DNA from: an uncultured Candidatus Saccharibacteria bacterium
GTDB taxonomy: Bacteria; Patescibacteriota; Saccharimonadia; CAZBQI01
NCBI GenBank assembly: GCA_964494105.1
Contig: CAZBQI010000005.1
Span: forward strand, 10,646-74,645
Reading direction: 5' to 3'
DNA length: 64,000 bases
Positions 1 through 64,000 of this stretch are shown piece after piece (within the stretch, counting starts at the first letter, position 1; each line of letters begins with the position of its first letter). The position numbers were made by a program, and so were the translations under genes. The notes below the pieces were generated by a model. That model saw only the letters and a program-made list of their open reading frames with translations. It did no database searches and was not told where the DNA came from.

Positions 1-799
1 TCGGGGTGTCCCTACCGGTTTTAAAGACATTGATTATACTTTGGCCGGGTTGCAGAACTCAGATTTGATTATAATTGCCGCGCGACCATCACTGGGAAAA
101 ACCAGTTTTGCCTTAAATATCGCACATCACGTAGCCGTTAAAGAGGGAATCCCGGTGGGTATCTTTAGCTTAGAGATGAGTCAAGACCAATTGGTAGACA
201 GATTACTAGCGGCAGAGTCTGGGGTTGATTCTTGGAAACTACGCACCGGCAGCCTAGAAGACACCGATTTTGCCAAATTAAACGAAGCAATGGGCACCCT
301 AAGTGAAGCGCCAATCTTTATCGACGATACTCCGGTCTTGAACGCAATGGAAATGCGCACCAAGGCTCGACGTATTCAAAGCGAGCATGGACTGGGTTTG
401 CTAATTGTCGATTACCTGCAGCTTATGAGCGGACGCTCTAACAGTAGCGGTGACAACCGAGTACAAGAGGTATCCGAGATCTCAAGAGGCCTCAAGGCAT
501 TAGCTCGCGAACTAAACATACCTGTAGTTGCCTTAAGCCAGCTTTCGAGAAGTGTTGAAAGTAGAAGTCCCCAAATTCCTCAGCTCTCTGACTTAAGGGA
601 ATCAGGAAGTATCGAGCAAGATGCTGATGTTGTAATGTTTATTTATCGTGAAGAGGTTTACAACCCAGAAACAGAGCGACAGCATTTGGCCGATATTCTT
701 ATCCGTAAGCACCGTAACGGACCGACGGGGCAGGCCGAATTGTACTTCCACCCAGAGCAATTGCAGTTCCGATCATTAGCCAAAAATCGCGCAGCCTAG
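1..799 (+). CDS. dnaB: Replicative DNA helicase DnaB, C-terminal RecA-like domain; 5'-partial, continues upstream of the window
   Basis: Walker [10 protein letters not shown], Walker [11 protein letters not shown], and the typical DnaB C-terminal block ([23 protein letters not shown]). The ORF is open at the window start. Confidence 0.9.
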
Positions 800-870
800 A
801 GATGGGTTCGCTTTACCAATTGCCCAAACTTGGCTATGCTTAGAACAAGTATAAGTACTGCTAAAAAGGT

Positions 871-1353
871 ATGGAAAAGAATAAACCAAAAAATTCAAAG
901 CTAAACGAAACCAAACGAGTTGGCAAGTTTGGACTAGTGGGCATACTTAATACCCTGCTAGATTTCTCTATCTATAATTTTCTAATTATTTTTCTTGATT
1001 TCGACAGAATCCCTGCAAACGTCGTAGCGGCTACCTTTGCAATGACATTCAGCTTTTTTGCAAACCGAACATTCGTTTTTGGCAATAATTCAAAAAACGT
1101 AGCAAGACAAGCAATTCTATTCCTTCTAATCACCGCCTTTGGTTTATATATTGTTCAGAACGTTGTAATTTACGGTCTTACAGATATTTGGCACTTCCCG
1201 CTGGCTTTGGCGTACGATATTGTTGGTGTCTTTGGCCTTGACCGGGTCTTTAGCGAATCGTTTGTGATAGACAATGGAGCCAAAGTAATTGCCACTTTAT
1301 TTAGTATGACCTGGAATTACATCATGTATAAAAAAGTCGTGTTTAAGAAGTGA
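871..1353 (+). CDS. GtrA-family small membrane protein (polyprenol-sugar translocation-associated)
   Basis: 160 aa with four predicted TM helices; N-terminal KFGLVGILNTLLDFSIYNFLI is the GtrA signature. Its end overlaps the next gene by 4 nt (GTGA). Confidence 0.75.
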   Translation: MEKNKPKNSKLNETKRVGKFGLVGILNTLLDFSIYNFLIIFLDFDRIPANVVAATFAMTFSFFANRTFVFGNNSKNVARQAILFLLITAFGLYIVQNVVIYGLTDIWHFPLALAYDIVGVFGLDRVFSESFVIDNGAKVIATLFSMTWNYIMYKKVVFKK

Positions 1354-2903
1354 AAAGATTTTTTCAGCGCACATTTGACTTTGTAAAAAAACATCGGGTA
1401 GGCTGCGCGATTGCATTCGTATTAATTGTTGCAAGTTTTTTTCGACTTTGGCAGCTTTCTAGCTTGCCACCCGGACTACATCCTGATGAAGCTGCCAATG
1501 GTTTAGACGTATTTCGAATTTTGAACGGTGACGTTAGAGTCTTATATGCAACAAACGGCCCTCGAGAAGCGCTTTTCTTTTATTTGCAGGCTATATTTGT
1601 GGTACTACTGGGAAACACCATATTAGCGCTCCGTATCGCTCCGGCCTTAATTGGAATTGCCGCTGTAGGCGTAACATACCTCTGGATTAAGGAATGGTTT
1701 AGCAAACGTGCAGCCCTGCTAGCTGCCGCATTTATGGCAACTGGATCGTGGGCAGTTACAATTGCCCGCGATGGTTTTAGAGCCGGAATGATGCCATTAA
1801 TGTTGGCACTAGTTGGCTGGACCATGACACTTGCATACAAAAAACGTCAGCTTAGGTATTACTTACTTGCTGGGTTTACAATTGGGCTTGGTTTCTATAC
1901 TTATTTATCATATAGATTTGTTATCGTAATCGCCGGTGTATTGGTGTTGTACGCACTAGTTTTTTATCGCAAGCAATTTATAAAGTTCTTAGTACCTTTG
2001 TGCATAATGGCAGTGGTTGCATTTGTGACCATTTTACCGCTCGGGTATTACGCACTTAAAAATCCGGGCGATGTTCTCGGGGGGAGATCTTCGGTTGCCA
2101 TCACTAACCCGGAGCTCAACAATGGTAGTGTGCCAAAAACATTCGTAAGTAATGTAATAAAGACAGCCGCCATGTTTAATATTGAAGGCGACCAAAACCA
2201 TCGACACAACTTAGGTGGATTACCGATGCTCAACGCTTTTGTTGGCGTTCTATTCGTTTTAGGTGGCTTAATCTCTGTTCGACGGTCCAAAGACTTTCGA
2301 TACTTTAGCCTTTTGGTTGTTTTTGGAGTAATGCTTTTACCCGCCCTACTTACGGCGGAAGGCATACCTCACGGTTTGCGAGCAATTGGTGTAATACCCG
2401 TGGTGTATATTTTTGCTGCTATTGGTTTTACCGAGCTACTAAGTCGATGGCGGGGCGTATTCCCAGCTAATCCAATCGCAATTACTATTGGCTTGGTTAT
2501 ATTGCTTGGCCTAACCGCTTTAGCCGGAATCTATGACTATCAACGCTATTTTAATGCCTGGGCCAATAACCCTAAAACATTTGAAGCATATAGCGAGGAT
2601 GCCGTTGCTGTTGGCGAGTTCTTAAAATCTACGGATTACGCCGGTAAACGCTACGCTGTTATCGATGGCTATAGCAATATCAACGTGCTTTACTTGACGC
2701 ATAAAAAAACCGACTACTCGCGCATCGATGCAAAAGACATTACTCAAATAGATCCAACTAGTCCTGCACAGTATGTCGTAGTAGCCAACCAAAATAAAAT
2801 TGCCGAGCCGCTTCTTTCTAAGCGTAAGGCAACACTTACTAAGCGACAGGAATCATTAAAACGCAAAGGCGAAACCATGTATTATGTGTATGAGGTAAAA
2901 TAA
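1350..2903 (+). CDS. GT39 (PMT/ArnT-like) polyprenol-phosphate-sugar-dependent membrane glycosyltransferase
   Basis: 517 aa polytopic membrane protein with N-terminal PMT_2-like loops (HPDEAANG, RIAPALIGIAAVGVTYLW) and a long C-terminal soluble domain. Confidence 0.7.
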   Translation: MKRFFQRTFDFVKKHRVGCAIAFVLIVASFFRLWQLSSLPPGLHPDEAANGLDVFRILNGDVRVLYATNGPREALFFYLQAIFVVLLGNTILALRIAPALIGIAAVGVTYLWIKEWFSKRAALLAAAFMATGSWAVTIARDGFRAGMMPLMLALVGWTMTLAYKKRQLRYYLLAGFTIGLGFYTYLSYRFVIVIAGVLVLYALVFYRKQFIKFLVPLCIMAVVAFVTILPLGYYALKNPGDVLGGRSSVAITNPELNNGSVPKTFVSNVIKTAAMFNIEGDQNHRHNLGGLPMLNAFVGVLFVLGGLISVRRSKDFRYFSLLVVFGVMLLPALLTAEGIPHGLRAIGVIPVVYIFAAIGFTELLSRWRGVFPANPIAITIGLVILLGLTALAGIYDYQRYFNAWANNPKTFEAYSEDAVAVGEFLKSTDYAGKRYAVIDGYSNINVLYLTHKKTDYSRIDAKDITQIDPTSPAQYVVVANQNKIAEPLLSKRKATLTKRQESLKRKGETMYYVYEVK

Positions 2904-2905
2904 TT

Positions 2906-3643
2906 ATGAATGATAAGCAAATAGATCTTAGTATTGTTATACCCGCCTACAATGAAGCAAAACGTATCGGCCAAAGCCTAGAGACTCTTGCCGAATATCT
3001 GAAACAATCATCAAGGTTTGGCAATGTTGAGGTTATAGTAGTTGCCGCAAGAGGAAGAGACAAGACATTAGATGTCGCAAAGGCTAAGAAGCAGCTTTTC
3101 GAAACATTTGTACCAATCGACGCCGGTGCACATATCGGTAAGGGTCGGGATGTAAAAATGGCTATGCTAAAAGCTCGAGGCAAATACCGAATATTTATGG
3201 ACGCCGATTTGGCTACGCCCCTAAAACACCTCGAAGATGTACAGAAAAACATCTTACAGCACAAAGACGTAATTATCGGCACAAGAGACTTGACATCATC
3301 GCACAAAGGTTTACGCAAATTTATCTCAAGTTTCGGAAATATCTTAATTCGTATTTTATTGGGACTAAAAATTAATGACACTCAATGCGGATTTAAATGT
3401 TTTAGAGATGACGTAGCAACTGATTTGTTTGGCGCACAGACAATTACAGGGTGGGGCTTTGACATGGAGGTATTGGCAATAGCCAAGTATCGAAAATACT
3501 CAATCGTAACATTGCCAATCGAAGACTGGCAGGATGTGGCCGGTGGTACTTTTAAAAATGTAGCGGTATCCGGAGCTTTATCTACATTTAAGGACTTACT
3601 GAAGATTAAACTCAATTTATTATCAGGCAAATATAAGCAGTGA
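2906..3643 (+). CDS. GT2 polyprenol-phosphate sugar synthase (GtrB / Ppm1 / DPM1-like)
   Basis: LSIVIPAYNEAKRI near the N-terminus, a DAD motif (FMDADLATP) and a QCGFKCF block. 245 aa, soluble. Confidence 0.85.
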   Translation: MNDKQIDLSIVIPAYNEAKRIGQSLETLAEYLKQSSRFGNVEVIVVAARGRDKTLDVAKAKKQLFETFVPIDAGAHIGKGRDVKMAMLKARGKYRIFMDADLATPLKHLEDVQKNILQHKDVIIGTRDLTSSHKGLRKFISSFGNILIRILLGLKINDTQCGFKCFRDDVATDLFGAQTITGWGFDMEVLAIAKYRKYSIVTLPIEDWQDVAGGTFKNVAVSGALSTFKDLLKIKLNLLSGKYKQ

Positions 3644-5121
3644 GTCTTTACAGCGTTAAGCAGTGGGTAAAAGATAACTGGGTAATGCCACTATCGGTAC
3701 TACTAAGCGTATCTATTCAGCTGTCATTCATATCAAAATCAAGTATCTGGCACGATGAAGGCTATAGTTTGTGGCTAATAAAGTATGACTACTGGGATAT
3801 CTTAGTCCGCACAGCCCGCGATGTACATCCGCCCCTTTACTACCTGGCCTTAAAGCTGTGGACCGAAATTTTCGGCCGATCTGAAATGGCGGCGCGCAGT
3901 TTGAGTACACTTTGTGTGGCGGGCATCATAATATTGTCATATTTTTTAGTAAAGAAACTGTTTGGCTTGGGAGCTGCCCGTGTTGCAGTCATTTTCTTAG
4001 CTTTGGCTCCCTTTATAATTCGCTACGGTCAAGAAGCCAGGATGTACAGCCTAACGGCACTGCTACTGACCGCTGCCACCTTAGTGCTAGTTTATGCGCT
4101 TCGTTCAAAGTCTTGGCGACTACTTCTGCTCTATAGCATATTTATGGCGTTGGCGTTTTACACCCATTACTATGCGGTTTTCATGGTGCCCGTGCACTGG
4201 ATATATGTTGCGTCTCGCACCCATTGGCGCAAGGAGGAACGAGATAAAAAGGAATTCGGCTTGTTTAACCCATGGTGGTGGTTTGCCAATTTTCTAATTG
4301 TCGCGTTCTTTCTCCCATGGTTACCAAGTGCAATAGGTCAGTTCACCAGAGTCCAGGGAGGGTTCTGGATACCCCCCGTAACAATCGAGACCTTGCCAGC
4401 TACAACTGCACAAATGCTTCAATATACAAGCCTAAATAGCTATCATCTGGCTTTACGCATAGGGATTTTAGCGCTAGTAATCGCACTGTCATTAGCCAGC
4501 ATTATTCTGAATAAAAAAAACCGATCCAGTGTAATTCTATTAAGCGCTTGGGCGGCTATGGCTCCATTAGCCGTTTTTATGATTTCGTTGCTGGCACGCC
4601 CGGTTTACATTGATAGATATTTTGTCTATACAGCAGTAGCTTTTTACATTTTACTTGCCGTCTTGCTATATCTGCGACCGCTTAACTATCTTTACCGCAT
4701 ACGACCAATTATCGTATCGGCTATTGCTTTACTTTTCTGTTACGGCATTTCTAATGTCTACGCTCAGAGTAACCACCAGATGTCAAAAGTAGGGAACTTT
4801 ATGAACAATCAATATCGATCCGGAGATTTCATCGTATCCGGTGAGTTATATACATACCTAGACTTTAGCTATTATAATGCTACCGGCCAGCCAGTCTATC
4901 TATACGCTCCGGGAGGAGTAAACGGCTATGGCGAAACTAGTCTGATTTACGATCAGCCGGATTTAATTGTTTCTAGTTTTGATAATATCAGTAACAATCG
5001 AATATGGATTATTGGCAAAGCCGGTGAAAAAGACTACTTTAGAAAAGTGCCTACTTCGTGGAAATTACAAAAAACCTTCAATGCCAAAGATTCTGAGATA
5101 CGTCTCTACGTAAATAGCTAG
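3640..5121 (+). CDS. GT39 (PMT/ArnT-like) membrane glycosyltransferase, second paralog
   Basis: WHDEGYSLWL, HPPLYY and EARMYSL motifs of the PMT_2/ArnT family; polytopic; start overlaps the GT2 stop (ATGA). Confidence 0.8.
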   Translation: MSLYSVKQWVKDNWVMPLSVLLSVSIQLSFISKSSIWHDEGYSLWLIKYDYWDILVRTARDVHPPLYYLALKLWTEIFGRSEMAARSLSTLCVAGIIILSYFLVKKLFGLGAARVAVIFLALAPFIIRYGQEARMYSLTALLLTAATLVLVYALRSKSWRLLLLYSIFMALAFYTHYYAVFMVPVHWIYVASRTHWRKEERDKKEFGLFNPWWWFANFLIVAFFLPWLPSAIGQFTRVQGGFWIPPVTIETLPATTAQMLQYTSLNSYHLALRIGILALVIALSLASIILNKKNRSSVILLSAWAAMAPLAVFMISLLARPVYIDRYFVYTAVAFYILLAVLLYLRPLNYLYRIRPIIVSAIALLFCYGISNVYAQSNHQMSKVGNFMNNQYRSGDFIVSGELYTYLDFSYYNATGQPVYLYAPGGVNGYGETSLIYDQPDLIVSSFDNISNNRIWIIGKAGEKDYFRKVPTSWKLQKTFNAKDSEIRLYVNS

Positions 5122-5124
5122 AAT

Positions 5125-5445
5125 TTGCTAAACTATATAGAGAAAGAGAGGTTCAATATGCTTGGAAAAGCCAAAGCGCTAATGGAACTAAAGAAGATTC
5201 AATCTCAATTAGCCAAAGAAGTAGTCGAAGTAGAGGCCGGTGATGGAGCTGTTAAGGTGCGGATCAGCGGTGAGCAAAAAATAAAGAGCGTAACGCTCGA
5301 TGAAGCAAGGGTACAAGAAGCCAGCACCGAACAGCTTGAACGCTGGATAGAATCAGCCGTCAGCCAAGCAATTACCAAATCACAGCAGATTGCCGCTGAA
5401 AAAATGCGAGCTATGAGCGGTGGCCTGGGAATTCCAGGACTCTAG
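5125..5445 (+). CDS. ybaB: Nucleoid-associated protein YbaB/EbfC
   Basis: 106 aa with the YbaB pattern (MLGKAKALMELKKIQ ... GDGAVKV ... SGE); conserved synteny with recR. Confidence 0.85.
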   Translation: MLNYIEKERFNMLGKAKALMELKKIQSQLAKEVVEVEAGDGAVKVRISGEQKIKSVTLDEARVQEASTEQLERWIESAVSQAITKSQQIAAEKMRAMSGGLGIPGL

Positions 5446-5451
5446 GAACAT

Positions 5452-6042
5452 ATGCTACCTGCAGCTTTAGAATCGCTAATCTCCGAACTTGGCCGTTTGC
5501 CTGGAATTGGTCCTCGAACGGCTGAGCGCTTAGCGTTTTTTTTACTAAAAGCAAACCGCTCGCAAAGCACTCAGCTTGCACGGAGCCTAGAAGACCTGCA
5601 TGCAAATATTCGGTCGTGTAAAACTTGTTTTAACCTTAGTGAGAATGATTTGTGCTCAATTTGCCTCAGTACTAAACGCGACCCATCGGTTATAGCCGTA
5701 GTAGAAGAGCCACTTGATGTTATAGCACTTGAAAAAACAGCAATGTATCACGGCAAATACCATGTACTCGGCGGGGTAATATCACCAATTGACGGTATTG
5801 GGCCAGAGCAACTACACATTAGGCAACTACTTAGTCGTCTAGCAAATAACAATGTCAGTGAAATAATATTAGCGCTCAACCCTAGCACAGAGGGCGAGGC
5901 AACAGCACTCTATTTGCAACGGCAATTTCCACCCGAGGTAAAGGTTACGCGTCTAGCCCGCGGTCTACCTATGGGTAGTGATCTTGAGTATGCTGATCAA
6001 ATAACTCTGGGCCGTGCCCTAGAAGGCAGACAGGCAGTATAG
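5452..6042 (+). CDS. recR: Recombination protein RecR
   Basis: N-terminal HhH (PGIGPRTAERLAF), C4 zinc finger (CKTCFNLSENDLCSIC) and Toprim domain; 196 aa. Confidence 0.9.
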   Translation: MLPAALESLISELGRLPGIGPRTAERLAFFLLKANRSQSTQLARSLEDLHANIRSCKTCFNLSENDLCSICLSTKRDPSVIAVVEEPLDVIALEKTAMYHGKYHVLGGVISPIDGIGPEQLHIRQLLSRLANNNVSEIILALNPSTEGEATALYLQRQFPPEVKVTRLARGLPMGSDLEYADQITLGRALEGRQAV

Positions 6043-6043
6043 A

Positions 6044-7051
6044 ATGTCTAATCTACTATTCGAGTCACTACACAATCACACAAAGTCTTCTGACGGCAAG
6101 CAAGACCATCTACAAGTACTCGCATCCGCCGAAAGACACGGTATAGGCGTTATTGCATTTACCGATCACGACATCCTGCCCAGTCAAGAGAACTTAAAAA
6201 TACTGAAAGCTTACAATGGACCGGTTAAGTGGCTTTGTGGTATCGAGTTAACATCACGATTGCCAAGAGAATTAAACAAACCGGGCACATTACATATACT
6301 AGGGCTATTTACAGACCCTATGAACAAGGAATTGCGTGAGTATTCGGATCACGTTGTAGCCTCACGCATCGAGCGAATGAAGCACTTTGTGAAAGAACTG
6401 AATTCTATTGGTTTTAAGTTAACCGAAAGTCAGTGTATGTCTGCTGCCGATGGTGCCCCGGTTGGCAATCCTCATGTAGTTAAAGCGTTACTAGCAAATC
6501 CAGATAATGTGAAGCGCATGGATGAAATAAAAAAAGAAATGTCCAAGGTAGCAGAGTCCAACCCTGAGGTTCGCTTCCGCTATGATCGAATGCTAGAAGA
6601 AGGTGAGCAAACGTATCCCTATGTACTATTCATGAAACGTAGCTCTTTTTACCCGATGGCACCAAGCAAATCAAGCGAATCCATACTAGACCTAGATGCC
6701 AGCGTTAAGCTCATAAGGCAATCCGGCGGAGTAGCCTTGCAAGCTCATTGGTTTTTTCATCAAAGCATTCTTTCGGAGAGCAAATTAACCGAGCTAATAA
6801 AAGATACCCGACTAGATGGGGTAGAGACAGATGTAAAAAATCTCATTACGCCTCGCGACGTTCGCAAGGAAACAAAGTTTCTAGAGGATTTAGCTCGTAG
6901 ACACAATGCTCTTGAATCAATTGGAGCTGATGCACATGATGATAAAGATTTAGAGTTTTTTGCAAAGTCCGAAGCAGCCCAAAATTCTATTGGTCAAACC
7001 AAGAAAATGATTAACGAATTTCACCCAAACCTCGAGTGGTCTAATCTCTAA
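6044..7051 (+). CDS. PHP-domain metal-dependent phosphoesterase
   Basis: HNHTKSSDG and AFTDHD motifs of the PHP (polymerase/histidinol phosphatase) fold. Confidence 0.7.
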   Translation: MSNLLFESLHNHTKSSDGKQDHLQVLASAERHGIGVIAFTDHDILPSQENLKILKAYNGPVKWLCGIELTSRLPRELNKPGTLHILGLFTDPMNKELREYSDHVVASRIERMKHFVKELNSIGFKLTESQCMSAADGAPVGNPHVVKALLANPDNVKRMDEIKKEMSKVAESNPEVRFRYDRMLEEGEQTYPYVLFMKRSSFYPMAPSKSSESILDLDASVKLIRQSGGVALQAHWFFHQSILSESKLTELIKDTRLDGVETDVKNLITPRDVRKETKFLEDLARRHNALESIGADAHDDKDLEFFAKSEAAQNSIGQTKKMINEFHPNLEWSNL

Positions 7052-7231
7052 TTTGACAGTATTTACACAAATGCTAAAGTAGGGTTATGCAAGCACAAAG
7101 CCAAAAACCAAACACATGTAAATGCGCAACCTGTAAATGTAGCGGGTGCTATTGCTAATATAAATAACCTAGATTAACAAGTCGTACACACCCGCCTCTT
7201 GAGGCGGATTTTAATTTTAAAAGGAGTAAAC

Positions 7232-7516
7232 ATGATTGAATCAATCAAACCAAACAGTAGGGGAGCTTTCGCCGGCGAATTAACTAGCACTGTTCATATC
7301 GCTATCGCCGATGAGGGTCAAGACATGCCTTATTTGTTCCTCGATCAACCAACTTTCGAAGAAGCACTTAATACTCTCGGCCAAACGAATACAGTTTTAA
7401 GTGCTCTTAAGCATTTAGTAGTGTTTCCATATATAGCTATGGAAACACGCATCGTACCAATTTATGAGCGATTAGTTCGTGATCACATAACAGCATTATC
7501 TCTTTGTCGGATCTGA
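7232..7516 (+). CDS. Hypothetical small protein. The ATG at 7232 is preferred over the upstream start at 7199, which lies inside a hairpin.
   Basis: RBS AAAGGAG sits 6 nt before the ATG at 7232. The 7199 start falls within the stem-loop CCGCCTC..GAGGCGG followed by a T-run. Confidence 0.4.
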   Translation: MIESIKPNSRGAFAGELTSTVHIAIADEGQDMPYLFLDQPTFEEALNTLGQTNTVLSALKHLVVFPYIAMETRIVPIYERLVRDHITALSLCRI

Positions 7517-7666
7517 TGGCGATTTTTTTAGATACGAAGTGGCAAGGCTGCTCAAGCCACACATAACAGACCCTGGCTATCCAGATGCTTTGATTGTCCT
7601 AAATCCAGCCTATTAAGCGGTTGAGCCTATTGATTTGAATATAGAATAGTATAATGAAAGCAAACA

Positions 7667-9016
7667 ATGAAACTATATAATTCGCTAAGTAAAAAACTAG
7701 AGGAATTTCAACCACTAAAAAAGGGAAGTGTGGGGCTCTACACTTGTGGGCCAACCGTTTACGATCACGTGCACATTGGCAACTTACGAACCTATATTTT
7801 TGAAGACACGTTAAGACGGATGCTCAAATTAAGTGGATTAAACGTACAGCATGTTATGAACATCACCGATATAGAAGATAAGATATTTACCCGTAGCAAG
7901 AAACAATATCCAAACGAACCTGTTAGCAGCTCGTATAAAAAACTCACCAACAAATTTGAAGAACTTTTTTTTGAAGACACTAAAAAACTAGCTATCGACC
8001 TAGTAGCTTCTACAATCATTCGGGCCACAGACGCAATAAGCGACATGCAGACCCTAGTATTAAAAATCCCGAATAAATACATAACTGATGACGGGGTGTA
8101 TTTCGATATCAGTGAATACCCCGACTACGGCGTATTCACGAAACTTGATACCACCCATGAGCATCATCGTATCAACAATGATGAATACGATAAAAACCAT
8201 GTTGCTGACTTTGCTCTATGGAAGGTAGCAAAAGGCGACGAACCCAGCTGGGACTTCAAGATAGATGGTAAAACACTAAACGGACGACCAGGCTGGCACC
8301 TGGAATGCTCTGCCATGGCCACTAGGTACCTTGGTCAGCCTTTTGATATACATACCGGCGGAATAGATCTGAAATTCCCACATCATGAAAACGAGATTGC
8401 TCAAAGCAAGTCAGCTAATGGTAATAATTTAGCTACTACCTTCGTACACGCCGAGCACTTGCTGGTTGATGGCAAAAAAATGAGTAAGAGTTTAAATAAC
8501 TTTTACACACTCGAAGATATTATCAAAAAGGGATACAACCCATTGGCATTTCGACTATTGATACTCCAAGCGCATTATCGCTCGCAATTAAACTTTTCCT
8601 GGGAATCCCTGCAAGCGGCCCAAAGCTTTCTACTCAAAGTCTATGAGGTTGCTGATCTTTCGTTTCAAACACAACCTGGTGACATTTCAGAAATTCAACT
8701 AAAAAACATGCTGGGTAGTTTGCAAGACGATCTTAATACGCCGGCAGTAATTGCTGAATTGGCCAGATTTATCGAAAACAACCCAAATGTTGCATTGCCT
8801 AAGGCGTTAATCGAATTTATTGATGCGTCACTAGGATTGGCAATAGGGGATCGGGAAGATGCTTCTGGCGAGCAAAAGGTGCTCATTAAACAAAGGAACG
8901 TCTTGCGTGATAATGGTGATTTTGCCGGTGCCGACGTAATTCGTACACAACTCAAAGCAGATAGTATTCTATTAAACGATACTGCAAAAGGAACTTTTTG
9001 GTATAGAGCTATTTAG
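7667..9016 (+). CDS. cysS: Cysteine--tRNA ligase
   Basis: HIGH motif (HVHIGNLRT), KMSKS present verbatim, zinc-binding Cys (WHLECS). Confidence 0.95.
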   Translation: MKLYNSLSKKLEEFQPLKKGSVGLYTCGPTVYDHVHIGNLRTYIFEDTLRRMLKLSGLNVQHVMNITDIEDKIFTRSKKQYPNEPVSSSYKKLTNKFEELFFEDTKKLAIDLVASTIIRATDAISDMQTLVLKIPNKYITDDGVYFDISEYPDYGVFTKLDTTHEHHRINNDEYDKNHVADFALWKVAKGDEPSWDFKIDGKTLNGRPGWHLECSAMATRYLGQPFDIHTGGIDLKFPHHENEIAQSKSANGNNLATTFVHAEHLLVDGKKMSKSLNNFYTLEDIIKKGYNPLAFRLLILQAHYRSQLNFSWESLQAAQSFLLKVYEVADLSFQTQPGDISEIQLKNMLGSLQDDLNTPAVIAELARFIENNPNVALPKALIEFIDASLGLAIGDREDASGEQKVLIKQRNVLRDNGDFAGADVIRTQLKADSILLNDTAKGTFWYRAI

Positions 9017-10116
9017 CTTATCTTTGCCTTATACTCATCTTTGGGGCTATTTCTTAGGCTAATGTTCTTGCCTTCAAGATAATCCATTACAAGTATCCTG
9101 GCGCACGCAGCCAGGGGAATCGCAACTAGAGCCCCGAGCAAACCGGCTATATTTGCCCCAATTAATGCAGAAGCTAAAATTAACAAAGGCGAAATATTGA
9201 CAGCTTTTGACTGAACTAATGGCTGAACGAAATTGTTTTCCAGTTGTTGATAGATTAATAAGTATATCCCGAGAATAATTGCCGCTGGAACCGAATTGAA
9301 TAAGGTGATTATAACCAGCATTACGCCACTTATCGTCGCCCCAATTAAGGGTACCAAGTTTAGAAACCAAACTACTCCAGTTAAAGGCAGAGCGTATGGT
9401 ATGCCGATAATCCTTAACGCAATATATGCACTCGTAGCGCCTAATGTGGCAATAAGCAATTGCCCATTAACGTAACCAGTTACCACCTTGTACATTTCGT
9501 TAGCGAGTTTCTTTCGGTGTTTGCGCTTTTCTTCTGATTGCAACATCCAAAAGCGTTCAAGCCACGCCGGACCTTCGACTACCATAAAGAACGTCAGAAC
9601 CAACACTGTTAATAAAGCAGCCACCGTAGATATCACTCGTTTCGCCGTAGTAAAAACAGGACCACTAATTTCCGTCACTCGGCTACTTTGACGCTCATAT
9701 ATGCCCTCTAGTGTGTCGGGAATATTATACTTTCGTGCCAGTTCGGCCTGACGGGAATCGGATGTCTCGATAGCGTTAATGTATGTAGGTGCTTTTTCTA
9801 CAACCTGACGAGTTTGGCTAATTAACGGTGGAATCACAATATATAGCAAACCACCGATTACACTCAAAACAACAATGTAGGCTGCGCCGGTGGCAAGTCC
9901 GCGACTATCCTTTGGCATTTTTCGCGCCAGCGAATTAACCGGTCGCGAAAGAGCTATAGCCAAAAAAAGCGATATACCTAAGAGCGAAAAAGCAGTCCGC
10001 GCAATATAGACAAACCAAATGCCAAGAAAAAATAATGAAATTATTGCTAATACCCTAAATACGGTTCGATTGCTAACAGTAGTGCGAATACTCAGTAGAT
10101 CTGATATTTTTTTCAT
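9013..10116 (-). CDS. AI-2E family (PerM/UPF0118) membrane transporter
   Basis: 367 aa, about 8 TM helices, typical AI-2E glycine-rich C-terminal helices. Convergent 4-nt overlap with cysS. Confidence 0.75.
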   Translation of the reverse strand: MKKISDLLSIRTTVSNRTVFRVLAIISLFFLGIWFVYIARTAFSLLGISLFLAIALSRPVNSLARKMPKDSRGLATGAAYIVVLSVIGGLLYIVIPPLISQTRQVVEKAPTYINAIETSDSRQAELARKYNIPDTLEGIYERQSSRVTEISGPVFTTAKRVISTVAALLTVLVLTFFMVVEGPAWLERFWMLQSEEKRKHRKKLANEMYKVVTGYVNGQLLIATLGATSAYIALRIIGIPYALPLTGVVWFLNLVPLIGATISGVMLVIITLFNSVPAAIILGIYLLIYQQLENNFVQPLVQSKAVNISPLLILASALIGANIAGLLGALVAIPLAACARILVMDYLEGKNISLRNSPKDEYKAKIS

Positions 10117-10221
10117 TTACACCCATTATGTTTATATTTATCAACACCGTCAAGCAATTGCTATTTTTATACTAATCTTGCCTTATTGTCACTGCTGTTA
10201 TAAAAGTATATTATAACACCT

Positions 10222-11817
10222 ATGAATACACCTGCGCGTGAGTCGATATCGCCACTTCTAGATCGTTTACTACGAGACTTAAGTAGCTTGCAGCCACCCA
10301 AGAGCCCTATTGATGAAAACCTTCAGATTAATCCAACAGGAGCTAACGTCTATTTTTACTACGAAAAATTTCGCACCGCATTCGAGTATCGTGAACAGCA
10401 CCTATTTCTACGTAGCGCAATTGCTAGATTCTTAAATCGAAAGCTTCGCTTTTCTAAGCAAAGAGACAATCTCGGCGGAGATTTGCTGGCAGAATTAATA
10501 AAAACTCGTTATATAAAAAACGACACAGTACCAATAAGTTCAATCCATCACATTAATTATCTAATAACTCAATACTTACGTCTCTATAATAAATCACTTG
10601 AAATCGCAAAAGACGGCGAAGAAGAAGACGCGTTATCAGACTACACAATCGAGATAATGTCTTATGACATAGAGCGCATGATTATGCCACATCCTAAAGA
10701 GGAATTATTCGTTAACTTCACCTATGCCGATATGTACTCACGTATCGGAAAGAGTAAATTGCCGGAATATGATGACGAGACATACCACACGGCCTTATAC
10801 GCAAATATTCAACGTCAATTATTAAAGTCAGATATGCCAATTATGCGTTATCATTTGTTTTACCAAAAATACCCAAACTGGAACAAAAATGAAGAAAACC
10901 TACAGAAAGCAGCCAGTAGTTTCTACTTGTTTAACTTATCTATAGAAAAACACTTAACCTCAAAGCTCTCAGCGAAAGTATCGAAAATTGTACGCAAACA
11001 CATGCCACCATTCCGGGTGCTACTAGAAGTAATAATCGATCACGAAAACCCAAAGGAACTACTCCAAGATAGAGATAAGCTCCATGAGCGCATAGAACTA
11101 ATATGCCGCAAACAGTATGCCGCTAGCCATCGCGCACTAAAGAGTAGCATCATCCGTAGTGCCATTTTCATTTTTTTGACTAAAGCTACCCTGGCATTGC
11201 TGATAGAGCTACCCTACGACCGAATTGTCGAGGGCCAAATACACTTAGTGCCTTTAGCAATAAACCTAACTTTTCCAGTCATTTACATGTTACTTCTAGG
11301 TCTAACTATTAAAGTGCCGGGCAAAGACAACACCAAGCGAATGAAGAGCGAAATCGACCGACTTATTCGTGACGAGAGCTTAACCACTAAATACAAAATT
11401 AAGGGTCAACCGGCCAAGACCACTCTAAACACAGCGTTTCGTTATGTTTACCTATTTAGTTTCGTTTTATCGGCCGTTGGCCTTATATCTTTGTTGCGCT
11501 ACATTAACTTCAATGTTGTAGCTGGTCTTTTCTTTTTCGTGTTCTTGAGCACTGTAAGCTTTTTTGGGCTACGCATTTCTCAGTCTGCCAAGGAGCTATT
11601 GGTAATTGACGAAAAACAGGGATTAATTGGTGCAATTATCGACTTTTTATACACCCCATTTATACGAATAGGGCAGTGGCTAAGCGATAAATACAGTCGA
11701 ATTAACCTATTCAATTACGCACTCGATGTTTTCTTGGAACTACCACTTAAAAGCGTCCTACGCGTGTTTGAACAATGGGTTGGATTTATCCGATCAAAAA
11801 GAGACGATTTGCTCTAG
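10222..11817 (+). CDS. Hypothetical protein with a soluble N-terminal domain and a C-terminal multi-TM region
   Basis: 531 aa ORF with TM helices clustered in the last roughly 200 aa; no motif I can name. Confidence 0.45.
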   Translation: MNTPARESISPLLDRLLRDLSSLQPPKSPIDENLQINPTGANVYFYYEKFRTAFEYREQHLFLRSAIARFLNRKLRFSKQRDNLGGDLLAELIKTRYIKNDTVPISSIHHINYLITQYLRLYNKSLEIAKDGEEEDALSDYTIEIMSYDIERMIMPHPKEELFVNFTYADMYSRIGKSKLPEYDDETYHTALYANIQRQLLKSDMPIMRYHLFYQKYPNWNKNEENLQKAASSFYLFNLSIEKHLTSKLSAKVSKIVRKHMPPFRVLLEVIIDHENPKELLQDRDKLHERIELICRKQYAASHRALKSSIIRSAIFIFLTKATLALLIELPYDRIVEGQIHLVPLAINLTFPVIYMLLLGLTIKVPGKDNTKRMKSEIDRLIRDESLTTKYKIKGQPAKTTLNTAFRYVYLFSFVLSAVGLISLLRYINFNVVAGLFFFVFLSTVSFFGLRISQSAKELLVIDEKQGLIGAIIDFLYTPFIRIGQWLSDKYSRINLFNYALDVFLELPLKSVLRVFEQWVGFIRSKRDDLL

Positions 11818-11827
11818 TTAAGACAAG

Positions 11828-12316
11828 TTACTTTATTTCAACAAGTTCAATGTCGAAAACCAAGTCGGAGTTAGGTGGAATATTGGGACTTGGTGAACGC
11901 TCACCATATGCCTGAGCAGCAGGTATTACTAGTCGGCGAATACCCCCAACCTTCATGCCAGGCACTCCGAGCGTCCAGCCTGGAATTACTTGATTTAGGC
12001 CAAAAGTAACTGGCCCGCCATTGTCATGTGAACTTTGAAAGATTGTTCCATCTGTAGCAAGCGCACCGGTGTAGTGCGCGCTAATAGTGGCATTCGGCTG
12101 CACCGTATCACCAGTACCATCTTGGACGTCTTCAATACCAAGACCATCAACTGGTTGGCCTGCCTTAAAGTTCGCTAGCTTGGTGCCTTCTAGTGGGGTT
12201 TTATTATCTGTGCTCATTACCATCATTGTACCTAGCAGAATTGAAATTAGATATAAGTGACCGACAATATACAGTGTAAATTTGGTACAATTTTGGTATG
12301 AGCGAACTAAAAACAA
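11828..12316 (-). CDS. FKBP-type peptidyl-prolyl cis-trans isomerase; start ambiguous (TTG at 12316 or ATG near 12226)
   Basis: FKBP core YTGALATDGTIFQSS ... VIPGWTLGVPGMKVGGIRRLVIPAAQAYGE. The N-terminal hydrophobic stretch could be a signal peptide if the upstream start is real. Confidence 0.85.
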   Translation of the reverse strand: MFLVRSYQNCTKFTLYIVGHLYLISILLGTMMVMSTDNKTPLEGTKLANFKAGQPVDGLGIEDVQDGTGDTVQPNATISAHYTGALATDGTIFQSSHDNGGPVTFGLNQVIPGWTLGVPGMKVGGIRRLVIPAAQAYGERSPSPNIPPNSDLVFDIELVEIK

Positions 12317-12717
12317 GAGTCAGCGATGCCAGCGTGGAAGATTTTATTAAAGCCGTTCCAGACGAGGCAAAGCGAACGGACAGCATAAAACTACTTGAAC
12401 TATTCAAGAAAGTAACCGGCGAGGAACCCAAGATGTGGGGCACAAGCATTATTGGCTTTGGCAAATACCATTACAAGTCAGAGAGAAGCCGACAGGAGGG
12501 TGATTGGCCACTTACTGGGTTTTCGCCACGAAAGCAGAACTTATCGCTTTACATTATGCCCGGTTTCGACGACTACCAAGACCTGCTGAAAGACCTTGGT
12601 AAACATAAAACAAGCGTTGGGTGCTTGTATGTAAACAAGCTGGCTGATGTTGACTTAATAATACTAGAGAAGCTAGTCAAGAAATCTTATCTTGATATGA
12701 AAGAAAAGTACAAATAA
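12298..12717 (+). CDS. DUF1801 (YdhG-like) domain protein
   Basis: 139 aa; DFIKAVPDEAKRTDSIKLLELFKKVTGEEPKMWGTSIIGFGKYHY matches the DUF1801 N-terminal pattern. Confidence 0.65.
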   Translation: MSELKTRVSDASVEDFIKAVPDEAKRTDSIKLLELFKKVTGEEPKMWGTSIIGFGKYHYKSERSRQEGDWPLTGFSPRKQNLSLYIMPGFDDYQDLLKDLGKHKTSVGCLYVNKLADVDLIILEKLVKKSYLDMKEKYK

Positions 12718-12826
12718 TCGTAGCCGTAATAGCTAGCATTTGTTTTTTACTGACTACAACTCGCAAGTTTTGCGCATTGTCATGAGAACATAATTATGAA
12801 TTTTTAAGAAGTAGTCATTTTACTAT

Positions 12827-12855
12827 TTGACTCGCAGTTGAAATTATGTTACAAT
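12827..12855 (+). promoter_or_regulatory. Near-consensus sigma-70 promoter: TTGACT, 17-nt spacer, TACAAT. The -10 ends 7 nt before the ATG at 12863, predicting a leaderless mRNA.
   Basis: Read directly: ttgact cgcagttgaaattatgt tacaat tatcttc ATG. Confidence 0.5.
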
Positions 12856-12862
12856 TATCTTC

Positions 12863-13588
12863 ATGGTTTATGCAAGTCACCGCGCAATGGTTGCTTCATG
12901 CCCTGAGTTATACGAAGGCTTAGAAGCGCCTCCCACCGCAATGAATGAGCTTGTGGTTACTGATGGATTCGTAAAAAAAGTAGGTTTACCTAGCAACGGA
13001 AACTTCGCAAATGAACTTGCAGTTAACGCTGAGATTCAGCCTGTATCAGCATACTCAGACATTATACCAACAATTTATGAGGTAACCTCAGAGACCATTA
13101 CAATGGAGCAAATTGAGGGCGAAACACTTCGTATAGTCTATGATCCCTATGGCACTGTTGTTTCCGAGCACGACCAAAATCTAGCCGTACAACTAAAAAC
13201 GCTTACAGAGCGTTTGACCGCAATCATGGGTGCGAATATTACTTTTATTCACGGAGACTATTCGCCCAACAATATACTGAGGACAGCAACAGGTTTGGTA
13301 GTCATAGATTTTGAAAAATCAACTTTTAGTGAAGGATCTAATCCCTACGTAAACATAGCGCAGTTGCTAACACGGCTATGGTATAACCGGCCATTAATGT
13401 GGCGTCTATTTGAATTACAGCAAGTGGATTCAGATAAAGAAATGCTACGTGATGCGCTTAGACATCATGTAAGTAAAAAATTGTTAAGAGGTGTGTTGCA
13501 TTATGCCAAAGTAAATGGAGATAACCCAGAATTGCTTGTTCAAATTGAGCAGGACATGCAACAGAACCTCGCCACATTAATCGAATAA
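12863..13588 (+). CDS. Phosphotransferase-family protein (APH/choline-kinase/Kdo-kinase-like fold)
   Basis: Brenner motif FIHGDYSPNNIL plus a downstream VIDFEKS block (catalytic-loop and DxE-like regions of the APH family). Confidence 0.55.
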   Translation: MVYASHRAMVASCPELYEGLEAPPTAMNELVVTDGFVKKVGLPSNGNFANELAVNAEIQPVSAYSDIIPTIYEVTSETITMEQIEGETLRIVYDPYGTVVSEHDQNLAVQLKTLTERLTAIMGANITFIHGDYSPNNILRTATGLVVIDFEKSTFSEGSNPYVNIAQLLTRLWYNRPLMWRLFELQQVDSDKEMLRDALRHHVSKKLLRGVLHYAKVNGDNPELLVQIEQDMQQNLATLIE

Positions 13589-13667
13589 ACAAATCTTACA
13601 AAGCTTTATTCGGAGAAATGTATACTACCTATACTGAGCTAGTGTGCAATATTGTCAGACACACTTG

Positions 13668-13967
13668 CTACTTTAGTGGTCTCTTTTTCTTTTCGTATTC
13701 AACAACAACGTAAGAACCCAGTGCAGCCCCGAACGCTACTGGAAGTATGTAAAAGTAATTTGAGACGATAGCAACAACCTATACGGCAAGTGTAGTGTAG
13801 AGAATAAAAGTAACTAATGCAGATCTTAATGACTTATGCTGAGTAAGAGAAAAAGTCAAAGATGTGTCTAGCATTTCAACTAAAAAATAGAAGACGAATA
13901 AACCTAGCGCAAACAGAATACTGAAACTATCTAGCGCTTCGCTCGGTGAGAGAAGTTTGATGTCCAT
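13668..13967 (-). pseudogene. Small membrane-protein ORF interrupted by a single in-frame TAG at 13779-13781
   Basis: The 62-aa ORF (13779..13967) continues in the same frame past the TAG for another 36 hydrophobic codons (VVAIVSNYFYILPVAFGAALGSYVVVEYEKKKRPLK) to a second TAG at 13668. Confidence 0.25.
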
Positions 13968-14049
13968 AAATTCATTATATCAAGGCAACTAACACAGATA
14001 CCGCAGCGTCATTATTCTTATACTGGCTGGTGGGAAAAATTAGCAACTA

Positions 14050-14123
14050 TGGCTTCGGGACTAGGATTCGAACCTAGATTGCTGGGACCAAAACCCAGTG
14101 TCCTACCATTAGACGATCCCGAA
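14050..14123 (-). tRNA. tRNA-Gln (anticodon TTG)
   Basis: The reverse complement folds as a cloverleaf: acceptor TTCGGGA/TCCCGAA, anticodon loop TTTTGGT, T-arm CTAGG-TTCGAAT-CCTAG, encoded CCA. Confidence 0.9.
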
Positions 14124-14239
14124 ATATTTTGTGTCGCCAACTATCTATTGTGCCAGACTATCAGAAAACTCTCTACCTTTAATTGAATATCCGGTTGGTT
14201 ATTTATACTTGTGTAAGCGAGCGTTATAATAGTGTGTAA

Positions 14240-14812
14240 ATGGAACACGAACAAAGTACCGAACAAATAGAAAAACAAGGTAGTTTTGGGGAGCCGACCA
14301 TTCCAAAACCAGTGGAAACACCACCTGAGCCACCAAAGCGCCGCAAACCTAAGCCACTGCGCATAGTTATTACAACCATTGCCCTCGGTGTCTCGTTTGG
14401 AGTTTTTGGTATTGTTATCTACTATCAGTTTTACAACCAAAGAAACCCGGCTAGCTACACGCCTCCTCCGGCTGTTTCACAAATTAGTGAATATCCGGAC
14501 ACCTATAAGCAGGCGAAGTTACCAGAATACCCAAATGCCGAGATTACCAGTTCTGGTCAAAAAACCGCCACACTTAATGACGGCATAAATGTTATTGTGC
14601 GAACTTACGATGACATTCCCACTGTCGCCAGCTTTTACGATAAGGCGCTTGTGGCTAATGACTGGAAACCCGACGATTCTATAACCAGCGATACGGCTGG
14701 AAAGGTTTACTACAAAACTTATATTAAAGGAGATGCTAAGTATACAATTACCGCTACCAGCTCAAATCAAGTCAGTGGCACCGATATTAGCATTAGCTAT
14801 GTAAAAAGGTAG
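14240..14812 (+). CDS. Hypothetical membrane-anchored protein with a Pro-rich linker and extracytoplasmic domain
   Basis: 190 aa; Pro-rich segment PKPVETPPEPPKRRKPKP, one TM helix, C-terminal beta-rich domain. Confidence 0.5.
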   Translation: MEHEQSTEQIEKQGSFGEPTIPKPVETPPEPPKRRKPKPLRIVITTIALGVSFGVFGIVIYYQFYNQRNPASYTPPPAVSQISEYPDTYKQAKLPEYPNAEITSSGQKTATLNDGINVIVRTYDDIPTVASFYDKALVANDWKPDDSITSDTAGKVYYKTYIKGDAKYTITATSSNQVSGTDISISYVKR

Positions 14813-14845
14813 TTGTTATACTGGATAAACACTTTAAAAATTCCA

Positions 14846-14998
14846 AAGTATCTAGAGTGCAGCGAGGGATCTAGCCTTACGACCTGCCGGCAACCAGCGA
14901 ACATGCGGGTGCCAATTCTAGCCCGTAACCAAACGGAAAAGATGCGCAATAAAGATAAAAAGCCGTCCTTTCCGTTAAGTAATAGAAAGGATTTTTTT
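14846..14998 (+). promoter_or_regulatory. SAM-I (S-box) riboswitch leader of metK, aptamer plus terminator expression platform
   Basis: ATCTAGAGTGCAGCGAGGGATCTAGCC...CCGGCAACC...GGGTGCCAATTCTAGC...GAAAAGATGCGC aligns block-for-block with the SAM-I consensus (AUCAAGAGNGGCNGAGGGA / GGCAACC / GGUGCCAAUUCC / GAAAGAUGAG). It is followed by hairpin TCCTTTC..GAAAGGA plus T7. Confidence 0.8.
14966..14998 (+). terminator. Intrinsic terminator of the SAM riboswitch expression platform; it sequesters the metK RBS
   Basis: tcctttc cgttaagtaata gaaagga ttttttt immediately 5' of the ATG at 14999; GAAAGGA doubles as the Shine-Dalgarno. Confidence 0.65.
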
Positions 14999-16102
14999 AT
15001 GCCAACTACAGTTTTTACCAGTGAGTCTGTCTGCGCTGGCCACCCAGATAAACTGTGCGATCAAATTAGCGATGCAATCTTGGACGCTGCAATTGCGCAA
15101 GACTCTTTTGCTCACGTAGCAGTCGAGACACTGGCCGCAAAAGACAGGCTAGTGCTGGCAGGGGAAATCACAACAACCGCCAAGCTAAACATTGAGGCTA
15201 TTGCACGTGAGGAAATTAAACGAATTGGCTACACTGAACCTAAATGGGGCTTTTCACATCATTCACCAATTTCTAACTATCTCCATCAGCAATCACCAGA
15301 AATCGCAGTTGGCGTTAAACTCGATGGAGCAGGTGACCAAGGAATGATGTTTGGTTTTGCTTGCAACGAAACATCCGAGCTAATGCCTGTTCCAATAATG
15401 TTGTCACATGCCTTAACTAAGCGCCTAGATGAAGTGAAAACTAATGAGCTCATGTATTTAAGACCAGATGGTAAAGCCCAAGTTAGCGTAGAGTACACTA
15501 ACGGCAAGCCAACCAGCGTCAAGCAGGCTGTTATTGCCGTACCGCACAGCAAACGAGTCGACCTAAATCAAGTAAAACGTGACGTGATGAATTATGTAGT
15601 TAAGCCGGTTTTGGATAAGTACAAATTTAAAATTAGCCCTAAAGACTTGATAGTAAACGGCACAGGTGTATGGCACATGCCGGGGCCTGCTAGTGACGCC
15701 GGACTAACCGGACGTAAAATTGCCGTTGATAGTTATGGTAGCTACGCCAGCCTTGGCGGAGGAGCATTTAGCGGCAAAGATCCAACTAAGGTTGACCGCT
15801 CCGGTGCATACGGCGCACGCTATGTAGCGAAAAACATAGTAGCTTCCGGACTAGCCAAAAAATGCGAGGTACGAGTGGCATACTACATAGGCGCCCACAA
15901 GCCAACTATGTGTGAAGTAGAAACTTTTGGCACAGAAACAAAAAGTCATCTGGCAATTCATAAATATATTAATAACTTACTCGATTTATCAGTACGTGGG
16001 ATAATCGAAACTCTAGATTTGCGTCGGCCCCTATACAAACGAACTGCTGCTTATGGTCATTTTGGTCGTAACGAATTCCCTTGGGAGCAAATAGCAAGTT
16101 AG
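14999..16102 (+). CDS. metK: S-adenosylmethionine synthetase. True start is the ATG at 14999; the TTG-start extension from 14813 is spurious.
   Basis: FTSESVCAGHPDKLCDQISDAILDA and GAGDQGMMFGFACNET are MetK signatures. The upstream extension is occupied by the riboswitch. Confidence 0.95.
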   Translation: MPTTVFTSESVCAGHPDKLCDQISDAILDAAIAQDSFAHVAVETLAAKDRLVLAGEITTTAKLNIEAIAREEIKRIGYTEPKWGFSHHSPISNYLHQQSPEIAVGVKLDGAGDQGMMFGFACNETSELMPVPIMLSHALTKRLDEVKTNELMYLRPDGKAQVSVEYTNGKPTSVKQAVIAVPHSKRVDLNQVKRDVMNYVVKPVLDKYKFKISPKDLIVNGTGVWHMPGPASDAGLTGRKIAVDSYGSYASLGGGAFSGKDPTKVDRSGAYGARYVAKNIVASGLAKKCEVRVAYYIGAHKPTMCEVETFGTETKSHLAIHKYINNLLDLSVRGIIETLDLRRPLYKRTAAYGHFGRNEFPWEQIAS

Positions 16103-17079
16103 TCTGAGTGTTGACTTTCTTTTTCGCGCCGACGTTCAGCCAGTTCACTTGAACGCGTCTCTGGCTCTAGCTGAATGTGGTAAGCCCCCGGCACTGCCTG
16201 TTTAATACTAGCTTTTATTTCATCTATTATTTCTTCAATTGAGTCTGTGTTAAGTCCGTCTTTAAAGTGTACATCTAGATTTATTAAGTATTTTTCTGGA
16301 CCAATAATCATTGTCCGTAAATCCGGAATATCTATAACAGCCGAGTGCGAAAGAGCTACTCTCTTAATTTTGGCTCTAATCGCAGGTGGTGCGCTGTGCC
16401 CAGTAATAAGATCTTTGATGCTTATCAAAAGAATGAATGCCAGCACTGCAAGCATGCATCCGATTAGAACGGCACCAATCCCATCAAAGCGTTGAATACC
16501 TGTAACCTGGTAGAGTATTAAGGCAACTAAACCAAGAGCCGCCGACATTGAGCCCATTAGGTCTAATACGTAAGTAATCTTAGTGGCAATATGCTGTGAT
16601 TTGAAGAATGCTTTCCAGATTTGTCTTAGCTTTTTGCCATCTAGAATTTTTACTGCACTCAAACGAAATGCATATAGGTTTGTACTCATCGCAATTATTA
16701 ACACAGCATACGCAATGTATAGGTGATTAATTGGTTCTGGATTTACAATATTCTGCCAACCAAAATAAATTGAAAAACTTGCTGTTATGGAAAAGATAAT
16801 GAAGGCCGAAATAAGTGCCCAAAAATAAAGCTCTTTTCCGTAGCCGAATGGATGATCAAGCGTAGAGTGTTTTTTCGCCCGCTTATGTCCAAGCATGAGC
16901 AAACAGACAGATGTAAAATCGGCAAAACCCTGCATAGCCTCGGCAAGCATAACAGTACTGCCGGTAAACACTGCTACGACAATATTCATTACTACGTCAC
17001 TTATGTCTACCAGGAGGGTAGTTATAAGCGTGCGGCTGGTAGATATTCCTGCAGTATTATCGGTAGTCATTTTGTTCAA
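16099..17079 (-). CDS. Cation diffusion facilitator (CDF) family metal efflux transporter
   Basis: 326 aa, six TM helices plus a C-terminal cytoplasmic domain; overlaps the metK stop. Confidence 0.75.
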   Translation of the reverse strand: MNKMTTDNTAGISTSRTLITTLLVDISDVVMNIVVAVFTGSTVMLAEAMQGFADFTSVCLLMLGHKRAKKHSTLDHPFGYGKELYFWALISAFIIFSITASFSIYFGWQNIVNPEPINHLYIAYAVLIIAMSTNLYAFRLSAVKILDGKKLRQIWKAFFKSQHIATKITYVLDLMGSMSAALGLVALILYQVTGIQRFDGIGAVLIGCMLAVLAFILLISIKDLITGHSAPPAIRAKIKRVALSHSAVIDIPDLRTMIIGPEKYLINLDVHFKDGLNTDSIEEIIDEIKASIKQAVPGAYHIQLEPETRSSELAERRREKESQHSD

Positions 17080-17109
17080 GTTAAGTATAGCAATACCATT
17101 ATGGCTTTG

Positions 17110-18528
17110 CTAAGTATTCCGATAGCGAACTACCAGATCTTTGGCATCATTAATCGATTTTACCAGCCCTTTATCGTAAGCATTATTAAGCAAAGTTAGA
17201 ATCCCACCGAGCTCTTTGCCATCAACATAACCAAACTCGTGCTTAAGCCAGGTCCCGTCAACCCCAAATTCTTTTTTTAAAGTTGGTTGTGGGTTCGAAC
17301 GTTGTGCTTGGAATTCCTTCCACATTGCTGTAATTTCGCTAAATTCGGGGATAGTCTTATGTAATTTGCCCTCTGCGCTGTAAGACCAACTGGCGTGAGC
17401 ATCAGCTTTATGAAGCTCCAGTAAATCGCTAAAGGCATTATTGCTCATCATACTTCGTTGGTGTGCCGGTGTCATCTTAGGTAAATCATCTATGCCTAAA
17501 TGGTATTCAATCATCCAGCAAACCTCTGCGGTAAAGACTTTTGAAAATTTGAGCCGAACAAGCAGATTTTTGGCAATGTTCGCTCCAACCCGAAAATGAT
17601 CGTTGAATCTTATCCTGTCATTACTGGCCTGTGGCAGCTTAAGAGTGGGTGGTTTCCCGATGTCGTGCAAGAGAGTAGCCCACACTAAGCGAAGCGAGGC
17701 GTCAGCTGGCAACGAGTCCAGAGCTAGCACGGTGTGAGTAAACACGTCTCCTTCAGCGTGCATATCTTTTGGTTGTGCAACACCCTTGCCAGCCACAACT
17801 TCTGGTAAGATGTCTTTTAACGCTCCAATTTGATCCAGCATATCTATTAACTTGCGCTTTTTGGGAAGTAGAAGCATTAGATTAAGCTCCTGACGCAGTC
17901 GGTCAGTTGCAATTTGCGCTAAAACACCATTTTTTATGGCACTTTTTATGGCTTCGCCTGTAGTTGCAGTAAAATTAAAATTAAGCTGATGCACAAATCT
18001 TATTCCACGCATTACGCGAAGTGGGTCCTCCTGTATTCGTGTCGTTGGGTCACCGATAAAGCGAACTAATTTCTTGTCTAGGTCTTTTAGTCCTTCGACT
18101 TCGTCCAGTAAGTAGCTATTTTGGGGGTCTAACGCCAGTGCATTGATTGTAAAATCTCGGCGTTTCAAATCATCTTCGATATGAGCGAACTCTACTTTCG
18201 TCAGACTTCTCCCCAGGTGCGCTTCAATATCTCTTCTATAGGTAGTAATCTCGAGCTTTATTCTGCTTCCACCCCGAACTCTTATTTTTACTAATGTGAC
18301 ACCAAAAGCCTGCGCAGGATGAACCGGCTTGACGTCTTCAAACTCTTGAACTTTTGCTATTTCTTCCGGTGTAGCATTGGTTACAAGATCGAAATCTTTC
18401 GGATCTAGTCCAAGTAGAATATCTCTGACTGCGCCACCGATTATATAGCTTTCAAAGCCAGCCGTACTTAAAGCCTTGGCAGCTAAACTAGCTGCTTCTA
18501 GCTCTGATGAATCTGATGATGCTACCAT
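17110..18528 (-). CDS. cca: CCA-adding enzyme / tRNA nucleotidyltransferase with HD domain
   Basis: Pol-beta head motif YIIGGAVRDILLGLDPKDFDLVT and HD motif LLHDIGKP. Confidence 0.85.
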   Translation of the reverse strand: MVASSDSSELEAASLAAKALSTAGFESYIIGGAVRDILLGLDPKDFDLVTNATPEEIAKVQEFEDVKPVHPAQAFGVTLVKIRVRGGSRIKLEITTYRRDIEAHLGRSLTKVEFAHIEDDLKRRDFTINALALDPQNSYLLDEVEGLKDLDKKLVRFIGDPTTRIQEDPLRVMRGIRFVHQLNFNFTATTGEAIKSAIKNGVLAQIATDRLRQELNLMLLLPKKRKLIDMLDQIGALKDILPEVVAGKGVAQPKDMHAEGDVFTHTVLALDSLPADASLRLVWATLLHDIGKPPTLKLPQASNDRIRFNDHFRVGANIAKNLLVRLKFSKVFTAEVCWMIEYHLGIDDLPKMTPAHQRSMMSNNAFSDLLELHKADAHASWSYSAEGKLHKTIPEFSEITAMWKEFQAQRSNPQPTLKKEFGVDGTWLKHEFGYVDGKELGGILTLLNNAYDKGLVKSINDAKDLVVRYRNT

Positions 18529-18564
18529 AAGGATTATTGTAACTTATCTGTCATAATTGGTTTA

Positions 18565-19242
18565 ATGAAAATAATTCATTCAAGCAACTGCGCAAAGGCA
18601 GAAGAAGCAATTATATCTAGAGTTCTTACGAGTCTGACTAACGCCATACAGAGGTGCGATGAGATCTTATGGCTACTTTCGGGCGGGTCGGCCATAAACA
18701 TAGAAGCCAAAGTTGCCTCGCTGCTATCCTTGAGTCAAAAAAAGCATATATCACTTGGTCAGATTGACGAAAGGTTTGTGCCTATTGGGTCGACTGAGCA
18801 CAATTGGCAACAGTTAATTAAGTCCGGGCTAAAGCCCGAGGACTTTTCGGCTGCTTGGCCGATATTACAGCCAGCTATGTCAATTGAAGAATGTGCCAGA
18901 AATTACCAAAAGATACTTGCGCAAGCATTTACTGAATGCAACTTCGCCTTAGGCATATATGGCATTGGGGCAGATGGACATACCGCAGGCATAAAACCGA
19001 CAAACACCCAGTCCGACTTTAAACGATACACCGGAACCAGTTTAGTAACAGCCTATTCAGGAGCAGACTTCCAGCGCATCACAACCACCGCTTCCGTCAT
19101 TAAGAAACTTGATGAGATTGATATTTATTGTTGCGGCGCCAACAAGACAGAAACGATAGAAGCACTTAAGACCGCAATTGCAAACCATAAAATGCCAGCG
19201 CAATTATTAAAAAAGGGTAAAAACGTAGTAATCTTTACATAA
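18565..19242 (+). CDS. pgl: 6-phosphogluconolactonase
   Basis: LLSGGS and GIGADGHTAG motifs of the Pgl/NagB fold; sits upstream of gnd and zwf. Confidence 0.7.
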   Translation: MKIIHSSNCAKAEEAIISRVLTSLTNAIQRCDEILWLLSGGSAINIEAKVASLLSLSQKKHISLGQIDERFVPIGSTEHNWQQLIKSGLKPEDFSAAWPILQPAMSIEECARNYQKILAQAFTECNFALGIYGIGADGHTAGIKPTNTQSDFKRYTGTSLVTAYSGADFQRITTTASVIKKLDEIDIYCCGANKTETIEALKTAIANHKMPAQLLKKGKNVVIFT

Positions 19243-19251
19243 AGGAGAAAC

Positions 19252-20157
19252 ATGCGAGTTGGAGTTATCGGTTTAGGAAAAATGGGCGGGCAGATAGTTC
19301 GTCGGCTTGAAGCCGATGGCCACACTGTCGTTGTCTATGATAAAAATGCCGACCTGGTATCGACGCTCGTAGCTACCGGTAGCACTGAAGCTACTTCGCT
19401 AAAAGAATTGACTCACAAACTCGGTCAAGCACCTGTTGTTTGGCTAATGATTCCGTCACAATACACTGGTAATGTAATCTCTGCTCGTTGCAAAGAACTC
19501 CCGCAGGGTGCAATTATTATTGACGGAGGGAACTCAGACTACCGCGAAACCATTAAACGCGGAAATGAATGCCAAAGCCATGGTATCTCGCTGGTAGATA
19601 TCGGAGTAAGTGGCGGCATACATGGTCTTAAAAACGGCTTTTCGATGATGATAGGTGGTGACAAGACAGCTGTTAGTATCACCATGCCACTAGTTAAATC
19701 GCTCGGCCAGCCCCAAGGTTACGCCCATTTTGGACCAACCGGCAGCGGACACTATGTAAAAATGGTGCATAACGCTATTGAATACGGCATGATGCAAGCG
19801 CTAGCCGAAGGCTATCATCTGCTAAAAAAAGGTGAAGTTAAGGATATAGATTTAGCCAAAGCCGGTAAGGTCTGGGAACACGGCAGTGTAGTACGGTCGT
19901 GGCTAAATGAACTATGTGCAGAGGTCTTTACTGAAAACACTGATCTTGACGGGATAGACGGCGTAGTAGCGGAATCCGGAGAGGCCCGTTGGGCTCTTGA
20001 ATCGGCTAAAGCAAACGGTATTTCTATGCCAGTTATTCAGCAGGCATTCGATGTTCGACTAGCTTCACAGCAGGGGAGAACCAATTTTAGTACAAAAGTC
20101 TTAGCAGCAATGAGAAATAAATTCGGTGGCCATGATATCAACCCAAAAAACAGTTAA
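19252..20157 (+). CDS. gnd: 6-phosphogluconate dehydrogenase (decarboxylating), short YqeC-like form
   Basis: N-terminal Rossmann MRVGVIGLGKMGGQIVRRL and 6PGDH C-terminal helices; 301 aa; RBS AAAGGAG. Confidence 0.8.
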   Translation: MRVGVIGLGKMGGQIVRRLEADGHTVVVYDKNADLVSTLVATGSTEATSLKELTHKLGQAPVVWLMIPSQYTGNVISARCKELPQGAIIIDGGNSDYRETIKRGNECQSHGISLVDIGVSGGIHGLKNGFSMMIGGDKTAVSITMPLVKSLGQPQGYAHFGPTGSGHYVKMVHNAIEYGMMQALAEGYHLLKKGEVKDIDLAKAGKVWEHGSVVRSWLNELCAEVFTENTDLDGIDGVVAESGEARWALESAKANGISMPVIQQAFDVRLASQQGRTNFSTKVLAAMRNKFGGHDINPKNS

Positions 20158-21613
20158 GCCAACAATCCTGACTATTTTTGGGATTAGTGGAAATTTATCG
20201 CGCATCAAACTCCTGCCGGCTTTGTACCAGCTAGAAGCCACCAATCAACTCCCGGTCGACTTCTATATAGTGGGGATAACTCGTCGCCACCTGGATGTGT
20301 CCCAACTGGCGAGCGATTTGACGGCTGAACTCAAAACAAGCGGAATTAGTGCTGATAAGGCTGTCGTAAAAAAACTCTTCACGAGGTTTTACATCGGCAA
20401 TTTTGAGATTACTAAAGATGCCGATTATATTGGCTTGAGGGAGTATCTAAACAATATCGAAAATGAAAAAGGCATGTGCTTTAACCGGCTATTCTATTTA
20501 GCTATTCCTCCGGCCCTGTTCTCAGACATAGTAAAGAAAATTGGATTCGGCGGACTGCACAAAGGCTGTCAGCACAAAACACACGAAAGCAGACTGCTAA
20601 TCGAAAAACCATTCGGCTTTGACTTATCGAGCGCCCGCGAACTTATAAGTGTAATCGGCAAGTTCTTTAAAGAGTCTCAAGTTTATCGCATCGATCATTA
20701 TCTTGCCAAAGAAACGGTTATGAATATACTGCGTTTTCGGCACGAACACCCGGAAATCGAATCACTCTGGAACAAAAACTACGTAAGTCACGTCCAAATA
20801 ACTGCTGCCGAAGATATCGGCATAGGTTCCAGAGCAGATTTTTTTGAACAAACCGGAGCTTTGCGCGATATGGTGCAAAGCCACCTACTGCAAATTCTGG
20901 CTCTAGTTGCCATGGATTTACCAAATAAAAGCGATTCGAGAACTATCCACCAAAAACGACTCGAAGTACTAACTAATCTAAAAGCCATAAAGCCGAATGA
21001 AGTAAACGAGCACGTAGTTAGAGGGCAATTCACTGAAGGTAAAATCAAGCAACAGTCAGTAGCTGGTTACCGCCAGGAAATTAATTCTCCAAGCACCAAA
21101 ACCGAAACATTTGTAGCTCTGCAACTTTATATAAACCAGCCAATTTGGCAAAAAGTACCATTCTATATTCGAGCCGGTAAGCGCTTACCAGAGAAATTAA
21201 CAGATATAACATTGGTCTTTAAAGGTAGTAACGATAATAGCGAAACAAACACACTTTCTATTCGAATTCATCCCACTCAAGGAATTGCTGTTAACGTGGC
21301 CACGACATCACCAGCTAAGCGAAAAATCCGAATCCAAGAATGCTACAATCTCGATAGTAATAAATTAAAGTTAGACGCTCATGCGCGACTACTGCTAAAC
21401 GCCGCCCAAGGAGACCAGACACTATTCCCATCTAGCGAAGAGGTTTTGGCTTCATGGAGCTTTATTCAGCCAGTACTAAATGAGTGGGGGAAAAATTATC
21501 GTTCGCTCGAATTTTATTCAGCTGGGAGCTGGGGACCAGCAGGTTCAAGCCGACTACTTGTCCCTGAGCATCACGAATGGTTGGCATCAAAAATTAATGT
21601 ATGCCCAGTGTGA
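20126..21613 (+). CDS. zwf: Glucose-6-phosphate 1-dehydrogenase
   Basis: LTIFGISGNLSRIKLLPALY, EKPFG and RIDHYLAKE motifs. Overlaps the gnd end by 32 nt. Confidence 0.9.
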   Translation: MAMISTQKTVKPTILTIFGISGNLSRIKLLPALYQLEATNQLPVDFYIVGITRRHLDVSQLASDLTAELKTSGISADKAVVKKLFTRFYIGNFEITKDADYIGLREYLNNIENEKGMCFNRLFYLAIPPALFSDIVKKIGFGGLHKGCQHKTHESRLLIEKPFGFDLSSARELISVIGKFFKESQVYRIDHYLAKETVMNILRFRHEHPEIESLWNKNYVSHVQITAAEDIGIGSRADFFEQTGALRDMVQSHLLQILALVAMDLPNKSDSRTIHQKRLEVLTNLKAIKPNEVNEHVVRGQFTEGKIKQQSVAGYRQEINSPSTKTETFVALQLYINQPIWQKVPFYIRAGKRLPEKLTDITLVFKGSNDNSETNTLSIRIHPTQGIAVNVATTSPAKRKIRIQECYNLDSNKLKLDAHARLLLNAAQGDQTLFPSSEEVLASWSFIQPVLNEWGKNYRSLEFYSAGSWGPAGSSRLLVPEHHEWLASKINVCPV

Positions 21614-21993
21614 TGCTAGATAAGGAATTCGGTGATTTAGTCCAGCTAGGTATCGAGGCTGTTCCTTTAGAATTTAGAAGAAAAATAAACAATGTTGCGA
21701 TTACGTTTGCAGATGAGCCCAGTAGGGAACAGCTCATTAGCAATAATGTACCCGCAGGTAGTACTTTGTTTGGCCTATACGAAGGGATACCTTTAACTGC
21801 TCGCGGAGGTAACTACACGATGGTCGTGCCCGATCGCATTACAATTTTTAAAAAACCAATCCTCAATGCATCTCAAGGTAATCTACAGCGTACTAAAGAT
21901 ATCGTTATCGAGACAGTCTGGCACGAAGTTGGGCATCATTTTGGTCTGAGCGAAAACCAAATCCGGAGCTTAACCGAAAAGCGAAAACAATGA
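21613..21993 (+). CDS. Small zincin-like metallopeptidase (DUF1025-like); start ATG overlaps the zwf TGA
   Basis: HExxH in WHEVGHHFGLSE near the C-terminus of a roughly 127-aa protein. Confidence 0.55.
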   Translation: MLDKEFGDLVQLGIEAVPLEFRRKINNVAITFADEPSREQLISNNVPAGSTLFGLYEGIPLTARGGNYTMVVPDRITIFKKPILNASQGNLQRTKDIVIETVWHEVGHHFGLSENQIRSLTEKRKQ

Positions 21994-22035
21994 CCATCAT
22001 TTCTGTTGTAGCTGACTATACGGAGATTATATAAA

Positions 22036-23100
22036 GTGAATGCCGTAAAAAAAATTGGAATAGCTTTCGTATCACTTATGCTATTTTTACTAATAAGTAA
22101 TGGGGTTCTGCTTGTTGCATTCTCCCAAGTAATAACAAATCGTGACCAGGTCAAGATAATTGCCACCAATAGGGCAACCTATACTGCGTTCACCGAGACG
22201 CTTACCCAGGAAAAAGCGGGCTCAAATAATCAAAAGCTACCTAATGACACCCAGTCTACTATTGAAAACGTAGCTATTACAAAACTGGTAAAGAAGTATC
22301 TAACCCCACAGAACTACAACCGAATTGTGGTTAGCATAGTAGATTCTACATATGATTGGCTAGAAGGAAAATCCGAACAGCCTGAGTTTAATATCAACTT
22401 AGCGCCCGACAGATCTGAATTTCAGAGATTTATCGTACAAGTTTACACCGAAAGATACATGGCTCTACCGGACTGCACAACGTCAACTGACCTGTCCTTA
22501 TATAATCCCCTCGAAGCAACCTGCAAAATTGAAGGCTATAGTGCAGAATCAGTACAGACATATATAAACGATTTGGCAGATACACCAGAGCTAAATGAAT
22601 TATACGGAAACGCTTCAGTTAATTCTGAGCTAATATTTGGAGAATTAAGTGCCGGTTCCACCGACAAATTTAGGGGCTGGTACAATACCCTAAAACTAAT
22701 ACCGATAATCTTTGGTTTTCTATTAATAATTTTAATCGGATTGATTTTCTTAATAACTTCTAACTGGCGAAATGGGATTAAATACTCGGCTAAGGCGATT
22801 ATGATTCCTAGTCTTTTTACACTGGCTTCAACCCTTATATTTAGCTACTTTGCAAAGCCTGTTATCTTGGAGAATCTAGTGATTAATTCCAACCAAGATT
22901 CACTTCGTGAGGTGTTATCCTTTGCGATAAGTCAGATAACTAATTTAGCCATAATCTATAGCGCCATCCTAAGCATACTGAGCGCGGTCATACTGGTTGT
23001 CGTGTATTTTGTCCGACGTAAAGAACCAGAAGCAAACCGGGAGAATCCAATATCTAGCGTGCATAAAGACAACAATGATTCTACGGCACAAACACTCTAA
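22036..23100 (+). CDS. Hypothetical membrane protein with N-terminal TM, large extracytoplasmic domain and C-terminal TM bundle
   Basis: 354 aa; TM at residues about 10-30 and three more after residue 215. Confidence 0.5.
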   Translation: MNAVKKIGIAFVSLMLFLLISNGVLLVAFSQVITNRDQVKIIATNRATYTAFTETLTQEKAGSNNQKLPNDTQSTIENVAITKLVKKYLTPQNYNRIVVSIVDSTYDWLEGKSEQPEFNINLAPDRSEFQRFIVQVYTERYMALPDCTTSTDLSLYNPLEATCKIEGYSAESVQTYINDLADTPELNELYGNASVNSELIFGELSAGSTDKFRGWYNTLKLIPIIFGFLLIILIGLIFLITSNWRNGIKYSAKAIMIPSLFTLASTLIFSYFAKPVILENLVINSNQDSLREVLSFAISQITNLAIIYSAILSILSAVILVVVYFVRRKEPEANRENPISSVHKDNNDSTAQTL

Positions 23101-23311
23101 TTGTTTTTCCATTCTGAATAGCAGCCTGCATTTGCGCTGTTATTCGAGCCGGTAGCTCAAAAGTAACTTCGGCGTTTCCTCGGCCATAGCGACGCACTTT
23201 TGCACCATAATAAGTGCGTGGCAATCGTGCGCCAAGCAATCTCCTAAAAATACTTTTTGAAGAAGGCACCGATGATATTACAAAATCTTGATAGTTTGTT
23301 TTTATGCGCAT
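23081..23311 (-). CDS. Hypothetical small basic protein
   Basis: 76-aa ORF; no recognisable motif. Confidence 0.3.
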   Translation of the reverse strand: MRIKTNYQDFVISSVPSSKSIFRRLLGARLPRTYYGAKVRRYGRGNAEVTFELPARITAQMQAAIQNGKTIRVFVP

Positions 23312-23378
23312 AGTGCCCTCCGTTATTAGTTGTTGTAACTAGTATAAACCGAACACAAACCGAACGTCAAGTTGTTTA

Positions 23379-23978
23379 TTATGGTTTTGCAGAAATTGAC
23401 AAAAAGTGAAGATCTTCGTCTTTAACTCTTCTGCGTGCGCTTATTTCGGCAGCAATTTCTAAAGGATTAAGAAAATTAGTTCCGGCAAGTGGCACTACTA
23501 CGTGAGCGGCCGCATCTACTATTTTTGTTGCTGTGTTCTCGGGTATGCCACGTAACTGTCTGTACAACGCTAGACCCGCAAGACCGCCCAGTTGACGATA
23601 AAAATTCATATCGCGCACACCGTTATCCGACATTGCGTCCTGAATAAAGTGCTCTGTTTCATGCAATAGCACACGATTTACCATTGCTGTTGGGTCAAAC
23701 AACTTGCGCATTTTCCAGGCAGGCTCAAAACACATCCTCATACGACCATCTCGAAAGTTGTAAGTGCCACCAGGCACAGGCTTGTACATGTGCCTATGCA
23801 TTTCGAACACAAGACCCTCAATTTTCTCATCACTGACATTTCTGCTTGCAAGATATTCAGAATATCCATCTCGGTTAAAGCCTACTTCATATGGCGCACC
23901 ATCTAATAGGCCATCTACATAAAGCTGGGGGCGCCCAGACTGATTAGGGACTAGCAATAACTCTGCAGACTGCATCAT
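23379..23978 (-). CDS. Hypothetical protein with an HExxH motif (LHETEHFIQD)
   Basis: 199-aa ORF; possible zincin-like fold; no other support. Confidence 0.4.
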   Translation of the reverse strand: MMQSAELLLVPNQSGRPQLYVDGLLDGAPYEVGFNRDGYSEYLASRNVSDEKIEGLVFEMHRHMYKPVPGGTYNFRDGRMRMCFEPAWKMRKLFDPTAMVNRVLLHETEHFIQDAMSDNGVRDMNFYRQLGGLAGLALYRQLRGIPENTATKIVDAAAHVVVPLAGTNFLNPLEIAAEISARRRVKDEDLHFLSISAKP

Positions 23979-24020
23979 AAACTATATCATAGCATATTTT
24001 ATACTTATTTGCAATTCCTA

Positions 24021-25103
24021 CTACTGTTGCTGAGGTGGTAAATCGTTAGTTGTTTTGCTAAAAATGTTGCGTACAAATTCTTTAATTTCTGTAAAGTTAC
24101 CTACGCCTTCTCGAGGTATAAGGCCATAACCGTAGCGTGGTGAGGCTACAAGTAGATTAGAACTATCAATAACGTGCCGAGTAACGGCATTCGGCTGTAA
24201 TTCGCGAGAAATTTGGCCTAGTTTAGCCATTTCGCGAAGACTCAAGTCTGTCTTAAAATGATCCTTCAAGGTTGTCTGTAATTTGGCAATTTCGGTTGGG
24301 TTTGTAAACAACCTTGAGCTTAAAACCTTATCTTTAAAGGCTACTGCAACTTGCTGCTGACGAGCTGCTCGATCGAAATCACTAGTTGTCTGTCTTGAGC
24401 GAGCATAAGCCAGAGCTTGCTCACCATTTAAATGCTGTGGGCCAGTCGAAATAGAAAATGGTGCGTAACCACTGGAGTAGTCCGGATAGTAAGGATCCTC
24501 TATAGCGGTTTTTACATCAACATCTACGCCACCGACTGCATTTATCACTTCTTTAAAGCCGGTGAAATCCATAACAACATAGTAGTGAATAGGTAGGTCA
24601 AGAGTTTGCTCGACAACTTTTTTGCTAAGAGCCGGGCCGCCACCCGGGTAATCATTATTTTGCCCATAGGTGTAGGCAGCATTAATCTTGCTTGATCCGA
24701 ATCCCGGAATATCGACATACATGTCCCTTGGCAAACTTACCATAGCTACTTTATAAGGTTCGTCCTTCTTGGTACTAATGCTAACGACCATAATTGTGTC
24801 ACTCAAGGTGGCCGCATCATCCACGCCAAGTACCATTATATTGACTCTGCCGGCGCGTTCACCGTTTAAAGTAGTTTGATCAACGTAAAAATATAAAGCC
24901 GCAGCAACTGCAGCCGCCAACAGAACCAGGATAAAGAATGTGGCTATTATCCTACGTCGCCAGCGATGGGGCTTTTTTGGTTGCTCAAATGACTGCGAGG
25001 TGTCTGCTTGATAACCTTCAGGGTTATAGCTAGAAGTAGTAGGGTCGTTGTAGTTTTGAGTTGTTCGATGTCGAACGTTTCGTCTTTCGCGTGATCTAAA
25101 CAT
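24021..25103 (-). CDS. LytR-CpsA-Psr (LCP) family cell-wall glycopolymer phosphotransferase
   Basis: N-terminal TM, NIMVLGVDD...SDTIMVVSI and a conserved Arg-rich C-terminal part. Confidence 0.85.
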   Translation of the reverse strand: MFRSRERRNVRHRTTQNYNDPTTSSYNPEGYQADTSQSFEQPKKPHRWRRRIIATFFILVLLAAAVAAALYFYVDQTTLNGERAGRVNIMVLGVDDAATLSDTIMVVSISTKKDEPYKVAMVSLPRDMYVDIPGFGSSKINAAYTYGQNNDYPGGGPALSKKVVEQTLDLPIHYYVVMDFTGFKEVINAVGGVDVDVKTAIEDPYYPDYSSGYAPFSISTGPQHLNGEQALAYARSRQTTSDFDRAARQQQVAVAFKDKVLSSRLFTNPTEIAKLQTTLKDHFKTDLSLREMAKLGQISRELQPNAVTRHVIDSSNLLVASPRYGYGLIPREGVGNFTEIKEFVRNIFSKTTNDLPPQQQ

Positions 25104-25283
25104 AATTATTGCGTTAGTATAGCATTTTTAGGCAATATTTAGCTTTCGATTCATTGGGCTTGCATTTCACAGACTAGAATTGTATAGTTCATAAACAGTA
25201 GAGAGAGCGCACGGAGTCAAAAACAAAAATGTGCCCGGGAGCCTGGTCGAACTACTAGAATTATTAAGATAATCGGAAATAAC

Positions 25284-25544
25284 ATGGCAACTAAACTATA
25301 CATTGGTGGGTTAGCATATAGCACCACCGAAGACGCCCTAAAAGCTGCTTTCGAGCAAGCTGGTGGGGTAGCTTCTGTCAACATCATCAAAGATCGTGAC
25401 ACAGGAAACTCTAAAGGCTTTGGTTTTGTCGAAATGGAAAACGACGAAGCTGCAAAAAAAGCAATTGAGATGTTCAACGGTCAAGAAGTTGACGGCCGAC
25501 GCGTTCGCGTTGACGAAGCTCGCCCAATGGCACCTCGCGACTGA
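25284..25544 (+). CDS. RRM-type RNA-binding protein
   Basis: RNP-2 LYIGGL and RNP-1 KGFGFVEM; 86 aa. Confidence 0.9.
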   Translation: MATKLYIGGLAYSTTEDALKAAFEQAGGVASVNIIKDRDTGNSKGFGFVEMENDEAAKKAIEMFNGQEVDGRRVRVDEARPMAPRD

Positions 25545-25570
25545 GTTCACTCCTTAGTTAAGAGCTAGTA

Positions 25571-25603
25571 GATACCGGATCTGTTTAGATCCGGTATTTT
25601 TTT
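25571..25603 (+). terminator. Rho-independent terminator downstream of the RRM gene
   Basis: ataccggatc tgttta gatccggtat followed by ttttttt. Confidence 0.75.
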
Positions 25604-25708
25604 GGTTAATAATACGAAATGCGAGCAAATTGTGATTTGTTACGTCAACTATTGCCAATCATGCCTTTAGCTTCCTGCGATGCCTATATACTTTGATATG
25701 ATTACAAT

Positions 25709-25996
25709 ATGGCATCCGCATCATCAAACCAATGCTATCAAATAAGTGCGTATGGGCAGGTCCAGGGCGTTGGATTCCGTAAAACAGCCTATAAGCAAGC
25801 CAAAGCACTTGATTTGCTTGGTTTTGTCGAGAATCGCCCCGACGGCAGTGTCCTAATAGAGATTGAGGGTGAACAAGCCAAAACAGGCGACTTCATTAAC
25901 TGGTGCCTGACAGGACCTCTGCATCGGTTTATTGAGGATTTCAATTACAAAGAAGTACCCTTGCGAAGCTACGTTTCGTTCGATATTAAGGTCTAG
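25709..25996 (+). CDS. Acylphosphatase
   Basis: AYGQVQGVGFRK matches the V-x-G-x-V-Q-G-V-x-F-R signature; 95 aa. Confidence 0.8.
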   Translation: MASASSNQCYQISAYGQVQGVGFRKTAYKQAKALDLLGFVENRPDGSVLIEIEGEQAKTGDFINWCLTGPLHRFIEDFNYKEVPLRSYVSFDIKV

Positions 25997-26010
25997 GCTA
26001 TACTGAGAAT

Positions 26011-26313
26011 ATGGTAAAACTTATTAAAGACGAAGCATTAGCGAAACGCTTCGAATCACTTGAGTTCAACTGGGAGCACGTGGAAAACTCATTAGTGATA
26101 AGAATCGAAGTCAAAGATTTTGCCGAGGCAATGTGGGTTGTAAATGAAGTCGCCCAAGTAGCAGAGGAGCTTAATCACCACCCCGATATCCACCTATATA
26201 ACTACAACAAAATTGACATAACCACCTCTACACATAGTGCAAATGGCATTACCGAAAAAGATTTTTCCCTGGCTGAAAGAATTGAAGGCATAATTACCCG
26301 CATTAAAAACTAG
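26011..26313 (+). CDS. Pterin-4a-carbinolamine dehydratase (DCoH/PhhB)
   Basis: EELNHHPDI carries the E-x(3)-H-H-P signature; 100 aa. Confidence 0.8.
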   Translation: MVKLIKDEALAKRFESLEFNWEHVENSLVIRIEVKDFAEAMWVVNEVAQVAEELNHHPDIHLYNYNKIDITTSTHSANGITEKDFSLAERIEGIITRIKN

Positions 26314-26331
26314 ACTTGGTATACTGAAAGC

Positions 26332-26898
26332 ATGTTTGAAGATTTTAATAGCAAACAAAGTGTCGTTGTGGTATATACCGGTGAAGGCAAAGGAAAAACT
26401 AGCGCTTCACTTGGCCTATTGGTTCGCGCCTTAGGTTCTGGGATGCGCTGTTCTTTCATACAGTTTATTAAGTACTGGAACGTAGGAGAGCATAATTTTC
26501 TTCGGCAAATTAGCAAGCTGTACGGAGACAATTTAGAGTTCTATAAGGGCGGACTAGGTTTTTTTAACGCTCAAGATATGAGCGCTAAAGGCGTCACCCC
26601 CGAACAACACCGGCAAATCGCTCAAGACACATATTCACATGCTCTTGATTCCAGCGAGAATGGGGAATTCGACCTGGTGATATGCGACGAAATAAGCAAT
26701 GCAGTCCACGACGGCCTGGTAAGTAAAAAACAATTAGAGCTACTAATAAAAAGTAAGCATCCGAAAACAAATCTATGCATTACCGGTCGTGATTTTCCAG
26801 AAGATTTTTTGGTACTTGCTGATATCGCCACCAACATGACTAAGCTTAAACACCATTTCGACGAGAAGTTCATAGCGAATAAGGGAATAGACTACTAG
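26332..26898 (+). CDS. Cob(I)alamin adenosyltransferase, CobA/CobO/BtuR family
   Basis: P-loop YTGEGKGKTSASLG and the FIQFIK block typical of the family; 188 aa. Confidence 0.75.
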   Translation: MFEDFNSKQSVVVVYTGEGKGKTSASLGLLVRALGSGMRCSFIQFIKYWNVGEHNFLRQISKLYGDNLEFYKGGLGFFNAQDMSAKGVTPEQHRQIAQDTYSHALDSSENGEFDLVICDEISNAVHDGLVSKKQLELLIKSKHPKTNLCITGRDFPEDFLVLADIATNMTKLKHHFDEKFIANKGIDY

Positions 26899-26970
26899 GC
26901 TAAAGGGGACTATTTACCATAATTACAAAAGGAAGTGTTAGTAATATATGATATGTAGTAAGTAGTAAGT

Positions 26971-27552
26971 ATGAAAAGCCAGTTTAAATTAACAAAACGA
27001 CAATCCAAGGTTCTGATTGCTACGGCACTATTAATTTTGATGCCGCTTCTAGGAATAGGGGTGACGAATAGTAACAACGTTCGCACCACGTTTACAAATG
27101 CCAATCCGGGGCTCTACGAGGTAGCTAAAATATCTGATGGCGATACGATAGTAGTTAAGATAGACGGCAAAGAAGATACCATTAGAATGATCGGCGTAGA
27201 TACGCCCGAAACCCATCATCCTAAGAAGCCAGTGCAGTGTTTTGGCATGGCCGCCTCATCATTTACAAAAAACCTGATCGGCGATAGCCGCGTTCGTTTA
27301 GAGGCAGACCCAGAGGATGATAACAAAGATATTTACGGGCGGTTACTTCGCTATGTTTACCTGCCAAATGGAACACTGGTAAACAAAGAGATAGTGACTC
27401 AAGGCTACGGCTTTGCCTATACAGTATTCCCGTTCACTAAACTTGAAGAATTTCGCGACGCCGGTCGAGAGGCGAGGGATTCAAAGCGAGGATTATGGAG
27501 TGGCTGCCAGGTAGAGAACGAGGGAGATACTTTTTCTACTGGTGCAGAGTGA
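26971..27552 (+). CDS. Secreted or membrane-anchored thermonuclease (SNase-like)
   Basis: N-terminal TM/signal, SDGDTIVV and IRMIGVDTPE motifs, and a conserved YGRLL region. Confidence 0.85.
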   Translation: MKSQFKLTKRQSKVLIATALLILMPLLGIGVTNSNNVRTTFTNANPGLYEVAKISDGDTIVVKIDGKEDTIRMIGVDTPETHHPKKPVQCFGMAASSFTKNLIGDSRVRLEADPEDDNKDIYGRLLRYVYLPNGTLVNKEIVTQGYGFAYTVFPFTKLEEFRDAGREARDSKRGLWSGCQVENEGDTFSTGAE

Positions 27553-28789
27553 TTACCTTTCTATATAGCCCTTCTAGCTCCTTTGCCTGGCGTTTTGCCG
27601 TGTATTGGCTTGATATTTTTTTGCTGGCTCGCGACATTCGTTTTCTTAAGCGATCATTATTTAGTATTGTTATTAGTTTTGCAGAAAAATCCTTGGCGCT
27701 GTTGTTTGCAAACAAACCATTTACGTTTTGAGCCACTACAGATGTTATATCCTTATCTACCATTACCACCGGCAAACCCGCATGAGTAGCTTCATGCAGT
27801 ACCAAGCCCTGGGTATCGGTGATCGATGGAAATGCAAATACCTTTGCCAATTGATATATGCTACCCAAATGTTCATGCGGTATCATACCGGTAAATACAA
27901 TGCGAGATCTGTATTTCATTGAGTCTGCTAGTTCTTCTAAAGACTCGCGGTAATCAAAATCGCCACAAATTAGTAATTTGGCTTCCGGTACCACGTCGGC
28001 AGTAATATCAAATGCTTTGATTAATAACTCAATGTTCTTTTCTTTGCCCAGCCGACCAACATACAGCACTACTTTGTGATTCGGCTGAATGTCAAACAGC
28101 TTTGTGTAATTTTCGATTTGCTGATTATTGACCGGTAACGAATCAACCCCATTAGGGATGGTGATTATTGGCTTAGAGATTCCGAAAGCCTTTAATTGTC
28201 GGTTCATTTTCTTAGACGGCGCAATCAGCCAATCGCATTGATCGTGTGCGACTCTCAAAGCTTGACCCAAAATGCGCTGACGCCATTCTTCGTCAACCTT
28301 CTGTCGCGTGATAATTTTTCGAAAAATGTCGCGCCAATGGCGAGCAGGATACTTCGAGATTAAAGGTAGTGCTGCCGGTAGCCAGATCAATGCAGCTGAA
28401 GACTTGGGGTAATACTGATAGTACTGATATGCGTCAGTGCAATATTGACCTATCAGAGGTGTGTTGTTTTTTATGGCTACATAAGCACCGAGCAACCCAA
28501 CCTGAAAGGGTGAGAAGAAATGTACAACATCTAGATTTAGCTGATTTATCTTTTTTACCTGAGATGGTGGAAAATAAAGGCTGGTCATGTTTTCTTTGTA
28601 AACAATGCCTTTGATTGCTGGAAATCTTATCACGTGTCCGTCGGCTTCTTTGTATCTAATACTGGGAGCCGGAGCAAAAACATAAACCGAATGACCCATT
28701 TTTTCTAACTCATATCGTGTGCTATCGACAGCATAAGAAATACCGTTTACTGCCGGGTGATAAGTGTCGGTAAATAATCCTATTCTCAT
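27536..28789 (-). CDS. GT4 glycosyltransferase, likely a glycolipid (glycosyl-diacylglycerol) synthase
   Basis: MRIGLFTDTYHPAVNGISYAV resembles the N-termini of alMGS-type glucosyl-DAG synthases; C-terminal GT4 Glycos_transf_1 region. Confidence 0.7.
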   Translation of the reverse strand: MRIGLFTDTYHPAVNGISYAVDSTRYELEKMGHSVYVFAPAPSIRYKEADGHVIRFPAIKGIVYKENMTSLYFPPSQVKKINQLNLDVVHFFSPFQVGLLGAYVAIKNNTPLIGQYCTDAYQYYQYYPKSSAALIWLPAALPLISKYPARHWRDIFRKIITRQKVDEEWRQRILGQALRVAHDQCDWLIAPSKKMNRQLKAFGISKPIITIPNGVDSLPVNNQQIENYTKLFDIQPNHKVVLYVGRLGKEKNIELLIKAFDITADVVPEAKLLICGDFDYRESLEELADSMKYRSRIVFTGMIPHEHLGSIYQLAKVFAFPSITDTQGLVLHEATHAGLPVVMVDKDITSVVAQNVNGLFANNSAKDFSAKLITILNNDRLRKRMSRASKKISSQYTAKRQAKELEGLYRKVITLHQ

Positions 28790-29961
28790 ATTGTTTTCTT
28801 TTTAGCCAAAACTTTATTATAAACTGATTCGTACTTTTTAAGCGTGGCTTGATTTGAATGGTCCCGAATTACGATCTTGCGGCTTTCGCGTCCAAAGCTT
28901 TTGTGAATAGCTCGATTTTGCAATATCTTGGCAAGCTCGCTCGCAAGCTGGTCTGAGTTCTCGTGTTCAAATAGATAGCCATTTTTACTATCCATGCACA
29001 GCTCTTTTAGAGCAGCTACATCAACTGCGACAACCGGCAGCCCGCTAGCCATAGCCTCTAGTAACACAATACTCTGGAGCTCAGCAGGAGAGGAAATAAC
29101 AAATACGCTTGCTAGGTTATAGATTGCTGGTTTGTCAGACTCGTCGATAAATCCAGTAAACTTAACGCTATCTTTTAGCTCGAGCTTGCCAACCAATGCC
29201 TTCAAAGATGGCCCAGCTTTACCAAAGCCGGCTATAACAAGCTGAGCGTCGGTTTTCTTAATTAGTTCTTGATGCGCCCTTATGATTACATCGATCCTTT
29301 TTTCACCATCAACTCGGCCCAAATAGAGAATAACCGGCTTCTTAACACTTATTCCATACTTTTTAGCAATATGTGAGCTTGGCAAACTAGGTGCAAACAC
29401 CTCAGTATTTACTCCGTTCGATATTGCTTCTGAGGGAGATTTTAGCCCAGCAATTCTTAACAACTCGACGGCTGTCGGAGTAGGGGACGTTACAAAGTCA
29501 CAACGGTTATGGAACCAGGCCAAATACTTCCAAATAAGCCATTTGGAAAAACGGCGTTTACCTGGAAAAGGAACGTTCAGCACCCAATTTTCCGGCATAA
29601 AATGATTCGTAGCGACTATTGGTATTTTGTAATGCTTAGCCCAGGCAAGGGTTGCCAGGCCCATCAAGCCGGCGTTATGAAGGTGAATCACATCTGGATT
29701 CATTTTTTTAATTATTACTGCGGCACTACGCCACGGCCAAAAACTAGCCCGGTATTTGCGATTAATTAAAAGCGTCAGCGACTTTTCACGGTAAATGGTG
29801 TAATTACCATCGTTTTCAGTGTAGGAATGTCGATATTTACCAGGAGCCCACACACTTATTGAGTGGCCGGCCTTTTCTAAGCCCTGCACTAATCGACGCT
29901 CAAAAAGAGCACCACCATCGGCATTCGGCCAGTAGCTTTCACTAACTAAAAGTATCTTCAC
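28786..29961 (-). CDS. GT4 glycosyltransferase, second of an adjacent pair
   Basis: MKILLVSESYWPNADGGALFERRL N-terminus and the GT4 C-terminal E-x7-E region (SPAELQSIVLLEAMASGLPVVA). Confidence 0.75.
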   Translation of the reverse strand: MKILLVSESYWPNADGGALFERRLVQGLEKAGHSISVWAPGKYRHSYTENDGNYTIYREKSLTLLINRKYRASFWPWRSAAVIIKKMNPDVIHLHNAGLMGLATLAWAKHYKIPIVATNHFMPENWVLNVPFPGKRRFSKWLIWKYLAWFHNRCDFVTSPTPTAVELLRIAGLKSPSEAISNGVNTEVFAPSLPSSHIAKKYGISVKKPVILYLGRVDGEKRIDVIIRAHQELIKKTDAQLVIAGFGKAGPSLKALVGKLELKDSVKFTGFIDESDKPAIYNLASVFVISSPAELQSIVLLEAMASGLPVVAVDVAALKELCMDSKNGYLFEHENSDQLASELAKILQNRAIHKSFGRESRKIVIRDHSNQATLKKYESVYNKVLAKKKTI

Positions 29962-29984
29962 GTTTAGTTATGAGTATAGCAAAG

Positions 29985-31100
29985 TCAGCTGTGACTAGAT
30001 TCAAGTCGAAGTAAATGTCGAATTATTTCGGCCTCGGTTGGGGCATTAGCAACCCCATGACCATGCGTAGCTCCTGGGAGTAGGTGGGGTACAACGAGCC
30101 CATTGCCGTTAACGCACGGCATAGCATTAATTTCGTCGAATAATATTAGATCTGCCTTCGTATCACTCACTGCACTTGCAGTAGGGATGTTTGCATGTAT
30201 GGTTAGTCCGGACGTATTTTTTTGAGTGTTAATAATGTCCTGCTTAAGCGTGGCTTTGCGCATAGCAGATACTTGAGCCACCCACTGATGGTAGAGCTGT
30301 CGGCGTGCAACTTGGAGTCCTATCGCTTTCACAATAACGCTAGGCTTTAGTCCGTCTTTCTGTAATTGAACAGCGATTTCATCAGAACTTTCTGCCAGCA
30401 CGGGCTCGGTATACTTACCCTCAAGCCCCATGAATCTACCAAACCCAAACTCAAAAAGTGGGTACTCTATGGCCCCAAGCGGATCATCTAAGACCAGTTC
30501 TGCATGTCCAGCTAGCTGTGAATTCATAAAATAGCCAAGTAAGCTTCTCGTGCCCATGGATGCGCCTACACCATAATCGAACTGCTTACCTTTGCTATCT
30601 AATATCTCTGCAACTTCACGTCCAACAGCTCCAAGACTACCTGTCCTGCGCAATTGTGAACTTGCTGCCATAGATGGCTTACTAGAACGACCAGTTCCCA
30701 GCGTTTGCACCGCTAAAATTTCTACCTCTGGCAGACGGGTAGCAATAATGCCTATTTGATGCTGAAAAGCTGGCCCGTCTATTTCCACGCTCCATGCCGG
30801 CAACCAAAGCATACTTTTACTAGCACCTTTATTGAGTGTCTGTGTTGCTAGCTTCTGGCCAGATGGACCCTCAAGTACATCTACGCCGTTTTCAAGTTCG
30901 GCTTTTACACTTGTCGCCACATCGACTGTTGTTGGAGGGAAAAGCAACGTGTCTGGGTAGGCACGACCTTGTGCGAATAGCTCAGCAGAATAATCCAGCA
31001 TTAGCTGCCCAGCCTGAAACCCATCGTAATAATTAAACTCACCCACAACAGGAGTAGCGCTATCAGCACCTGCAATTGGCTCTATCTCAACTTGTTTCAT
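29985..31100 (-). CDS. Putative alpha/beta-hydrolase fold protein
   Basis: Nucleophile elbow G-x-S-x-G (YGVGASMGT) and a C-terminal His-containing region; 371 aa; otherwise unassigned. Confidence 0.4.
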   Translation of the reverse strand: MKQVEIEPIAGADSATPVVGEFNYYDGFQAGQLMLDYSAELFAQGRAYPDTLLFPPTTVDVATSVKAELENGVDVLEGPSGQKLATQTLNKGASKSMLWLPAWSVEIDGPAFQHQIGIIATRLPEVEILAVQTLGTGRSSKPSMAASSQLRRTGSLGAVGREVAEILDSKGKQFDYGVGASMGTRSLLGYFMNSQLAGHAELVLDDPLGAIEYPLFEFGFGRFMGLEGKYTEPVLAESSDEIAVQLQKDGLKPSVIVKAIGLQVARRQLYHQWVAQVSAMRKATLKQDIINTQKNTSGLTIHANIPTASAVSDTKADLILFDEINAMPCVNGNGLVVPHLLPGATHGHGVANAPTEAEIIRHLLRLESSHS

Positions 31101-31161
31101 TTGTGCATATCATACCATGTTTTTATTTATTACGCAACCATTTGTGGTATAATCAGAACTA

Positions 31162-32178
31162 GTGAAAAAGTTATTAATAAAATGGCGCCCAAGTCGTAAT
31201 CAGCTCATAACTCTTGGAGTAATCGCATCGATATTTATAATTATAAGTATCATACAGTTTTGGCCGCTAAAAAACTCCCCGAACTATGGCATTAGCTTTT
31301 CAAGTAAATATGCGCGTGAACTAAATATCGACCCACAGAAAGCATTTACGGAAATCTTGAGCGAACTCAATGTAAAACTCGTGAGACTAATGAGCTACTG
31401 GGATGAACACGAAAGGGAACAGGGCAAATATGATTTTAGCGAACTTGACTGGCAGCTCAAAGAAGCCTCCAAGCTAGGGGCCAAAGTAAGCTTAGGTATC
31501 GGATTGCGCCAACCTCGTTGGCCGGAGTGCCACGAGCCAGAGTGGACAAAAAGCTTAAATCAAGTAGAGCGAAACATCGCCCTACAAAAATACATAGATG
31601 CAGTGGTGATTAGATATCGAAGCCACCCGGCACTAGAATCATGGCAGTTAGAAAATGAGGCATTGAATACCGCCTTTGGCAAATGCACCGATCACGATAG
31701 GGGACGCATACAGAGCGAGTACAATCGTGTGAAACAACTCGACCCTGCTCATCCAATAATCATGAGCCTGAGTGACCAGCACGGCTTGCCAGTAGGCCAG
31801 CCCGTGCCAGATACCTATGGCATATCTATTTACCGCGTTTTCTACAATAAGCTTATCTACCGCGGCTATATAACCTACCCGACGCCCATTTGGTATCACC
31901 GCCTGCGCAAATTTGCGATTGAAAAAATTCACCACAAGCCGGTTATTATTCACGAACTGCAGCTAGAACCGTGGGGGCCATACTCAATTCCAGAAATGAG
32001 CGCGCAAGAACAAAACAAATCAATGAGTACCAAGCAGATGCAAAAAAACATTAACTTTGCCAGAAAGATTGGTACTCGCGAGACATACCTCTGGGGTTCG
32101 GAGTGGTGGTACTGGCGAAAACATGTACTTAAGGACATAACGCCGTGGGATACTGTAGAAAGAGAGGTAAATAAATGA
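31162..32178 (+). CDS. Putative TIM-barrel glycoside hydrolase (GH5-like)
   Basis: N-terminal TM; a QLENEAL block resembling the NEP acid/base motif and a later HELQLEPWG block resembling a nucleophile region. Confidence 0.4.
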   Translation: MKKLLIKWRPSRNQLITLGVIASIFIIISIIQFWPLKNSPNYGISFSSKYARELNIDPQKAFTEILSELNVKLVRLMSYWDEHEREQGKYDFSELDWQLKEASKLGAKVSLGIGLRQPRWPECHEPEWTKSLNQVERNIALQKYIDAVVIRYRSHPALESWQLENEALNTAFGKCTDHDRGRIQSEYNRVKQLDPAHPIIMSLSDQHGLPVGQPVPDTYGISIYRVFYNKLIYRGYITYPTPIWYHRLRKFAIEKIHHKPVIIHELQLEPWGPYSIPEMSAQEQNKSMSTKQMQKNINFARKIGTRETYLWGSEWWYWRKHVLKDITPWDTVEREVNK

Positions 32179-32666
32179 AAGTAGTGCCTGTTGTAGATCG
32201 CGAAGATAGGGTTATCGGTGTTAAGGATTATCCTGAGCTTACTGATAATGACATCTGGAGAGCGAGCATTCTTTGGGTAATAAACTCAAATAATCAAATT
32301 CTTTTAGCGCAGCGCAAACTAAATAAAGTTATTGAACCAGGCAGATGGGGAGAGTCAGTAGCAGGAACGGTTGAAGTAAATGAAACTTATGAATCAAATA
32401 TCTACAAAGAAGCAGAAGAGGAGATTGGGCTTAAGGGATACAAATTTAAGCGAATTTCTAAAGTTTTTGCAGAAAAAGCCGGCATGGGAAAACGATTCTT
32501 TACAATATATAAAATAGACGTTGACTGGCCTCTTGAAAAGTTTAAACCACAAAAGAGTGAGCTTGAGGCGATTAAATGGATAGATAAGAAACATTTTATA
32601 GATGATATAAAGAAAAATCCCGGAAACTACACTACAATTTCAAAAATATCTTATAAACTTCTTTAA
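32175..32666 (+). CDS. NUDIX hydrolase
   Basis: Nudix box GTVEVNETYESNIYKEAEEEIGL. Confidence 0.8.
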   Translation: MKVVPVVDREDRVIGVKDYPELTDNDIWRASILWVINSNNQILLAQRKLNKVIEPGRWGESVAGTVEVNETYESNIYKEAEEEIGLKGYKFKRISKVFAEKAGMGKRFFTIYKIDVDWPLEKFKPQKSELEAIKWIDKKHFIDDIKKNPGNYTTISKISYKLL

Positions 32667-32677
32667 ATATATAATAA

Positions 32678-33751
32678 TCACCGAATCTTCAGGTCATCAA
32701 GCGCGTCGCTAAGGCGCTTTAACCTCTCCGGCGTAAGTATCCCTGCCTTATGGCAGAAAACGGTTTTCCACAGCAAAGTACGCAAGCGATAAACATCGTA
32801 ACGTTCATCAAAGTCATCTGGCAATTCTGCGACGCTTCTGTAACCTTCTAGGAGTTTCTCTATCCTAGGATAATGTGTTTTCCATGTAGGGCATGAAGCA
32901 ATGTCCAATACGGGATCTGAGGCAACTATTGCCTCCCAATCAATCAGCCCAGTAATTCTGTCTTTTTGGAACATCAAATTGTGGTCGGCGACATCATAGT
33001 GAACCAGGGAAGCGCGCGCTATATTTATAATTTCCTTGCGCTGATTATAGTATTCGATTATTGCTTCGGCTTGATCGAGACTTATATAATTTCCCTGCGC
33101 AAGCTCGCCAAGTTCAGCCTGCACATCTAGCATAATGTAGTCATAATTGGTCTTTTCAGATCCTCGTAGCTCGCCAGCTAGTGCAGCCTGATCGAAACGA
33201 CCAAACCCCGGTAAATTGGCTTGGTGCAGTTTTGCAAGCATTGTACCTAACTGAAATGACATTTTATCGTATGTAGCCTTGTCACCACTAAAATGATCTT
33301 CCAAATCGAGCCCTGGCACTGCCTTTTGGATTTGAAAGTCAAATGGTACATGCCTGCGACTAATATCTACATAAATTATTTCATTCGTAGGAACCCCATG
33401 ACGACGAGCAACATCCGTCGCCAGCTTTTCTGATACCAATACAACTTCCGGCAGCTTATTCCAGCCGGTATTGCTGCGAAAGACCAACTCCTCGGTTTGC
33501 TGCTTAGTTTTCACTAAATAAATAACATGGCCAGTGCCATAAGACTCCGGCTTTCTAATTGAGACAACGCTAAGCCCAAGCCCCGCCGGGGCCAATGCTT
33601 GCTTTACTTGGCTCAATCCGATCTTATCGTATCTATTTTTTAGCTCTTCAAGCTCTTCTAGAGTACGGCTAGAGTGAGGATAATGCTGAGAATCGAATAC
33701 GATTTTTTCGCTTTTAGATGGTAAAACTACGCTTTTTTCGGATGTAGACAT
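32678..33751 (-). CDS. Phosphotransferase-family protein (APH/CotS-like kinase fold)
   Basis: LVHYDVADHNLMF as a Brenner-like catalytic loop and LIDWE as a DxE-like motif. Confidence 0.55.
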   Translation of the reverse strand: MSTSEKSVVLPSKSEKIVFDSQHYPHSSRTLEELEELKNRYDKIGLSQVKQALAPAGLGLSVVSIRKPESYGTGHVIYLVKTKQQTEELVFRSNTGWNKLPEVVLVSEKLATDVARRHGVPTNEIIYVDISRRHVPFDFQIQKAVPGLDLEDHFSGDKATYDKMSFQLGTMLAKLHQANLPGFGRFDQAALAGELRGSEKTNYDYIMLDVQAELGELAQGNYISLDQAEAIIEYYNQRKEIINIARASLVHYDVADHNLMFQKDRITGLIDWEAIVASDPVLDIASCPTWKTHYPRIEKLLEGYRSVAELPDDFDERYDVYRLRTLLWKTVFCHKAGILTPERLKRLSDALDDLKIR

Positions 33752-33791
33752 ATTGCCATAATTCTAGCATAAGAACATCGCACTTATCTGA

Positions 33792-34622
33792 ATGGGAATA
33801 AATTCTGCTAAACTAAAGTCCATGATTAGTATCTACTCTTGGAATGTTAATGGCATCCGCGCGGTACACAAGAAAGGCTTATTTGAGCCATTTATTGCCA
33901 AGTGTCAACCTGATATTTTGTGCCTGCAGGAGACCAAAGCCCAACGGCATCAGTCCGAAGTTGACCTGCCAGAATACACCGAGTATTGGAATTCTGCCGA
34001 AAAACCAGGCTATAGCGGTACAGCCATATTTACCAAAATTAAGCCAATTGCAGTAATTAACGGCTTACCCAAGGACATTATTAAAAAATACAAGGTTACC
34101 GGCGATACCTATGGCGACCCAAATAAAGAGGGTAGGGTAATTGCCGCGGAGTTTGATAAATTCTTTGTGCTGACAGTTTATACACCGAATGCCAAGGACG
34201 ATTTAAGCCGCGTGCCACTACGCCACAATCATTGGGACCCGGCCTTTTTGGCCTACGTTAAGCAATTAGAAAAAAATAAGCCCGTACTATTTTGCGGCGA
34301 TTTAAATGTCGCCCATACCGAGGATGATTTGGCCAGGCCAAAAGAGAATAAAGGCAAAAAAGGTTTTACCAGCGAGGAACGCGCAGGGTTTGAGAATTTT
34401 TTAAAGGCTGGTTTTATTGATACCTTCCGCATATTTACTAAAGGCAACGGCCATTACACCTGGTGGACACACTGGGCTAATGCCCGTGCTCGCAACGTTG
34501 GCTGGCGCATAGATTATTTTTTGGCTTCAAAAAGCCTGCGAAACAATATTAAAAAAGCCGATATCCATACGGATGTAATGGGTAGCGACCACTGCCCGGT
34601 AAGTATACAGATAAATGCTTAA
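33792..34622 (+). CDS. xth: Exodeoxyribonuclease III (Xth/APE family)
   Basis: ISIYSWNVNGIRA, CLQETK and the C-terminal SDHCP motif. Confidence 0.9.
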   Translation: MGINSAKLKSMISIYSWNVNGIRAVHKKGLFEPFIAKCQPDILCLQETKAQRHQSEVDLPEYTEYWNSAEKPGYSGTAIFTKIKPIAVINGLPKDIIKKYKVTGDTYGDPNKEGRVIAAEFDKFFVLTVYTPNAKDDLSRVPLRHNHWDPAFLAYVKQLEKNKPVLFCGDLNVAHTEDDLARPKENKGKKGFTSEERAGFENFLKAGFIDTFRIFTKGNGHYTWWTHWANARARNVGWRIDYFLASKSLRNNIKKADIHTDVMGSDHCPVSIQINA

Positions 34623-35358
34623 GCCAAAACCCAAAAACACGGCACAACCACTAGCGGTATTTGATATAGACGGCACAATCTTCCGTTCGAGTCTGTATGT
34701 TGAAATCGTTCGCCAATTAATTATCGACAAGGTGCTGCCACAGCGCGCTACCCGTGAATTCGATGGCGCTTATGAAGCTTGGAAAGAACGTGTTGATGTT
34801 GATTCTTATCAAATATATTTAAACGCCGTAATAGATGCGTACGAATCGTACCTGCCAACGATAAAAGTTACCGCATTCGAAGCTGCCGCAGCCAAAGTAG
34901 TACGCGCCCAAAAAGCCCATACCTACGTATACACTCGCGATTTAATTGCTAACCTGAAGTCACAAAACTACTACCTTGCAGCTATATCGGCCTCCCAAAG
35001 CGAAGTCGTAGAGCGTTTTGCAAAGATATATGGCTTTGATGCATTTGCGGGCTCTGAATATGGTAAAACTAATAATCACTTTGACGGCACCTATAAAATT
35101 CTAACGAACGAAAACAAGACTAAATTTATGCAAGAATTACTAGCCACAAAAGATATCACCCTAGAAAAAAGCGTAGCCGTTGGAGATTCCGAAGGTGATA
35201 TTGCTATGCTGAGTACTGTAGAGCGACCAATAGCATTTAACCCGGAACGCAAACTGTTTGAACACGCAAAAAGAAACAACTGGAAGATAGTAGTGGAGCG
35301 TAAAAATGTTGTATATGAACTAAGGAAAGAAAATAATGGCTACAAGCTGGACAAGTAG
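34615..35358 (+). CDS. HAD-superfamily hydrolase, subfamily IB (SerB-like)
   Basis: Motif I FDIDGTIF and motif IV VGDSEGDIAML. Confidence 0.75.
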   Translation: MLKPKPKNTAQPLAVFDIDGTIFRSSLYVEIVRQLIIDKVLPQRATREFDGAYEAWKERVDVDSYQIYLNAVIDAYESYLPTIKVTAFEAAAAKVVRAQKAHTYVYTRDLIANLKSQNYYLAAISASQSEVVERFAKIYGFDAFAGSEYGKTNNHFDGTYKILTNENKTKFMQELLATKDITLEKSVAVGDSEGDIAMLSTVERPIAFNPERKLFEHAKRNNWKIVVERKNVVYELRKENNGYKLDK

Positions 35359-35375
35359 ATCTACCAGCCAATTCC

Positions 35376-36182
35376 TTGTTCTTGAGAAAGATAATAATGA
35401 GTGACTGGCTGAAGCAAACTGACGAGCCGCTCTTTCCCGATATTTTCTGGGAGGTTCCACTAAACCGAGCCCAGGCAAAGAAACTACTAATCGTTGGCGG
35501 GCATGCCAAGCAGTTTGCCGAAACGGTAGGGTTATATCAGTATGCATTGGCGGCTGGAATTGGAAGCGCAAGGGTTGTGCTACCAGATTCTTTGCGTAAA
35601 CTAATTGGTAGCCAGCCAGATTGCTTGTTTGTAGAGTCAAATCCATCTGGCTCAATATCAAAAAACGCATGCACTGAAATACTGGCATATGCTAGCGAAT
35701 GCGACGGTATAATTTTTAGCTCTGAGCTTTCACATAATACCGAGACTATCTCTCTACTAGAAACACTATTTACTGAGATAACTTACCCTATATTCTTTAG
35801 TTCAAACGTATTAGAAATGCTATCATTTCAACCCGAATTAATGCTCGGAAACGAACGAGTATTAGTAACTGACACTAAGCGTCTTACGAGGTTCGCAGAC
35901 AAAATACACCTACCAATAACCATCAAACTCCAAGATTCGATATTGAATAAAATTGACTTCATGACCAACATAACAAATACGTATCCGCTAGCGCTCATTC
36001 TGGATGAAAGTCCCTTAATCATTGCCACCGAAGGCCAAGTTTCGTCAACCGAACTTAACCAAAACACTGCTTCAAGCGGTGAGCTCATAGCAAAAATGGC
36101 TGTCTTCTACTTGCAACATACTAATCATTTCAAAGCATTAACATCAGCAGCCTACGCGCTAGCCACAGCTAAATTAAAATGA
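35376..36182 (+). CDS. Hypothetical protein; weak resemblance to YjeF_C / carbohydrate-kinase-like fold
   Basis: KKLLIVGGHAKQFAETVGLYQYALAAGIGSARVVLP loosely fits the YjeF_C glycine-rich pattern; not conclusive. Confidence 0.3.
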   Translation: MFLRKIIMSDWLKQTDEPLFPDIFWEVPLNRAQAKKLLIVGGHAKQFAETVGLYQYALAAGIGSARVVLPDSLRKLIGSQPDCLFVESNPSGSISKNACTEILAYASECDGIIFSSELSHNTETISLLETLFTEITYPIFFSSNVLEMLSFQPELMLGNERVLVTDTKRLTRFADKIHLPITIKLQDSILNKIDFMTNITNTYPLALILDESPLIIATEGQVSSTELNQNTASSGELIAKMAVFYLQHTNHFKALTSAAYALATAKLK

Positions 36183-36211
36183 CAGTACGACGACGCATTA
36201 CATACAGAGAT

Positions 36212-37069
36212 CTACCTTCGAGCTAGTTGCTTGCGAAAATGAGCTTTTTGCCGCTGCCTAAATGAATCTAAATAATCAACTTCTGCTTTCATGGCGCCCC
36301 CGGTAAATAGACTCGAGATTATCGCTGCTAATTCATTCCATGGCAACGCCGTAAATAAATTATCTGCAGCTGTACCAGCGTGATTAATATTTAGAACATT
36401 GGTTAAATTTGCTTCGGCAATTTCACACCGGTTCCTTCTCAGGACAGCACCTAAGTTATCGAGTTCATCTGGATTCAGAAAGTCTATCTGATAAAACGCA
36501 AAGTGTTTTTTTTGCATAGCATCTCTTACTTCTTGGTATCTATATTGATCAGTAAGGAAATGCTGCCCATCGTATGTCGAATCTTGCACTGCCATATTCC
36601 ATGACTGCATTCTAGTAGTCAAGTATTCAGTAGCCATAAAAACACCTGTTGGAGTACCAAATAAATTTGATTCAAGCCACGCAAAGAATTCTCGTTCTGC
36701 TTTCATAAAGGATCGAAGATTATCATGACGATTAACAAGCTCCACATGAACCCGCTGTGTAAAAAGCACCCATGGATCCTTATCGCAAAACATTACGACT
36801 TCATCATCTGGAAGGTGAGCCATAGCTGTTTCAAATGAGCCGTGGCCAACTATCATAGTAGCAGCATGCATACCTGTTGTAGGTTCGGGCCTCATCTGCG
36901 CTGCACGCTGATACGCCACACCAGTAAAGCCGTCATTGCTCGTTAGATAATGCAAATCCATGCTATAGCCTGGATCAAAATCTAACGGCGGGCCGGCCAT
37001 AGTAATCGCCGTCGCAATTTCGGCAGGAGATAAAACCTCTAAACTAGGAACTTCACCAGTAACGGTCAT
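36212..37069 (-). CDS. Hypothetical protein
   Basis: 285-aa ORF with uniform coding-like composition; no motif recognised. Confidence 0.4.
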   Translation of the reverse strand: MTVTGEVPSLEVLSPAEIATAITMAGPPLDFDPGYSMDLHYLTSNDGFTGVAYQRAAQMRPEPTTGMHAATMIVGHGSFETAMAHLPDDEVVMFCDKDPWVLFTQRVHVELVNRHDNLRSFMKAEREFFAWLESNLFGTPTGVFMATEYLTTRMQSWNMAVQDSTYDGQHFLTDQYRYQEVRDAMQKKHFAFYQIDFLNPDELDNLGAVLRRNRCEIAEANLTNVLNINHAGTAADNLFTALPWNELAAIISSLFTGGAMKAEVDYLDSFRQRQKAHFRKQLARR

Positions 37070-37101
37070 TAAGGTTTTATAACAGCTTTTCTACAGATTG
37101 T

Positions 37102-37662
37102 CTACCCAATGTATGCCGTCACCAGCACCGTTGCCCAAAACAATAGTAGGTAGATGTATTGGTAGATAAATATCTTCTCTCGACTTTTCTTCGAAATAAA
37201 AAACATACACCAAAACAGCGTCATCACCAAAAAACTGATCATGCTAAAGATTTTGGGAAACCCCGAGATAGCGGGTGAGACACTCATCCAAAGTGTAAAG
37301 ATATACATGGTCAACGCCATAGTGAACGCGGCGATGTAGTGAATGATGCTGCTCAAGCCTTTACCAGTATCCGGAACCCATGCTGCAGTTAACTGCCCGA
37401 TGCTGCCAATTGTAATTATTGCAGCCAAAACCATACTCAAGTGATAATGCGGTACAAACCAAAAGACAACAAACAACCAAAAGAAACTTTGACCAACAAC
37501 CGATGTGATTGCAAAAAGCAGATATGGCCGCTTATCGAGCGCTATATGCTTGCTTAGCGTTAGCGCATTATCAGCATGCCATTTGTGGCTAATGTACGCA
37601 GTTACCGCCACAAATATTGCTATCGAGTATAAACCAAAATATTTAAATGCTTCTACGCTCAT
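37102..37662 (-). CDS. Hypothetical polytopic membrane protein
   Basis: 186 aa, about 6 TM helices. Confidence 0.5.
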   Translation of the reverse strand: MSVEAFKYFGLYSIAIFVAVTAYISHKWHADNALTLSKHIALDKRPYLLFAITSVVGQSFFWLFVVFWFVPHYHLSMVLAAIITIGSIGQLTAAWVPDTGKGLSSIIHYIAAFTMALTMYIFTLWMSVSPAISGFPKIFSMISFLVMTLFWCMFFISKKSREKIFIYQYIYLLLFWATVLVTAYIG

Positions 37663-37712
37663 TGCTTGTAATCATAACAAACTAAATAAACGTATGAAGC
37701 TGAAATCAGATT

Positions 37713-37730
37713 TGGTGCCGCGGGTGGGAG
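37713..37730 (-). repeat. Direct duplicate of the 3'-terminal 18 nt of tRNA-Leu (up to 23/24 nt with 3' flank), 144 bp downstream of the intact gene
   Basis: tggtgccgcgggtgggag occurs at 37713-37730 and at 37875-37892. The extended match is GATTT-GGTGCCGCGGGTGGGAGT versus GATTTATGGTGCCGCGGGTGGGAGT. Confidence 0.6.
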
Positions 37731-37837
37731 TATAGAAATATAATCTGTATCAGTGCTCGAAACTAGGAGGTAGTTTCTGCGCGCTGATTTGATTATCGAA
37801 CCCTCGCTTTGCTGTGTGGGTTCGACCATAAAGTAAT

Positions 37838-37873
37838 AAATCCACAATTTCACTAATGTGAACATGTGGATTT
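37838..37873 (-). terminator. Near-perfect palindrome immediately 3' of tRNA-Leu, a putative tRNA terminator
   Basis: AAATCCACAATTTCAC TAAT GTGAACATGTGGATTT: a 9+4 bp interrupted stem, one nt from the tRNA CCA end. Confidence 0.45.
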
Positions 37874-37874
37874 A

Positions 37875-37963
37875 TGGTGCCGCGGGTGGGAGTCGAACCC
37901 ACACTCCCGGTAAAGAGAACTGGATTTTGAGTCCAGCGCGTCTGCCAGTTCCGCCACCGCGGC
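37875..37963 (-). tRNA. tRNA-Leu (anticodon CAA), long variable arm, encoded CCA
   Basis: The reverse complement GCCGCGGTGGCGGAACTGGCAGACGCGCTGGACTCAAAATCCAG...GTGGGTTCGACTCCCACCCGCGGCACCA shows anticodon loop CTCAAAA, T-arm GTGGG-TTCGACT-CCCAC and a 17-nt variable arm. Confidence 0.9.
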
Positions 37964-38008
37964 ATAAATACTATAGTAGTAATTTTGCAAGATTATTACT
38001 AGTAGACT

Positions 38009-39475
38009 ATGGACTTTTTCACTTATTTATGCTATAGTTTTCTTAGTATGACAGATACAAATAATGTTCCTGTAGCACCAAGGCATGGTTATGATTACGA
38101 AAATCTAGACCCTCAAAATCTCGGCAGTGGTGATCCTTTCGACTATGCAAAAGGTGGCATTACAGCGCAAAGACTACCATTAGATAATTATGTTAAAGGC
38201 AAAAAGCAAGACCCTCTGCAAATTGATACTGCATTCGGACGAAGAGCTTGGATCCCTGCGTTAGCTAGCGAAGTGCACGACGTAGTAAACGCCACCAAGC
38301 CAACTACCGCTCTAGAACAAACTACACAAACAATAAACGCACTGCGCTATGTTGAGCGAACTTGGTATGACCGAAGCGCTAGGCTAATTCAAGCAATTGA
38401 GTACGGAGATGATGAGAGAGCAGAACGGCTAGCCCGTGAACTTAATAGCTCTTTACAAGAAATCTACCCCTTACCAGACAAAAATAAAGTACTAACCTTA
38501 ATTTCTGCCGATTCAAGTCGTAATGAAATGGTAGCAGATGCATATAGTCAAGAACTTGAAAAGGGTAGCGCTCCGACAGAAGAGGCAGTCAATCTGGAGA
38601 AAAAATACGAAGCAGAACTATCTGAAATAGCTGGCGTAATTAAAGAAATGTACGGAGAAATTATCGATGAATCTGTACCCGAAGATAGCGTAGAAGTCTA
38701 CACCCCACATGAGGTAGAGGAAATCTTAAATCAGCTTATTCTTAAACTAAAAGAGGAAGACCCAACAGTTGCCTGGGGTAGAGTAGGTGTCTTCCTGGAA
38801 GACGGCGGAGTGGTATTTTCAACTAAATCGAGCGATGGGAAAGTGACAGTAAATGTACCTAGCGATAGCAATGAACTAAATGCCACCGAGCTACGAGGTA
38901 TTATTAGTCACGAATTATTGTGGCATGCGGCTCGCGCTGCCAACGGCTGGGAAGCAGGAAAGAATGATAAGCAACTGGCAGATATACTTGGCGTGGGAGC
39001 GCCATTTTATCTCAGATTTGAAGAGGCTATGGCGATTATTTGTGAGCTGGCGTTTACTGGTAAAATCGAGCAAATATTCATTGACCGCTATATAGATATC
39101 GCGATCGCAGCCGGGGTGTTAGACGATAAAATTCGAACTCGGCATGAGCTACAAGAGTTCGTATTCAAACGAGAACTCACCCGAAAAGGCTATTCGAGTG
39201 ATGAACAGTTGACTGTAGCAGAACAGAAAGAACTGCGCATTCATGTAGATCGAATTTACCGAGGCGGTGATGGTGGCGATGAGAATAAATTTGTAGTGAT
39301 TTTTCCCAAAGATGGCGAATACTTTGGCGGTGCCGAACCGTCCCTTCAGTGGTGGCAAAGTCAACGAGCAGAGGGTAAATCTGCATCCGAAATCTTTATT
39401 GCCGCTCGTAGAGGTAAAATTAACCCTATGATACCTGGCCAATCGGAGTTAGTGCCATTAGATAAAGCTTCATAG
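38009..39475 (+). CDS. Hypothetical HExxH-containing protein (possibly DUF1704/QEGLA-like zincin)
   Basis: 488 aa; ISHELLWHAARAANGWE (HExxH..E) followed by EEAMAIICE. Family assignment is tentative. Confidence 0.45.
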   Translation: MDFFTYLCYSFLSMTDTNNVPVAPRHGYDYENLDPQNLGSGDPFDYAKGGITAQRLPLDNYVKGKKQDPLQIDTAFGRRAWIPALASEVHDVVNATKPTTALEQTTQTINALRYVERTWYDRSARLIQAIEYGDDERAERLARELNSSLQEIYPLPDKNKVLTLISADSSRNEMVADAYSQELEKGSAPTEEAVNLEKKYEAELSEIAGVIKEMYGEIIDESVPEDSVEVYTPHEVEEILNQLILKLKEEDPTVAWGRVGVFLEDGGVVFSTKSSDGKVTVNVPSDSNELNATELRGIISHELLWHAARAANGWEAGKNDKQLADILGVGAPFYLRFEEAMAIICELAFTGKIEQIFIDRYIDIAIAAGVLDDKIRTRHELQEFVFKRELTRKGYSSDEQLTVAEQKELRIHVDRIYRGGDGGDENKFVVIFPKDGEYFGGAEPSLQWWQSQRAEGKSASEIFIAARRGKINPMIPGQSELVPLDKAS

Positions 39476-39533
39476 CTTTTATGGTTAAGTGCACCTCTGT
39501 AGGTTACAATAATTAAAGCAAGAAAAGACATAA

Positions 39534-40841
39534 ATGGACCCACAACAGCAGCCACCAGCATCTGACCCTAGGCAACCTTATCCGCCAAACGACGGTAATG
39601 CTCCCTATGCTCCACCACCCATGCCGAATGATTATCTCCAACTGACCCAACAACCTCAACCTATACCTCAACCCTCGCAAGAGCCGGTCCAATCTAGTGC
39701 ACCCGACGCTTCACAGCAATATGCAGTTGATTGGGCCAGGGCTAAAGTAGAAGCAGCCCACACAAACGAAGTAGGGCAACCAGGCCCTACCGAAAACCAC
39801 GCATCCAGCCAATCGGAGCAGGTGCAAACTGCGCCTACTCTGCCTATAGCTCCAGTACCTCCGCCAACAGATCCGCAACCACCACAATCAACATATAGCC
39901 CACCCGAGGAATTCGAAACTTTCGAACTACCCGGTACTGTCGAAGCCACCCAGCCAACAGCGGAGCCTAGCAATTCACCTAAATTATCAGAGCAATCAGT
40001 TGAGCCCATTACACCCGTTAACAATCAGTCAGAATTAACGTTAGCCACCGCCACAGCTGAGCCGACACGCTCACCGCAAACCAGTCAAAAAATAGCTAGC
40101 AAGTTTGGTGGTTTTATCAAGGATGGCAAGCTACAAATACCACACCGCCTGCGACCGGTGGTCGGAGCCGTACTAAGTGGCTTTGCCGTTTTTGCTATTT
40201 TTAATTCCCAGGTGATTATTGGTCAAGTTCAGTACATTATTAATCCGGGAACAGGAACTGGTTCAAACGTAAGTGCTGCCCTAGATGAAACCGTTGGACC
40301 TGAACCGTTAATCATAATACCCAAAATAAATGTTAGCGCTCCGGTCGTTTACGATGTTACTACGTTTAGTGAACAGGCCGTACAAAAGGGTCTAGAGCGA
40401 GGAGTTGTTCATTATGGCAACACGGCCCTGCCTGGTCAGCTCGGGAATAACGTAATTGTTGGTCACTCAAGCAATAACTGGTGGGCAAGTGGTAAATATA
40501 AGTTCGCTTTCGTCCTATTAGAGAAACTCGAAGTTGGCGATACATTTATTCTAAATTACGAATCTAAGCGCTATGTTTACGAGATTACAACAAAAAAAGT
40601 AGTCGACCCCAAAGACACAAGTGTGCTTTCGCAAAGCACCGAGGTGCCGATTACAACACTCGTAACTTGTACGCCAATTGGTACTAGCCTGAACCGCTTA
40701 ATAATTGTTGGCAAACAGATTAGCCCAAAGCCGGGAACCGAAATAAGCCCAGTTGCAACGGCTGCACCAACAGCAAACGATAAGATCCTTCCCGGAAACA
40801 CACCATCAATTATCGACAAGGTACGCGAATGGTTTCGCTAA
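39534..40841 (+). CDS. Sortase-family transpeptidase with a roughly 200-aa Pro/Gln-rich N-terminal extension
   Basis: Catalytic TLVTCTP (TLxTC) with an upstream His (NVIVGHSSN) and a conserved Arg region. One TM helix (VVGAVLSGFAVFAIF) separates the low-complexity N-terminus from the catalytic domain. Confidence 0.75.
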   Translation: MDPQQQPPASDPRQPYPPNDGNAPYAPPPMPNDYLQLTQQPQPIPQPSQEPVQSSAPDASQQYAVDWARAKVEAAHTNEVGQPGPTENHASSQSEQVQTAPTLPIAPVPPPTDPQPPQSTYSPPEEFETFELPGTVEATQPTAEPSNSPKLSEQSVEPITPVNNQSELTLATATAEPTRSPQTSQKIASKFGGFIKDGKLQIPHRLRPVVGAVLSGFAVFAIFNSQVIIGQVQYIINPGTGTGSNVSAALDETVGPEPLIIIPKINVSAPVVYDVTTFSEQAVQKGLERGVVHYGNTALPGQLGNNVIVGHSSNNWWASGKYKFAFVLLEKLEVGDTFILNYESKRYVYEITTKKVVDPKDTSVLSQSTEVPITTLVTCTPIGTSLNRLIIVGKQISPKPGTEISPVATAAPTANDKILPGNTPSIIDKVREWFR

Positions 40842-40842
40842 G

Positions 40843-42231
40843 CTATTGTCGCATCTGGACTAATTGCAAAGTCGACTGATTGGTAACCGGGGAAGCGCCA
40901 ACAAAATAAATCATCTTCTGGGAATCAGCGCTAAAAGCAGAGAAACCTAACTGTGAATCGACTAGTATTTCTGGGTTACCCCCGTCATATTCGAACAACA
41001 TCACCGATTTACCAACCTTACCCAACAGGTGATGTCGACCAAACCAGGTAATATTACTCACCGGTTGACTACCCAAAGAAAACCGGTAGGTTTTTGAAAA
41101 TTCAAAATCTAGAGTGGCAAAATTTAGAGCACCATGAAGCAATAAGTAGCGGTTGTCTTTGCTCACGGTGAAATCAACGACATCAATCGATTTGTAAATC
41201 CTATATTCGGCATTTGGCTGGTCATCGCTTTCATAGATGCCAATGCGACGAGTTGATTTGTTGTGTAATACTATTTTTTGTTTTCCGCCATAATCAACAT
41301 AGCCTAAGCCAAAATCGTCTAATGGCAGTTTTTTAAGTAGAACATTGACGCTGCCGTCAGAATTAAGCCTTTGCAATTGTTTTTCAGCGCCAACGTTACG
41401 AATCATCACTACGGAACCTGGTATTGCTAAATGACTATTGAGATTGTCAGCAAGTACGGTCGATATGGCTTTTTTAGTTAATTCGATTCGTCGCAGACCC
41501 TCCGGACTTTGCCAATATAGTTCCTGCCAATTATCATAACTGAAGCTGAGGTTGTCGATCGGAAGATTGAATTCTTTTGATAAATCGAATACTTCGGCCG
41601 GATTGCTGATACTAGTCACGTAGTAAAGCAAACGGCCACCGCCTTCTGCTCGAATCATAATGTGCTCGTTATCACGTGCCCAGGTTGCACTACTAATGCG
41701 CGTACCCCCGGCATATAGTTCCGGCGCTAAACTAAATACACCACGGGACTTAGACTTGTTCACTTCCAGAATTTCAAGATTGCTGGAACTGCTGTTCTGG
41801 GCAATCGCTATGGCTTTTTGATTGGGGCTTTGAGAAAAAACCGAAGGATTATCGAGGCTAAGCACGTTATTCACCGAAAGATTATCAGGGACCAAAAATG
41901 GGTATTGCTGCCAAGAGACGGCGGACGGCTCAACTGAAATAAGCTTGTGCCAATCGCGATATCCCGCCTTCACCAGCTTAAGCTGGAAACGCCCAGCGGG
42001 TAGAGGTATGCGTTTTGGACTATTGCCTTTCGATTTGTTATCAATAAAAACATTAGCTTCGGCCGGCTCGCTTTTGACTAAAACAAGCCCACCTTCAGTT
42101 ATTTTGCCATTTCGCCAGTCAAAGACGTAGCCTTTTCCAATCAGTACTAATACGAAAGTGGCGCCAACAATTAAAGCAACTAGTGCAATATAGGCCACAA
42201 CAGAGGTTAACTGCTTTGCTTTTACTTTCAT
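40843..42231 (-). CDS. PEGA-domain plus beta-propeller-like membrane-anchored protein
   Basis: N-terminal TM; a PEGA-like beta-sandwich (VLVKSEPAEANVFIDNKSKGNSP...GRFQLKLVKAGYRDW); a C-terminal repeat-rich region compatible with a TolB-like propeller. Confidence 0.55.
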   Translation of the reverse strand: MKVKAKQLTSVVAYIALVALIVGATFVLVLIGKGYVFDWRNGKITEGGLVLVKSEPAEANVFIDNKSKGNSPKRIPLPAGRFQLKLVKAGYRDWHKLISVEPSAVSWQQYPFLVPDNLSVNNVLSLDNPSVFSQSPNQKAIAIAQNSSSSNLEILEVNKSKSRGVFSLAPELYAGGTRISSATWARDNEHIMIRAEGGGRLLYYVTSISNPAEVFDLSKEFNLPIDNLSFSYDNWQELYWQSPEGLRRIELTKKAISTVLADNLNSHLAIPGSVVMIRNVGAEKQLQRLNSDGSVNVLLKKLPLDDFGLGYVDYGGKQKIVLHNKSTRRIGIYESDDQPNAEYRIYKSIDVVDFTVSKDNRYLLLHGALNFATLDFEFSKTYRFSLGSQPVSNITWFGRHHLLGKVGKSVMLFEYDGGNPEILVDSQLGFSAFSADSQKMIYFVGASPVTNQSTLQLVQMRQ

Positions 42232-42308
42232 GTGGGTACTAGTATACGCCTTCGAGTAGGTAGCCTGCTATGCCACCGATACGGTAAAAATGATTTATAC
42301 TATTAATC

Positions 42309-43316
42309 ATGTTTGCTAAGCGTATCGGGATAGATTTAGGTACAACAAAAACCCGTGTATATGTGCCAAAAAAGGGGATTGTGATTGATGAACCAAGCGT
42401 CGTGGCTCTTGATATCAGTAATAATACAGTCATGGCGATCGGCGTTGAAGCAGAAGAAATGCTAGGCCGAGCTCCGGATTCAATTCAGCTACACCACCCG
42501 ATTCAGGATGGCGTAATTGCTGACTTTTACGCAACTGAATCTATGCTAAAGCAATACATAAACCAGTCTATTGGTAGATTCCGACTCGTTAAGCCTGACG
42601 TGATGGTAAGTATTCCAGGCGGTGCCACCTCGACCGAGAAAAAAGCTGTGATCGACGCCGTTATGTCCGGTGGTGCCCGAAATGTATATATTATTCAGGA
42701 GCCAGTGGCTGCAGCCATTGGCGCACAAATACCCATAACTAACGCCTTAGGCAATATGGTTATTAATATCGGCGGAGGAACCACGGAAATCGCTGTTATT
42801 AGCTTGGGTGGCGTCGTAGCAAAGGCAAGTGTGAGGGTAGGTGGCAACAAAATTGATACTGCAATAGTCGAATATATGCGCCGGCAATACGGGCTTTCCA
42901 TTGGTGAGCGCACAGCAGAAGAAATCAAGCAGAAAATTGGTTCGGCAACAAACCCCAAAAAAGATATTCAGATGGCAGTAAAAGGTCGCGACATTAGTGC
43001 GGGTCTACCCAAGTCGGTTACTATTAGTAGTCGAGAAATAACACCGATTATTCAGGACGTTTTAGAGAAGATTGTTTTTAATATTCGCGCCGTTTTGGAA
43101 AAAACACCACCAGAGCTTGTTAGCGATATAATCGATCGCGGTATATTGCTTAGCGGGGGAGGATCTAGCTTAAAGAATTTAGACAAGCTATTTTCAAAAG
43201 TTTTTAATGTGCCAGTTTTTGTTGTTGATGATCCCACTAACTGCGTCATTAAAGGCACCGGATTGGCTCTAGAGAACTTAGTAGATTACCAGAAAAGCCT
43301 CCTTGCTAAGCCATGA
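42309..43316 (+). CDS. mreB: Rod-shape-determining actin homolog MreB
   Basis: IGIDLGTTKTRVY phosphate-1, INIGGGTTEIAVIS phosphate-2 and adenosine motif LLSGGGSSL. Confidence 0.9.
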   Translation: MFAKRIGIDLGTTKTRVYVPKKGIVIDEPSVVALDISNNTVMAIGVEAEEMLGRAPDSIQLHHPIQDGVIADFYATESMLKQYINQSIGRFRLVKPDVMVSIPGGATSTEKKAVIDAVMSGGARNVYIIQEPVAAAIGAQIPITNALGNMVINIGGGTTEIAVISLGGVVAKASVRVGGNKIDTAIVEYMRRQYGLSIGERTAEEIKQKIGSATNPKKDIQMAVKGRDISAGLPKSVTISSREITPIIQDVLEKIVFNIRAVLEKTPPELVSDIIDRGILLSGGGSSLKNLDKLFSKVFNVPVFVVDDPTNCVIKGTGLALENLVDYQKSLLAKP

Positions 43317-43371
43317 TAATACCTCCTCAAAAAAACGATCTTAAATTGTCAACAAGCCAAGGAATTAGCTA

Positions 43372-44658
43372 ATGGGTGTTACACACACGAAAACTCTAAC
43401 AGCGAACATATTTCTGTATGCACTACTCGGCTTGCTAGCACTGCTACCATTTCATGCCTTCGCCACTACATGGCTCGGTACAATCGTCAATAATCGACCG
43501 CAACTGCAGAGTTGGAAAGAAATAGTAGTAATCGCCTTAGGCCTATATACCGTATTCTGGGCCATTCGCGACCGCTCCTTGGGTAGGTTTTTGCTCGAGA
43601 ATTCTCTAAATAAACTAATACTCGTATACATTGCACTTCACCTTGGCCTTAGCCTAATTATTCAGCCAGAACTTACTGCTAATTTGCACGGACTAAAAAT
43701 AAACTTAGAATTTCTGGTTCTATTTTTAGCTGCCCAGGCAGTTATCTGGCGAGCCCGCCCCGTCCATATAGACCGGAAAGTGGTCGACGTATTAATTGCC
43801 GGGGGGTTAGTGGTCTCGCTGTTTGGTTTAGCACAAGCGCTAATACTACCGCCGGATTTTTTAACTAATTTTGGTTACGGGCCAGGCACAATTAATCCGT
43901 TTTTGCCAATTGCCGATAACTCAGGCTTTTACCGCATTCTTTCAACACTGGGTGGCCCAAATCAACTCGGTCAATATCTTATACTGCCTTTTGTGTGTAT
44001 CTTATATAGATCTTTTCAAACCAAGAATAACTGGTGGTTTGCTCTAACCATTCCGGTGCTTGCTTGCATGTACTTTACTTATTCTCGTAGTGCTTGGGTT
44101 GGAGCGGTATTAGCTTTATGTGTAATTCTATTAGGGCACTTTGACTGGCGAAAGGTGACGTTGATTTTTAGCCTTGGCCTGGTCGCAATTGGCATAGTAG
44201 TAGCCTTATTCGCATCGAATTCATCAATAAATACGAAACTGTCTTATTTAGTATTCCACGGCAGCACGCCGGCGACTAGCGTTAGCAACAATGATCGCAT
44301 TCTGGCAATTCGTAGTGCAGTTAACGAAGTTATTGAGCAACCATTAGGGCGAGGTCCGGGTATGGCCGGTCCGGCATCGTTTTACCTGCAGAAACATACC
44401 GGAGTAATTAGCGAAAACTACTACTTACAAATAGCCATTGAAGTAGGAATATTAGGACTTATTTTTTTTATCACCATCCTGGTAATAGCAGGGTTAAGCT
44501 TAGCCAAATTACCGCCCGGCAACGCCTTGGCTCTACCGCTCCTCGCAACTCTTATAGGGTGGTCATTTATTAACCTGGTCTTGCATGGCTGGGCTGATAG
44601 CACCTCATCGCTTATTTGGTGGGGAAGTGCCGGTGCCATCATTAGGAACACAAAATGA
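43372..44658 (+). CDS. O-antigen ligase / Wzy_C family polymerase-ligase membrane protein
   Basis: About 11 TM helices and the YFTYSRSAWVGA periplasmic-loop motif typical of Wzy_C. Confidence 0.7.
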   Translation: MGVTHTKTLTANIFLYALLGLLALLPFHAFATTWLGTIVNNRPQLQSWKEIVVIALGLYTVFWAIRDRSLGRFLLENSLNKLILVYIALHLGLSLIIQPELTANLHGLKINLEFLVLFLAAQAVIWRARPVHIDRKVVDVLIAGGLVVSLFGLAQALILPPDFLTNFGYGPGTINPFLPIADNSGFYRILSTLGGPNQLGQYLILPFVCILYRSFQTKNNWWFALTIPVLACMYFTYSRSAWVGAVLALCVILLGHFDWRKVTLIFSLGLVAIGIVVALFASNSSINTKLSYLVFHGSTPATSVSNNDRILAIRSAVNEVIEQPLGRGPGMAGPASFYLQKHTGVISENYYLQIAIEVGILGLIFFITILVIAGLSLAKLPPGNALALPLLATLIGWSFINLVLHGWADSTSSLIWWGSAGAIIRNTK

Positions 44659-45773
44659 CGCAACATAACAAAAGCCAACCAAAAATCGCTATTGTTCATG
44701 ACTGGCTCAACACAAAGCACGGTGGTGCCGAACGCGTGCTACTTGAGCTTGCAAAAATATACCCCGAAGCGCCAATCTTTACCTTGCTATATAACGAACA
44801 GAAGTTTGGCAAATTAATAGAGCCCGGCAGAATCCATTCATCTAAATTGCAAAATTATCCCCAATTTCTGCGTAATAGATCACGCTATCTACTGCCATTA
44901 ATACCGAAAGCCATCGAGGCTTTTGACCTTAGTGAATTCGACGTCGTTATTTCTAATTCAAGTGCTTTCGTAAAGAATGTTATTACTAAGCCCTCAACTA
45001 TACATATTTGCTATTGCAATAGTCCGATGCGATTTGCCTGGGATTATTGGCCAAGCTATATAAATGACCAAAACGTCGGCTCAGTACGCAAAGCTTTTAT
45101 ATCGAAGCAAATTAGCAAAATTCGACTTTGGGATTACTATGGTAGTGCTCGGGTAGATAAATGGATCGCAAATTCGAATCATGTGTCCAGACGCATTAAA
45201 AAATACTACCATCAAAACTCTGTGGTCATTTACCCTCCGGTTGATACGGAATCCTTCGCACACAATGACAAGAATAAGGGCAACTATTATGTCACCATGT
45301 CGGCTCATACCCCCTATAAGAGACTCGACCTGGCCATTGAAGCTTTCAATCAGCGAGGCGATACACTTATTATCCTGGGTGAAGGGCCTGAGCGATCTCG
45401 ACTAGAGAAACTCGCCAAGCCAAATATCGAATTTAAAGGCTATATAAGTGAACATGAACGCGAGAAGATTTTAGGTAGCGCAAAAGCTCTTATTTTTCCA
45501 AGTGAAGAGGATTTTGGTATAGCAATGGTAGAGGCATTGGCTGCAGGCACGCCAGTAGTCGCCTATAACAAGGGTGGTGCCCAAGAAATCGTAACCAATG
45601 GCAAGACGGGTATTCTATTCGACAAACAAACCACGCAGGCCCTAAACAAAGCTATCGACTCGCTGGCAGAAATCAACACTTCGTCATCCGAACTCCGGGC
45701 ATCGGCCAAAAGCTTTGATAAGAAAATCTTTAGTGAAAAAATTAGAACGTTTGTAAACGAGGCGATTAAATAA
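44655..45773 (+). CDS. GT4 glycosyltransferase
   Basis: C-terminal EEDFGIAMVEALAAGTPVVA (E-x7-E); ATGA overlap with the previous gene. Confidence 0.85.
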   Translation: MTQHNKSQPKIAIVHDWLNTKHGGAERVLLELAKIYPEAPIFTLLYNEQKFGKLIEPGRIHSSKLQNYPQFLRNRSRYLLPLIPKAIEAFDLSEFDVVISNSSAFVKNVITKPSTIHICYCNSPMRFAWDYWPSYINDQNVGSVRKAFISKQISKIRLWDYYGSARVDKWIANSNHVSRRIKKYYHQNSVVIYPPVDTESFAHNDKNKGNYYVTMSAHTPYKRLDLAIEAFNQRGDTLIILGEGPERSRLEKLAKPNIEFKGYISEHEREKILGSAKALIFPSEEDFGIAMVEALAAGTPVVAYNKGGAQEIVTNGKTGILFDKQTTQALNKAIDSLAEINTSSSELRASAKSFDKKIFSEKIRTFVNEAIK

Positions 45774-45774
45774 T

Positions 45775-46614
45775 ATGTCGACTCAAACCAAATTTCAAAA
45801 GATATCTCTGCTAGATATTGAGGTCGACAAACTCGGTATGTCTCAAGCCGCAGACGAAATATCCAGACTGATTAAGACCAAGAAAAGCTACTATATCGTT
45901 AAGCCTTATGTAGAGTTTTTTGATAAATCAAAACAGACCAACGAGACAAAATCACTCATTAACAATGCCTACTTATGCCTGCCCGATGGCGTTTCGCTAA
46001 ATTGGGCAGCCTATTACAAAAATAAAACTAATCGCCGAAGGCTAGATGTTGTTTCAAGCTTAGCTAAAATTGTGTTTTCACCGGCAGAACTGCATGTTGC
46101 ACTACCAAACCATTCATGGGGCACAAATTTTACCTACACTCTACTCAAGCAAGCCGAAGAGAAAGGACATACGGTATTTTTAGTCGGCTCTCCAAAAGCA
46201 AGCACAATTCTTAACACGAAAAAATACTTACTTAAGCACATGCCAAAGCTTAATATCGTAGGTACTTTTAACGGTAGGGACGGCCGAGTCGGTTATTTTA
46301 CAGAGGCTATGGAGGTTGAGTTAACTAAAATCATAAAATCTACCCAACCCGATATCGTACTGGTTGGACTGGGTTTTCCACTACAAGAAAGGGTAGTAGC
46401 TAAACTTGCAGGTAAATTTAAACACGGCGTTTTCATCGGTGAAGGTGGCACCTTTGACTTTACTAACTTTGGTGGCAAAATTTCTAAAGCGCCAATTGCC
46501 ATGCAACGAATGGGCCTGGAATGGCTTTGGAGGCTCTACAAAGAACCCAGTCGGCTCAAGCGTCAACTTGCAATTCCAAAATTCATATATGAGGTATACC
46601 GCTATTACAAATAG
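45775..46614 (+). CDS. GT26 WecB/TagA/CpsF-family glycosyltransferase
   Basis: Glyco_tran_WecB pattern VLVGLGFPLQERVVAKL and C-terminal LEWLWRL. Confidence 0.8.
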   Translation: MSTQTKFQKISLLDIEVDKLGMSQAADEISRLIKTKKSYYIVKPYVEFFDKSKQTNETKSLINNAYLCLPDGVSLNWAAYYKNKTNRRRLDVVSSLAKIVFSPAELHVALPNHSWGTNFTYTLLKQAEEKGHTVFLVGSPKASTILNTKKYLLKHMPKLNIVGTFNGRDGRVGYFTEAMEVELTKIIKSTQPDIVLVGLGFPLQERVVAKLAGKFKHGVFIGEGGTFDFTNFGGKISKAPIAMQRMGLEWLWRLYKEPSRLKRQLAIPKFIYEVYRYYK

Positions 46615-46690
46615 ATAGCAATTGCAAATACCCAATATAAATTTTATGATAGTTCTAAGCGTAAGAGTTAATTCGTAAGGTAACAATAAA

Positions 46691-47785
46691 GTGCAATGTT
46701 CAAACTGCGGTAAGAAAAACAAAGTCATTCTAAACGGTAAATCCTATTGCGCGGATTGCGGTGAGCCTATGGGAAATCACAAACAGGCATCTGCCAAGCA
46801 AGCTGTTGGTCACATTGTAAAAAAAACCACCACCAATCGGGCGAATACAGTTGTAAATTTAAAGAAATCAAATCACTCTAATTTGCTCGATCTTTCAAAA
46901 ACCAGCAAGAAAACAGTGCCAAAACCTTCGCGTCCTGCTCAAAACATCCACGGAATTAGGAAAAACCAAACTCCACAAAAGATTCAAGCAACTCAAACGA
47001 AGCCACGAAAGACTATGGTGTCGCCAGCGTCCACTACTCGAAGCCAGCGCATGTCGCGGGCTAAATCAATAAAGCGCGTCGACAGTATCAAGAAGTTTAA
47101 TAGTGATTTTCTTACGAAATACGATTCCCCCAAAGCCATAACACCATTTAAGGCGAATATCGAAACGGAAATGCGTCCTCACGAAACATATCGGCTCGCG
47201 ACCAATGAACCCAGCACACCCTCAAAAGCTCTTGAAAAGCACCCAGCCATAGAGGACCTAGCCGAATTGCATAGAGAATCACAAAAGAAACGCCCAAGCC
47301 TAAAGCAACGCCTCGCGAGTATGTTTACGCATCCGCAATTTGCTACAGTTGCTGCGGTAGCTGCGTGTTTTTTGTTGCTAGCCGGTTTTGTAACCTACCT
47401 TAATTACCCCCGGCTATCTATTAGGGTTGCTACATCTAGGGCGGGGTTTGATGCTCAGCTACCAAGATATATTCCGGCAGGATACGGGTTTAGTAGTGAT
47501 GTGACGTCATCGAATGGTTTTATATCAATGCATTTCGATTCTCGTAGCGATGAAACCAGCCTAGCATTAACCCAGCGCCAGACAAATTGGGACTCAGCTT
47601 CGCTTTTAGAAAATTACGTAAAACCACGTAGCGAAAAATATTTGACCTTCCAACAAAATGGCCTAATTATTTACGTTTACAACGGGAACAACGCCGCATG
47701 GGTAAACAGCGGAATATTTTATGCGCTCGAAGGCAACAGTCGCCTATCTAGCGAACAGCTAATCAAAATAGCAACCAGCCTGTAA
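46691..47785 (+). CDS. Zinc-ribbon / basic linker / single-TM / extracytoplasmic-domain protein (anti-sigma-factor-like architecture)
   Basis: GTG start; C4 ribbon CSNCG...CADCG; about 180 aa K/R/S/T-rich linker; TM FATVAAVAACFLLLAGFVTYL; roughly 130-aa C-terminal domain. Confidence 0.5.
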   Translation: MQCSNCGKKNKVILNGKSYCADCGEPMGNHKQASAKQAVGHIVKKTTTNRANTVVNLKKSNHSNLLDLSKTSKKTVPKPSRPAQNIHGIRKNQTPQKIQATQTKPRKTMVSPASTTRSQRMSRAKSIKRVDSIKKFNSDFLTKYDSPKAITPFKANIETEMRPHETYRLATNEPSTPSKALEKHPAIEDLAELHRESQKKRPSLKQRLASMFTHPQFATVAAVAACFLLLAGFVTYLNYPRLSIRVATSRAGFDAQLPRYIPAGYGFSSDVTSSNGFISMHFDSRSDETSLALTQRQTNWDSASLLENYVKPRSEKYLTFQQNGLIIYVYNGNNAAWVNSGIFYALEGNSRLSSEQLIKIATSL

Positions 47786-47855
47786 TCCTTTCAGAAAGCG
47801 CTTCTGCTTGTCTAATGGATAAATTATTGTATTGTTATGAGTACTAGGAGTACAA

Positions 47856-48410
47856 ATGGGCGAATCAAAGAGTGCTACTGTCATAAATACCCTGCCTTCG
47901 CAGGGAGAATTTGTATACAACGCCGACAAAGCTTTGACGCGTCTATGGGGTGTATTTTTTAGAGGCTGGGACTACCCTGTAGTGTTAGATGAAGTAATAG
48001 ATAAATTACAGCAAAGATTAGTTGTTCCAGGAATAAACATTTCGCATAGCGCCATACCTGCAGTATCCCTAACAAGAGAGGCACAAAGAAATGGCGCAAC
48101 TTCAAAAGGGGTAGTCGAAATTGGTTTCCACACGCCTGTATCAGATACAATAGAGGGGCAGCCAATTTTACTTACCCTAGGAAATGGCTTTGCCACAGTA
48201 GAACATTTTTTTGACCATACCGAGAGACACCTAATGCTAACAGGCAGAATAAACACCTACGGCATGGCAGACGTAGAGATCGCATCGCCATACGCAGAGT
48301 TATTGCACCATGGCCTACCGAATGATACGTTCTCGATTAACACGCCTAATTACAAATTGTCAATGGCAGTTGCAGGCGTGAATACTTTCATGCAAGTAGC
48401 ATCTCAATAA
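47856..48410 (+). CDS. Hypothetical protein
   Basis: 184-aa ORF, no recognised motif; follows the zinc-ribbon protein. Confidence 0.4.
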   Translation: MGESKSATVINTLPSQGEFVYNADKALTRLWGVFFRGWDYPVVLDEVIDKLQQRLVVPGINISHSAIPAVSLTREAQRNGATSKGVVEIGFHTPVSDTIEGQPILLTLGNGFATVEHFFDHTERHLMLTGRINTYGMADVEIASPYAELLHHGLPNDTFSINTPNYKLSMAVAGVNTFMQVASQ

Positions 48411-48435
48411 AATCAGTCTTGCTATAATCTTTAGT

Positions 48436-49851
48436 ATGAGTGAAATCCGAACACGCTTTGCCGTGAGCCCAACCGGTATGATCCACATAGGCGCTGTAAG
48501 AAGCGCCATTTATGATTGGCTCTTTGCCAAAAATCAAAAGGGCAAACTTATTCTGCGTATAGAAGATACCGATAAGGCTCGTGAGGTTGAGGGCGGCGTC
48601 CAAAACATTATTGATTCGCTAAAATGGCTTGGACTCACATGGGACGAGGGGCCAGATGTTGGTGGAGAACATAAACCATACACGCAATCCGAGCGCCTGG
48701 ATATCTACAAAAAATACGCTCAAGAGTTAATAGATAAGGGCTACGCCTATGCCGATCCATATACACCCGAAGAAGTAGAAGCATTTCGTAGAGAAGCGCA
48801 GGCATCCAAAAAGCCTTTTCTGTACCGCAACCACCGGCCTGAGAACCCACCAAAATGGGACGGCAAACAGCCACTACGCTTGCGTGTTCCTGAGCTCAAA
48901 AGCTATAGTTGGAACGATGTAGTGAGGGGTAAACTTTCGGCCGGCCCGGAAGCCCTTGACGATATTGTGCTAATAAAAAGCGACGGCTACCCAACCTATA
49001 ATTTTTGCCACATTGTCGATGACCAGCTAATGGACATTACTCACGTACTGAGAGCCGATGAATTTATAGCCTCAGTGCCGAAGTACCTAAGTATTTACGA
49101 AGCCTTTGGCTGGAAACCACCGAAATTTGCCACACTACCGCCAATTCTTGGCAAGGACGGCAACAAAAAACTCAGCAAGCGGGACGGTGCGCAGTCAGTG
49201 CTCGATTATCGTGATTTGGGTTACTTGCCGGAAGCCATTATTAACTTCCTGGTACTGCTTGGCTGGAATGACGGCACTGAACAAGAAATTTTCACTCCGT
49301 CTGAATTAGCTCAGAAGTTTTCATTGGATCGCATTCAAAAAAGCCCAGCCAGGTTCGACCAAGATCGACTAGACTGGATTAGCTCACAGCATATTCGTAA
49401 ACTCACGATTGATGAGCTACTAGAAAAATCATCAGATTTTTGGCCAAAGGATAGTAAAGAAACCAATAAAGCCATCATGAGACGCATTCTCACCATCGAA
49501 CAGGAGCGCCTAAAGAATTTTAGCGAGCTCAAATTATTGCCAGAATTCTACTTTCAGCCGCCACCCTTAACAGCTAGCGACTTAACTCAAATCTCGGCTC
49601 AGGAGCTCAAGTTATGGCTACAGCAAGTATGCAAAATTATTATGGCTAACGGAACAGAAGATAGAGAAAAACTTGAAAAACAGATACGTGAAGCAATCGG
49701 CAAGCAATCAGCAAAACCCGGAGTACTATTTGGAGTTCTACGGATAGCGCTCACCAATGCTGATCGCACGCCGCCCATCTGGGATTTGGCCTTTATTCTT
49801 GGGCAAAATGAAACTATTAGTCGCCTTGAGAAAGCCGGAGCGCTATTGTAA
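48436..49851 (+). CDS. gltX: Glutamate--tRNA ligase
   Basis: HIGH variant SPTGMIHIGAVRSA, KMSKS variant KLSKRDG and a GluRS-like catalytic core; 471 aa. Confidence 0.9.
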   Translation: MSEIRTRFAVSPTGMIHIGAVRSAIYDWLFAKNQKGKLILRIEDTDKAREVEGGVQNIIDSLKWLGLTWDEGPDVGGEHKPYTQSERLDIYKKYAQELIDKGYAYADPYTPEEVEAFRREAQASKKPFLYRNHRPENPPKWDGKQPLRLRVPELKSYSWNDVVRGKLSAGPEALDDIVLIKSDGYPTYNFCHIVDDQLMDITHVLRADEFIASVPKYLSIYEAFGWKPPKFATLPPILGKDGNKKLSKRDGAQSVLDYRDLGYLPEAIINFLVLLGWNDGTEQEIFTPSELAQKFSLDRIQKSPARFDQDRLDWISSQHIRKLTIDELLEKSSDFWPKDSKETNKAIMRRILTIEQERLKNFSELKLLPEFYFQPPPLTASDLTQISAQELKLWLQQVCKIIMANGTEDREKLEKQIREAIGKQSAKPGVLFGVLRIALTNADRTPPIWDLAFILGQNETISRLEKAGALL

Positions 49852-49868
49852 AATCAGGAAATATTCCT

Positions 49869-50996
49869 ATGGAAACAATTAACATCAACGAAAACCAAAA
49901 CGACCTAGAAGACATAAAAATCGAGCAACCAAGTCCGGTTGACGAGCCACAACCCAAAGGCAAATTCAAGCGCCTTTTTAATTGGATGCGCGAACACAAA
50001 ATCAAAACTTTACTAATTGCACTAACGTTTATCGCTGCCTGCTCAGTGGCCGGGTACTTTTATTGGAAAAACCATCAGCCGATTAATCAGCCCAGCAAGT
50101 ACAATGGCAAAGTTAAAACAACTGTGCCATCACCACTTACCGGTTTAGAGGTAAGCAAAGAAGAAGCGAAACGCCCCGTAACTGGCATAATGATTGAAAA
50201 TTCACCCGATGCGCGCCCGCAATCTGGATTGCAAGCAGCCGGTATTGTGTTCGAAGCAGTAGCCGAAGGTGGCATTACGCGCTTCTTAGCGTTGTTCCAA
50301 GAATCTCGACCCACAATTGTAGGTCCAGTGCGCTCTGTTCGACCATATTACGCTGATTGGGCTGCTGGTTTTGATGCAAGTTTTGCCCACGTTGGCGGAT
50401 CTCAAGATGGGCTTAGTCGTATTAAGCAAAACGGCCTGCTAGATCTTGATCAGTTCTATAATGCCGGAGCTTATTGGCGAGCTACCGATCGCTACGCACC
50501 CCACAACGTTTATACCAACTTCGACCGTATGGATGCCCTAAACAAGCAAAAAGGCAAGAACGACAGTAAATTTACAGCTTATGAACGAAAGAAAGACACC
50601 CCAATAGTGCCGCCAACTGCTACCACCTTGAGTTTCGATTTTTCGGGACCGTTATTTGCTGTGCAGTGGAAGTATGATCAACCAACCAATAGCTACCTGC
50701 GATTCTTGGCTGGAGCACCACAAGTTGATCGAGAATCAAACAAACAGCTTAACAGTAAAAACGTTGTGTTAATCAATATGCCAACAACCTACAGCGGGCA
50801 ATACGCTGTAATGCCTTCAGTAGGTAGTGGCACGGCTGTTGTATTTCGCGATGGCACCACCATTAAAGGCACCTGGAATAAGCCCGCCGCTAAAGACCAA
50901 CTCCAATTAAATGACGAAGCCGGTAAGCCCATACCTCTCAACAAGGGCAATACTTGGTTTGAGATTGTTCCAGTTGGCCGAGCTGTCACGTTCTAG
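49869..50996 (+). CDS. DUF3048 (YerB-like) membrane-anchored protein
   Basis: N-terminal TM; ENSPDARPQSGLQAAGIVFEAVAEGGITRFLALF matches the DUF3048 core. Confidence 0.7.
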   Translation: METININENQNDLEDIKIEQPSPVDEPQPKGKFKRLFNWMREHKIKTLLIALTFIAACSVAGYFYWKNHQPINQPSKYNGKVKTTVPSPLTGLEVSKEEAKRPVTGIMIENSPDARPQSGLQAAGIVFEAVAEGGITRFLALFQESRPTIVGPVRSVRPYYADWAAGFDASFAHVGGSQDGLSRIKQNGLLDLDQFYNAGAYWRATDRYAPHNVYTNFDRMDALNKQKGKNDSKFTAYERKKDTPIVPPTATTLSFDFSGPLFAVQWKYDQPTNSYLRFLAGAPQVDRESNKQLNSKNVVLINMPTTYSGQYAVMPSVGSGTAVVFRDGTTIKGTWNKPAAKDQLQLNDEAGKPIPLNKGNTWFEIVPVGRAVTF

Positions 50997-51038
50997 CACA
51001 AGCTTTATAGATATGGTTAATTCGTATATTCTAGTTCT

Positions 51039-52571
51039 ATGAAAGAGCTTAAGGTTTTTCGGCGCAATTTCTTCGCCGTACTGTTGTTTTCACAATTACT
51101 ACCTTTAGCATTGGCCGTTGCTATTTACTTTGGATTATCGCAATACACTAATGCCCAAACGACAATCGCCATTAATACTGCTCTAGCAACAGGTCTACTG
51201 GCTGGTCTCGTTATTGTATTTTTGTTGTTTAATATTTACACCGCGGCAATCGGTCGCTTATATAGACATGTTGATGAACTTAAAAATCGCAACCTCGAAT
51301 ATCGGACGGCTTTTCACCGAAAGGGACTGTACGGCGCCTTCGCTGACCGCCTAAACTGGCTTAGTGATCGCTTTCAACAATACGATTCCTCGTCCAAAGC
51401 AGAAAGCGATGTGCTAGTTGCAGAAACCCAAAGATTGCGAGCAGTGCTGAATTCAATCAAAGACGGGATTTTGGCTTTAGATAAAAACGGCTGTATTGTG
51501 CTTTTCAATAAGGCTGCAGAGAGCATTTCAGGCTTTAGCGTAGCTCAGGCAGCCGGGAAACCATTTAACCATATACTGCCTATGATGAAGGGTAATTCGC
51601 TAGTTGTGAGCCAGTGGTTACAAACAGTAGAGGACAGAGCTTACAAAGAACAGCACTGGGAAAACGTTCGGCTAAAAACATCGAAAGGTGTACAAAAAAC
51701 AGTTAACATCGATGCACTATACCAAGGCTCTGATCCAAACGGCATTAGGACCCTCATCACCTTTAATGATCGCACCGAGGCACAACAGGTAGAGGATATG
51801 AAGCTCGACTTTATTGCATTAGCCGCCCACGAACTAAGAACGCCAATCACCGTCATTAAAGGCTATGTGGAAATACTAGAAAACGAGCTTAAGAGCGAAC
51901 TCAATGGCTCACAAAAAGAAGACTTAAAAAGACTAAGCATATCAGCTAATCAGTTGTCTTCAATAATTAATAATATCCTTCACGTTTCTAGAATTGAACA
52001 TGGCAACCTAAGCTTAAAGCTGGAATCGACCGACTGGATAGAACTATTTCGCTCAATTGCACAGAATATCGCAACAAAAGCTCAGTCAACCAACAAAAAA
52101 ATTGTCCTCAGAATTAACGGCAAGATTCCTGCCGTTAGCGTTGATCGCATGAGTATTGCAGAAGTGGTTACCAATTTGCTCGATAATGCGCTGAAATATA
52201 GTCCCGAAAACTCAACCGTAACCGTGACCATCGGCGTCAATAATTCTATGATCGAGACGCTAATTACAGACAGGGGAGCCGGCATTCCTGAAAACGACCT
52301 AGACAAGTTATTCGTAAAGTTTTTTCGCTCACACCATACGCGAAGTTCGCATGCAGGAACCGGGCTTGGACTTTACATGTGTAAGGGGATTATTGAGGCT
52401 CACGGTGGAAGCATCTGGGTTAGTTCTAAGCAGGGCGAAGGCTCGACATTCGGCTTCAGTTTGCCCATTTCTAACAAGGTTAATGCCGGTGCTGAATCGA
52501 AAGATAGTACAATAAAAATTATGAAAGGTGTTCATGGATGGATCAAAAACCATTCTCTTTATCGAGGATGA
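51039..52571 (+). CDS. Sensor histidine kinase (TM - PAS - HisKA - HATPase_c)
   Basis: H-box LAAHELRTPIT, N-box LLDNALKYS, G-boxes DRGAGI and GTGLGL; PAS-like region around DGILALDKNGCIVLFNKAAESISG. Confidence 0.85.
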   Translation: MKELKVFRRNFFAVLLFSQLLPLALAVAIYFGLSQYTNAQTTIAINTALATGLLAGLVIVFLLFNIYTAAIGRLYRHVDELKNRNLEYRTAFHRKGLYGAFADRLNWLSDRFQQYDSSSKAESDVLVAETQRLRAVLNSIKDGILALDKNGCIVLFNKAAESISGFSVAQAAGKPFNHILPMMKGNSLVVSQWLQTVEDRAYKEQHWENVRLKTSKGVQKTVNIDALYQGSDPNGIRTLITFNDRTEAQQVEDMKLDFIALAAHELRTPITVIKGYVEILENELKSELNGSQKEDLKRLSISANQLSSIINNILHVSRIEHGNLSLKLESTDWIELFRSIAQNIATKAQSTNKKIVLRINGKIPAVSVDRMSIAEVVTNLLDNALKYSPENSTVTVTIGVNNSMIETLITDRGAGIPENDLDKLFVKFFRSHHTRSSHAGTGLGLYMCKGIIEAHGGSIWVSSKQGEGSTFGFSLPISNKVNAGAESKDSTIKIMKGVHGWIKNHSLYRG

Positions 52572-52914
52572 CCCGTTTATATCAGATATGTATACTCACG
52601 TACTGCGGAAGGCAGATTATGATGTCGATACAGCCCGCGATGGCCTAACAGGATATAAAAAAGCAACCAGTGGCACCTACAAACTTATTCTGTTGGACAT
52701 TATGATTCCCGATATCAACGGAATTGATTTGCTAGAAAAACTCAGGGGAGTAGACGGCCAAGGTCTACCCAACACAAAGATTGTGATATTAACAAATCTG
52801 GCACAAGACGACGAATCGCGCCGAGCTCTCGAAAATCAGGCTGACGGATACTTAATTAAGGCCGACATTACCCCGAATAAGTTGGTAGAGCTTGTAAAGC
52901 AAATTATTGGCTAA
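52534..52914 (+). CDS. Stand-alone receiver (CheY-like) response regulator; start at ATG 52534 preferred over GTG 52528
   Basis: ILFIEDD, LLDIMIPDINGIDLL (phospho-Asp) and a conserved Lys region; no output domain. Confidence 0.8.
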   Translation: MDGSKTILFIEDDPFISDMYTHVLRKADYDVDTARDGLTGYKKATSGTYKLILLDIMIPDINGIDLLEKLRGVDGQGLPNTKIVILTNLAQDDESRRALENQADGYLIKADITPNKLVELVKQIIG

Positions 52915-52976
52915 CCCCCAAAATAAATCAGCAATAACTAGTCCATCTTTTTGCTATAATTTACCAGAGTTAGCGT

Positions 52977-53053
52977 GGCCCCGTCGTCTAGCGGTTTAGG
53001 ACATCTGGTTCTCATCCAGAAGATCGCGGGTTCGAATCCCGCCGGGGTCACCA
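52977..53053 (+). tRNA. tRNA-Glu (anticodon CTC), encoded CCA
   Basis: GGCCCCGTCGTCTAGCGGTTTAGGACATCTGG-TTCTCAT-CCAGAAGATCGCGGGTTCGAATCCCGCCGGGGTCACCA folds as a cloverleaf. Confidence 0.9.
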
Positions 53054-53114
53054 ACCAAATTTATTGCATTTCATCTGTAAAATCGTCATACTGAAATAGT
53101 AAAACATAAGAGAC

Positions 53115-54887
53115 ATGCTACCCGTACAAACTAAAGCTTATAAGATATTAAACTATGCTATTTTAGCCGCCAGCGCGCTAATTGCTTTAATTTATTTTGT
53201 ACTGCTTTATAGCAGAATACTGGGCACAGATGAATTTTTAGGCACATCAGCTACTACTACCGCCATAGCCCTAGTAAACGTCGCCTACATTCTAGTGATA
53301 TACCCATTTTTGAGTAAAAAATCAGAAATTGCCGCCTCACTTATCGGGTGCAGTATTTTTGCGGTCAACCTAGTAATCCTATTGCTGGCTACTGGCGGTT
53401 TTGGTTCGCCGTTTTACGCAGCTTGGCTTTTACTAATCTTAGCAGTCGGTATTTATCGACCTAGCGTGCCAATTGCACTCCTTGTTGCCACAACGATCTA
53501 CTTCGTCGGAATTGCAGCTAGTGCCGAATTCAAGCCGGAATTCTTTACCCAGACAATTATCTCACTCATTACCACCTATATTGCCGGTGCGCTAGGCTTC
53601 TGGCTGTGGCATACTCAACACACAAAGCTACGTCAGCAAGACAAAGTTACAGAGCTAACTCACGAACTAACACGGGAGCAACTTCAATCTGAAATACTCC
53701 TACATAGTATTGGTGATGGCGTAATAGTGACCGACACAAACGGTACGGTTAAGCTATTAAATCCGGCCGGAGAAAGCATTACCGGCTGGAGCGAAAATGA
53801 AGCTAAATCTATTGATTACTCGGTGGTAATGCCCTTAAGTAGCGAAGATGGCAGTCCGCTAAATGAAGGTGACCCAGCTAAACTAGCCATTAACAAAAAA
53901 CAGAGCATCACCCGTACAGACATTGTGCTGAATAACAAGTCAGGCAAAAAACTTGGTCTTTCTCTAATAGCATCACCCGTATTCAACGAAGCTAGATCGG
54001 TTACTGGGGTCGTTATGGTTTTTCGTGATATAAGTGAGAGCAAAACAAACGAAAGACAACGAGATGAATTTATTTCTACAGCCAGCCATGAAATGCGTAC
54101 TCCAGTAGCAGCTATCGATGGCTATATTTCTTTGGCGTTAAACGAAAAAGTAGCCAATATCGACGACAAAGCCAGAAACTATCTGGTTAAGGCCAGAGAT
54201 ACGACCCATCATTTAGGGAAACTATTCCAGGACCTACTATCAACAACAAAACTAGAAGAAGGCAAGCTACCAAACCATCCTGAGATTTTTGATCTTAGCA
54301 GTTTGGCTCAAGTAACGGTTGATGAACTGAAATTTAAAGCAGAGAAGAAAAGAGTGTCAATTGCCATTATTAGTCGACACGAGCACGGTGATACGCGGAG
54401 TATTCAGCCACTTTATTATGTGAATGCCGATCCGGAGCGTATTAGGGAAGTCCTGAGCAACCTCATTGATAACGCAATAAAGTTCAGTCAAAAGGGCGAA
54501 GTGACAATCACCATGAATAACGACGAAAAAAACGTTATTGTTGGTATACACGATACCGGTATTGGCATTGCAAAAGAAGATTTACCACATCTTTTTCAGA
54601 AATTCTATCGAATAGATAATACAAAAACTCGCTCAATTGGTGGTACCGGGCTTGGTTTGTACCTTTGTCGAACGATAGTTGAGCTAGCCGGTGGCCGAAT
54701 GTGGGCCGAAAGCAAACTAGATGAAGGTAGTCATTTCTACTTCAGCTTGCCACGCGTAGCTAGTACCGATGCGCTGGTTATGCGGGCCAAACAAAAGAGT
54801 GGCGCTCATGAAATCATTAGGAAAACACTAATTCCCACTAGCGCAAATACTCCTGTTGCGTCTAGCATAAGCGATAAAGTAAAATGA
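53115..54887 (+). CDS. Sensor histidine kinase with about 6 N-terminal TM helices (TM bundle - PAS - HisKA - HATPase_c)
   Basis: H-box TASHEMRTPVAAI, N-box LIDNAIKFS, G-boxes DTGIGI and GTGLGL; PAS region HSIGDGVIVTDTNGTVKLLN. Confidence 0.85.
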   Translation: MLPVQTKAYKILNYAILAASALIALIYFVLLYSRILGTDEFLGTSATTTAIALVNVAYILVIYPFLSKKSEIAASLIGCSIFAVNLVILLLATGGFGSPFYAAWLLLILAVGIYRPSVPIALLVATTIYFVGIAASAEFKPEFFTQTIISLITTYIAGALGFWLWHTQHTKLRQQDKVTELTHELTREQLQSEILLHSIGDGVIVTDTNGTVKLLNPAGESITGWSENEAKSIDYSVVMPLSSEDGSPLNEGDPAKLAINKKQSITRTDIVLNNKSGKKLGLSLIASPVFNEARSVTGVVMVFRDISESKTNERQRDEFISTASHEMRTPVAAIDGYISLALNEKVANIDDKARNYLVKARDTTHHLGKLFQDLLSTTKLEEGKLPNHPEIFDLSSLAQVTVDELKFKAEKKRVSIAIISRHEHGDTRSIQPLYYVNADPERIREVLSNLIDNAIKFSQKGEVTITMNNDEKNVIVGIHDTGIGIAKEDLPHLFQKFYRIDNTKTRSIGGTGLGLYLCRTIVELAGGRMWAESKLDEGSHFYFSLPRVASTDALVMRAKQKSGAHEIIRKTLIPTSANTPVASSISDKVK

Positions 54888-55462
54888 CTACAACAGGCAA
54901 TAGAAACGAGACACGAATGACTACAATTTTACTGGTTGAGGATGACATCAACCTTCGAGAGATATATGCAGCCAGGCTAGAGGCTGAAGATTATAAGGTG
55001 GTGGTGGCGTCTGACGGCGAAGAAGCGCTAGCAAAAAGCATCAAAGAAAAACCAGCTCTTATTTTGCTCGACGTCATGATGCCAAAAATAAGTGGTTTTG
55101 ACGTACTAGATATTATTCGATCGACGCCAGAAACACGGAGCGTAAAAGTCATTATGCTAACAGCCCTAAGTCAGTCAAGTGATAAAGCCAGGGGCGAAAG
55201 ACTAGGGGTTAATAAATACTTGGTTAAGTCTCAAATAACTCTCGAAGACGTTGTTGACTCGGTCAAAAATATCTTGAACGAATCTCAACAATCTGGCAAA
55301 ACAAAAACCAAATCTACCAACGAGCCTTCCGAAAGCGAGCAAATCGAGGCAGCCGTTGCCTCGCTGTCTAGCGAGCAAGCAAACACGTCAATTAACAGCA
55401 AGCGTGAATACATTAAGCCATCCGAAGAAAACCAGGATTCCACAGAAGATAGTGAGGATTAA
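54884..55462 (+). CDS. Stand-alone receiver-domain response regulator with acidic Ser/Glu-rich C-terminal tail
   Basis: ILLVEDD and LILLDVMMPKISGFDVL; about 60 aa tail rich in S, E, Q; ATGA overlap with the kinase. Confidence 0.8.
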   Translation: MTTTGNRNETRMTTILLVEDDINLREIYAARLEAEDYKVVVASDGEEALAKSIKEKPALILLDVMMPKISGFDVLDIIRSTPETRSVKVIMLTALSQSSDKARGERLGVNKYLVKSQITLEDVVDSVKNILNESQQSGKTKTKSTNEPSESEQIEAAVASLSSEQANTSINSKREYIKPSEENQDSTEDSED

Positions 55463-56132
55463 TCAATACTTGGCCCAGGCGATAGGAGTGTCGCGCCGTG
55501 AAGGTGATGATTTAGTAGCTGCCGAGGTTGTTACAGTCAATGGCTCTATTGCATTACTTGGTGCACGAGTAGAAAGTGCCGATAAAGTGGAGGTGCGTGG
55601 CAAATTAGTAGAACCGCGCCCCTACACCTATGTGCTACTTAATAAACCTAAAGGTTATGTGTGTAGTCGAGCACAACAGGGAGACACACCAACCATATAC
55701 AAACTGCTACCAAACGAGTTACGCCACTTAAAGCCCGTTGGTCGACTAGATAAAGATACTAGTGGGCTAATCCTTATGACCAATGACGGCCAGCTAGCCA
55801 ACAAGCTTACACACCCATCGAATGAAAAAATGAAAATTTACATTGCAAAGCTTGACCGCGAATTAAATGAAGGCGACCTAAGAACTCTGAACAGTGGCAT
55901 TCAGCTTGATGACGGCACCAGCAAGCTGCAGGTAGAAAAGCGAAGGAGTAGCGAATATAAAATCACGATGCACGAGGGTCGTAACCGCCAAATTCGGCGA
56001 ACCTTCCGACAGCTTGGCTACGAGGTAATCGCGTTGGAGCGCATTGAATTTGCTGGACTAACCATGAAAAACCTGGGCAACCAGTCATACGTAAAATTAA
56101 GCGACAACGTCTTCAAAGAACGCAGCATGTAG
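55452..56132 (+). CDS. Pseudouridine synthase, RsuA/RluB family (S4 + PseudoU_synth_2). GTG start at 55452; the upstream extension to 55356 is spurious.
   Basis: MRINQYLAQAIGVSRREGDDLV is an S4 N-terminus like RsuA MRLDKFIAQ; catalytic Asp motif VGRLDKDTSGLILMTNDG. Confidence 0.8.
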   Translation: MRINQYLAQAIGVSRREGDDLVAAEVVTVNGSIALLGARVESADKVEVRGKLVEPRPYTYVLLNKPKGYVCSRAQQGDTPTIYKLLPNELRHLKPVGRLDKDTSGLILMTNDGQLANKLTHPSNEKMKIYIAKLDRELNEGDLRTLNSGIQLDDGTSKLQVEKRRSSEYKITMHEGRNRQIRRTFRQLGYEVIALERIEFAGLTMKNLGNQSYVKLSDNVFKERSM

Positions 56133-57458
56133 TGCGCGTTCGGCCTGCTCAACTTCATCCGCTGGCACAATATAGGTATCTTCCGGGCTCATTGGATCAG
56201 AATTAGGAGAGGCAAAACTTACATTCGCCTGATACAAGGCATGTGTAGCACGCATTGCAACTTCGGTACGATTTTTGATAATTTCATTTCCAACCACCCG
56301 AACCGACCCATATTTATCAAAATCTACACGAGCAATCTTTGGATTTGCCTCCTTAATTGCTCCACGTGCCTCTTCAACTGCGACATCAAATGCTACGCGC
56401 CCAGCACCAACACTACCCTCTGGCGGAGTAACAAAAACAGTGAAAGAGTCCGTGCCGCCACTGGTTCCTTCAAGGTGATATCCTCGCTCCTTAAGTGCAG
56501 ACAGTGCGGAAGCTACAGTTCCTTCGTCGTAATCTAGCCCTGGGTAATGCGACGAGAGTCCCCATAAATCACCCCTACCGGCGACACCTAATGCTATGTC
56601 GCCATTTTTGGTTTGCCTTGAGTCGCTCGTAATAACTGTGCCAGGCTCAGTAGATTCATTGAATGTGTTGTATATGTGTGTATCAACACCCGAGCGACTA
56701 AGATGCAGGACAGCCGAAGGATGTATAACAGTAGCCCCTCCCACGCCCAGTGCGCGCTGTTCACGGTAGTCCAGAGTTCTAACTTGCCTAGCTACAGGAA
56801 CAATACTTGGATTTGCAGTATGAACTCCATCTACGTCAGTATAATTTAAATGCAAAACTGCATTTGGATCGTAACGGGCGACAACTGCCGCCGTGATGTC
56901 TGATCCGCCCCGAGGAAATACCTTGATTTCACCTTCGCGGTTAGCGCCATAATAGCCAGCATACACTACGGGCCCAGCTACTGAACCTCTTATACGTCTT
57001 TCATGTTGAACTGCCGCACGCGTCGCTACTTCATCAAGATTACCGAAACGATCAAAAGTGATAATATCAGCAATTTCCTGGTAGGCAAAGCCATTATTTT
57101 CTGCAAACATCCTAGCACTGTAGTGTTCACCACGCGACATTAAATATGGCCTAGGTAGGTATGTGTTTTTCAGGTCTTGCTCTAGCTCAGCCAGCAGTGC
57201 AGTAGAGCCTAAAACCGCGAATCGCTCTAATATTTGACCTTTGATTTCGGTAGTATCACGCCCAAATTCGCGTGCTAAGCCAAAATCGGATAGCAAATCT
57301 GTTACTTTACGTGAGCCATCTGGTAACTTGCCAGGAGCTGACACAACAATAGCCAGATCATCTGCATGCGGTAAATCACGCTCTAAATGGCCTACAAACT
57401 GCCCAATCGATTCAGGGCTAGCCATAGTCGTGCCGCCAGCTTTTGCAACAACAGTCAT
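56097..57458 (-). CDS. lysC: Aspartate kinase (amino-acid-kinase domain plus C-terminal ACT region)
   Basis: N-terminal VVAKAGGTT, IVVSAPGK and the aspartokinase core; 453 aa. Confidence 0.75.
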   Translation of the reverse strand: MTVVAKAGGTTMASPESIGQFVGHLERDLPHADDLAIVVSAPGKLPDGSRKVTDLLSDFGLAREFGRDTTEIKGQILERFAVLGSTALLAELEQDLKNTYLPRPYLMSRGEHYSARMFAENNGFAYQEIADIITFDRFGNLDEVATRAAVQHERRIRGSVAGPVVYAGYYGANREGEIKVFPRGGSDITAAVVARYDPNAVLHLNYTDVDGVHTANPSIVPVARQVRTLDYREQRALGVGGATVIHPSAVLHLSRSGVDTHIYNTFNESTEPGTVITSDSRQTKNGDIALGVAGRGDLWGLSSHYPGLDYDEGTVASALSALKERGYHLEGTSGGTDSFTVFVTPPEGSVGAGRVAFDVAVEEARGAIKEANPKIARVDFDKYGSVRVVGNEIIKNRTEVAMRATHALYQANVSFASPNSDPMSPEDTYIVPADEVEQAERALHAAFFEDVVA

Positions 57459-57586
57459 TTATTAGCCTCCCGTATTTAATTAGTATTAGATAATCTTACC
57501 TAGATTTGTAAATTAGGCAATTATTTTGACTTTTTTGTTAAAATAGCGTACTATTTGATAAATATTTATATTCTCTTGAGGTAGTA

Positions 57587-58249
57587 TTGATAACAATTGC
57601 CGAAGCCATTGCTGATGACATAGAGCACTCGCCGTATCTGCAGGACGCGCTTTCGCGCCAACTAATAAACTTATCCGCGCTGGCCAGGGAAATGCGTCCT
57701 GGGATAGAGCAGAACCTGCTAAAGCCGGTATCGGAAACGGCAGTGTTTATGGCACTTAAGCGCTACAGTCAAAAGCTACAAGATCACCCCAAGAACAAGC
57801 AGTCGGTTAGTGAGTTTTTTGGTGATATTACAGTTAAATCTGACTTGTTTGAGCTGGTGATGGCAAATTCAAATACACTCCTGCCAAAAATTCAGGAAAT
57901 TACCAAGAAACTACTTGATTCTGACAGTGCCTACCTAACGCACACCTCAGGAAATCGCCACACAGCATTAATTGCCAACAATGCTTCAAGTAGTATGGTT
58001 AAAACGGCATTGGCAGGCGAGAAGATTACCGATGAGTTTAACAATCTGAGTGCCATAACCATCCATTTTGTTGGTAAATACATGGAAACTGCCGGACTAT
58101 ACGAATACCCGATTAAGCAGCTGGCTTGGGAGGGCGTAAGCATCGTAGAGGTAGTCTCGGCGTATAGCGAACTGACCTTAATTATTGAAAGTCGGGATGT
58201 TGATCGTGCATTTAGTATTCTGCACAAGGCGCTTGATCGACATGAATAA
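57587..58249 (+). CDS. Hypothetical protein with a C-terminal ACT-like (aspartokinase regulatory-domain-like) fold
   Basis: C-terminal ITIHFVGKYMETAGLYEY...SELTLIIESRDVDRAFSILHKAL resembles the ACT beta-alpha-beta-beta-alpha-beta pattern of LysC beta-subunits. Its stop overlaps the der start (ATGAATAA). Confidence 0.4.
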   Translation: MITIAEAIADDIEHSPYLQDALSRQLINLSALAREMRPGIEQNLLKPVSETAVFMALKRYSQKLQDHPKNKQSVSEFFGDITVKSDLFELVMANSNTLLPKIQEITKKLLDSDSAYLTHTSGNRHTALIANNASSSMVKTALAGEKITDEFNNLSAITIHFVGKYMETAGLYEYPIKQLAWEGVSIVEVVSAYSELTLIIESRDVDRAFSILHKALDRHE

Positions 58250-59558
58250 GCAACCCATTGTAGCCATAATAGGCCGACCTAACGTCGGCAAAAGCAGTCT
58301 TTTCAATCGGCTGGTTGGCCAACGCCAGGCAATCGTATCGAACGTGGCTGGAACCACGCGTGATGCAGTGCGAAATATTGTGAACTACAAAGATACCAGC
58401 TTCTGGCTGGTAGACACGGCTGGGTTACAGAAAGCGACCGATCAAATAGTAGGGGACAGTGTCGCTCTAGCGGATGAAGCCATTGCCTCGGCTGACTTAA
58501 TATTAATGGTGATTGATGCTTCAAGCACCGTAGCCGAAGAAGACCGTCGCATCGCTAAGCGAGCCCTTAAATCCAGAAAACCGCTGATATTGGTTGTAAA
58601 TAAAATCGATGCCAATAAACGCAAAATGCCCCAAGAAGTAAAAAAGCTTGGTATAAAAACCACTATTGGAACGTCAGCAATTCATGGAGACGGCGCAGGG
58701 GAGTTGATAGAAGAAATAGCCGACCGCTTGCCTAAGCGCAAACCAGCCGAAGCCACGTCCCCTCATTGTATAGCACTGTTAGGTCGGCCTAACGTCGGTA
58801 AAAGCAGTATATTTAACGAATTTATTGATAAAAACAAAGCCGTAGTATCAGAGGTGGCTGGCACTACCCGCGACGTCAACGTCGCTATTAAACGTGTAAA
58901 CGGCGTAGACATTGAAATATCTGACACTGCTGGCGTGCGAAAACCGGGCAAGCGCAAAGATATCGAGCATTTTAGCTGGCTTCGCACCGTATATGCTATA
59001 AACAGCTGTGACGTGGCGATACTAGTGATCGATGCCACCGAGCCAAGCGTAGCCGTAGACCAAAAAGTTGCCGGGCTGGTTAAAGAAGCCGGCAAAGGAC
59101 TTATTATTGCCATCAATAAGTGGGACTTAGTAAAAAGCGAAGAGGGCATGCAGGCTTGGCTTGAACAGATTTTACAACGAGATTATCCCTTTGTGTGGTG
59201 GGCGCCACTTGTACTAACTAGCGCTCAATCGGGCCACAATATGACTAAGCTTATACAATTAGCTAACGAAATTATTGAGCGCCGTAGCCAACGAATTGCT
59301 ACCAAGGAGCTGAATAAAATCATTCAAACTGCTATGGCCAAACACCCTCCTAGCGGGTTAAAAAACCGCCATCCTAAGCTAAACTACGTTACTCAAACAG
59401 ATGTAAATCCGCCAGAGTTCACTCTCTTTGGTGCACATATTGAGTTTTTGCACTGGAGTTATAAACGCTACTTAGAAAGCCAGTTGCGAGAAGCCCGCAA
59501 CTTTAGTGGCACTGCCATCCGGCTTGTGTTTAAATCAAAATACAAGGAAAAAGCATGA
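58242..59558 (+). CDS. der: Ribosome-associated GTPase Der/EngA (tandem GTPase domains + KH-like). ATG at 58242; the TTG 58185 extension is spurious.
   Basis: Two G1 motifs, IVAIIGRPNVGKSSLFN and IALLGRPNVGKSSIFN, each with DTAG and NKxD. Confidence 0.9.
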   Translation: MNKQPIVAIIGRPNVGKSSLFNRLVGQRQAIVSNVAGTTRDAVRNIVNYKDTSFWLVDTAGLQKATDQIVGDSVALADEAIASADLILMVIDASSTVAEEDRRIAKRALKSRKPLILVVNKIDANKRKMPQEVKKLGIKTTIGTSAIHGDGAGELIEEIADRLPKRKPAEATSPHCIALLGRPNVGKSSIFNEFIDKNKAVVSEVAGTTRDVNVAIKRVNGVDIEISDTAGVRKPGKRKDIEHFSWLRTVYAINSCDVAILVIDATEPSVAVDQKVAGLVKEAGKGLIIAINKWDLVKSEEGMQAWLEQILQRDYPFVWWAPLVLTSAQSGHNMTKLIQLANEIIERRSQRIATKELNKIIQTAMAKHPPSGLKNRHPKLNYVTQTDVNPPEFTLFGAHIEFLHWSYKRYLESQLREARNFSGTAIRLVFKSKYKEKA

Positions 59559-60133
59559 AATTAATAGTCGGCCTCGGCAATCCAAAAGATAAATATACCA
59601 AGAACCGACATAACCTCGGCTTTATGGCGCTTGACTACTTTGTTGAGCAAAACGAACTTGAAGCGTTCAAACAAGATGATAAATTTCATGCGGACGTTAG
59701 CGAATGCAACATTAATAGCACTAAAGTAATACTCGCAAAACCAAGAACATTTATGAATGCCAGTGGCGAGTCCGTAAGACTGTTAACTAAATTTTACAAG
59801 ATAAAAGCGGCTGATGTACTGGTCATCTACGACGAGTTAGCACTAGATTTTGGTTTAGTGCGAACCCGCGAAGAGGGCAGTAGTGCCGGACATAACGGGG
59901 TAGAATCGATCATCAAAATATTGGGTAAATCATTTAGTCGGGTGCGCGTGGGCATATCTAACGAACACGCCAAAAAGACAGAAGCTAGCGTTTTTGTACT
60001 GGCTGATTTCAGTAAAGACGAAGAAAGCCAGCTTCCAAAAATACTTGATTATGTTAACCAACTAGTACATGAGTTTATTTATAACGATAAGCTAGACGAA
60101 CACACTCACAATACCCTAGAAAATCTACTTTAA
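59555..60133 (+). CDS. pth: Peptidyl-tRNA hydrolase
   Basis: MKLIVGLGNPKDKYTKNRHNLGF and catalytic His/Asp context; ATGA overlap with der. Confidence 0.9.
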   Translation: MKLIVGLGNPKDKYTKNRHNLGFMALDYFVEQNELEAFKQDDKFHADVSECNINSTKVILAKPRTFMNASGESVRLLTKFYKIKAADVLVIYDELALDFGLVRTREEGSSAGHNGVESIIKILGKSFSRVRVGISNEHAKKTEASVFVLADFSKDEESQLPKILDYVNQLVHEFIYNDKLDEHTHNTLENLL

Positions 60134-60139
60134 ATAAAA

Positions 60140-60345
60140 GAGACCTCAAGTGGGTGGGGTAGTCTTGAGGCCTCATTACACCCTTCAACGCCCACTTGAC
60201 ACGCTACCGGTGAGACATTAAATGCACTCGATTGGCAGCTTCACCCACAAGGGGCGAATAGTCCCCACCAAAGGGAACGAAGAAGGGTTGAAGGGGTTAA
60301 ATCACCCCCTGGGGAGGAGGACACCAACACACAAGGGGTAATTTA
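60140..60345 (+). ncRNA. Candidate structured non-coding RNA or RNA element of unknown class (GC-rich, nested long-range complementarity)
   Basis: Local GC around 55% in an AT-rich spacer. Pairings: CCTCAAG/CTTGAGG (60147/60164), GGTGGGG/CCCCACC (60153/60262), CCCTTCAAC/GTTGAAGGG (60181/60287), GCCCACTTG/CAAGGGGC, GGGG-ttaaatca-CCCC. No ORF. Strand is uncertain. Confidence 0.35.
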
Positions 60346-60459
60346 ACAATATTTCTACTTATGTTTAAATGGTACCTAAGAGAGCCTCACACGCAACTCT
60401 TATGTCTATATATAAACACTTATGTATATAAATGTCAATACTTTATATAATACTTATTT
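60346..60459 (+). promoter_or_regulatory. AT-rich array of four (A/T)CTTATKT repeats with TATATA boxes upstream of dprA
   Basis: ACTTATGT at 60357, TCTTATGT at 60398, ACTTATGT at 60418, ACTTATTT at 60452; spacing about 41, 20 and 34 bp; interleaved tatatataa and tatataat. Confidence 0.35.
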
Positions 60460-61314
60460 ATGAAAATCAATAGCATAGAATCCAAATCAAACGAATACCC
60501 AGTTTTGCTAGATGAAATAGCGCATCCGCCAAAGACAATACATACCCTAGGTAGCTTGCCACTTGAAAAACCTTATGTAGCAATTGTGGGCAGTCGCCGG
60601 GTATCGCCCTATGGTAGGGAAGTCACCAAAACTCTAGCTTATGATTTAGCAGCCTGCGGAGTTGTGATCGTGAGCGGTTTGGCATTGGGTGTAGATGCTA
60701 TAGCGCACCAATCGGCTATAGATGCCGGCGGAAACACAATTGGGGTCTTAGCCTGCGGGCTTAACCAAATTTATCCTATTACAAATCGTTATTTAGCCAT
60801 GAAGATTCTTGAAACAGGAGGTGGGTTGATAAGTGAATACGAAGAGGGCACCCCACCCTTAAAACACCATTTCCCGGCTCGCAACCGAATAATTACCGGA
60901 CTCAGTATGGCTGTAATTGTTACCGAAGCTGCCGCCCACAGTGGAGCATTAATAAGCGCGAACTTTGCACTCGAGCAGAACCGACTTGTAATGGCGGTAC
61001 CTGGCAATATTACCTCCAGGTTAAGCGAGGGTAGCAATAACCTTATAAAAAGCGGGGCAATCGCCGTTACTAGCGCTAGTGATGTTTTGGCCGCACTTGA
61101 TATGGAAGTACCGGAACTCAAGGCTAAAATTGCGAAGCCGGCCAGCGCTGAAGAAGCGGTAATATTAAACCTGCTAGCAAACGAAATTACGGATAGCGAG
61201 GAGCTTCTTGCCAAAAGCGGATGGGAGATCGCTAAGTTCAACCAGGTGCTTACCTTGATGGAAATCAGTGGCAAAGTCAGAAACTTAGGCGGAGGCAAGT
61301 GGCTTAGTAAATAG
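60460..61314 (+). CDS. dprA: DNA-processing protein DprA (Smf)
   Basis: Rossmann-like core VAIVGSRRVSPYGREVTKTLAYDLAACGVVIVSGLALGVDAIAHQ and GAL..ANFALEQNRLVMAVPG. Confidence 0.9.
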   Translation: MKINSIESKSNEYPVLLDEIAHPPKTIHTLGSLPLEKPYVAIVGSRRVSPYGREVTKTLAYDLAACGVVIVSGLALGVDAIAHQSAIDAGGNTIGVLACGLNQIYPITNRYLAMKILETGGGLISEYEEGTPPLKHHFPARNRIITGLSMAVIVTEAAAHSGALISANFALEQNRLVMAVPGNITSRLSEGSNNLIKSGAIAVTSASDVLAALDMEVPELKAKIAKPASAEEAVILNLLANEITDSEELLAKSGWEIAKFNQVLTLMEISGKVRNLGGGKWLSK

Positions 61315-61366
61315 AACCACAAGCATAATGTTTGCATTCGCATCATTAATGCGCTAAACATGATGC

Positions 61367-63658
61367 ATGGCGAAAAATCTTGTTATCGTAGAAAGTCCGG
61401 CCAAAGCTAAAACCATTGAAAAAATTCTGGGTCAAGACTTTTCTGTAAAATCTAGTTATGGTCACATCCGCGATTTACCGAAAAAAGGCATGTCAATTGA
61501 TATCGAACAGAACTTTGAGCCATCCTATGAGGTGGCCCCGGATAAATTGAAAACAGTAAGCGAACTCAAGCGAGCTGCTAAAGGCGCCACGGTGTGGTTA
61601 GCTACCGATGAAGACCGCGAGGGGGAAGCCATTGCCTGGCACCTTTGTCAGGCTCTTGGGATCGACTCGAAAACAACCAAGCGGATAGTTTTTCATGAAA
61701 TTACAAAGCCAGCCATTGAAGCTGCCGTCAAAAAACCACGATTTGTTGATCAAAAACTTGTCGATGCACAACAAGCCCGCCGAGTACTGGATCGACTGGT
61801 TGGTTACGAACTTTCACCGGTCCTGTGGAAAAAAGTCCAGCGCGGACTGTCTGCCGGACGCGTGCAATCAGTCGCCGTACGCCTGATAGTCGAACGTGAG
61901 CGTGAAATTGAAAAATTCGAAGCAAAGTCATCTTATAAATTGATTGGCACATTTGCAACCAAAGAAGGCATGTTAAGTGCTGAGCTCGAGGAAAAATTAA
62001 CTACTTATGAAGTGGCTAAAAGTTTCCTTAAGGATGCTATAGACGCTGAATTTAGCGTGGCCTCAGTCGAGAGCAAACCGGGAAAGAAAACCGCACCGCC
62101 ACCATTTACAACCAGCACACTGCAACAAACTGCTAGCTCAAGACTCGGCTTTTCAGTTAAGCAAACAATGGTAGTAGCCCAAAAGCTTTACGAAGAGGGC
62201 AAAATCACCTATATGCGCACCGATTCGCTCAATTTAGCTGAAAGCGCAATCGCTCAAGCCGCTCAGGTAATAAGGGTAACCTATGGCGATAATTTCGTTG
62301 ACTCAACCCGCTATAAAACAAAGTCTGCTGGCGCTCAAGAAGCCCATGAGGCCATACGACCCACCAATTTTGCGCTCAAAGAGGCGGGTAATGACTCAGG
62401 GCAACAGAGGCTCTACCAACTTATTTACGCGCGTGCCTTAGCCAGCCAAATGACTCCTGCGACTACCAAACGAACAAGTGCTAAAATCGCTAGCAATCGT
62501 CATAAACAGCTATTTAAAGCCAGTGGTGAGGTAATTGAGTTCGAAGGCTGGCTAAAGCTATATCCAAACCCCGAGAAAGCCACCGATAATATTTTGCCAC
62601 CTCTCGAACAAGGTCAGAATCTTAAACTCAATAAACTCAGTGCAACCCAAGTATTCAGCAAACCTAAGCCCCGATATTCCGAGGCTAGCCTAGTAAAAAA
62701 ACTCGAGGAACTTGGTATTGGGCGACCTAGCACCTATGCGCCAACAATCTCAACCATTCAAGACAGGGGCTACGTAGAGCGAGGTACTAACGAGGGCATA
62801 GAGCGTGAAGTAAAAGTGGCGACATTGGCCGAAGGCAAAATAACCGAAAATGTAGAGGTTGAAAAGACTGGAGCCAACACAAGTCGACTTGTTTCCACTG
62901 ATGTAGGCTCAGTTGTAACTGACTTCTTGGTTAAGCACTTTAGTAAGATAGTTGATTACGACTTTACCGCCAAAGTTGAAGATGAATTTGATAACATTGC
63001 TGATGGCAAAACTATCTGGAATACGGTGATAGCGGAATTCTACAAAGATTTTCATAAAATCGTAGAACAAACTGAAAACATATCTCGACACGAAGCTATC
63101 CAAGCAAAAGTACTTGGCAAGGATCCGAAATCCGGAAAGCCGGTTATCGCCCGACTTGGCCGATATGGGCCGATGCTACAAATAGGCGAAGCCGAAGACG
63201 AAGACAAACCACGATTTGCCAGTATGCCAGTAGGTAAGAAAATGGACGAAATCACCCTAGAGGAAGCTCTGGTGATGTTTGAATTACCAAGAGCAGTTGG
63301 TAAAACTCAAGAAGGCGAAGAAATTACAGCTAACATCGGTCGCTTTGGTCCTTATGTCAAATTTGGTAGCACATTTGTCTCAATTAAAGGCGAAGACCCC
63401 CATGCGATATCGGAATCAAAAGCCCGGGAATATATTGCCGAAAAGAAGAAACAAGAAGCAGAAAAGAACATACAGGTTTTTGAAAAAGAGGGGATAAAGG
63501 TATTGAATGGCAGATACGGACCATACATAACCAACGGCACAATTAATGCCCGAATACCCAAAGACAAAGCACCCGAAAAACTAAGCCTTGCAGATTGCCA
63601 AGAACTCCTGGCAAAGGCTAAAACCCGCCCTAAACGACGACGATTAAGCAGAAAATAA
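61367..63658 (+). CDS. topA: DNA topoisomerase I
   Basis: Toprim N-terminus LVIVESPAKAKTIEKILG with DxD (ATDEDREGE); catalytic Tyr region GKITYMRTDS; C-terminal Lys-rich repeats. Confidence 0.95.
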   Translation: MAKNLVIVESPAKAKTIEKILGQDFSVKSSYGHIRDLPKKGMSIDIEQNFEPSYEVAPDKLKTVSELKRAAKGATVWLATDEDREGEAIAWHLCQALGIDSKTTKRIVFHEITKPAIEAAVKKPRFVDQKLVDAQQARRVLDRLVGYELSPVLWKKVQRGLSAGRVQSVAVRLIVEREREIEKFEAKSSYKLIGTFATKEGMLSAELEEKLTTYEVAKSFLKDAIDAEFSVASVESKPGKKTAPPPFTTSTLQQTASSRLGFSVKQTMVVAQKLYEEGKITYMRTDSLNLAESAIAQAAQVIRVTYGDNFVDSTRYKTKSAGAQEAHEAIRPTNFALKEAGNDSGQQRLYQLIYARALASQMTPATTKRTSAKIASNRHKQLFKASGEVIEFEGWLKLYPNPEKATDNILPPLEQGQNLKLNKLSATQVFSKPKPRYSEASLVKKLEELGIGRPSTYAPTISTIQDRGYVERGTNEGIEREVKVATLAEGKITENVEVEKTGANTSRLVSTDVGSVVTDFLVKHFSKIVDYDFTAKVEDEFDNIADGKTIWNTVIAEFYKDFHKIVEQTENISRHEAIQAKVLGKDPKSGKPVIARLGRYGPMLQIGEAEDEDKPRFASMPVGKKMDEITLEEALVMFELPRAVGKTQEGEEITANIGRFGPYVKFGSTFVSIKGEDPHAISESKAREYIAEKKKQEAEKNIQVFEKEGIKVLNGRYGPYITNGTINARIPKDKAPEKLSLADCQELLAKAKTRPKRRRLSRK

Positions 63659-63711
63659 CGCTTATGTCATACTGTAATCTGTAAATGTTGTAAATATTGT
63701 AGTAAAATAGT

Positions 63712-63740
63712 TTGACACAGCATATTTGATGTTATATAAT
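63712..63740 (+). promoter_or_regulatory. Consensus sigma-70 promoter: TTGACA, 17 nt, TATAAT, with upstream TGTAAAT direct repeats
   Basis: tttgaca cagcatatttgatgtta tataat, 38 nt upstream of the ATG at 63779; preceded by ctgtaaatgttgtaaatattgtagtaaaa. Confidence 0.6.
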
Positions 63741-63778
63741 CTTTATTAACATAACAACTAATTTAGGTAATCATATTG

Positions 63779-64000
63779 ATGGAAACCACCACAACAACCC
63801 AGTTAGATGTCCAAAAAGTAGTAACGGATGTGTTAAATACCATTGAAAAAGAGCGCGAGCGTGAAATAATTTCACGACGCTTTGGTTTAAGTGAGCGAAA
63901 AGAAACACTCGAGGAAATCGGGAACTTACTTGGGATAACCCGTGAGCGAGTACGTCAAATAGAAAAGCAAGTTGTAACCCGACTAAGTCAAATACAGTAC
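63779..64000 (+). CDS. Protein beginning with a sigma-70 region-4-like HTH; 3'-partial, runs off the window
   Basis: ISRRFGLSERKETLEEIGNLLGITRERVRQIEKQ is a classic region-4.2 HTH. There is no stop within the window. Confidence 0.5.
   Translation, partial: METTTTTQLDVQKVVTDVLNTIEKEREREIISRRFGLSERKETLEEIGNLLGITRERVRQIEKQVVTRLSQIQY

What the first reader, a model, noticed from the sequence alone, without database searches (positions are those of the whole stretch)
14813..15001. SAM-I riboswitch with an RBS-sequestering terminator hidden under a spurious metK start extension
The 186 nt between the stop of the upstream gene (14812) and the metK ATG (14999) align block-for-block with the S-box consensus (kink-turn GAGGGA, GGCAACC, GGUGCCAAUUC, 3' GAAAGAUG). 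They end in a hairpin (TCCTTTC...GAAAGGA) plus T7 whose 3' arm is the Shine-Dalgarno. The ORF track instead calls a TTG start at 14813 that would translate through the aptamer. This fixes the true metK start and shows SAM-dependent transcription attenuation in this small genome. The architecture is notable because the terminator T-tract directly abuts the start codon, so a single element imposes both transcriptional and translational control.
Basis: partly seen in the sequence, partly recalled or inferred. Interest (0 to 1): 0.55.

Follow-up and report, generated by a model that had tools for sequence, protein, structure and literature searches.

The report
SAM-I riboswitch upstream of metK
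The 186 bases in front of the SAM synthetase gene (metK) are an ordinary SAM-sensing riboswitch, and its shut-off hairpin both resembles a transcription terminator and hides the ribosome-binding site, a compact design that has been described before.

Summary
Window 14845-14948 (+) matches Rfam RF00162 (SAM-I) at 48.0 bits (gathering score 44.4, E 6.6e-8). P1-P4 and the pseudoknot covary across 11 related leaders. The true metK start is ATG 14999. The TTG at 14813 is only the first start codon after an in-frame stop, and it lies in a promoter-like box. The hairpin UCCUUUC(14966-72)/GAAAGGA(14985-91), U7 and AUG are present as described.

Five Saccharibacteria-like relatives keep the same arms with different loops. 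Their SAM-I/IV-bearing cousins use a compensated CCUCUC/GAGAGG version. The 5' arm can instead pair with the aptamer's 3' end (14932-14947), which is a classic antiterminator/anti-sequestor.

One modest addition: 13 of 15 leaders in this metK clade, counting the window, have the hairpin within 6 nt of the start codon. Only 1 of 65 more distant leaders has it within 10 nt.

Termination itself is inferred. The stem is weak (-7 to -12 kcal/mol). Verdict: a real, correctly read, ordinary riboswitch and a new member of a known kind. Interest is low.

The parts
14814..14822 (+). Promoter-like extended -10 box, TGTTATACT (inferred). The TTG 'start codon' at 14813-14815 overlaps it.
   Evidence: The same box sits at the same distance upstream of P1 in relatives: L005 TGCTATAGT, L006 TGCTATACT, L007 TGCTACAAT, L085 TGATATATT. 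Not called by the -35/-10 scan. The transcription start site (expected near 14829) is inferred, not measured.
14845..14948 (+). SAM-I (S-box) aptamer. P1 is 14848-14853 with 14940-14945. P2 with its kink-turn is 14857-14888. P3 is 14889-14913. P4 is 14923-14926 with 14933-14936. The pseudoknot is CUAG 14871-14874 with CUAG 14918-14921.
   Evidence: RF00162 at 48.0 bits (gathering score 44.4), E 6.6e-8. The MFE fold of the aptamer alone reproduces P1-P4. Covariation on alignment A1: 86% of cells paired against 74% in shuffles, 20 pairs with changes on both sides, pseudoknot 100% paired with 3 of 4 pairs covarying.
14932..14947 (+). 5' strand of the antiterminator/anti-sequestor. It is the 3' side of P4, J4/1 and the 3' side of P1 (AACGGAAA.GAUG.GC).
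   Evidence: Pairs with 14962-14976 in the MFE fold of 14925-15001 (-16.8 kcal/mol, z -3.6). This pairing is the MFE state of the growing transcript from 14978 to 14998. The same partner switch is seen in L005, L006, L007, L085 and L087.
14962..14976 (+). 3' strand of the antiterminator (GCCGUC.CUUUCCGUU). It overlaps the 5' arm of the terminator/sequestor, UCCUUUC 14966-14972.
14965..14992 (+). Terminator/SD-sequestor hairpin. The main stem is GUCCUUUC (14965-14972) with GAAAGGAU (14985-14992). An inner 3-bp stem is 14974-14976 with 14981-14983, with an AAGU loop. The 3' arm GAAAGGA (14985-14991) is the Shine-Dalgarno.
   Evidence: The arms are invariant and the loops differ in five relatives. 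The SAM-I/IV relatives use compensated CCUCUC/GAGAGG arms.
14992..14998 (+). U7 tract. It is both the terminator tail and the 7-nt SD-to-AUG spacer.
   Evidence: It is the only T-run longer than 2 among 26 SD-to-start spacers found in the window. T-rich tracts occupy the same place in 12 relatives.
14955..15000 (+). Extended OFF-state helix. AUAAAAAG (14955-14962) pairs with UUUUUUAU (14993-15000), so the spacer and the first two bases of the AUG are also paired.
   Evidence: MFE and centroid fold of 14955-15001, -12.2 kcal/mol, z -4.8. The A-tract is not conserved in relatives, so this extension is specific to the window.
14999..16102 (+). metK (S-adenosylmethionine synthetase, 367 aa), the regulated gene.
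   Evidence: Pfam PF00438, PF02772 and PF02773, E 1e-35 to 2e-59, with the N-domain aligned from residue 4. The identical 367-aa product was called independently on a Logan contig.

Best explanation
This is a SAM-I (S-box) OFF riboswitch in the metK leader.

Low SAM (ON state): the 3' part of the aptamer (3' strands of P4 and P1, 14932-14947) pairs with 14962-14976. That keeps the UCCUUUC arm busy, so no hairpin forms, RNA polymerase reads on, and the Shine-Dalgarno GAAAGGA is free.

High SAM (OFF state): ligand binding locks P1 and P4 and releases UCCUUUC to pair with GAAAGGA. The resulting hairpin is followed directly by U7 and the AUG. It can therefore act as an intrinsic terminator. In any transcript that escapes termination it also buries the SD, and in this window the spacer and the AU of the AUG as well. 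The net effect is feedback repression of SAM synthetase by SAM.

What is shown by computation: the aptamer's identity, its covarying structure, the two mutually exclusive pairings, their conservation in relatives, and the true start codon.

What is inferred: SAM binding, actual termination at the U-tract, the relative weight of transcriptional and translational control, and the promoter.

Sub-confidences: SAM-I riboswitch controlling metK 0.95; OFF logic with SD sequestration 0.8; a real contribution from intrinsic termination about 0.6.
For: - Aptamer: RF00162 at 48.0 bits, above the gathering score of 44.4, E 6.6e-8, and the only such hit in the window.
- Structure: P1-P4 and the pseudoknot covary.
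- Conserved core: the SAM-I core positions are invariant across the 11 aligned leaders, including the window (A6 U7, G11 A12 G13, GCAACC, GGUG, GAU).
- Context: the gene downstream is metK.
- Hairpin: z -4.8.
- Switching: the antiterminator is the MFE state of the nascent transcript up to 14998 (-39.2 kcal/mol). Aptamer plus terminator is the MFE of the full leader (-42.1). The two states are close in energy, as expected for a switch.
- Conservation of the switch: in all six SAM-I leaders of the clade, the 5' arm pairs with the aptamer's GGAAAGA when the SD arm is kept free.
- Conservation of the hairpin: hairpin, T-tract and ATG are conserved with variable loops, and with compensatory arm changes in the SAM-I/IV relatives.
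- U-tract: the T7 spacer is unique among 26 SD-to-start pairs in the window.
- Termination in this genome: a textbook terminator lies at 25573-25603, 29 nt after a gene end.
- Precedent: this category of platform is described in PMC2258182.
Against: - The Rfam score is only 3.6 bits above threshold, and the outer three P1 pairs of the model are mismatched. P1 is 5-6 bp.
- The hairpin is weak for a terminator: 7-8 bp with 3 G-C pairs, a 12-nt loop region, and -7.3 to -8.7 kcal/mol without the A/U extension.
- The tool's terminator scan did not list the hairpin, because its loop is longer than 8 nt.
- The hairpin arms are invariant within the SAM-I group. Covariation in the platform therefore comes only from comparison with the SAM-I/IV group.
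- There are no expression, binding or termination data of any kind.
Confidence: 0.8

Rival explanations
1. Translation-only riboswitch. The hairpin is purely an SD/AUG sequestor that re-equilibrates with SAM on the full-length mRNA. The U-run is just an A/U-rich SD-to-AUG spacer and does not terminate transcription.
For: - The stem is weak, with a large loop, and the terminator scan does not call it.
- The OFF helix in the window extends over the spacer and the AU of the AUG, which only matters for translation.
- Some relatives have interrupted or short T-tracts: L005 and L007 TATTTTT, L084 TTTT, L086 CTTTGTTGTATTT.
- L004 in the same clade appears to bury its SD directly in the aptamer's 3' end, with no terminator.
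Against: - A run of 7 T occurs in none of the other 25 SD-to-start spacers in the window.
- T-rich tracts immediately 3' of the stem recur in 12 relatives across two aptamer classes.
- L003 keeps the same hairpin plus T7 about 120 nt away from its ATG, where it cannot be a sequestor.
- The genome has at least one canonical intrinsic terminator.
Confidence: 0.25
2. Transcription-only attenuator. The SD overlap is a by-product of intergenic compaction and adds no regulation, because terminated transcripts lack the ORF anyway.
For: The classic S-box mechanism in Bacillota is termination/antitermination (established knowledge: Grundy & Henkin 1998; summarised in PMC2258182). The antiterminator geometry here is the classic one.
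Against: A weak terminator implies substantial read-through. Read-through RNA with the hairpin formed would have its SD paired. The SD-in-3'-arm arrangement is kept in 13 of 15 leaders of the clade, counting the window, against 1 of 65 more distant leaders. That suggests selection rather than accident, although compaction alone could also produce the pattern.
Confidence: 0.1
3. Decayed or non-functional aptamer relic that no longer binds SAM.
For: The Rfam score is near threshold and the base of P1 is mismatched. Relatives score 36.8-56.8 bits, and some fall below the gathering score.
Against: All invariant core positions are intact. Helices are maintained by compensatory changes across the clade. 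The platform with alternative pairings is conserved. Low scores are a clade-wide property of divergent but conserved sequences.
Confidence: 0.03
4. MetK really starts at TTG 14813 and carries a 62-aa N-terminal extension translated through this region.
For: The frame is open from 14813 to 14999.
Against: - The Pfam N-domain starts at residue 4 of the ATG-14999 protein.
- An independent gene call gives 367 aa.
- Five relatives have in-frame stops 21-102 nt upstream of their ATG.
- The region is a covarying structured RNA.
- The TTG overlaps the conserved promoter-like box and has no properly spaced SD.
Confidence: 0.01

Closest known systems
SAM-I / S-box riboswitch (Rfam RF00162), e.g. the Bacillus subtilis metK (metK/yitJ-type) leaders
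   Same: Four-way junction aptamer with a kink-turn in P2 and a P2-loop/J3-4 pseudoknot. Conserved core. Located upstream of a methionine/SAM gene. OFF logic, in which the 3' strand of P1 is shared with an antiterminator that competes with a downstream hairpin plus U-tract.
   Different: In 64 of the 65 more distant SAM-I metK leaders surveyed (mostly Bacillota and Chloroflexota), the terminator lies 18-305 nt upstream of the start codon and the SD is separate. Here the gap is the U-tract itself. P1 is short (5-6 bp), and the Rfam score is low, as it is for the clade in general (37-57 bits).
'Dual expression platform' riboswitches (Barrick & Breaker 2007, PMC2258182; first noted for TPP riboswitches by Rodionov et al. 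2002, as cited there)
   Same: [quoted passage not shown] Their operational criterion, at most 10 nt between hairpin and start codon, is met (7 nt).
   Different: Nothing in kind. The additions here are the taxonomic setting (Saccharibacteria-like Patescibacteria) and the near-fixation of this design in one metK clade.
SAM-I/IV riboswitch (Rfam RF01725)
   Same: Same clan and the same metK context. The closest metK relatives L004, L083, L088 and L090 carry RF01725 hits above the gathering score (46.2, 48.0, 53.0 and 42.8 bits against 41.1). L082 scores 40.0, just below it. L082, L083, L088 and L090 carry the same hairpin/U-tract/ATG platform, built on a CCUCUC/GAGAGG stem. L004 instead has the aptamer overlapping its start codon, with no terminator hairpin.
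   Different: The window's aptamer has the full SAM-I P2 kink-turn and a P4 hairpin, and its best match is RF00162, not RF01725.

Membership tests
SAM-I riboswitch (RF00162) | Covariance-model score at or above the curated gathering threshold, over the full model length | tested here: met
   48.0 bits against 44.4, E 6.6e-8, model positions 1-108 of 108. The margin is small (3.6 bits).
SAM-I riboswitch (RF00162) | Four helices P1-P4 around a four-way junction, supported by compensatory changes | tested here: met
   On the 11-sequence alignment A1: 86.3% of cells paired against 74.2% in shuffles (0 of 500 shuffles as high) and 37-43% when partners are slid. 20 of 32 pairs have changes on both sides. 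Caveat: the structure was written from the window sequence.
SAM-I riboswitch (RF00162) | Pseudoknot between the P2 loop and J3/4 | tested here: met
   CUAG 14871-14874 pairs with CUAG 14918-14921. It is 100% paired in the 11 sequences. Three of its 4 pairs covary (CUAG/CUAG, UCGG/CCGA, CCGG/CCGG, UGGG/CCUA, helix 4).
SAM-I riboswitch (RF00162) | Conserved core and kink-turn nucleotides (J1/2 AGAG, GA of the k-turn, GCAACC with a bulged A, GGUGC, 3' GAU of P1) | tested here: met
   Invariant columns of A1 include A6 T7 G11 A12 G13 A21 G22 G24 A25 A38 C47 A48 A49 C50 C51 G64 G65 T66 G67 G97 A98 T99, all present in the window. Their roles in ligand contact are taken from established structural knowledge, not tested here.
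SAM-I riboswitch (RF00162) | Specific binding of S-adenosylmethionine | not testable with these tools
   Needs in-line probing, ITC or equilibrium dialysis.
SAM-I riboswitch (RF00162) | Location in the 5' leader of a sulfur/methionine/SAM metabolism gene, on the same strand | tested here: met
   The aptamer ends 50 nt before the metK ATG. metK is identified by three Pfam domains.
Dual (terminator + RBS-sequestering) expression platform, sensu Barrick & Breaker 2007 | Terminator-like hairpin plus U-tract, with at most 10 nt between hairpin and start codon and the RBS in the 3' side of the stem | tested here: met
   The stem ends at 14991/14992. U7 is 14992-14998 and the ATG is at 14999. GAAAGGA forms the 3' arm. 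I used my own hairpin scan, not Rnall with their thresholds.
Dual (terminator + RBS-sequestering) expression platform, sensu Barrick & Breaker 2007 | Mutually exclusive antiterminator pairing that involves the aptamer's switching helix | tested here: met
   14932-14947 pairs with 14962-14976. This is the MFE of nascent transcripts. The same switch is conserved in five relatives.
Intrinsic (Rho-independent) terminator | Stable G+C-rich stem with a short loop, followed directly by a U-tract, and causing transcript release | tested here: inconclusive
   The U7 is perfect, but the stem has only 3 G-C pairs in 7-8 bp and a 12-nt loop region (-7.3 to -8.7 kcal/mol; -12.2 with the A/U extension). The tool's scan did not call it. 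Transcript release is not testable here.

The most novel reading that the evidence does not exclude
In one Patescibacteria clade (Saccharibacteria-like and neighbouring lineages), the metK leader has a nearly fixed ultra-compact design: an SD-containing terminator hairpin whose U-tract is the SD-to-AUG spacer. This design persists while the sensor in front of it changes between SAM-I, SAM-I/IV and divergent forms that Rfam does not detect. L084 looks like an intermediate, with a SAM-I aptamer on the SAM-I/IV-type promoter and platform. If so, this would be a natural series documenting aptamer-class turnover on a conserved expression platform. It would also show genome reduction selecting for one element that controls both transcription and translation.
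Probability: 0.35. Interest if true: 0.45.

Novelty: new member of a known kind. Interest (0 to 1): 0.2.

Why it matters
- It fixes the metK start at 14999 (367 aa) and removes a false 62-aa extension.
- It shows that a bacterium from a lineage with reduced genomes and little-studied regulation keeps RNA-based feedback control of SAM synthesis.
- The clade-wide compact platform is a small but clean example of regulatory economy.
- Practically, riboswitches have been proposed as tools for controlling gene expression in Patescibacteria (PMC11665869). A native leader that works in these cells could be a useful scaffold.
- None of this changes how SAM-I riboswitches are understood.

Tried and rejected
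- **N-terminally extended MetK from TTG 14813.** Rejected.
- **Generic -35/-10 and terminator scan of 14000-16400.** It found neither the leader's promoter nor the hairpin, because the scan's loop limit is 8 nt. This does not count as evidence against either.
- **Unconstrained MFE folding of the whole leader from 14840.** It mis-folds P1 and J3/4 and has an unremarkable z-score of -1.6. The aptamer alone also has z -1.0. Thermodynamic stability alone does not identify the aptamer; the covariance model and covariation do.
- **My first forced-antiterminator calculation.** It used coordinates shifted by one base (the -26.4 line) and should be ignored. The unconstrained nascent-transcript folds and one search give the correct picture.
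- **My permissive genome-wide terminator scan.** It gave 52 hits against 14-27 in shuffles, so it is too noisy to estimate terminator usage. I kept only the textbook case at 25573-25603.
- **An alternative -10 (AAAAAT, 14836-14841).** It would start the transcript at P1. I judged it less likely, because in L006 it would truncate P1 (reasoning).
- **Literature searches for SAM riboswitches in Patescibacteria/CPR.** They found nothing specific.
- **Searches for close relatives.** The genome and metagenome scans found no close relative of the window organism; the best metK identity is 64-67%. The exact protein occurs on only one short Logan contig, from run SRR30303755.

Full report
**1. Observation**

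The upstream ORF (14240-14812, 190 aa, no Pfam family) ends with TAG at 14810-14812. The metK ATG is at 14999. The 186 nt in between contain GAGGGA (14864-69), GGCAACC (14889-95), GGTGCCAATTC (14908-18) and GGAAAAGATG (14935-44; four A, not three). They end in TCCTTTC (14966-72), 12 nt, GAAAGGA (14985-91), T7 (14992-98) and ATG.

A scan of the whole window on both strands against all 4227 Rfam families gives one riboswitch hit. It is RF00162 (SAM-I) at 14845-14948 (+): 48.0 bits against a gathering score of 44.4, E 6.6e-8, full model length. The margin over threshold is small, and the outer three pairs of the model's P1 are mismatched, leaving a 5-6 bp P1 (GUAUC(U)/(A)GAUGC). The hairpin region is far more stable than shuffled sequence (-12.2 against -3.85 +/- 1.74 kcal/mol, z -4.8).

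**2. The start codon**

The ORF listing reports a 429-aa ORF from TTG 14813. That tool simply takes the first start codon after a stop. Four results fix the start at ATG 14999.
- The ATG-14999 protein (367 aa) has the three SAM-synthetase Pfam domains, with the N-domain aligned from residue 4 to profile position 2.
- The same 367-aa product was called independently on a public contig.
- Its N-terminus (MPTTVFTSESVCAGHPDK) lines up with relatives.
- Five relatives have in-frame stop codons 21-102 nt upstream of their ATG, inside the leader.

The open frame through the window's leader is therefore a coincidence. The TTG also overlaps a conserved promoter-like box (see section 7).

**3. Relatives**

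The closest metK genes in a species-level genome collection and in JGI metagenomes are only 59-67% identical. Those with names are Patescibacteria MAGs (Saccharibacteria, Daviesbacteria, 'Patescibacteria group'). The window shares a minus-strand tRNA-Gln upstream of the leader with a Saccharibacteria MAG (L005). The affiliation with Saccharibacteria-like Patescibacteria is an inference from these matches.

Rfam finds SAM-I in front of metK in L005 and L006 and in L085. L007, L084 and L087 score just below the gathering score. It finds SAM-I/IV (RF01725) above the gathering score in L004, L083, L088 and L090, and just below it in L082 (40.0 against 41.1).

**4. Structure**

I aligned 11 aptamers: the window, six from its clade, three from other Patescibacteria and one Acetivibrio. 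On this alignment the SAM-I structure, written from the window sequence, is paired in 86.3% of cells. Column shuffles give 74.2% (0 of 500 as high), and sliding the 3' partners gives 37-43%. Twenty of 32 pairs change on both sides.

The P2-loop/J3-4 pseudoknot (CUAG 14871-74 with CUAG 14918-21) is paired in all sequences. It covaries as CUAG/CUAG, UCGG/CCGA, CCGG/CCGG and UGGG/CCUA. The core positions that are invariant across the alignment are all present in the window.

A clade-trained covariance model finds no second copy in the window.

**5. Expression platform**

Two mutually exclusive pairings exist.

- **OFF.** GUCCUUUC (14965-72) pairs with GAAAGGAU (14985-92). There is an inner 3-bp stem. 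In this window only, AUAAAAAG (14955-62) also pairs with UUUUUUAU (14993-15000). The SD, the spacer and the first two bases of the AUG are then all paired.
- **ON.** AACGGAAA.GAUG.GC (14932-47, the 3' strands of P4 and P1) pairs with GCCGUC.CUUUCCGUU (14962-76).

Folding the growing transcript shows the expected order of events. The aptamer is the MFE structure up to 14960. The antiterminator is the MFE from 14978 to 14998 (-39.2 kcal/mol). Aptamer plus terminator is the MFE of the complete leader (-42.1). The two states are close in energy, as a ligand-tipped switch requires. In all six SAM-I leaders of the clade, holding the SD arm single-stranded sends the 5' arm to the aptamer's conserved GGAAAGA segment.

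**6. Is the U-tract a terminator tail or just a spacer?**

For a terminator:
- Among 26 SD-to-start pairs I could identify in the window, no other spacer has a T-run longer than 2.
- The hairpin plus T-rich tract plus ATG recurs in 12 relatives. It has invariant arms and different loops within the SAM-I group, and compensated arms (CCUCUC/GAGAGG) in the SAM-I/IV group.
- L003 has the same hairpin plus T7 about 120 nt before its ATG, where it can only be a terminator.
- The window contains a textbook terminator after a gene end, at 25573-25603.

Against:
- The stem is weak (3 G-C pairs, a large loop, -7.3 to -8.7 kcal/mol without the A/U extension).
- The tool's scan does not call it.
- Some relatives have short or interrupted T-tracts.

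I put a real contribution from termination at about 0.6 and SD sequestration at about 0.8.

**7. Promoter (inferred)**

An extended -10-like box, TGnTAnAnT, lies about 25-35 nt upstream of P1. It is present in the window (TGTTATACT, 14814-22) and in L005, L006, L007 and L085. If it is used, transcription starts near 14829, downstream of the TTG at 14813.

**8. Comparison with what is known**

The aptamer is a member of SAM-I. The platform is the 'dual expression platform' that Barrick & Breaker (2007) describe in so many words. Their criterion is at most 10 nt between terminator hairpin and start codon (PMC2258182).

What I can add is a survey of 80 SAM-clan metK leaders fetched here.
- Of the 15 leaders with at least 59% metK identity, counting the window, 13 have the hairpin within 6 nt of the start codon.
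- Of the 65 more distant ones (mostly Bacillota and Chloroflexota, plus Gracilibacteria and Peregrinibacteria), only 1 has it within 10 nt. The rest have gaps of 18-305 nt.

Start codons and hairpins in this survey were assigned by my own heuristics, so the numbers are approximate. I found no paper on SAM riboswitches in Patescibacteria in the searchable library.

**9. Verdict**

This is a real and correctly interpreted SAM-I riboswitch controlling metK, with a known type of combined terminator/SD-sequestor platform. It is a new member of a known kind. It is useful for annotation and mildly interesting for its clade-wide compact design, but it would not surprise a specialist.

Noticed in passing
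window 14814-14841; L005 ~1283-1310, L006 ~1256-1282, L007 ~1297-1325, L085 ~755-785: Two conserved leader motifs lie upstream of P1 in the SAM-I group. The first is an extended -10-like box, TGnTAnAnT (window TGTTATACT). About 10-13 nt further on is a TTTAACAAT-like motif (window TTTAAAAAT, 14833-14841), whose role is unknown. It could be part of the 5' leader or an alternative -10. The SAM-I/IV relatives instead show TTGaCA-17-TTTAAT ending 8-9 nt before P1.
   Followed up: partly
L002 1344-1428, L003 1219-1334, L086 858-937: These metK leaders look like SAM-I/IV-type aptamers by eye (ATCAAGAG...GGCAACC...GGTGC). They get 27-33 bits from my clade model, but no Rfam family reaches E <= 0.01 on them. 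They may be divergent SAM-clan aptamers that current models miss.
   Followed up: partly
L084 852-1000: This leader has a SAM-I aptamer (41.4 bits in Rfam, 68.5 in the clade model) combined with the promoter (TTTAAT) and the CCUCUC/GGGAGG platform typical of the SAM-I/IV group. It suggests that aptamer class changes within one conserved leader design.
   Followed up: no
L004 1392-1488; L003 ~1340-1500: There are two exceptions in the clade. In L004 the SAM-I/IV hit runs over the metK start, so the SD lies inside the aptamer's 3' end and there is no terminator. In L003 the terminator sits about 120 nt upstream of the ATG.
   Followed up: no
window 14050-14123 (-) and L005 1097-1170 (-): A tRNA-Gln on the opposite strand lies upstream of the metK leader in both the window (anticodon TTG) and a Saccharibacteria MAG (anticodon CTG). 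In the window, a 190-aa ORF with no Pfam family (14240-14812) sits between the tRNA and the leader.
   Followed up: partly
window 16099-16102: metK (stop at 16100-16102) and the convergent cation-efflux gene (16099-17079, minus strand; PF01545 and PF16916) overlap by 4 nt at their 3' ends. That leaves no room for a terminator between them.
   Followed up: no
window 25573-25603 (+): A textbook intrinsic terminator, TACCGGATCTGTTTAGATCCGGTA plus T7 (-14.7 kcal/mol), lies 29 nt after the end of an 86-aa ORF (25284-25544).
   Followed up: partly
window 14966-14972: The sequestor arm UCCUUUC is the sequence expected for the 3' tail of a Bacillus-type 16S rRNA (CCUCCUUUCU, from memory). It would then be an exact anti-SD mimic. 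The 16S gene is not in the window, so this could not be checked.
   Followed up: no

Follow-up and report, generated by a model that had tools for sequence, protein, structure and literature searches.

A duplicated tRNA-Leu 3' end bounding a short non-coding segment in a Candidatus Saccharibacteria genome, possibly the relic of an intron-less homing-endonuclease cassette

P4-family tyrosine integrases, and several genomic islands likewise, use about 20 bp of the 3' end of the tRNA-Leu gene leuX as attachment (att) site, and integrase-less remnants which can be mobilised in cis are known for att sites of this family. In mitochondria, mobile endonuclease ORFs (that of Allomyces atp6 is one of several such cases) are inserted together with a new 3' end of the host gene, whose displaced original 3' end lies dead downstream; no splicing is involved. 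In phage T4 the free-standing homing endonuclease SegB, which belongs to the GIY-YIG type, is found in the phage tRNA cluster (PMC2330249). In Patescibacteria the anticodon loops of tRNA genes have been described as the home of self-splicing group I introns, which sometimes carry endonuclease genes (PMC13011429).

The locus described here lies in a stretch of 64 kb from a Candidatus Saccharibacteria bacterium (the whole of which is called the window), with three tRNA genes, tRNA-Leu(CAA) being one of them. Like the P4-type att sites it presents a T-loop-to-CCA direct repeat of about 20 nt, a rebuilt tRNA and an empty site in relatives. However, its insert of 143 bp holds no integrase and none was found at the related tRNA-Leu loci examined, and what such repeats are seen to enclose in this phylum are genes for homing endonucleases. 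The likeness to T4 SegB is that of intron-less nuclease genes beside tRNA genes, whose spread depends on cleavage of the tRNA region in genomes devoid of them (PMC2330249); GIY-YIG genes occur at the same tRNA in relatives of the window organism. The T4 gene belongs to a phage tRNA cluster, whereas the window has no nuclease gene. As far as we know, the description of SegB includes neither a partial tRNA duplication nor an orphan fragment. The nearest parallel known to us is that of the atp6-type endonuclease ORFs, although their hosts are protein-coding genes of fungal mitochondria and the host is here a bacterial tRNA gene. With the group I introns the locus shares the phylum and the use of tRNA genes as the target of selfish elements (PMC13011429), but in the window the tRNA is uninterrupted and the insert comes after it and is too short for a group I core. 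A group I intron was thus rejected, the tRNA being contiguous, the insert being of 143 nt and no Rfam intron family being detected at E values up to 10. In the searchable literature nothing was found on Patescibacteria endonuclease cassettes that sit at tRNA-Leu together with a partial copy of the gene.

The features of the locus are collected in Table 1. An earlier note on this DNA had described an 18-nt repeat of the tRNA-Leu 3' end with 144 bp between the copies; the repeat is real, although its exact length is 19 nt and the gap is 143 bp, so that the two copies are 162 bp apart from start to start. In the tRNA sense the repeat reads ACTCCCACCCGCGGCACCA (TGGTGCCGCGGGTGGGAGT on the plus strand) and comprises A58 of the T-loop, the 3' strand of the T-stem, the acceptor strand, the discriminator and the CCA. 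The orphan copy has the same orientation as the tRNA and is placed downstream of it. The match resumes in the 3' flank, past a 2-nt indel, for another four bases (AATC). That the proximal copy shares this AATC with the resident flank is a hint of local duplication rather than import, which would count against the relic of a cassette. When up to three mismatches were allowed only these two matches were found in the 64 kb, so that there is no third copy within the window (the note had considered one outside the region it could scan), and none of 100 shuffles contained a match. No comparable duplication was found at the other two tRNAs of the window. The arrangement is base-for-base identical in two other metagenome samples (L001 and L002; loci are designated here by L numbers), an identity which does not inform the polarity of the indel.

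Table 1. Features of the tRNA-Leu(CAA) locus, with positions in the window
Feature	Position	Strand	Remarks
186-aa membrane protein gene; resident downstream neighbour, not cargo	37102..37662	-	Homologue directly after the tRNA in L127
Resident flank between orphan and next gene	37663..37712	-	Promoter-like site at 37698-37671
19-nt repeat, distal orphan copy	37713..37731	-	Exact repeat; sequence beyond it corresponds to the post-CCA sequence of L127
Non-coding insert body, 143 bp between the copies	37732..37874	.	Absent from L127
T-arm-like fragment AGCGAGGGTTCGA	37796..37808	-	Direct repeat
Inverted exact 13-nt copy of the tRNA T-arm 5' half and T-loop (GTGTGGGTTCGAC)	37814..37826	+	Pairs with 37892-37904
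AT-rich palindrome touching the last A of the CCA	37836..37875	.	Arms 37836-37853 and 37858-37875
19-nt repeat, proximal copy within the working tRNA, T-loop A58 to CCA	37875..37893	-	Exact repeat
Intact tRNA-Leu(CAA) gene with encoded CCA	37875..37963	-	ARAGORN; Rfam tRNA 58.9 bits, E 9e-12
488-aa HExxH protein gene; resident upstream neighbour, synteny anchor	38009..39475	+	Homologues in L126 and L127

The near-perfect palindrome which the note had placed at the CCA was confirmed, with arms of 18 nt that are 89% complementary and a 4-nt loop, and so was its T-loop-like fragment, which is the exact inverted copy of the T-arm 5' half. In addition, the T-arm-like fragment AGCGAGGGTTCGA stops in the T-loop exactly at the point from which the orphan starts, 64 nt further on. 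Judged from the sequence, this fragment and the orphan read as the two parts of a single orphan T-arm that is split within the T-loop. For about 64 nt of the insert the 64 kb of the window contain no local template, and no further copies of the insert were found there. Only short ORFs (68-76 aa) cross the insert. Searches of the insert and of the window, with a profile of 120 homologues for LAGLIDADG and by tblastn with GIY-YIG queries, detected no remnant of either endonuclease, and the small inserts of other genomes were likewise found to hold no coding remnants of nucleases or serine recombinases. The absence of an ORF from the insert counts against a cassette relic, for which the endonuclease link comes only by analogy and from neighbouring lineages.

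A decayed second tRNA, in either orientation, was considered and rejected, since the scores past the 19-mer and the 13-mer are no better than those of shuffles; the similarity past the inverted 13 nt was equalled in 169 of 1000 shuffles. The edge of the similarity is sharp, with 19/19 identity and then shuffle level, which points to a discrete breakpoint in the T-loop and not to a tandem tRNA that decayed slowly.

The same site was found without the segment in the relative L127, where the tRNA-Leu(CAA) is identical to that of the window (89/89). Its CCA is directly joined to AATCTAATC..., which is followed by the -10-like TGTTATGATTA, also present in the -10 region of the window's promoter-like site, and then by the homologue of the 186-aa gene. 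This flank matches the sequence after the window's orphan at 116/159 positions, whereas the match to the sequence after the proximal CCA (74/159) is at background level. What distinguishes the window from L127 is therefore a repeat-bounded, non-coding indel of 162 bp, made up of a second T-loop-to-CCA copy and of the 143 bp. As the L127 flank matches the post-orphan sequence, the orphan and its flank represent the resident arrangement, and the orphan is probably the displaced original 3' end. L127 could also have lost the segment through recombination between the repeats; whichever polarity holds, the segment was inserted at some time. The reading of the repeat as the mark of an insertion, made in the earlier note, is in this way supported by an empty site and by a segment that is not universally conserved. 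A conserved terminator or processing structure of the tRNA was rejected, because the segment is absent from L127 and the terminator scan was negative. The orphan is intact (19/19) although the adjoining flank is only about 73% identical between the window and L127, and this disparity with a flank divergence of about 27% suggests that the event was fairly recent or that the orphan underwent gene conversion with the tRNA, at a distance of 162 bp, as donor.

The neighbours of the site (membrane protein, DUF7790, HExxH, sortase and PEGA) were described by the note as an accessory-looking cluster. This is contradicted by the synteny of the flanking genes in L126 and L127, with the gene order HExxH-sortase-PEGA-MreB-Wzy-GT4-WecG common to the three, and by the position of the 186-aa gene after the tRNA in L127. 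The HExxH protein has two homologues on long contigs, those of L126 and L127, with 47-48% identity. The 186-aa protein has only two clusters of homologues in the protein database, both within a 764-bp block that recurs in several contexts, with no tRNA. Moreover, no G+C discontinuity was found across the tRNA, where the note had proposed to look for a discontinuity of GC skew or codon usage. The scar is not a marker of a genomic island.

In L126, a second relative, which has the same upstream flank, the resident tRNA-Leu is present only as a 5' fragment that ends at the anticodon loop and whose D arm contains a 19-nt palindrome. The fragment is followed by a gene encoding a GIY-YIG nuclease, by the start of a second tRNA-Leu(CAA), whose acceptor stem differs from that of the resident tRNA, and by the end of the contig. 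This cassette, palindrome included, is also found in the Saccharibacteria genome L006 (71% over 346 nt). The tRNA site is thus a proven hot spot for endonucleases in relatives of the window organism.

The 19-mer was searched for in species-representative genomes and in JGI metagenomes, and most matches were intact tRNA-Leu genes of Patescibacteria. Matches outside Patescibacteria lay inside G+C-rich coding sequence and were set aside as due to chance or specific to a gene. In several distinct Patescibacteria loci (L012, L025/L080, L035/L062/L102, L045, L074, L094, L101 and L110) the 19-mer is an orphan that comes 27-810 nt after an intact tRNA-Leu and is oriented like it; L024 has a pair of orphan copies with 702 bp from one to the other, and L100 and L081 a 17-nt version of the orphan. 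Among the inserts, those of L074 and L094 hold genes for LAGLIDADG endonucleases, that of L110 one for a GIY-YIG nuclease, and those of L101 and L024 ORFs with no Pfam match. Altogether an endonuclease gene of the LAGLIDADG or GIY-YIG type lies between the tRNA-Leu and the orphan in L074, L094, L110, L119, L121 and L132. In seven loci (L110, L012, L025, L074, L119, L121 and L132) the acceptor strand of the orphan is mismatched to the adjacent tRNA, which indicates that the orphan was not derived from that tRNA; going by these sequences, the mismatched orphans may have been imported together with the cassette.

The layout of the window is also that of L100 and L081, where a tRNA with CCA is followed by a hairpin, 150-185 nt and the orphan, with no nuclease gene. 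Both inserts sit between tRNA-Leu(CAA) and a PAP2 gene, a position that is taken by a LAGLIDADG gene in L121 and L125, and the two differ by the loss of a whole hairpin from one of them. In L132 the T-arm of the orphan is interrupted in its T-loop by about 100 nt of hairpin-rich DNA, which is the same construction as that of the window (37808-37796, then 64 nt, then 37731-37713). The small orphan-bearing inserts of other genomes differ in sequence and have their layout in common, and the larger ones carry genes. At the loci that bear a nuclease the proximal tRNA usually has no encoded CCA and the nuclease gene begins at once. In the window both copies have the CCA and a hairpin, not a start codon, comes after the tRNA, and this is a point against a cassette relic. 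Of the 86 fetched loci with a tRNA-Leu, 25 hold, at a distance of at most 1 kb, a gene for an endonuclease or a recombinase or the remnant of a recombinase.

The LAGLIDADG endonuclease of L094 has at least 963 homologues at E <= 1e-5, the best 120 of which are 59-75% identical. The DNA was read in six distinct contexts (L094, L119/120, L121-124, L125, L128-131 and L132), and in all six the LAGLIDADG start codon lies 2-6 nt past the discriminator of tRNA-Leu(CAA); in four of them an orphan tRNA-Leu 3' fragment is present after the stop codon. In addition, 11 homologues have over-called N-termini that read through the tRNA-Leu 3' end. As a single conserved locus (RelA ... tRNA-Leu ... PAP2-FolD-SHMT) provides much of this evidence on LAGLIDADG genes, part of the pattern may reflect vertical inheritance.

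These observations are best, if tentatively, explained by taking the segment as the relic of an intron-less cassette of the homing-endonuclease type, like those which invade tRNA-Leu genes throughout the phylum; a partial duplication would have preserved the tRNA, and the cassette would since have lost its nuclease gene. The explanation is given as a possible one, and not as a likely one, because the insert holds no trace of a nuclease. In such a scheme a small selfish cassette would sit at or in the tRNA-Leu gene, and the partial duplication of the gene would avert the killing of the tRNA. The nuclease gene would be placed between the working tRNA and the leftover tRNA fragment, and the latter could also act as homologous sequence when the cassette is copied to a further genome. 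The allele of the window would have lost its nuclease gene in the usual cycle of gain, decay and loss of such genes, and would retain a hairpin-rich stub, the T-arm fragment that is broken off in the T-loop and the 19-nt orphan. Most probably this stub is inert, save for the hairpin placed after the tRNA, and this palindrome could be a weak terminator for it, although the scan for the terminator consensus did not pick it up. Extended to the phylum, the proposal would be that large families of intron-less LAGLIDADG and GIY-YIG cassettes invade specifically the tRNA-Leu genes of Patescibacteria, that the tRNA survives through partial duplication of its gene instead of splicing, that the duplicated fragment travels as a second homology arm, and that the window presents a nuclease-less relic or a miniature non-autonomous copy; in this wider form it is slightly less probable.

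The scar of a P4-like tyrosine integrase is an unlikely origin for the segment. The two 19-nt copies would then stand for attL and attR, and an almost complete later deletion of the element would have left an integrase-less stub mobilisable in cis. The anatomy fits this equally well, with its T-loop-to-CCA direct repeat, its intact tRNA and a relative with an empty site, and a 19-nt direct repeat of this extent, which is also left by P4-type integrases, counts to that degree against a cassette relic; the leuX att sites of P4 and several islands, of about 20 bp, are of the same kind. Nevertheless, no integrase or recombinase was found among the genes in or adjoining the site in the window, and the 19-mer has no match in the viral contigs of IMG/VR, so that no phage attP with this core was found. 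The 121 ORFs of at least 150 aa located up to 3 kb downstream of the tRNA-Leu genes of the fetched loci were surveyed against Pfam, and most matches were to housekeeping families. Phage_integrase is not among the 25 most frequent families listed for these ORFs, a list outside which families with one or two ORFs may fall. A regular expression for the box-II motif, a crude test, was matched in no Patescibacteria locus, its two hits being both in unrelated loci of high G+C content. Finally, as the flanks are resident and the indel is of 162 bp, the deletion of such an element would have to be almost exact. Of the att-like integration scar proposed in the earlier note there remain the repeat-bounded insert and the empty site, with nothing that indicates a tyrosine integrase, and the large element that it supposed to be mostly deleted is possible but unneeded, as the whole indel measures 162 bp.

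The segment could also have arisen with no element at all, by the error-prone repair of a double-strand break that hit the tRNA gene in its T-loop or 3' end, made for example by an endonuclease that circulates in the lineage and mended by copying nearby sequence in both orientations with the addition of filler DNA. We regard this as improbable. The direct (19 nt and AATC), inverted (13 nt) and near (10/12 nt) copies of the tRNA, together with the 18-nt palindrome, are what such a repair could leave; the insert has no gene, and the site is an endonuclease hot spot in relatives. Against it stand the roughly 64 nt with no local template in the window and the common layout of the small inserts in other genomes, whose larger counterparts carry genes. 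Moreover, to our knowledge templated-insertion repair is poorly documented in bacteria.

It is very unlikely that the segment is a working RNA, be it a terminator or insulator that separates the tRNA from the gene after it, or a small structured RNA with a tRNA-like CCA tail. The 212 nt after the tRNA do fold strongly (-57.6 kcal/mol, z = -5.8 against shuffles), with a hairpin directly after the CCA, and the orphan has stayed intact beside a flank that diverged. However, the tRNA of L127 and the same downstream gene do without the segment, the only Rfam family found over 37000-38600 at E values up to 10 is the tRNA, and the hairpin fails the terminator consensus. The acceptor strand of the orphan has no 5' partner, the analogous inserts of L081 and L100 differ by the loss of a whole hairpin, and no diverged copies exist for an analysis of covariation.

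Large serine recombinases are the third kind of mobile gene seen at tRNA-Leu in the phylum, beside the GIY-YIG and LAGLIDADG endonucleases, and they account for 2 of the 121 ORFs surveyed. By tblastn, full recombinase genes convergent with the tRNA-Leu and abutting its CCA were found in L060, L064, L109 and L111. In the first three they are flanked by inverted repeats of 101-137 nt whose outer tip is the GCACCA of the tRNA, and no inverted repeats were detected around that of L111. Decayed C-terminal remnants adjoin the tRNA-Leu in 11 more loci, and in L025 an orphan 19-mer is fused to such a remnant. In spite of these full genes, remnants and fused orphan, the origin of the segment from a large-serine-recombinase element with long inverted terminal repeats at the tRNA-Leu CCA is nearly excluded, because these elements start at GCACCA with an inverted copy at their tip whereas the repeat of the window is direct, and because tblastn matches in the window solely the antisense of the tRNA.

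A duplicated tRNA 3' end that bounds inserted DNA is a known kind of footprint, and the copy in the window is small and probably inert. Its value is that of a pointer: the 3' part of tRNA-Leu is, in this lineage and widely in Patescibacteria, a hot spot for at least three kinds of selfish element (LAGLIDADG, GIY-YIG and serine-recombinase), which leave tRNA fragments behind, and the cassette family is the more interesting lead. If the homing-cassette reading is true, it would reveal a means by which endonuclease genes are maintained, with no need of introns, in tiny genomes, and it would account for orphan tRNA fragments and for assembly breaks at tRNA genes. It would also provide natural nucleases whose target, the end of a conserved tRNA gene, is known beforehand. 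Moreover, an intron-less cassette of this kind would add to introns and inteins a third form in which a homing endonuclease gene can reside within an essential-type bacterial gene.

The LAGLIDADG family represented in L094 (L numbers denote loci fetched from other genomes and metagenomes, mostly of Patescibacteria) has at least 963 homologues, and in all six distinct DNA contexts that were read the gene begins 2-6 nt past the discriminator of tRNA-Leu(CAA). An orphan consisting of a tRNA-Leu T-arm and acceptor, mismatched to the host tRNA, is often found 3' of the gene. In L074, L119 and L121 the tRNA-Leu genes adjoining LAGLIDADG genes carry the T-loops TGCAAGT, TGCAATT and TTGGACT in place of the usual TTCGACT or TTCAACT. 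Since TGCAAGT is shared by the tRNA-Cys of two loci (L108 and L086), these variants may be a trait of the phylum rather than a resistance to cutting.

The GIY-YIG cassettes are composed, in order, of a dead 5' fragment of tRNA-Leu, the nuclease gene and a further tRNA-Leu(CAA) gene, which is complete in L006 and L073 and truncated by the contig end in L126, a relative with the gene order of the window. In L126 and L006 the D arm of the dead fragment holds a 19-nt palindrome, CTGCCTGCCGGCAGGCAGG. Between these two loci the fragment, palindrome included, is almost 100% identical whereas the GIY-YIG ORF is only about 70% identical, which suggests that the fragment is under constraint or was recently converted.

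Coordinates of features in the window and in the fetched loci
Feature	Locus	Positions	Detail
LAGLIDADG gene	L094	8446-9162	
LAGLIDADG gene	L119	2501-3223	
LAGLIDADG gene	L121	2501-3175	
LAGLIDADG gene	L125	2501-3184	
LAGLIDADG gene	L128	1501-2268	
LAGLIDADG gene	L132	1501-2295	
tRNA-Leu, unusual T-loop	L074	1200-1285	
tRNA-Leu, unusual T-loop	L119	2411-2496	
tRNA-Leu, unusual T-loop	L121	2411-2496	
GIY-YIG cassette	L126	1-440	minus strand
GIY-YIG cassette	L006	80-600	minus strand
GIY-YIG cassette	L073	490-1000	minus strand
tRNA-Gly to tRNA-Leu(TAA) region with GIY-YIG gene	L063	1480-2150	minus strand
Large serine recombinase gene	L109	5829-7334	inverted repeats 5874-5974 / 7376-7476
Large serine recombinase	L064		inverted repeats 25-137 / 1726-1838
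Large serine recombinase	L060		inverted repeats 13-149 / 1713-1849
Large serine recombinase gene	L111	11315-12817	
186-aa protein gene	window	37102-37662	
764-bp block	L113	1-764	186-aa homologue
764-bp block	L114	1505-2268	186-aa homologue
764-bp block	L115	1040-1803	186-aa homologue
764-bp block	L116	523-1286	186-aa homologue
102-aa ORF region	L024	1-800	
196-aa ORF region	L101	1340-2200	
Logan contig end	window	37939-37966	
Logan contig end	L126	1	
Logan contig end	L127	1	

Large serine recombinase genes (L109, L064, L060 and L111) lie convergent with tRNA-Leu and touch its CCA. In the first three, inverted repeats of 101-137 nt with identities of up to 100% flank the gene and have the GCACCA of the tRNA as their outer tip; these units could be IS-like or invertible segments. 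Decayed serine recombinase remnants adjoin tRNA-Leu at 11 other loci.

Downstream of the window tRNA a gene encodes a polytopic membrane protein of 186 aa, for which a set of 5.8 billion proteins contains only two clusters of homologues. Despite this rarity, a homologue is conserved next to the tRNA in L127, the relative with an empty site. Another homologue, 61% identical, sits within a block of 764 bp that recurs at 100% identity in at least three different contexts, and the left edge of this block, TGCACCA, is possibly the terminal stretch of a tRNA-Leu that has been lost.

The short-read (Logan) contigs of three samples stop inside or just beside the tRNA-Leu of the window locus, which fits repeated or polymorphic sequence there.

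Two orphan copies in L024, 702 bp apart, enclose a 102-aa ORF, and in L101 a 196-aa ORF lies between repeats of about 40 nt from the 3' part of tRNA-Leu(TAA). Neither ORF has a Pfam match, so each may encode a nuclease that escapes recognition or else be cargo. The order in L063 is tRNA-Gly, the orphaned 3' part of a tRNA-Gly, a GIY-YIG gene, the 5' part of a tRNA-Leu and lastly tRNA-Leu(TAA), so cassettes leaving tRNA fragments are not restricted to tRNA-Leu.

Follow-up and report, generated by a model that had tools for sequence, protein, structure and literature searches.

A conserved minus-strand structured RNA, very probably an unannotated gene, between pth and dprA in Saccharibacteria

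Background

Does the spacer between pth and dprA in a saccharibacterial genome harbor a gene of its own, and if so, on which strand is it read and what might its product do? The question arises from a 64-kb stretch of DNA (the window, here always meaning that whole stretch), in which the last position of pth is 60133 and the first of dprA is 60460, leaving a spacer at 60134-60459. As the first-pass annotation had described, this spacer consists of a GC-rich, self-complementary half and an AT-rich half: in 100-nt segments the GC fraction is 0.52-0.54 across 60150-60349, as against 0.31-0.44 immediately upstream of the GC-rich part and 0.21-0.27 across 60350-60499. Four of the five complementarities listed in that description are real, namely CCTCAAG/CTTGAGG (inverted repeat I3), GGTGGGG/CCCCACC (I17), CCCTTCAAC/GTTGAAGGG (I4) and the GGGG-loop-CCCC hairpin (I1), whereas the fifth, GCCCACTTG/CAAGGGGC, falls outside the conserved structure. 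The proposal that the region is a structured non-coding RNA gene instead of a mere spacer is borne out by a fold better than that of shuffled sequences, by conservation and by compensatory changes, and it is very probable that the spacer is an unannotated gene for a structured RNA of the minus strand.

Results and discussion

An RNA read away from dprA and toward pth

Folding better than chance is seen mainly on the minus strand, a distinction of strands that the first-pass annotation had not considered. The minus strand of 60134-60350 folds at -94.1 kcal/mol (z = -7.2, with none of 200 shuffles as good) and the plus strand at -71.1 kcal/mol (z = -2.6); for the longer segment 60134-60406 the corresponding z-scores are -5.4 and -2.3. 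In the helices of the curated alignment described below, a hand count from the pair-type table gives 31 G.U cells versus 2 A.C cells. The RNA thus lies on the minus strand and points toward pth, away from dprA. Its predicted length is about 270 nt (60134-60406), and the layout common to the homologues is a 5' hairpin P0, a long hairpin P1, a helix P2 that closes one to three further hairpins, and a terminator hairpin. The parts, listed in the direction of transcription, are as follows:

60433-60438, minus strand: -35 box TTGACA of the putative RNA promoter (sequence, homologues)
60410-60418, minus strand: predicted extended -10 element, TG(T) then TTATAT, 17 nt after the -35 box (promoter strings of homologues)
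60403-60406, minus strand: predicted transcription start, some 7 nt past the -10 hexamer (promoter geometry only)
60377-60402, minus strand: 5'-terminal hairpin P0, arms UAAGAG/CUCUUA (minimum free energy folds)
60348-60376, minus strand: A/U-rich single-stranded linker between P0 and P1 with one ACAUAAG copy (unpaired in the centroid fold)
60296-60347, minus strand: P1, a hairpin of 15-16 bp with the C-rich loop GUCCUCCUCCCC (inverted repeat I1, RNAalifold helix)
60287-60295, minus strand: 5' strand of P2, CCCUUCAAC (pairs with 60181-60189)
60190-60286, minus strand: P2 interior, with the extension P2b and the hairpins P3 (GUUCCC..GGGGAC), P4 and P5 (folds, RNAalifold)
60181-60189, minus strand: 3' strand of P2, GUUGAAGGG (inverted repeat I4, curated alignment)
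60175-60180, minus strand: A/U-rich linker UGUAAU between P2 and the terminator (unpaired in all folds)
60140-60174, minus strand: terminator-type hairpin T, an 11-bp stem with the 13-nt loop ACUACCCCACCCA (inverted repeat I3)
60134-60139, minus strand: U-tract UUUUAU with the predicted 3' end, immediately next to the stop codon of pth at 60131-60133 (sequence)

Phyletic distribution and conservation

Homologous pth-dprA spacers were found in related genomes, with the element at the same position and in the same layout. The sample is thin, with 13 loci in total on Saccharibacteria contigs: the window, L002, L003 and L005, which are close relatives, and L006, L008, L009 (identical to L012), L010, L013, L014, L027, L028 and L029. 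Eleven of these are sequence-supported; L028 and L029 were assigned from their position, their layout, the P2 sequence and the loop motif, and are graded as probable distant homologues because a leave-out nhmmer profile, which recovers L013 and L009, misses both. Profiles of this kind, made with nhmmer, find one copy of the RNA per locus and one in the 64-kb window. In all 13 loci the RNA adjoins dprA in divergent orientation; on its other side, insertions of further genes separate it from pth in L005, L006, L010 and L028, and in L027 dprA is cut to a 97-aa fragment beside an intact RNA. Identity of Pth among the RNA-bearing loci goes down to 47%, and where it is only 60% a run of 40 nt in the RNA is 100% identical.

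The strict pattern TTGARGGG-N7-AGGCC-N5-10-CCCCACCC picked out two Saccharibacteria metagenome-assembled genomes and one chance match in Variovorax when run against genome contigs, and a looser DNA pattern run against metagenome contigs gave one true match (L014) and 12 chance matches in GC-rich DNA; such scans understate the distribution, because the diverged members L027, L028 and L029 are missed. An outgroup Microgenomates contig has mfd between pth and dprA and no homologue of the RNA there. Within a clade of Saccharibacteria, the RNA is a conserved feature of the pth-dprA locus.

The RNA region overlaps with seven ORFs of 20-39 aa; none is conserved, as indels among close homologues disrupt the reading frames, and a small-ORF reading was rejected for this reason. 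An origin as a mobile element was also rejected, blastn searches of phage and plasmid collections having returned no match to the RNA element.

Covariation of the RNA helices is strong in two alignments. RNAalifold, applied to seven sequences aligned with MAFFT (which misaligns the variable P2 interior), predicts 49 pairs, 18 of them with compensatory changes; 95% of the cells are paired in these columns, compared with 84% after shuffling and 36-54% when the register is slid, and none of 500 shuffles reaches the observed values. In a curated helix alignment of all 13 sequences 98.2% of the cells are paired versus 80.1%, compensatory changes occur at 26 of 36 pairs, and again 0/500 shuffles do as well.

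Five of the six P0 pairs are changed on both sides among the homologues (e.g. UACGAG/CUCGUA, UACGAU/AUCGUA and AAGGACG/CGUCCUU), and compensatory pairs make up 8/15 of P1 by RNAalifold and 10/10 in the curated alignment. In P2, 99% of the cells are paired across the 13 homologues and both sides have changed in 5/9 pairs; P4 and P5 likewise show compensatory changes. The linker between P0 and P1 differs in sequence between lineages, and that between P2 and the terminator remains A/U-rich with a varying sequence (AUGCAU, AGAUAU, UUUAAU and others). Within the P2 interior the junction segments GGUGGGGACUA and GUCAAG are conserved; in the reduced forms L009, L013 and L028 the interior is a single hairpin with the loop UGGUGUCGC, and in L029 it has received a long insertion.

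Hairpin T is paired in 100% of the cells of the curated alignment and has both-side changes in 6 of 11 pairs. Although its stem covaries, its loop is invariant, carrying CCCCACCC or CCCACCCC in all 13 homologues, with the core CCCCACCC identical in 12 of them and replaced by CCCACCCCC in L029. Additional C-rich motifs are more variable. The P1 loop contains CCUCC in 8/13 homologues and hence not universally; an extra unpaired CCUCC is seen in the window group, L009, L013, L028 and L029 and is absent from unpaired regions in L006, L008, L010 and L014; and the reduced forms L009 and L013 have three unpaired C-rich motifs, ACCUCCCA, ACCCUCCA and CCCCACCCA.

Predicted promoter and 3' end, and the CTTATGT repeats

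The AT-rich half of the spacer is inferred from the sequence to hold a strong, sigma-70-type promoter for the RNA. TTGACA (TTGACG in L028) stands at an equal distance from the RNA in 12/12 homologues with a recognizable promoter; the 17-nt spacing and a T/A-rich hexamer are kept among the homologues, most of which also have TG 1 nt upstream of the hexamer. At the other end, a U-tract follows the terminal hairpin in every homologue. A consensus scan for promoters and terminators reported neither the RNA promoter nor the RNA terminator: the -10 element was missed because TTATAT breaks the rule of A at position 2, and the terminator hairpin because the scan permits loops of only 3-8 nt. The predicted promoter and terminator, taken with the lack of a conserved ORF and the structure-preserving substitutions, are what would generally be expected of a bacterial small RNA gene.

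The first-pass annotation had read the AT-rich half as four repeats forming a regulator-binding array downstream of an RNA. The repeats themselves are present:

60358-60364, plus strand: CTTATGT copy 1, ACAUAAG in the P0-P1 linker (degenerated in L005, absent from more distant homologues)
60399-60405, plus strand: CTTATGT copy 2, ACAUAAG at the RNA 5' end and in the P0 5' arm (best conserved copy)
60419-60425, plus strand: CTTATGT copy 3, within the spacer of the promoter and immediately before its TG-extended -10 element (exact match)
60452-60458, plus strand: degenerate copy CTTATTT, between the RNA -35 box and the dprA ATG at 60460 (repeat families D1 and D2)

The separate array did not hold up, the AT-rich half holding the predicted promoter and 5' end of the RNA; two of the four copies fall within the predicted transcript and one in the promoter spacer. 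Copy 2 is the best conserved because it is part of P0, and this P0 copy is the only one kept beyond the closest relatives. Three CTTATGT copies within 68 nt do amount to real local clustering; across the whole 64-kb window there is no enrichment (12 found, 10.5 expected), and a second cluster at 16882-17362 lies within coding sequence and was put down to chance. A protein may bind these repeats, but nothing speaks in favor of it.

Possible modes of action

When the gene and its action are blended into one claim, we lean slightly toward a minus-strand structured RNA gene whose product acts as a stable trans-acting RNA via its C-rich loop. The mode by itself, in which a stable trans-acting RNA makes its functional contact through the invariant C-rich loop, is offered tentatively. 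The contact would be the invariant CCCCACCC loop of the terminal hairpin, which further unpaired CCUCC motifs might help in some lineages; the loop could pair with G-rich RNA, as do the C-rich-loop small RNAs of Gram-positive bacteria, and/or be bound by a protein. The complement of CCCCACCC is GGGUGGGG, and this does not correspond to a canonical Shine-Dalgarno sequence. Loop-complementary sites (GGGUGGGG-like) in the 64-kb window and in the neighboring genes of 11 loci are internal to coding regions or unconserved and provided no target, and no conserved site of this kind lies close to a start codon, whether in the window or among the genes flanking those loci, a search that covered a small part of each genome and in which a Shine-Dalgarno survey of the window ORFs was too noisy. 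The multi-helix domain and the sequence conservation of P2 and of the hairpin base exceed what a simple base-pairing small RNA needs, which speaks for a protein-bound or tertiary-folded RNA. In most lineages the loop also has a good partner within the RNA, GGUGGGG or GGGUGGG, which could sequester it from targets.

The closest analogs for such an action are RsaE/RoxS and the UCCC/C-rich-loop small RNAs of Firmicutes (RF01820). [quoted passage not shown] The RNA described here shares with this family a predicted promoter of its own, a predicted intrinsic terminator and a low-GC, Gram-positive-type lineage; it also displays C-rich sequences in loops and linkers, three of them in the reduced forms, although only the terminator-loop CCCCACCC is universal. 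In contrast, it has no sequence or covariance-model similarity to the family, exceeds it two- to threefold in length, contains a conserved multi-helix domain, and has in its universal CCCCACCC no obvious anti-Shine-Dalgarno element. Hfq is not known from this lineage.

A somewhat less probable explanation is that the RNA is a compact scaffold or ribonucleoprotein component, that is, a lineage-specific RNA of the housekeeping type instead of a base-pairing regulator. The terminator loop would then dock on the internal GGUG(GGG) as a pseudoknot or kissing loop, and docking would close the P2 domain into a three-dimensional shape recognized by a protein or ligand. Consistent with this, the best duplex that the loop can form within the RNA is with GGUGGGG or GGGUGGG of the P2 domain, and it beats shuffles in L010, L014, L027, L006, L008 and L029 (p <= 0.03); for the window and L003, p is 0.06-0.09. 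The P2 interior contains a GGUG motif in 12/13 homologues, and L029, with its loop altered to GUGCCCAC, has a matching GUGGGCAC inside the RNA. P2, the base of the terminal hairpin and the junctions (GACUA, GUCA) are conserved in sequence beyond what pairing requires, and the gene is single-copy, with a strong predicted promoter, at a position fixed over deep divergence. However, the reduced forms L009, L013 and L028 keep the loop sequence with no significant internal partner (p 0.26-0.83), and, because loop and partner are nearly invariant, there is no true covariation between them except in L029. Moreover, GGUGGGG doubles as the 3' arm of P3 in the full forms, and its complementarity to the loop may thus be incidental; nor was a candidate protein partner identified.

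It is improbable that the locus acts mainly in cis, either by antisense or collision with der-pth read-through that would insulate dprA-topA, or as a back-to-back promoter that would set dprA-topA expression through competition or transcription-induced supercoiling, with the RNA product secondary. Several features of the gene neighborhood would agree with such a role: the divergent adjacency to dprA holds in every locus while the gap to pth is interrupted in four, in most loci no more than some 20-25 nt separate the RNA -35 box from the start codon of dprA, and the consensus scan found no canonical plus-strand promoter for dprA. The plus strand also has no terminator after pth, since the hairpin there is not followed by a T-run on that strand. 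The truncated dprA of L027 has been counted for this reading, but the same locus keeps an intact RNA despite the decay of dprA. The compensatory changes, the minus-strand G.U pairs and the invariant loop show selection on the folded RNA itself, for which a purely cis or transcriptional role has no need, and in small genomes a gene order may be retained even if the genes are not functionally linked.

Comparison with known RNA families

Consistent with the by-eye check made in the first-pass annotation, the RNA matches no known family. Rfam 15 (4227 models), run over the whole window at the gathering threshold, reported only three tRNAs and a SAM riboswitch, all elsewhere in the window. At E <= 10 the segment 60000-60600 gave chance matches only (JUMPstart at 15 bits, snoR120 at 18 bits), the seven homologous loci searched at E <= 5 had nothing on the RNA element, and ARAGORN found neither a tRNA nor a tmRNA in 59900-60700. 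The RNA represents a new family.

The suggestion that it might be 6S-like was not sustained. It resembles 6S RNA (RF00013) in its similar size range, in being non-coding and in being probably abundant, given its strong predicted promoter. However, folds of the 13 homologues and the RNAalifold consensus of seven show P0, P1, the P2 domain and the terminator as four separate domains with unpaired ends, with no interrupted rod, no central bubble and no covariance-model match to 6S RNA even at E <= 10. We know of no annotated 6S RNA in Saccharibacteria, and a literature search for one returned none. Other housekeeping candidates were likewise rejected: tmRNA, for which ARAGORN and Rfam had no match; RNase P RNA and SRP RNA, unmatched even at E <= 10; and a resemblance to the SRP Alu domain (UGUAAU followed by a hairpin, and a GGUG loop), because UGUAAU is not conserved among the homologues and no model matches. 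Patescibacterial RNAs are often divergent, and one might suppose that a highly diverged 6S, SRP, RNase P or tmRNA had slipped past the Rfam models; this is very unlikely, considering that 0/4227 models support it at E <= 10 on this region, that P4-type pseudoknot motifs and the domain IV motif are lacking, and that RNase P RNA or tmRNA would need more than 200-280 nt.

Among orphan structured RNAs of Gram-positive bacteria the raiA motif (RF03072) offers a parallel: about 200 nt, a multi-helix junction with a possible pseudoknot and conserved junction nucleotides, an own terminator and a fixed genomic neighborhood. It differs in helix layout and phylum, and its covariance model has no match here. 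Genes for raiA RNAs often adjoin the competence gene comFC; the competence-gene neighbor of the present RNA is always dprA.

The P2 multi-helix domain with its conserved junctions, followed at once by a terminator hairpin, is also reminiscent of riboswitches that act by transcription attenuation. Unlike in these, 9/13 loci have no same-strand gene downstream, where the convergent pth comes next, and the conservation of the terminator loop would be superfluous in an expression platform. The next minus-strand feature is the 3' end of the convergent pth in the window, L002, L003, L008 and L009, and the ORF inserted downstream in L005 has its own promoter (TTGACA-17-ATAATA) after the RNA terminator. 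No alternative anti-terminator pairing was seen in the RNA. A riboswitch or cis-regulatory leader was rejected, as there is no regulated same-strand gene immediately downstream. The weakest reading of all, the plus-strand structured leader or riboswitch of dprA-topA with a regulator-binding array that the first-pass annotation had given as an alternative, has in its favor the place of the element upstream of dprA and a plus-strand fold slightly better than shuffles (z of -2.3 to -2.6), but it is contradicted by the strand evidence to the point of exclusion, given that promoter and hairpin-U-tract are oriented for the minus strand, whose fold is far better, that G.U pairs become A.C mismatches on the plus strand, and that the repeats overlap the RNA promoter and 5' end and are unconserved as an array. 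For annotation this means that the pth-dprA spacer should not be taken as a dprA leader, and that the hairpin after pth is part of a convergent RNA gene.

Biological significance

Saccharibacteria and Patescibacteria are epibionts with reduced genomes whose regulation is almost unknown, and Saccharibacteria are naturally transformable and scavenge nucleotides. A transcriptome study of TM7x reports no validated small RNAs in this organism (10.1101/2022.03.25.485537). Against this scant regulatory knowledge, a single-copy structured RNA with a strong predicted promoter deserves attention: it is more conserved than the neighboring proteins, always lies beside dprA, and is a concrete candidate for the first characterized regulatory or ribonucleoprotein RNA of the phylum. 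More speculatively, and with rather low confidence, we suggest a role of this Saccharibacteria-specific RNA beyond regulation of the antisense type, whether as a subunit of an unknown ribonucleoprotein or as a regulator tied to the dprA-topA module of DNA uptake and recombination, with the loop and the P2 junction as the protein or ligand site. Saccharibacteria undergo natural transformation and have been engineered by allelic exchange (PMC10633639). Deletion and loop mutants would be feasible if a cultivated strain carries the RNA gene.

An uncatalogued RNA gene family in the pth-dprA spacer

The 326-nt spacer between pth (end 60133) and dprA (start 60460), both on the plus strand, has two halves of different composition, with a GC content of 0.52-0.54 over about 60140-60349 versus 0.21-0.27 over 60350-60459. 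The first-pass annotation had singled out the GC-rich half for its self-complementarity, and most of the inverted repeats that it listed are genuine (I1, I3, I4, I17). They belong to a real family of Saccharibacteria RNA genes that had not been catalogued before, represented here by a minus-strand gene that is independent, conserved, structured and non-coding. Its kind is familiar, namely that of bacterial small structured RNAs with their own promoter and terminator; it is as a family that it is new. To our knowledge, almost no regulatory RNAs are known from this phylum.

The earlier impression that no known RNA family fits the element holds: Rfam 15 gave no match to it at gathering thresholds in a scan of the whole window, at E <= 10 in the region or at E <= 5 in seven homologous loci. 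ARAGORN found no tmRNA or tRNA at the element, phage and plasmid records showed no similarity to it, and a literature search found no description of such an RNA. For TM7x, a transcriptome preprint indicates no validated small RNAs (10.1101/2022.03.25.485537).

Structure and covariation

Related loci were taken from Pth homologues whose identity ranges from 82% down to 47%, those that are named coming from Candidatus Saccharimonadales or Patescibacteria. Homologous spacers do exist in these relatives, and the same kind of element was found in 13 of 13 Saccharibacteria loci (the window, L002, L003, L005, L006, L008, L009, which is identical to L012, L010, L013, L014, L027, L028 and L029). When each homologue is folded from its predicted start, all display a common layout: a 5'-terminal hairpin (P0), an A/U-rich single-stranded linker, a long hairpin (P1), a helix (P2; CCCUUCAAC/GUUGAAGGG in the window) closing a variable interior, a short A/U-rich linker and a terminator hairpin (T). 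The large loop of T contains CCCCACCC in all homologues except the most distant one, L029 (CCCACCCCC). The P2 interior comprises three hairpins in the window group, L010, L014 and L027, takes a different arrangement in L006 and L008, and consists of a single hairpin with the loop UGGUGUCGC in the reduced forms L009, L013 and L028; in L029 the P2 domain houses a long additional hairpin, some 170 nt in size (about 5720-5900, minus strand). This layout of separate domains excludes a 6S-type rod, and with it the 6S-like identity proposed earlier.

Compensatory changes in the stems, for which a test had been suggested, are present in both alignments. Unsupervised MAFFT and RNAalifold analysis of seven sequences recovered 49 pairs, 18 of them with compensatory changes; paired cells amounted to 95%, compared with 84% after column shuffling and 36-54% when the registers were slid. 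None of 500 shuffles reached any of five measures, a count that is not a probability. MAFFT failed on the variable parts once all lineages were included, so P0, P1, P2 and T of all 13 sequences were aligned as stems only. This alignment includes four close relatives, its helix registers were picked from each sequence's own minimum-energy fold, and the way in which P1 columns are matched between lineage groups is partly arbitrary. In it, 26 of 36 pairs show changes on both sides (P0 5/6, P1 10/10, P2 5/9, T 6/11), paired cells reach 98.2% versus 80.1% in shuffles, and the covariation score is 0.521 versus 0.184, with 0 of 500 shuffles (again a count only) attaining 0.521. P2 and T, for which conserved flanking sequence serves as an anchor, show clean compensatory changes, for example CCUUUUGAU/AUCGAAAGG in L028 and GCCUUUAAC/GUUGAAGGC in L029 for P2, and CCGUAAG/CUUGCGG, CCACAAG/CUUGUGG and AGAGCCUACAG/CUGUAGGCUCU for T. 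None of the small ORFs is conserved, because every frame is broken by 1-3-nt indels between close relatives.

Strand, and predicted promoter and terminator

The minus strand is much the better folder: over 60134-60350 it reaches -94.1 kcal/mol (z = -7.2, equalled by 0 of 200 shuffles) and the plus strand -71.1 kcal/mol (z = -2.6), and over the entire transcript as predicted (60134-60406) the scores are z = -5.4 versus z = -2.3. A hand count over the helices of the 13-sequence stems-only alignment gave 31 G.U versus 2 A.C cells, which again marks out the minus strand as functional. At the 3' end of the element, adjoining the pth stop codon, lies an 11-bp hairpin (GAGGCCUCAAG-[ACUACCCCACCCA]-CUUGAGGUCUC) followed by UUUUAU; when read on the plus strand, this hairpin has no T-run after it. 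The predicted minus-strand promoter consists of TTGACA (60438-60433), a 17-nt spacer and TG-T-TTATAT (60418-60410), a geometry that predicts an RNA start near 60403-60406. A consensus promoter and terminator scan reported neither signal, since it does not allow for a 13-nt loop or for a -10 hexamer that lacks A at position 2; both signals are thus our own reading of the sequence, backed by conservation. In the 12 homologues with a recognisable promoter, TTGACA (TTGACG in L028) is followed at the conserved 17-nt spacing by a T/A-rich -10 hexamer, usually with TG before it. From these signals we infer that the gene is transcribed. L029 lacks TTGACA and has a possible TTCTAA-17-TAGATA instead. 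In L003 the spacer to dprA is longer, owing to some 90 additional nt (3400-3491) upstream of the RNA promoter, in which TTGAC occurs once more.

As strand and terminator point away from dprA, the element is not the long structured dprA-topA leader that had been considered. A riboswitch is likewise disfavoured because 9 of 13 loci have no same-strand downstream gene, and the one in L005 has its own promoter (TTGACA-17-ATAATA) immediately after the RNA terminator.

The CTTATGT repeats noted in the AT-rich half are also real, with three copies within 68 nt and a degenerate fourth:

CTTATGT and related copies in the spacer
60358, CTTATGT: in the P0-P1 linker
60399, CTTATGT: first transcript nucleotides and P0 5' arm, by the predicted start
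60419, CTTATGT: in the RNA promoter spacer
60452, CTTATTT: between the RNA -35 box and the dprA ATG

The motif is not enriched across the 64-kb window (12 observed versus 10.5 expected), and a second apparent cluster near 17 kb was rejected as lying inside coding sequence. The AT-rich half is the predicted promoter and 5' end of the RNA on the minus strand, and because only the P0 copy is conserved past the closest relatives, we see no evidence for the proposed regulator-binding array; a protein might still bind these repeats.

Distribution and gene neighborhoods

In all 13 loci the element is on the strand opposite to pth and dprA, directly upstream of dprA and divergent from it. The interval from the RNA to pth has gained extra genes in L005, L006, L010 and L028; that from the RNA to dprA has gained none. 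The minus-strand insertions in L005 (3076-3495) and L006 (3117-3539) encode proteins of 139-140 aa without a Pfam match, and that in L010 (6564-6839, minus strand) a 91-aa Fer4_15 ferredoxin. Conservation is higher in the RNA than in the proteins, with the 40-nt GGGUGUAAUGAGGCCUCAAGACUACCCCACCCACUUGAGG being identical where Pth identity is only 60%. A sequence profile of the 3' segment detects a single copy at each locus and likewise a single one in the 64-kb window. With a leave-out profile, L013 (E = 6e-11) and L009 (E = 6.5e-6) were detected, and L028 and L029 were missed. These two are hence rated only as probable distant homologues, judging from their position, layout, P2 sequence and loop motif.

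The Microgenomates outgroup (L030) has the order pth, mfd, dprA, and no such RNA was found in it. Its pth is followed by a 730-nt non-coding gap (8526-9255) whose hairpin at 8731-8832, about 100 nt in size, draws only spurious microRNA-type Rfam matches, and a reverse-transcriptase-like ORF (faint RVT_1; 13697-14932) lies between its dprA and topA. Strict DNA patterns matched only two GTDB species, with both genome matches being uncultured Candidatus Saccharibacteria, and one JGI contig, implying that the close clade is poorly represented in those collections; such patterns are blind to diverged members, and these counts understate the spread of the family within Saccharibacteria.

Possible modes of action

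In T, covariation is seen in the stem and not in the loop. Two more C-rich motifs, ACCUCCCA and ACCCUCCA, are unpaired in the reduced forms, and the P1 loop of the window group contains CCUCCUCCCC. These features recall the RoxS/RsaE-type sRNAs of Gram-positive bacteria, in which several C-rich regions pair with G-rich target sites (PMC5419742). The RNA would act in trans, with the invariant C-rich loop of the terminal hairpin as the functional contact, a specific mode of action that we rank first, if tentatively. Against a simple seed, CCCCACCC is not an anti-Shine-Dalgarno sequence and the extra CCUCC motifs are not universal among homologues; no target complementary to the loop was found in the limited sequence searched, i.e. 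the 64-kb window and the flanking genes of 11 loci. A stretch complementary to the loop in L002 (GGGTGGGGG; 4235-4243, plus strand), about 70 nt upstream of topA, encodes the conserved DprA C-terminal motif LGGGKW. The match is probably coincidental, and the site is not conserved because codon usage differs in the window and L003.

Also against a simple seed, the junction domain is conserved and P2 is kept in sequence, as would suit a tertiary fold or binding to a protein. A close second, though somewhat doubtful, is a folded scaffold or ribonucleoprotein in which the loop docks within the RNA itself: most lineages offer the loop a significantly good match inside the molecule, GGUGGGG or GGGUGGG (six homologues have p <= 0.03), with an apparently compensated variant in L029 (GUGCCCAC with GUGGGCAC), but none is present in the three reduced forms. 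A cis-acting insulator or promoter-coupling role at dprA-topA comes third and is improbable; a role purely in cis is at odds with selection on the RNA fold and with the intact RNA in L027, which lies beside a dprA decayed to a 97-aa winged-helix fragment (5849-6142). In this locus topA is also missing from its usual place downstream.

The dprA side of the locus and other features

Only about 20-25 nt separate the RNA -35 box from the dprA ATG in most loci (60439-60460 in the window, with equivalents in L008, L009, L013 and L027). The consensus scan revealed no canonical plus-strand promoter for dprA; a leaderless dprA mRNA might arise from a TATAAT (60446-60451) located 8 nt ahead of the ATG. 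As pth has no plus-strand terminator, read-through antisense to the RNA is possible.

Elsewhere, the window contains a SAM riboswitch (RF00162; 14845-14948, plus strand; 48 bits versus a gathering score of 44.4), followed by an ORF with a likely ATG at about 14999 and its end at 16102. The Rfam scan of the whole window also reported three tRNA genes:

tRNA genes in the window
14053-14123, minus strand: tRNA gene
37878-37963, minus strand: tRNA gene
52977-53050, plus strand: tRNA gene
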